This document shows positions 1-10,881 of a DNA stretch of 10,881 nucleotides, one piece after another (within the stretch, counting starts at the first letter, position 1; every line of letters starts with the position of its first letter). Location: NCBI GenBank assembly GCA_046351615.1, contig JAXLYF010000011.1:1-10881 (forward strand). Reading direction: 5' to 3'. Below the pieces are notes generated by a model, which saw only the letters and a list, made by a program, of their open reading frames with translations, searched no databases and was not told where the DNA came from. The translations under genes were made by a program, and so were the position numbers. This DNA comes from Polyangia bacterium (lineage in GTDB: Bacteria > Myxococcota_A > Polyangia > Palsa-1104 > JAEUJZ01).

Positions 1-413
1 AGCGGCGATAGGTCGGAGACGTGTCCCCACGCCAGCTTCAGCGACACGAGGTTTGCTGATATCGGCCACAGCAGGCGTAGGTCGCTTGGCGGGTTTCTTT
101 TGGCAAAGAAGACGCACGTAAGCTCTCGTCGATTGGCCAGATCGGTCAGCGATTGAATGTCAAACGCCGGCAGCCTACTGTCCAATAGCAGCCGTGCGAG
201 CGAGATCTTGAACTTCCGCGCGAGCTTCCTGCCGCGCTCAATGTTCGCGGGAACACCAGTACAGACCATGCGAAACAGATAATCGGGTAGCAGCGGTGCG
301 GGATCGACGCCCTGCGCAGCGCACAGCGCCTTTCCTTGTGCGACCTCTGCACGATCGTCACTACAGATCAATGCAAGCAGCGGATCCAGTGATGCTGACA
401 GCGGAGGTGACAT
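1..413 (-). CDS. hypothetical protein; only the 5' part is in the window (ATG at 413-411, ORF runs off the left edge)
   Basis: I translated the reverse complement by hand: MSPPLSASLDPLLALICSDDRAEVAQGKALCAAQGVDPAPLLPDYLFRMVCTGVPANIERGRKLARKFKISLARLL... with no stop through position 1. It is absent from the supplied track, presumably because it is open-ended. Composition is protein-like and GC matches the high-GC flank. No family recognised. Confidence 0.35.
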   Translation of the reverse strand, partial: MSPPLSASLDPLLALICSDDRAEVAQGKALCAAQGVDPAPLLPDYLFRMVCTGVPANIERGRKLARKFKISLARLLLDSRLPAFDIQSLTDLANRRELTCVFFAKRNPPSDLRLLWPISANLVSLKLAWGHVSDLSP

Positions 414-578
414 GGAGTCTTGATGCTACCACAAACCGACGAAGCGCTGCGCCCACGATGGGGATCGGCGCATTCGGTAAAAAGGCATATCAAGACAATA
501 TACCAATAAAAAGATCACTTGTCAGGGCCTTGACGACTTTAGGATGGATGGTGAAATTAAGCAAAACGGAGGCTGAAT

Positions 579-1082
579 ATGGCAAAAAAATTTCCGGTTC
601 ACCCATTCATTGAAAAGCTCACCAAAGGTAACAATTCAGCGGTGACGCTCAGGGCGCTTCGTGGCTTCATCGGTCATGGACCTACAGAAGACATCATCAG
701 AATCTATCTGGACCTATCGCTGGATCGCTATATCGATGTTCCAGAACAATATGTTCATCATGTAAAAAATCAAAACAAAGCAGAAACAGAGCATGAGCCT
801 TCTGAGATCTGGCTTGATGCAAAGACGCCACTAACGCTGGACGATCTATATCGCATCGTGCTGCAAGGTGGCTGGATTGGACCCGTTGAAAATCCAATCA
901 AACCGAAACCAACTGTAGTGAATCCGATCATTGAAAAAGTGAATCTGGACATTCACGCAGATCGAAGTTCTTCTTATTCAACGATTGGAGCCGATAAGAG
1001 AGGGGGAACCATCGAACTAGATCTTGATAAAGATAAGAAGCCAAAGCCTCCGAATCCAAAACCGAAGCGTGGTCGCTCGTAG
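579..1082 (+). CDS. hypothetical protein (167 aa) with a Lys/Pro-rich C-terminus; encoded in the lower-GC island
   Basis: ATG is preceded by GGAGG at a 7-nt spacing (..aaacGGAGGctgaatATG). The ORF is markedly more AT-rich than its flanks. The C-terminal tail is KKPKPPNPKPKRGRS. No recognisable domain. Confidence 0.55.
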   Translation: MAKKFPVHPFIEKLTKGNNSAVTLRALRGFIGHGPTEDIIRIYLDLSLDRYIDVPEQYVHHVKNQNKAETEHEPSEIWLDAKTPLTLDDLYRIVLQGGWIGPVENPIKPKPTVVNPIIEKVNLDIHADRSSSYSTIGADKRGGTIELDLDKDKKPKPPNPKPKRGRS

Positions 1083-1153
1083 GGAAGCTTGCGCTAGCAA
1101 CTGGGTATAACGGACGCGCCAGTGGCCGTCTCTTGACATGCTGAGGGCTCAAC

Positions 1154-2545
1154 ATGCGTACACTTTCGCTGCTAGGAACGAGTCTGCTGATGGCTGTGAC
1201 GACAATGGGCTGTCGTCCCATGTTGCCAAGCTTGCCGCAGTCTCGCAATGAAATGGCCAAGGCGTTGGATCATCTTCAGTGGTATACAGATGCCTATGGC
1301 TTTGGTGCAATGTCTACGCCCTTGTTTGTAAACCCAGATGAGATGTTTCACTTTCGACTCTCTGGCGTTTCGGCCAACACATTCTTTGATGCAGCCAGAA
1401 AAGAAATCAATGTCCGTCACGCTGGCGCGGGTATGAGCTTGTTAAGCGTTGGAACCAGCCTGACCGGACAGTTTGATATCGCTGCAATTCAGCAAGGCTT
1501 GGCAGCGCAGTCGAACTACCAGGCAGAAATGGCGACCGTTCAGGAAAAAAGACGCGTACTAGATGCCGCTGCGCGCCGGGAATACGAAGCAGATCGACTG
1601 GCCGCCCAAGCCGTCACGGATCCAATAGAGCGAGAGAGAAAGCTGGCGGAGGCGGATCGGAAGCTGGCTGCCAGCCTGTCTGGGCCTGCCGCAGATGCGA
1701 GTCCGAAGCCAGCTGTGACCTCAGGCGCTACCGCTGATGCCGCCAAGTCAACCAGCACATCTTCACAGCAGCTGGCCTTTCCGCAGAGCTTGATGGCTGC
1801 GAGCTCAGCAAGTCCATCCAATGAGATGCGCAGTGCCCTGCTGATGGCTGCCGGGGATACGGCCACCTATGCGATCCTGTCTCTCCTCGGCGAGCCCGAG
1901 AAAATGAGCCAATTTACGGGACAGAAGGTCTTGTTTGGCGTCTCGACCGTATCCGTCAATCCGGGCTGGCTGACAACGCAGAACTTCGCAGCCGATGTGT
2001 CAACCAAAGTCTCGATGACGTATGTCCCAGCTCGTCAGGTTGTACGTGATGCACTGATTGAGCACTTAAACACAATTGCCAAACAACCCACAGACAAAAG
2101 CCCAGACAAAATCCAAGACAGATCACAGACTACACAGAAGGCATCAGCGGCGAATTCATCAAATGCGTTCACTCAGCTGAGTCAGTGCATTACGGAATCG
2201 CTTCAGGTGGCCACCCCGGATGTTTCATCGTGGTGTGATGATTTTGAATCTGAACCAAAGAAGACCCTTGAGAAGATATCAGAGCCTTATCATCAAGAGC
2301 TGCTGAATCGATACATCCTGCGCTCCTGTAAGCCCAGTGATGTCTTGGTTTCGGCGGTGTCGCCGATGTCTGATGCGCAGCTGCTGGACTCACAGAGCTC
2401 GCTGAGTCGCCAGGTTGAGCTGGCCGCGCGAATCCAGCTTGCGCTGAGCTATGCAGGTGCCAAGGCCGCTGCCTTTCACCTGATCACATCTTCCCTTTCC
2501 GACGGAGAATTTGGCCGAGGAAGGGTTCTAGGGATTTGGCGATAG
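1154..2545 (+). CDS. putative secreted/lipoprotein, Ala/Ser/Thr-rich with a coiled-coil-like middle; the 3' end reads into the IS element, so the native C-terminus is probably altered
   Basis: GAGGG lies 8 nt upstream of the ATG. The N-terminus MRTLSLLGTSLLMAVTTMGC looks like a signal peptide with a lipobox-like Cys20. The last ~29 codons (from ~2458) lie inside the proposed IS left inverted repeat and overlap the transposase 3' end by 60 nt on the opposite strand. Confidence 0.6.
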   Translation: MRTLSLLGTSLLMAVTTMGCRPMLPSLPQSRNEMAKALDHLQWYTDAYGFGAMSTPLFVNPDEMFHFRLSGVSANTFFDAARKEINVRHAGAGMSLLSVGTSLTGQFDIAAIQQGLAAQSNYQAEMATVQEKRRVLDAAARREYEADRLAAQAVTDPIERERKLAEADRKLAASLSGPAADASPKPAVTSGATADAAKSTSTSSQQLAFPQSLMAASSASPSNEMRSALLMAAGDTATYAILSLLGEPEKMSQFTGQKVLFGVSTVSVNPGWLTTQNFAADVSTKVSMTYVPARQVVRDALIEHLNTIAKQPTDKSPDKIQDRSQTTQKASAANSSNAFTQLSQCITESLQVATPDVSSWCDDFESEPKKTLEKISEPYHQELLNRYILRSCKPSDVLVSAVSPMSDAQLLDSQSSLSRQVELAARIQLALSYAGAKAAAFHLITSSLSDGEFGRGRVLGIWR

Positions 2546-3833
2546 CGAAGAGTTCTTGTTTGGTGTGAATCTGGATAAGCTGCATGGCGCCGAGGAAAAG
2601 CAGTGCTCCACGCAGCAGCATCGTGGGTCCGACGGGATCTTTGCGGCGACCCGACCAGCCGCCGAGCTTGGCGAGGGTTTGTCGGAGCTGGACAGACTTG
2701 TCATCGCTGGCGGCGCTGAGTTGATAGACGCAGGAGGCGGCCATCTGCACGAGGAGCAGACGACGGGCGATGCGCTCGGCGTTTTCCTGATGCCAGCATT
2801 CGAGGCGGAAGCCGATTTTTTCGAAGTAGAACAGGCGCTCGATTTTCCAGCGGCACAGGTAGCGTTCCACGACGGAAAACGCAGGCTCCGCAAGGTTTGT
2901 GAGGAGCACCCAGCGCAGCGTCTTTTCACCCTCGCGGTGCAGCTCAGACACGACGACACGCACGGTCAGCGGCGCGCCGGGCTGCGGCTTCTGACGGCGC
3001 TTCTGCACCCCTCGCAGCGACGGACGAACCAGTGTCACCTGCGTCTGTGCGACCCTCAGCTCGTAGGTGGCTTGGCCCCGCGCGAGGCGACGGGTCACTT
3101 CGCCGACGGGCTGGAGCTTCAGCGACAGAAGGTGCGTGCCGAGCGAGCGCTGCTGGCCATGCACAGCGACGAGACGCGACAGGTTTCGGCAGCGCACGAC
3201 ATAGCGACGGTCCGCCAGATGCCGAAGCAGCTTCACGTCGTCGAACTCGCGATCGAACAAGTGAATCAGGTGGCGCTGCGGCAGGAGTTTCTCGACGGCA
3301 TCGACCGCTCGCTCGGCTTGCTCAAGATGGTCCACAAACGGCAGCGGCTCGTCGCACAGCGAAGACAGAACCCCGGACTGAGCGCGCAGCTCAGTAACCG
3401 CTGCACCGATGGGAGAACCCTCGACAATGACGAGGGTCTGAAACAGCTCGTAGCCAAAGGTGTGGTCGTTACCGACGGGAATCAAGTCCTCTTTGCGCTG
3501 ATGTCCCGTGTAATTGAGGACCGACACATCATGTGCGACACATGCCGTTTGCGACGGAGAAACCTGCTCTCGCAGCCGTGCCTGCATCGGCGCATGCAGA
3601 GCTGTCCTCGTCACACCCTCGTGGTCGAAAAAGCGATAGGCCCCTCGCGTAAAGGCCTCCTGAGTGTCGTCGGCAGGAGCCAGACACCCGAGGCTGCTCG
3701 GCGAATGCCCGCGCACCATCGACTGCACGAGCTTGGCTGCGCGACGACGGAGTCGCTGATCCGGCAGGGGCACATCTTGAAGCAAGGTCTCAAGGTTCAG
3801 CATGCTCCGTCGCAAAAGCAGCTTCCTTGCCAG
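2458..3833 (-). mobile_element. IS4-family (Tn5/IS50-like) insertion sequence; boundaries approximate
   Basis: Contains a single transposase ORF. Candidate imperfect terminal inverted repeats are 2458-2477 (tgccaaggccgctgcctttc) and the reverse complement of 3813-3832 (tggcaaggaagctgcttttg), matching at 15 of 20 positions. No clean target-site duplication is visible. The ~1.38 kb length with a 1.33 kb ORF is compact, as in IS50. Confidence 0.55.
2484..3815 (-). CDS. DDE transposase, IS4 family (Tn5 Tnp-like)
   Basis: C-terminal signature YLCRWKIERLFYFEKIGFRLE corresponds to the Y-(2)-R-(3)-E-(6)-K motif of Tn5 Tnp (YTHRWRIEEFHKAWKTGAGAE). N-terminal similarity to Tn5 Tnp is visible by eye (RGAYRFF.. 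vs EGAYRFI..; DQRLRRRAAKLV vs DPRRTARLVNV). The track start is TTG at 3815, preceded by AAGGAAG at a 6-nt spacing. An alternative ATG at 3803 gives MLNLETLL. Confidence 0.85.
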   Translation of the reverse strand: MRRSMLNLETLLQDVPLPDQRLRRRAAKLVQSMVRGHSPSSLGCLAPADDTQEAFTRGAYRFFDHEGVTRTALHAPMQARLREQVSPSQTACVAHDVSVLNYTGHQRKEDLIPVGNDHTFGYELFQTLVIVEGSPIGAAVTELRAQSGVLSSLCDEPLPFVDHLEQAERAVDAVEKLLPQRHLIHLFDREFDDVKLLRHLADRRYVVRCRNLSRLVAVHGQQRSLGTHLLSLKLQPVGEVTRRLARGQATYELRVAQTQVTLVRPSLRGVQKRRQKPQPGAPLTVRVVVSELHREGEKTLRWVLLTNLAEPAFSVVERYLCRWKIERLFYFEKIGFRLECWHQENAERIARRLLLVQMAASCVYQLSAASDDKSVQLRQTLAKLGGWSGRRKDPVGPTMLLRGALLFLGAMQLIQIHTKQELFAIAKSLEPFLGQILRRKGKM

Positions 3834-3941
3834 CCCGAAAAAAGCGCTCTGCCCGTCGCTGAGGGCAACTCATCGGGCGCTTACATCAGGCCCTCAGTCG
3901 TCCGAATCCCGGATCCCAGACGGCCAGCCGGACATGTGACC

Positions 3942-5099
3942 ATGGGAAAGGCCGCTGCAGATACCTTTGGACAGTGGGCCAAGCGACAACAAGAGGACAT
4001 TCAGAGCCGATCGGCCAATGTGGTGGTGAACTCGTACAGCATGTCCGGTGGTATCTTTGGGTTTCAGGTTGGACCGAAGCTGCTCGCTTCGCCATCACAG
4101 AGCAGCGGCTCTGCCTCTGTAGAAAAGCTAACCCGTCAGTCGTTCCCAACACTGCTGATCATGGGCTATGACGAGCAGGAAGTGGGGGCTCGGGTTCTGA
4201 TTAAAAAAGAAGAATCGACCAAAAAGACCTACTGTCACGTAGTAGAGCCAGACCTCAGACTTGATACCATGACAAGCTGGAAGCCATTGAATAAAAAAGC
4301 GGACGTGTTGTCAGAAAAAGAGTTCTATGCAGTGCGTCATCAGGCAAGAGATGCGTGGCTTGGACTTATGGCATCCGATGACAGGCTAAAGAAACATCGA
4401 GGATCTGGGCTGATTGCGAACGCCGATCCGATGAAGTTGTATACAGATCGACAGCACTACTATAAGCATATGGAACATCTGCTGTCACGACTAGAAGGTG
4501 TTGGTTATCATACAACACTTCCGATTGAAGCACTCAAGGCACAGCTTGCGAAAAAGGATGCTTGTGCCAAGTGTGAAGCTCCAAAGATCACGGCAGTATC
4601 GCCTGATGTGATCTGGCTTGGGCGAGACCAAGCAGGCAAGCCAATGTCCAAGACGGTACAGATTGTGCTGGTCGGCACTGGGCTGGACAAAGTGAATGAA
4701 GCGCAGATCGAGCAAGGCAGCGCCTTCGGGTTCAATTCGGAAGGGAAGGAGTCCAAGAAACCAGTGATTGAGAAAGTTGGCGGCTCGCGTTTGCTGACGT
4801 TGCGCGTTGACGCTGCGGACAGCCCACTGGTGTTGACGCTGCCAGTCAAGGATCCTGACGTTGTGATTCGACTGCCGGCCATCAAGGTGGCGATGGAGCC
4901 AGCACCGAGCACTCCGCTGAAGATTGAACACACGAAACCATCGGGGACGGAGTCCTTCAGCTTCCCGAAGGGAACGTCAGATGATGTCATCAAGGCAGTG
5001 GTGCAAAAAGACGCTCCGGTCAGAGCTGCCCCAGCGAGCGGACAGCCGGATCGCAAGCCCATCCAGCAGCCGCTCAAGCCAGGGCAGCCAACCCAGTAG
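3942..5099 (+). CDS. hypothetical protein (385 aa) with a Pro-rich C-terminus; this is the likely real gene inside the 2556-5099 fusion ORF
   Basis: First ATG after the IS right end (an alternative GTG is at 3936). Sequence is lower-GC and Lys-rich (e.g. attaaaaaagaagaatcgaccaaaaag). Everything in this frame upstream of 3942 is antisense to the transposase. No strong Shine-Dalgarno sequence and no recognised domain. Confidence 0.5.
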   Translation: MGKAAADTFGQWAKRQQEDIQSRSANVVVNSYSMSGGIFGFQVGPKLLASPSQSSGSASVEKLTRQSFPTLLIMGYDEQEVGARVLIKKEESTKKTYCHVVEPDLRLDTMTSWKPLNKKADVLSEKEFYAVRHQARDAWLGLMASDDRLKKHRGSGLIANADPMKLYTDRQHYYKHMEHLLSRLEGVGYHTTLPIEALKAQLAKKDACAKCEAPKITAVSPDVIWLGRDQAGKPMSKTVQIVLVGTGLDKVNEAQIEQGSAFGFNSEGKESKKPVIEKVGGSRLLTLRVDAADSPLVLTLPVKDPDVVIRLPAIKVAMEPAPSTPLKIEHTKPSGTESFSFPKGTSDDVIKAVVQKDAPVRAAPASGQPDRKPIQQPLKPGQPTQ

Positions 5100-5163
5100 T
5101 CCAATGTGGTTGCTGACGTAGTCCCAGCAGCCTTACCGTCGCACTGGGCACAGCTTCGCAACT

Positions 5164-5172
5164 TTTGCCATA
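5164..5172 (+). promoter_or_regulatory. candidate extended -10 element (TGcCATAAT) upstream of the 5192/5216 gene
   Basis: tttTGcCATAATggg lies 20-45 nt upstream of the candidate starts. No convincing -35. The judgement is by sigma70 analogy only, and the host promoter consensus is unknown. Confidence 0.2.
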
Positions 5173-5191
5173 ATGGGCTGGCGCGATCGGG

Positions 5192-6160
5192 ATGGTGCGA
5201 CGCGCGGCTGGGGGAATGAGCAAGCGGCTCCGCTCACTACTTGTGGAAGAAGGCATGGTGTCGGCGCTGCGGATGGCGCAGGCGCAGGCGCTACAGGTTC
5301 GACGCCGAGGCTGCCTGGATACGTGCTTGCTGGAGCTGCGTGCGATCGACGAGCCATCGCTCTTGCCGTACCTGAGTCGCGCGGCGGAGCTGCCGGTGCT
5401 GGCGGACGGACTGCTCGGGACGCAGCGTCCGCTGCCTGATGTGCTGACGGTGTTTCCGCTGTCGCTGGCCGAGCGCTTTTCAGCGGTGCCGGCGCAGCTG
5501 CTCAGCGATGGTGTGCTGCAAGTGCTGGTGACGGTCGATGCCGAGGCGTCGGAGCTGGAGACGCTGTCGCACATCCTCGCTTACCGGATTGAGCCGTGGG
5601 TGGTCTGCGAGTTTCGCTATCACGAAGCGCTGTCGCTGTGCTTTGGTCAGCCGCTGTCGCCGCGCTTTGTCGAGCTGCTGGCGCAGAGTCAGCGGGTTCG
5701 CCAGCGACGAGCGATACCGGTTCCACTGTGGAAAGGTCACTTGCCGCGCTTCGGGAGCCTGGATGCTGCGCGAACGCTGCTGGCCCTGCGTCCGCCTGCG
5801 CCGCTTCCTCCGCCCATCGTGGAACCGACGGTGGAACCAGTCGTGGAACCAGTCGTGGAACCAGTCGTGGAACCAGTCGTGGAACCGAGCGTGGAACCGA
5901 GCGTGGAGCCGAGCGTGGAACCGGCTGTGGAACCGAGCGTGGAACCGAGCGTGGAACCGAGCGTGGAACCGAGCGTGGAACCGGCTGTGGAACCGAGCGT
6001 GGAACCGAGCGTGGAACCCGTTGTGGGCGATCCCGATGTCGTGACGGTCAAAGAGCATCGTCGTCGGCAGTATTACGGTCCGGGTCGCAGCTTGGTTCGC
6101 TGGATCACGGTGAAGAGCTACACCCACCGTCGCGCAGCGCCCCATGTAAAGTCGAGCTAG
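5192..6160 (+). CDS. protein with an N-terminal region resembling the T2SS-E/MshE N-terminal (T2SSE_N) domain, followed by a (VEPx)17 repeat linker and a short basic C-terminus
   Basis: [62 protein letters not shown] and ..[47 protein letters not shown] match the two halves of the T2SSE_N pattern (LGELLVexG.i..eqL..AL..Q ... vA.adP.d....del.f.tg..vepv.a...ei..al...yg). The start could instead be ATG 5216 (MSKRL...). The tandem-repeat region is 5819-6022. Confidence 0.75.
5819..6022 (+). repeat. 17 tandem copies of a 12-bp unit (gtggaaccgagc and variants) encoding VEP[TVSA]
   Basis: Read directly from the sequence. Units stay in codon phase. Only the third/fourth codon of each unit varies (acg/gtc/agc/gct/gtt). 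Preceded by PPAPLPPP. Confidence 0.95.
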
Positions 6161-6226
6161 CGACTGCGGACGCGGCGCGGTGAATCGATCCCAGCGCAGT
6201 GCCAAAAGCGGTTACGATCGAAGGGC

Positions 6227-6868
6227 TTGGACCCGCGCATCTACTCATCCAGTCAGGTCTGTCGTGTTCATGTCGAGCTGACGACTCGCTGTAACGCTGC
6301 GTGTCCGATGTGTCCGCGAACGCGAGCGGGCGGCGCACCCAACCCGAACCTGCCGCTTGTGGAGCTTCGGCTTACCGACGTGCAGACGATGTTTCCACCG
6401 GAGGTGCTTGGGCGACTCAAGCAGTTTCTGTTCTGTGGCAACTACGGCGATGCGCTGACGGCGCGCGATACGCTTCCGATCTGTGAGTACCTGCGGGCGC
6501 ACAACCCGAAGCTGCGGATCAAGCTGGTGACGAACGGCTCGGGACGCGATGCGGCGTTTTGGTCGCAGCTTGCCAAGGTGGTGACGACGGTGACGTTTAG
6601 CATCGACGGACTGGGAGACACCAACCAGCTCTATCGTCGTCGCACCAGCTGGAATCGCGTGATGGACTCGGTGCGCGCGTATCTGGCTGCGGGCGGACGG
6701 GCCGAGTGGGACTTCCTGGTCTTTCGTCACAACCAGCATCAAGTTGCGGAAGCCGAAGCGCTCGCGCGTCAGCTTGGCTTTGCCAATCATGTGGCGCTGC
6801 CGCTCGTCGGGAAGCAGCGCCTGTGCCGGCTGCGTGGGAAGTGTTCGGGAAGTCGGCGCTGCAGGTGA
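6227..6868 (+). CDS. radical SAM enzyme, N-terminal fragment of a gene split by a 3-kb insertion (probable pseudogene)
   Basis: VHVELTTRCNAACPMCPR carries the canonical CX3CX2C [4Fe-4S]/SAM cluster motif. LFCGNYGDALT corresponds to the GGEP-like SAM-binding motif, LRIKLVTNGS to the xTNG motif, and VTFSIDG to the ribose motif. Only 213 aa, against 330-450 for typical family members. Start is TTG in the track, with no in-frame ATG. After the 15-bp repeat at 6772-6786 the frame runs 27 more codons of probable non-native sequence to a stop. Confidence 0.75.
   Translation: MDPRIYSSSQVCRVHVELTTRCNAACPMCPRTRAGGAPNPNLPLVELRLTDVQTMFPPEVLGRLKQFLFCGNYGDALTARDTLPICEYLRAHNPKLRIKLVTNGSGRDAAFWSQLAKVVTTVTFSIDGLGDTNQLYRRRTSWNRVMDSVRAYLAAGGRAEWDFLVFRHNQHQVAEAEALARQLGFANHVALPLVGKQRLCRLRGKCSGSRRCR
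6772..6786 (+). repeat. 15-bp perfect direct repeat, left copy (gcttggctttgccaa), inside the radical SAM N-fragment
   Basis: An identical 15-mer is at 9820-9834, in the same codon phase (g|ctt|ggc|ttt|gcc|aa) in both ORFs. Flanking bases differ (a/t here, c/g there). Confidence 0.8.
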
Positions 6869-7189
6869 TGCGCGTGGGCGTGCGTAGGCTGTAGGGAACG
6901 ACCAGCACAGCGCGCAGGTAGACCCAGCTGCGGTTTTTCATCGCGGATGTCGCGGAGTTGGGCGGCGGACATGGCGTAGACCGTCGGATCGCTGGCAAGG
7001 TTGTGCTATTGTGGATCGCAGTGTCTCGGTTGTCCGTCGCTGGTGGGGGAAATGCACTGGCCTTTTAGTGCGTGCGTCCAGCCCTGGATGCCACGTCATT
7101 TCCGGTGCTTGGCGTGGCGTCCGAGTGAATCGGTTTGGACAGCTCGCGTCGACGCACCCATCGAAGCCTGAGCGCAAGGAGTCGCTACC

Positions 7190-9088
7190 ATGCCGCTGTA
7201 TGAGTCAGACCGCAAACCACACACGCCCGATCCGTGGAGCGCTCCCAAGCCACAAGCGGCGGCTCCATCGATTGCTGCGATGGGCGATGTAAAGCCGCAC
7301 GTCTCCGCAGTGGGTGGCACCAAGTCGCAAGCTGCTCCGGCGACGGCCAGCGAAGGTGGTGGCGCGTGGCAAGGAGCAGCCAAAGGCGCGGCGATAGGTG
7401 CGGCGGTGGGATCTCTGTTGGGACCGCTCGGTGCGGGCATTGGCGGCATCCTGGGCGGCGTGATTGGGAATCGAACCGGGGAAAAGGAAACCGCTCATCC
7501 CGAACGGTTTGATCCGACCGAAAAGATCAAGATCACCGACGCGGAGCGCAAGCAAGCAGAGACGATGCGTGGTGACCTCAGCAAGTCGCTGGAAAAGCTG
7601 GAGCTGCCGCAGAAACAGCGCGATCAGATCCTGGCACAGTGCAAAGGGCTGTCGGGAGATGCGCTCGTCGAGCATATGCGGATCATTGGGCACGCGCTGC
7701 AGACGGAAAACGCCGACCGAGCCCTGAGTGCGTATGCAGACATCACGCAGATGGCAGCAGCGGACAGCAAGCACGGTGGACGCATCGGCACAGACATCTT
7801 GGGAGAGCTGGTAACTGGCGTTGCGGACCGACGGACGGACAACGATCGCGGCATGGAAGGAATCTTGGGCGCCAAGCAAGCGCGTGAAGCGGCAGAGGCG
7901 CTCCTTAAGATGAGCGATGGCGACTTCAAGGCCACAACAGAGCTGCTTCAGCAGGCCGGAAAAGCTCCCGATGGGAAGGTGTCAGCGACGGCGGATGCTG
8001 GGGCAGAACGGTCGCTGCTTCTGCAAGCGGTGGCTGCGCGCAAAGACGACTTCAGTGGTGCGGATGCGCAGAAGGATATCGCGACGCTGACCTCGTTTGC
8101 GAAAGACATCCGAGGCATGGAGCGCAAGGAGCTGATTCGCACGACCACGGCGATTGATGTCGATGGGGACAATACCTCGACGCTGAAGCCAACGGGAATG
8201 GATGCCGCAGCGCCTGTTGGTTTGCTTCAACGGATGTGGAATACGGTGTTTCCTCCCAATCCTGCGGACCAACGGGCCGATAACGACGGTCTGTTTCAGC
8301 GCTACACCCAATCGTGCGCACCGACGACAGCGCAGATGACCAAAGCGGCAGCAGACCCGATCTATGCGCGCGCGCTTCACAAGAGCGGCTTGAACGATCC
8401 GGGCCAGGACAACCTGGCGGCCAAGGAACAGAAAGACATCTTGGAGCGGCTGGGTGGCGCGGATGGAACGCCGGATCAGGCCGTCTCACGACTCGGACAG
8501 AAAGCGCGCGGCGACTTTAGTACGGACAGCAAGAACCTGCTGCGGAGCGGGGCACTGTCTGATGATCAGTTCAAGCTGCTGCGTGACTATGCAGACGGAA
8601 AAGATCTCAGCAAAGGGAATCAAGCAGCGCTTACCAAGGCGCTTGATACGATGCGCGCGGCCAACAAAGGACACCCGAGCGAGTCAGAGATTCAGGCGAT
8701 GCGCGACAACTCGCGACAGACCGAAGGCGACGGAATGTACTTGGATGATGCGCTCAATGACCACGCCAAGAGCGCGACGCACGTCAAGTACACCGATCAC
8801 GATGCGCAGGATGTCAGCGGAGCGGTCAAACAGACAGCGCTGGATACCTGGGCAGAGAAGCTGCGCGATGGACAAGACGTTCCGCTGCGAGTGGGCTGGA
8901 CGGCGGGAGGTGGTCACTTTATGGCGTGTACCGATGTGCGCGGACGAGGTGCTGATCGCAAGTTCCTGATCTCTGATCCGTGGACGGGTACTACGTCGTG
9001 GGTGGCGGAAAAAGCGATCCAAGATGGCTCATGGACCAGCACGTTTGAGGGTGAAGCGGGCTCGCTCACGCACCTGTACTATGAGTAG
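7190..9088 (+). CDS. large uncharacterised protein (632 aa): Pro/Ala-rich N-terminus, glycine-zipper membrane segment, helical middle, and a C-terminal putative papain-fold Cys/His/Asp hydrolase-like domain
   Basis: AAGGAG lies 9 nt upstream of the ATG. Glycine zipper: GAAKGAAIGAAVGSLLGPLGAGIGGILGGVIG. C-terminal signature: candidate nucleophile in FQRYTQSCAPTTAQM, candidate His in GWTAGGGHFMACTD, and Asp 20 residues later in KFLISDPWTG. This His-x(13-20)-Asp spacing is typical of papain-like (clan CA) peptidases and transglutaminase-like enzymes. No signal peptide. Coding-like composition throughout. Confidence 0.8.
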   Translation: MPLYESDRKPHTPDPWSAPKPQAAAPSIAAMGDVKPHVSAVGGTKSQAAPATASEGGGAWQGAAKGAAIGAAVGSLLGPLGAGIGGILGGVIGNRTGEKETAHPERFDPTEKIKITDAERKQAETMRGDLSKSLEKLELPQKQRDQILAQCKGLSGDALVEHMRIIGHALQTENADRALSAYADITQMAAADSKHGGRIGTDILGELVTGVADRRTDNDRGMEGILGAKQAREAAEALLKMSDGDFKATTELLQQAGKAPDGKVSATADAGAERSLLLQAVAARKDDFSGADAQKDIATLTSFAKDIRGMERKELIRTTTAIDVDGDNTSTLKPTGMDAAAPVGLLQRMWNTVFPPNPADQRADNDGLFQRYTQSCAPTTAQMTKAAADPIYARALHKSGLNDPGQDNLAAKEQKDILERLGGADGTPDQAVSRLGQKARGDFSTDSKNLLRSGALSDDQFKLLRDYADGKDLSKGNQAALTKALDTMRAANKGHPSESEIQAMRDNSRQTEGDGMYLDDALNDHAKSATHVKYTDHDAQDVSGAVKQTALDTWAEKLRDGQDVPLRVGWTAGGGHFMACTDVRGRGADRKFLISDPWTGTTSWVAEKAIQDGSWTSTFEGEAGSLTHLYYE

Positions 9089-9091
9089 ACT

Positions 9092-9703
9092 GTGAAACGT
9101 ACCATGCAGTCGCGTCGCTGTGCTCTCAAACAAGGACTGGCTATGATTGCGATGTTCGGTTTCTCTACAATCGCGGATGATGCCGTCGGTGGTGCTGCCA
9201 AACCAAGCGTTGTTTGGACCGATGTTGCTGCGCGTGCGGAGTCAACTCCAGCGGCGGATCTGATGGCAGCCAAAGCCAAGATCGATGCGCTGGCTGAACC
9301 GGTACGGAAACGGGCCGAGACGCTGCTCACGCAGGTTGCTGGGGTCACGCTTGATGCGGTGGGAATCCAGCAAGCAGTGACGTTGCTCAACAGCGAGGTT
9401 CCGGGCTTCTTTCGGTACGCTCCGGGCGAGCGTCCTGGGCAAGACCACCCACACGGAACGGCTGTACGCGGCGCAGCACTTCTGCTTCTGCGGGGACTGT
9501 TGTTTTCTGCGGGCAAGCGCGCCAAGTCGCACAATCATCCGGCGTCTGCCACCGCTGGGATCTTGGGTGGACTGCGGGCCTGCCGGGTTTTCCGTCCGCT
9601 CGATCAGACCAAGCTGGAAGAAGATCTGATGCTGGTTGTTTCGTCGAAGGTCTACTTTGCGGCGGAACAGATCTTGGCCGACAAGAGCACAGCCAAGCAG
9701 TAG
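9092..9703 (+). CDS. small protein (203 aa) with a twin-arginine-like N-terminal signal; putative exported partner of the upstream gene
   Basis: It starts 3 nt after the upstream stop (GTG 9092, or ATG 9104 giving MQSRRCALKQGLAMIAMFGFSTIA..). SRRCALK fits the Tat consensus S/T-R-R-x-F-L-K and is followed by a hydrophobic h-region. No recognised domain. The tight spacing suggests an operon with 7190-9088. Confidence 0.65.
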   Translation: MKRTMQSRRCALKQGLAMIAMFGFSTIADDAVGGAAKPSVVWTDVAARAESTPAADLMAAKAKIDALAEPVRKRAETLLTQVAGVTLDAVGIQQAVTLLNSEVPGFFRYAPGERPGQDHPHGTAVRGAALLLLRGLLFSAGKRAKSHNHPASATAGILGGLRACRVFRPLDQTKLEEDLMLVVSSKVYFAAEQILADKSTAKQ

Positions 9704-9790
9704 TCGGTCCACTTTCCCGAGTCTGCGTGACGGATGATGGCGGCGGGCTCGCGTGCGTACTTCCCCGCGCATCGGACTCGGTAGCGGGGA

Positions 9791-10363
9791 ATGCGAGCGA
9801 AGGATCTCGACGAGCACACGCTTGGCTTTGCCAAGTTCAACGTGAAGCGCTCGCAGCGGTTCTTGGTCGATGGTCAGCCGGCGGACCGCTTTCCGGTGCT
9901 GCGCGCGGCGGGAGGCATCGACTACTACTTAGAGCTTCCGACGCTGCCCGACTATCAGAACAGCGGCTTTGTGAAGCTATCGAGCTTGCAGCGGCGCGGT
10001 CAGAGCTATGCCGACTATCTGTCCTCAACGCGAATTTCCTGCAAAGCGATGCGTGACGAGCAGGTCTACCTGAGCGCAACCGGCCATCTGTTTCCGTGCT
10101 GCTGGCTTGGACAGATTTATGACTCGTGGCCGTCACCGATGGCGGCAGAGATTCGCTCGCGCATTGCGGAGCTTCCGGACGGACTGGATGCGCTGGATCT
10201 TCGAAAGCGCTCGTTTGCCGAGATCATCGATGGTCCGTTCTTTCAAGATCTGGTTGTGCGCGGCTGGCATCCCGAAGCGCCGCAAGGTCGGCTGTCAGCC
10301 TGTGGTCGCATGTGCGGAGAGATCGACACGCACTCACGTCAGTGGGAATCAAGCAGCGTGTGA
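9791..10363 (+). CDS. radical SAM enzyme, C-terminal SPASM/twitch-like fragment of the gene split at 6786/9820 (probable pseudogene)
   Basis: SCKAMRDEQVYLSATGHLFPCC matches C-x13-G-x4-C of the SPASM/twitch auxiliary-cluster motif. A terminal CGRMCG gives CX3C. The sequence upstream of 9820 (MRAKDLDEHT) is probably not native coding. Joined to the 6227 fragment at the repeat, it gives a ~362-aa in-frame protein. Confidence 0.75.
   Translation: MRAKDLDEHTLGFAKFNVKRSQRFLVDGQPADRFPVLRAAGGIDYYLELPTLPDYQNSGFVKLSSLQRRGQSYADYLSSTRISCKAMRDEQVYLSATGHLFPCCWLGQIYDSWPSPMAAEIRSRIAELPDGLDALDLRKRSFAEIIDGPFFQDLVVRGWHPEAPQGRLSACGRMCGEIDTHSRQWESSSV
9820..9834 (+). repeat. 15-bp perfect direct repeat, right copy (gcttggctttgccaa)
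   Basis: Identical to 6772-6786 and in the same codon phase within the downstream radical SAM C-fragment. Confidence 0.8.
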
Positions 10364-10376
10364 TACGCTCAGCGAA

Positions 10377-10881
10377 ATGAGCAGATGGGCTCTCGTATTG
10401 GTGCTGGCGCTCGGCTGTAGCAAAGGCGGCATGCTGTCCGATGGGTCTGTTGACCATCCAGATGCGCACCTAGATCCACTGCGTGACCTGGCTACGCAAG
10501 CAGATGACTTGCAGCACGGGGCTGAAGATCTGGGCTCGGCTGATCTACTGACCGTGGACCAGCGTGGCACCGATGCTGCCATGTCTGCGGATCTGAAGCC
10601 TGCGCCGGATCTGAGCGTGCCAGCGGATCTGAAGCCGCCACCGGATTTGGCTGTGCCTGGAGACTTGGCGACGCCACCGGACTTGGCATATCCGGTCAGT
10701 CAGACCGTCGATATCTTCGTCGATAACACCTGCAAGATGGATGTCTTGCCGAAGAAGTTCGACGTTCCTGCGGGCAGCTCGCTCAAGCTCACCTACGTAA
10801 ACCGCAGCCGCGACTACAAGGTCGACATCTGGGCCTCGTATGGCGGTGGCTTTACCGACCTTCTGCCCGGCGCTTCGTGGG
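10377..10881 (+). CDS. putative lipoprotein with Pro-Asp-Leu repeat linker; N-terminal part only (continues past the right edge)
   Basis: I translated it by hand: MSRWALVLVLALGCSKGG.. gives a signal peptide plus lipobox-like Cys. It is followed by ADLKPAPDLSVP/ADLKPPPDLAVP/GDLATPPDLAYP, then VDIFVDNTCKMDVLPKKFDVPAGSSLKLTYVNRSRDYKVDIWASYGGGF.. with no stop to 10881. It is absent from the track because it is open-ended. Confidence 0.6.
   Translation, partial: MSRWALVLVLALGCSKGGMLSDGSVDHPDAHLDPLRDLATQADDLQHGAEDLGSADLLTVDQRGTDAAMSADLKPAPDLSVPADLKPPPDLAVPGDLATPPDLAYPVSQTVDIFVDNTCKMDVLPKKFDVPAGSSLKLTYVNRSRDYKVDIWASYGGGFTDLLPGASW
10587..10694 (+). repeat. three imperfect tandem 36-bp repeats encoding a [AG]DL[KA][PT][AP]PDL[SA][VY]P linker
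   Basis: Units: gcggatctgaagcctgcgccggatctgagcgtgcca / gcggatctgaagccgccaccggatttggctgtgcct / ggagacttggcgacgccaccggacttggcatatccg. Confidence 0.8.

Follow-up and report, generated by a model that had tools for sequence, protein, structure and literature searches.

Results

A 3033-bp insert splits a radical SAM gene precisely in two

A radical SAM gene of a Polyangia bacterium is divided by a 3033-bp segment that is flanked by exact 15-bp direct repeats and is missing from the otherwise matching gene of a close relative. We give somewhat better than an even chance to the view that this segment is an att-flanked, integrase-less integrative cassette, resembling a cis-mobilizable element (CIME), and that it depends for movement on a site-specific enzyme acting in trans, probably a tyrosine recombinase. 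The features of the locus are collected in Table 1, where positions are those of the window, the whole 10,881-nucleotide stretch of DNA that was analyzed.

Table 1. Features of the interrupted radical SAM locus.
Feature	Position	Strand	Description and basis
Radical SAM 5′ part	6227..6786	+	Codons 1-186, ends in left core; CX3CX2C; ORF list, PF04055
Left 15-bp core copy (attL core)	6772..6786		GC-TTGGC-TTT-GCCAA; encodes (Q)LGFA(K)
Inserted segment	6787..9819	+	3033 bp, missing from intact allele; blastn against L001 (GCA_009612795.1)
Read-through tail	6787..6868	+	27 insert-encoded codons and stop; N-terminal fragment of 213 aa
Left arm	6787..7189		403 bp, no recognizable gene
Cargo gene 1	7190..9088	+	632 aa; disordered N terminus with glycine zipper, helical domain, C-terminal papain-fold
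Cargo gene 2	9092..9703	+	203 aa; start at 9143 and 186 aa according to gene callers
Right arm	9704..9819		116 bp; in-frame ATG at 9791
Right 15-bp core copy (attR core)	9820..9834		Repeat search
Radical SAM 3′ part	9835..10363	+	176 codons; five invariant cysteines (CX13GX4CC ... CX3C)

A search of the window for the 15-mer GCTTGGCTTTGCCAA returns exactly two copies, at 6772–6786 and 9820–9834 of the + strand, and the two agree in codon phase within their ORFs. Two matches to it were present in 0 of 200 shuffles. About 5% of order-2 Markov simulations nevertheless produce an exact 15-mer pair somewhere in the 4.9-kb region, and thus the repeat by itself is only moderately unusual. It is the empty site, rather than the repeat alone, that settles that the insertion is real. 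In the 99%-identical GCA_009612795.1, blastn reveals an intact radical SAM gene in which the 15-mer occurs once and the flanks are contiguous. Relative to this empty site, both insert boundaries are exact, with host bases neither lost nor gained. The 5′ and 3′ parts of the split gene are 96–100% and 99.2% identical to the intact gene, respectively, and the GC content of the insert (0.61) is similar to that of the flanks.

When 6787–9834 is removed and 6227–6786 is joined to 9835–10363, the resulting 1089 nt form a 362-aa ORF without a frameshift. Residues 16–166 of the joined protein match Pfam Radical_SAM (PF04055) with 38.3 bits against a cut-off of 29.5, and the protein aligns without gaps across the junction (..LGFA followed by KFNVK..) with more than 100 full-length homologues of 46–99% identity. 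In this alignment the cysteines of the CX3CX2C motif are conserved, and C256, C275, C276, C343, and C347 are invariant. In the occupied allele, the C-terminal fragment acquires its in-frame ATG, at 9791, from the right arm of the insert.

A preliminary description of this DNA had reported the 15-mer pair with its shared codon phase, had predicted that removal of the insert would give a continuous radical SAM ORF of about 362 aa, and had proposed a search for an empty site that holds the 15-mer once; the repeat, the ORF, and the empty site are all as anticipated. It had also held that the prediction would fall if the joined sequence did not align as one contiguous radical SAM homologue, which it does, or if the two halves were naturally separate genes in relatives. 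No such relative was found; the two truncated matches examined (P0176 and P0010) proved to be frameshifts rather than natural split genes, and no interruption of the gene was found in other lineages. The same description called the C-terminal half SPASM/twitch-like, which stands only in part. The motifs CX13GX4C, CC, and CX3C are present, but no SPASM or twitch HMM matches this half, and the match to the N_Twi_rSAM model is confined to residues 59–160 with a score far under its cut-off. Judged by sequence, the five invariant C-terminal cysteines do fit a putative auxiliary cluster.

The insert carries a protease-like gene and a candidate partner gene, and no recombinase

The product of the first cargo gene contains a papain-fold (clan CA-like) cysteine protease domain in which Q370, C376, H576, and D596 are invariant. 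The second product has a twin-arginine signal-like N terminus (SRRCALK, with ARRSVLK and TRRSFF in homologues); no known domain was found in it, and its single-sequence AlphaFold2 model (pLDDT 40) is too low in confidence for use. Cargo gene 2 is paired with cargo gene 1 in every relative, and its SNPs include 8 synonymous and 3 non-synonymous changes; both cargo genes are under purifying selection. The second product may be an inhibitor or immunity partner located in the periplasm, and the cargo as a whole would pair a protease or toxin with a periplasmic protein. Related two-gene cassettes occur in unrelated contexts, several of which adjoin remnants of mobile DNA.

The earlier statement that the segment has no integrase or transposase of its own is borne out by Pfam, NCBIfam, and PADLOC scans, which detected no recombinase, integrase, transposase, or Cas1 domain in the two insert ORFs. 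Pfam likewise detected no recombinase or transposase in the longer stop-free translations of the two non-coding arms, and the left arm gave no Pfam match among its main stop-free translations of at least 35 aa and no Rfam match. Terminal inverted repeats are absent beyond 4–5 bases. Aligned with the reverse-complemented right end, the left end scores at best 19 (shuffles, 16.9 ± 2.3), and no inverted-repeat pair linking the two insert ends was found.

These results bear on a rather improbable alternative, transposition with a long target-site duplication by a trans-acting enzyme, wherein the insert would be a non-autonomous derivative. The candidate enzymes are a casposase (Cas1-solo; 14–15-bp duplication) or an ISTde1-type IS1202-family transposase (15–17-bp duplication). 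A 15-bp duplication agrees with the “15-bp yardstick” of the casposase, and in vitro the enzyme, supplied in trans, inserts mini-casposons site-specifically (PMC5137440). Natural casposons are found in tandem, parted only by a shared duplication, an arrangement that would account for the end-to-end junction presented below (PMC4779613). Direct target repeats of 15–17 bp are also typical of the ISTde1 subgroup of the IS1202 family (bioRxiv 10.1101/2022.12.17.520857; PMC10132070). However, the insert lacks longer terminal inverted repeats as well as Cas1, PolB, and DDE transposase genes, and the sole transposase in the window is of the IS4 family, with ends and an 11-bp duplication that differ from those of the insert. 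Moreover, the element occupies one site only, and it lies within a gene, whereas the bacterial (family 3) casposons of a 2016 survey were all intergenic (PMC4779613).

Public assemblies contain a second allele and an end-to-end junction

The split arrangement is present in at least 20 contigs of ENA, Logan, JGI, and NCBI assemblies from many samples, and was recovered by MEGAHIT, SPAdes-type, and Logan assemblies. The metagenomic source and the mixture of several strains in the samples might raise the suspicion that assembly or binning fused unrelated DNA at the short repeat into a chimera. The independent assembly of the split allele argues that it is not an artefact, as does the repeat length of 15 bp, which every k used exceeds. 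SNPs within the insert and its flanks also co-vary as real haplotypes, and the likelihood of an artefact is therefore negligible, this explanation being effectively refuted.

Logan contigs L010 and L011, together with five similar ones, are exactly 3093 bp long and correspond to window positions 6757–9849; contig L037 likewise begins at 6757. Logan is built on 31-mers (PMC12424806), and the arm of a k=31 bubble would have just this length, 30 + 3033 + 30. These contigs thus indicate that a second allele, diverging exactly at the core/insert boundaries, co-occurs with the occupied allele in the samples. The simplest candidate for this second allele is the empty one.

Other contigs end at the outer edges of the cores. 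Contigs L026 and L027, from four samples in all, are exactly 3063 bp (6772–9834, that is, core-insert-core), and MAG contig L033 begins exactly at 6772. Branching at these edges is what a junction of right end, core, and left end would predict. Contig L009 reads across this junction, extending from 5843 to 9834 and then through 6772–6931 again, with 4 SNPs in about 150 positions between its two left ends. Because the k used for this assembly (141) far exceeds the 15-bp repeat, the assembly graph cannot have collapsed through it. At least six samples and three assemblers show the junction, and so the joining of right end to left end through one repeat copy, which had been suggested as a check, exists in public data. 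The junction would be that of a circle under the site-specific model, but could also be that of a tandem array; no contig sized as a free circle was seen.

The insert contains 41 SNPs in 3033 bp, a density equal to that of the flanks, and its residence is therefore as old as the divergence of the strains. This density and the status of the occupied allele as the majority allele would fit a fixed remnant together with mixtures of strains. No second site for the element was found, its left-end 24-mer being present at this locus only, and no helper element was seen in the radical SAM site.

An unlikely but more serious alternative is a one-off illegitimate insertion, in which foreign or paralogous DNA was caught at 15 bp of microhomology without dedicated machinery. 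Template switching could have done this, as could Campbell-type crossover with a circle of DNA that carried the 15-mer by chance. The insert would then have spread by descent and homologous recombination, the empty allele would be ancestral, and the end-to-end junction would derive from later tandem amplification between the two 15-bp repeats. The single occupied site with no other copies found, the lack of a recombinase in the insert, and an insert as diverse as its flanks, which implies an old and stably inherited one, are all in agreement with this history. Exact 15-mer pairs, at about 5% per 4.9 kb, are not vanishingly rare, and short palindromes are hot-spots for replication slippage. On the other hand, 15 bp is less than the homology usually needed for RecA-dependent exchange, and a one-off event explains poorly that both boundaries are exact, that the junction recurs among samples and assemblers, and that the adjacent left ends of L009 differ in a manner unlike a simple duplication.

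The end-to-end junction forms a palindrome

The junction, CACACGCTTGGC-TTT-GCCAATCATGTG, is a 27-bp imperfect palindrome whose arm positions are complementary at 10/12, a score reached by 0 of the 10,854 27-nt windows of the analyzed stretch. Its left and right halves include the end of the right arm (CACAC, 9815–9819) and the start of the left arm (TCATGTG, 6787–6793), and the left core copy within the split gene contains a perfect 5-3-5 palindrome. The score decreases to 8/12 for attB and to 6–7/12 for the hybrid attL and attR sites, which is the pattern of predicted core-type sites around an odd-length overlap of about 7 bp. That the palindrome runs past the microhomology into both insert ends, with a score unmatched elsewhere in the window, also speaks against a one-off insertion. 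The extension past the 15-mer involves just 5/7 positions (p ~0.013), and the center of the palindrome is one base off that of the 15-mer.

Palindromic targets are common for transposases, and a variant of the transposition model would take the 13-bp TTGGCTTTGCCAA as the duplication, with short imperfect ends TCATGTG...CACACGC. Given the one-base offset of the center, this reading requires a 1-in-16 coincidence.

Discussion

The preliminary description placed the insertion within a coding sequence, offered two routes for it, a long duplication or site-specific integration with a 15-bp core, and called the mode of mobilization unclear. This assessment holds, now with an empty site and a junction in hand. 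The evidence observed directly, comprising precise boundaries, an occupied allele in many samples, a second allele that co-occurs with it, a single-core and palindromic junction, and a recombinase-free insert, narrows the explanation towards site-specific recombination in trans. We infer both the class of the recombinase and its action in trans, taking the integrase-less, att-flanked CIMEs as the model.

Under this site-specific model, the 3033-bp segment would be a small non-autonomous integrative cassette composed of two cargo genes and an attachment site, without a recombinase. Its entry would have been a conservative site-specific event, in which the right end/15-bp core/left end site of the circular cassette recombined with the matching QLGFAK codons of the radical SAM gene. 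Integration would leave one core copy on each side (attL and attR) with all host bases kept, and the reverse reaction would restore the 362-aa ORF exactly. The enzyme would act in trans and would most likely be a tyrosine recombinase from a helper element or from elsewhere in the chromosome.

Several observations count against a recombinase in trans. No recombinase or integrase is found within 10 kb of the radical SAM site in GCA_009612795.1, a single site is occupied with no helper element seen, and the SNP density is like that of the flanks. Integration in the middle of a gene, without replacement of its 3′ end, is atypical for integrases. The short extension of the palindrome past the 15-mer, a junction that could be that of a tandem array, and the lack of a contig sized as a free circle weigh on the same side.

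There is a slim chance that the insert represents an undescribed class of minimal recombinase-less cassettes, whose target would be a conserved coding sequence and whose insertion and precise excision would both depend on a chromosomal or orphan recombinase. If so, populations would switch the radical SAM gene reversibly off and on, with a protease/partner (toxin/immunity-like) pair as cargo, and the cassettes would be analogous to integron cassettes or Xer-dependent modules but with a coding sequence as their target. Co-occurring alleles, the junction, and an excision that would leave no scar are compatible with such a class.

Myxococcota mobile elements are poorly charted. If a site-specific recombinase does move the insert in trans, a 27-bp site alone is enough to keep a very small cargo module mobile, here with a probable secreted or contact-dependent cysteine protease and its periplasmic partner as cargo, and a conserved coding sequence can serve as a landing pad in Myxococcota. 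If it is a fixed remnant instead, the locus is an ordinary strain-level insertion polymorphism. In the first case, the locus would also supply a concrete attB/attP pair for seeking the cognate recombinase. It further offers an example from nature of co-occurring strains that have the gene for a radical SAM enzyme of unknown function either whole or split.

Comparison with known systems

Xer-dependent elements (IMEX and pdif modules) are, like the insert, small recombinase-less modules, which the host recombinase moves. The junction, however, lacks the Myxococcales dif core ..GATAA-N6-TTATG.. (PMC2731167), and has no 28-bp dif-like site (XerC arm, 6 bp, XerD arm). An integron gene cassette is also rejected, as neither border has an attC GTTRRRY/RYYYAAC core and no integrase lies within 10 kb. 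Phage lambda-type att sites share a 15-bp common core with a 7-bp overlap. The insert resembles them in its 15-bp identical core and in inverted core-type arms around an odd-length center (GCTTTGC), but no arm-type sites, integrase, or excisionase were found.

Casposons share with the insert a 14–15-bp target duplication at specific sites (PMC5137440, PMC4779613); they also form tandem arrays with one shared duplication and can have a protein-coding gene as target. The known bacterial ones are intergenic, and of the casposon hallmarks Cas1, family B polymerase (PolB), terminal inverted repeats, and duplication length, only the last is present here. For an IS1202/ISTde1 element or a derived MITE, the repeat length alone fits, since the ISTde1 subgroup comprises 1.5-kb ISs with 24–26-bp inverted repeats, a DDE transposase, and multiple copies, none of which applies to the insert.

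The skin element of B. subtilis interrupts a gene and is excised by site-specific recombination. In that element, as in the heterocyst nifD, hupL, and fdxN elements (PMC4874684) and at this locus, a functional gene is split in frame between short exact direct repeats and precise excision would restore the ORF, a restoration seen here in silico and in the natural intact allele. These elements encode their recombinase (XisA, XisC, XisF, SpoIVCA) and their excision is developmentally programmed, whereas the insert has no element-encoded recombinase and is rejected as a member of this group.

CIMEs are integrase-less and keep intact attL and attR (ICEberg 2.0, PMC6323972). They usually reside at a tRNA gene or at the 3′ end of a gene, whereas the insert disrupts a protein-coding gene in its middle; it is also only 3 kb, has no known helper ICE or prophage at its site, and resides in an uncultured Polyangia bacterium. 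In both, direct repeats form the attachment core, and integration and transfer genes are lacking; the insert also shows an end-to-end junction or tandem arrangement, as in accretion with a helper element. Of the features expected of a CIME-like element, the insert has the repeats at its ends with a single copy at the empty site, no integration or transfer genes, and inverted core-type arms.

A repeated 15-mer lies in phase within two halves of a radical SAM gene

The window contains exactly two copies of the 15-mer GCTTGGCTTTGCCAA, at positions 6772-6786 and 9820-9834 of the plus strand, and two matches were found in 0 of 200 shuffles. The ORFs in which they lie, 6227-6868 and 9791-10363, carry them in the identical codon phase. 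Fusion of nucleotides 6227-6786 to 9835-10363 yields a 1089-nt ORF encoding 362 amino acids. This joined protein matches the Pfam Radical_SAM model with 38.3 bits (cut-off 29.5) over residues 16-166, and a search with it returned 410 homologues, of which the best 120 are nearly all full-length (335-408 aa). An alignment with eleven homologues (46-99% identity) is gap-free at the junction (..QLGFA/KFNVK..) and shows no variation at L183, G184, F188, K191, and five C-terminal cysteines. The preliminary description, which had reported two same-phase 15-mers and a continuous radical SAM ORF of ~362 aa upon joining of the halves, is borne out on both points. It had also called the C-terminal half SPASM/twitch-like, and the motifs are indeed present, but no SPASM or twitch HMM matches this half, so that the label is motif-based only.

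The repeat by itself is not decisive, because an exact 15-mer pair appears somewhere in the 4.9-kb region in ~5% of order-2 Markov simulations and because a second, unrelated pair exists. The latter is the exact direct repeat GGGAATCAAGCAGCG, located at 8615-8629 (in the 632-aa gene) and 10344-10358 (at the 3′ end of the radical SAM gene), whose copies are in differing reading frames and encode a protein segment that is unconserved among cassette homologues. Two exact 15-mer pairs arise in <2% of simulations. This second repeat probably is due to chance.

A related genome carries the intact gene with a single 15-mer

The top homologue of the joined protein (P0001, 99% identity) is encoded on NCBI contig WBZX01000826.1 of assembly GCA_009612795.1, hereafter L001. 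By blastn, window 5143-6786 corresponds to L001 8800-10479 and window 9820-10881 to L001 10465-11526, and the overlap of these two alignments is exactly the 15-mer, which is present in L001 as a single copy. Therefore, the 3033 bp at 6787-9819 constitute an insertion with a 15-bp duplication, wherein all host bases are kept. The empty site that was to be sought among relatives is thus provided by the intact gene of L001.

Sister lineages at 92% identity and below also have intact genes, and a search with the N-terminal half revealed no other lineage split at the identical position. Two proteins considered as split genes, P0176 and P0010, were rejected as frameshifts. In an 85%-identical orthologue of another lineage (contig L036), the target at 4001-4015 is GCTCGGCTTTGCCAA, with one mismatch and a broken palindrome, and the gene is uninterrupted save for one probable low-coverage frameshift. 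An exact 24-mer of the left end was found in metagenome_contigs on only two contigs, both representing this locus, with no other copy or donor. There was no match to the degenerate 27-mer junction in viral_contigs, to the insert DNA among plasmids, or to the 632-aa protein among phages.

The occupied allele is common and long resident

The exact 632-aa protein of the first cargo gene is encoded on at least 20 contigs (ENA, Logan, JGI, and NCBI), and its cluster has 56 members, one of which is labeled as a Polyangia bacterium MAG. In every contig that reaches past the insert, the cassette lies between the two radical SAM halves. We consider the chance that this arrangement is an assembly artefact to be negligible.

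The insert-bearing allele is the commoner allele. The 3033-bp insert has 41 variable sites, compared with 7 over 612 bp and 16 over 1047 bp of its flanks, and this equal variability indicates that the insert has been resident for as long as the strains have diverged. Among occupied alleles, the C-terminal fragment has 6 synonymous and 0 non-synonymous changes and the N-terminal fragment has 0 synonymous and 5 conservative non-synonymous changes, which are few for both fragments.

Contig boundaries point to another allele and to an end-to-end junction

Contigs L010 and L011, as well as those from five similar places, are exactly 3093 bp long and span window 6757-9849, equivalent to 30 + 3033 + 30 bp, and contig L037 likewise starts at 6757. 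Logan assemblies are built from 31-mers (PMC12424806). With the 15-mer taken as the core, 3093 bp is the length that an insert-specific bubble arm must have if another allele diverges exactly at the core/insert boundaries. The simplest candidate for this allele is the empty one, as in L001.

Contigs L026 and L027 (four samples altogether) are exactly 3063 bp and span 6772-9834, or core-insert-core, and the SPAdes-type MAG contig L033 starts at exactly 6772. Such branching at the outer core edges indicates that the core is also bordered, both before and after, by sequence other than that of the radical SAM gene. A junction composed of right end, core, and left end would account for this pattern. 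Indeed, this junction is read directly in contig L009 (MEGAHIT k141), where window 5843-9834 is followed by 6772-6931, and where four positions distinguish the second left end from the first. With k = 141 or k = 31, an assembly graph is not collapsed by a repeat of 15 bp, and the reads must therefore contain the junction. The single-repeat junction proposed earlier as a sign of an excised form is therefore present, and its source is either an excised circle or tandem copies.

The end-to-end junction extends the palindrome of the core

The core, GC-TTGGC-TTT-GCCAA, holds a perfect 5-3-5 palindrome, which in the end-to-end junction spreads into both insert ends (CACACGCTTGGC-TTT-GCCAATCATGTG), such that 10 of 12 arm positions are complementary, a score reached by 0 of 10,854 27-nt segments of the window. 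The unoccupied site (AGCTTGGC-TTT-GCCAAGTT) scores 8/12, as against 6-7/12 for the hybrid left and right junctions. Judged from its sequence, this layout is that of core-type sites recognized by a site-specific recombinase, wherein attP and attB are symmetric and attL and attR are asymmetric. The odd-length center, GCTTTGC, would suit a 7-bp overlap and hence may suggest a tyrosine recombinase. The extension of the palindrome past the 15-mer (5 of 7 positions, p ~0.013) is supportive, not conclusive.

The best-supported account, which we favor with somewhat better than even confidence, is conservative site-specific recombination acting in trans. A circular cassette with the 27-bp palindromic site would recombine with the matching QLGFAK codons, and integration would leave one core at either side. 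The reverse reaction would yield the intact gene and a circle, and tandem arrays would form when an occupied site takes up a second copy. Alternatively, a one-off microhomology-mediated insertion may have been followed by amplification, a history that fits both the single site and the age of the insert. This explanation seems unlikely to us, and it accounts neither for the extended palindrome nor for the divergent adjacent copies in L009.

The insert lacks recognizable mobility functions

The segment had been described as carrying no integrase or transposase of its own, and domain scans agree. No integrase, transposase, Cas1, or polymerase domain was found in its two ORFs with Pfam, NCBIfam, or PADLOC, and stop-free translations of the 403-bp left and 116-bp right arms gave no Pfam match (E <= 1) indicative of recombinase remnants. 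Terminal inverted repeats likewise were not detected, as the best end-to-end local alignment scores 19 versus 16.9 ± 2.3 for shuffles, and seed-6 repeat searches of the insert ends found nothing. Over the whole window, Rfam (E <= 1) gave solely a spurious miRNA match outside the insert. tRNAs were not detected, and promoter and terminator signals did not rise above those of shuffles. In L001, no recombinase is present within 10 kb of the site. A dif/Xer site was rejected because the locus has no dif-like sequence when compared with Myxococcales dif sites (PMC2731167).

Long-duplication transposition by a trans-acting casposase or ISTde1-type transposase could also produce a repeat of this kind, since the 15-bp length fits. 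Precedents are documented, wherein mini-casposons integrate site-specifically in trans (PMC5137440) and casposon tandem arrays share one duplication (PMC4779613). However, the insert has neither the inverted repeats nor the genes that define such elements, and we view this route as quite unlikely.

Two paired cargo genes are under purifying selection

The C-terminal domain of the gene 1 product is a predicted papain-fold cysteine protease. Its AlphaFold2 model is confident (pLDDT 81.7), Q370, C376, H576, and D596 are invariant over 25 homologues, and Foldseek matches agree with this fold but are weak. The N terminus is disordered and has a weak, sub-threshold glycine-zipper match, one homologue has a LysM domain, and no match to the protein was found among PDB sequences. 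Homologues of the gene 2 product repeat its twin-arginine motif as ARRSVLK and TRRSFF; the protein lacks any known domain, and a model of it built from the single sequence is unusable (pLDDT 40).

The two genes are kept paired in relatives of 39-67% identity that reside in unrelated contexts. Synonymous SNPs outnumber non-synonymous ones among alleles of the locus (19 versus 1 in gene 1 and 8 versus 3 in gene 2), and therefore both genes are under purifying selection. The pair may comprise a protease or toxin and a periplasmic inhibitor or immunity partner.

Related cassettes (66-67% identity) were considered as sharing ends with the insert, but this was rejected, as they share no sequence with its arms and lack the TTGGCNNNGCCAA motif. 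On contig L035, the region 7378-9578 (minus strand) adjoins a 66%-identical cassette copy and holds a 371-aa ORF of no assigned function, IS21-type transposase-like fragments (called by eye), and a C-terminal tyrosine-recombinase fragment (PF00589, E = 6e-8). This locus resembles a scrap-yard of mobile DNA and has no TTGGCNNNGCCAA motif. Beside another 66%-identical relative, on contig L017 (2884-4655, minus strand), an ISL3-family transposase gene abuts a different radical SAM gene, which is apparently frameshifted into fragments of 149 and 179 aa and has a CX3CX2C motif.

The cassette resides near an independent polymorphism

A 4.7-kb block (396-5142) is missing in L001 and in contigs L031 and L032, where it is replaced by 92 unrelated bp, and no direct repeat flanks it. 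Outside its insertion sequence (IS), the block has a lower GC content (0.45-0.55), and it contains a 167-aa ORF and an IS-split 819-aa ORF. Because L031 and L032 carry the 3-kb cassette without the block, these are independent polymorphisms. Contig L002 starts at exactly 5143. Removal of the IS fuses 1154-2472 with 3959-5099 to give the single 819-aa, lipoprotein-like ORF. This textbook IS4-family insertion, with its inverted repeats and 11-bp duplication, offers an internal contrast to the cassette. Its transposase was rejected as the mobilizer of the insert, given that its own ends (~17-25-bp inverted repeats) and duplication are unlike the insert borders.

The upstream 322-aa ORF (5192-6160) has weak, sub-threshold N-terminal matches to MshEN and c-di-GMP-binding models and a long VEP/SVEP (PT-type) repeat that varies in copy number among strains. 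This region is only ~96% identical to L001, with indels. The L001 neighborhood has many signaling and defense-like genes, including an LRR protein upstream (7729-8727) and, among conserved downstream neighbors (11651-20671), a baeRF/Host_attach-family protein, a PP2C phosphatase with a cNMP-binding domain, and a TIR-TPR protein.

Features of the interrupted gene, its cargo, and the upstream insertion sequence (window coordinates)
Feature	Position	Strand	Details
Stop codon given by the insert to the first (213-aa) fragment	6866-6868		
In-frame ATG given by the insert to the second (190-aa) fragment	9791		
Gene 1	7190-9088		632 aa
Gene 2	9092-9703		203 aa; twin-arginine motif SRRCALK
IS4-family insertion sequence	2473-3958		Inside block 396-5142
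IS transposase	2484-3815	minus	NCBIfam transpos_IS4_3, E = 1e-28, under cut-off
IS terminal inverted repeats, imperfect	2465-2489 and 3934-3958		80%
IS 11-bp target duplication, AAGGCCGCTGC	2462-2472 and 3948-3958		

Comparison with known elements

The cassette is unusual in its 3-kb size, in its mid-gene target that the element leaves unrepaired, in having no visible helper, and in the evidence from populations that an alternative allele coexists with it and that an end-to-end junction occurs. There is a slim chance that it exemplifies a class of cassettes which have no recombinase and reversibly switch a coding sequence. In its operation, the cassette would work like integrase-less, att-flanked elements. 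Its effect on the host gene is similar to that of the elements that interrupt genes in heterocyst-forming cyanobacteria, which, however, encode a recombinase of their own (PMC4874684).
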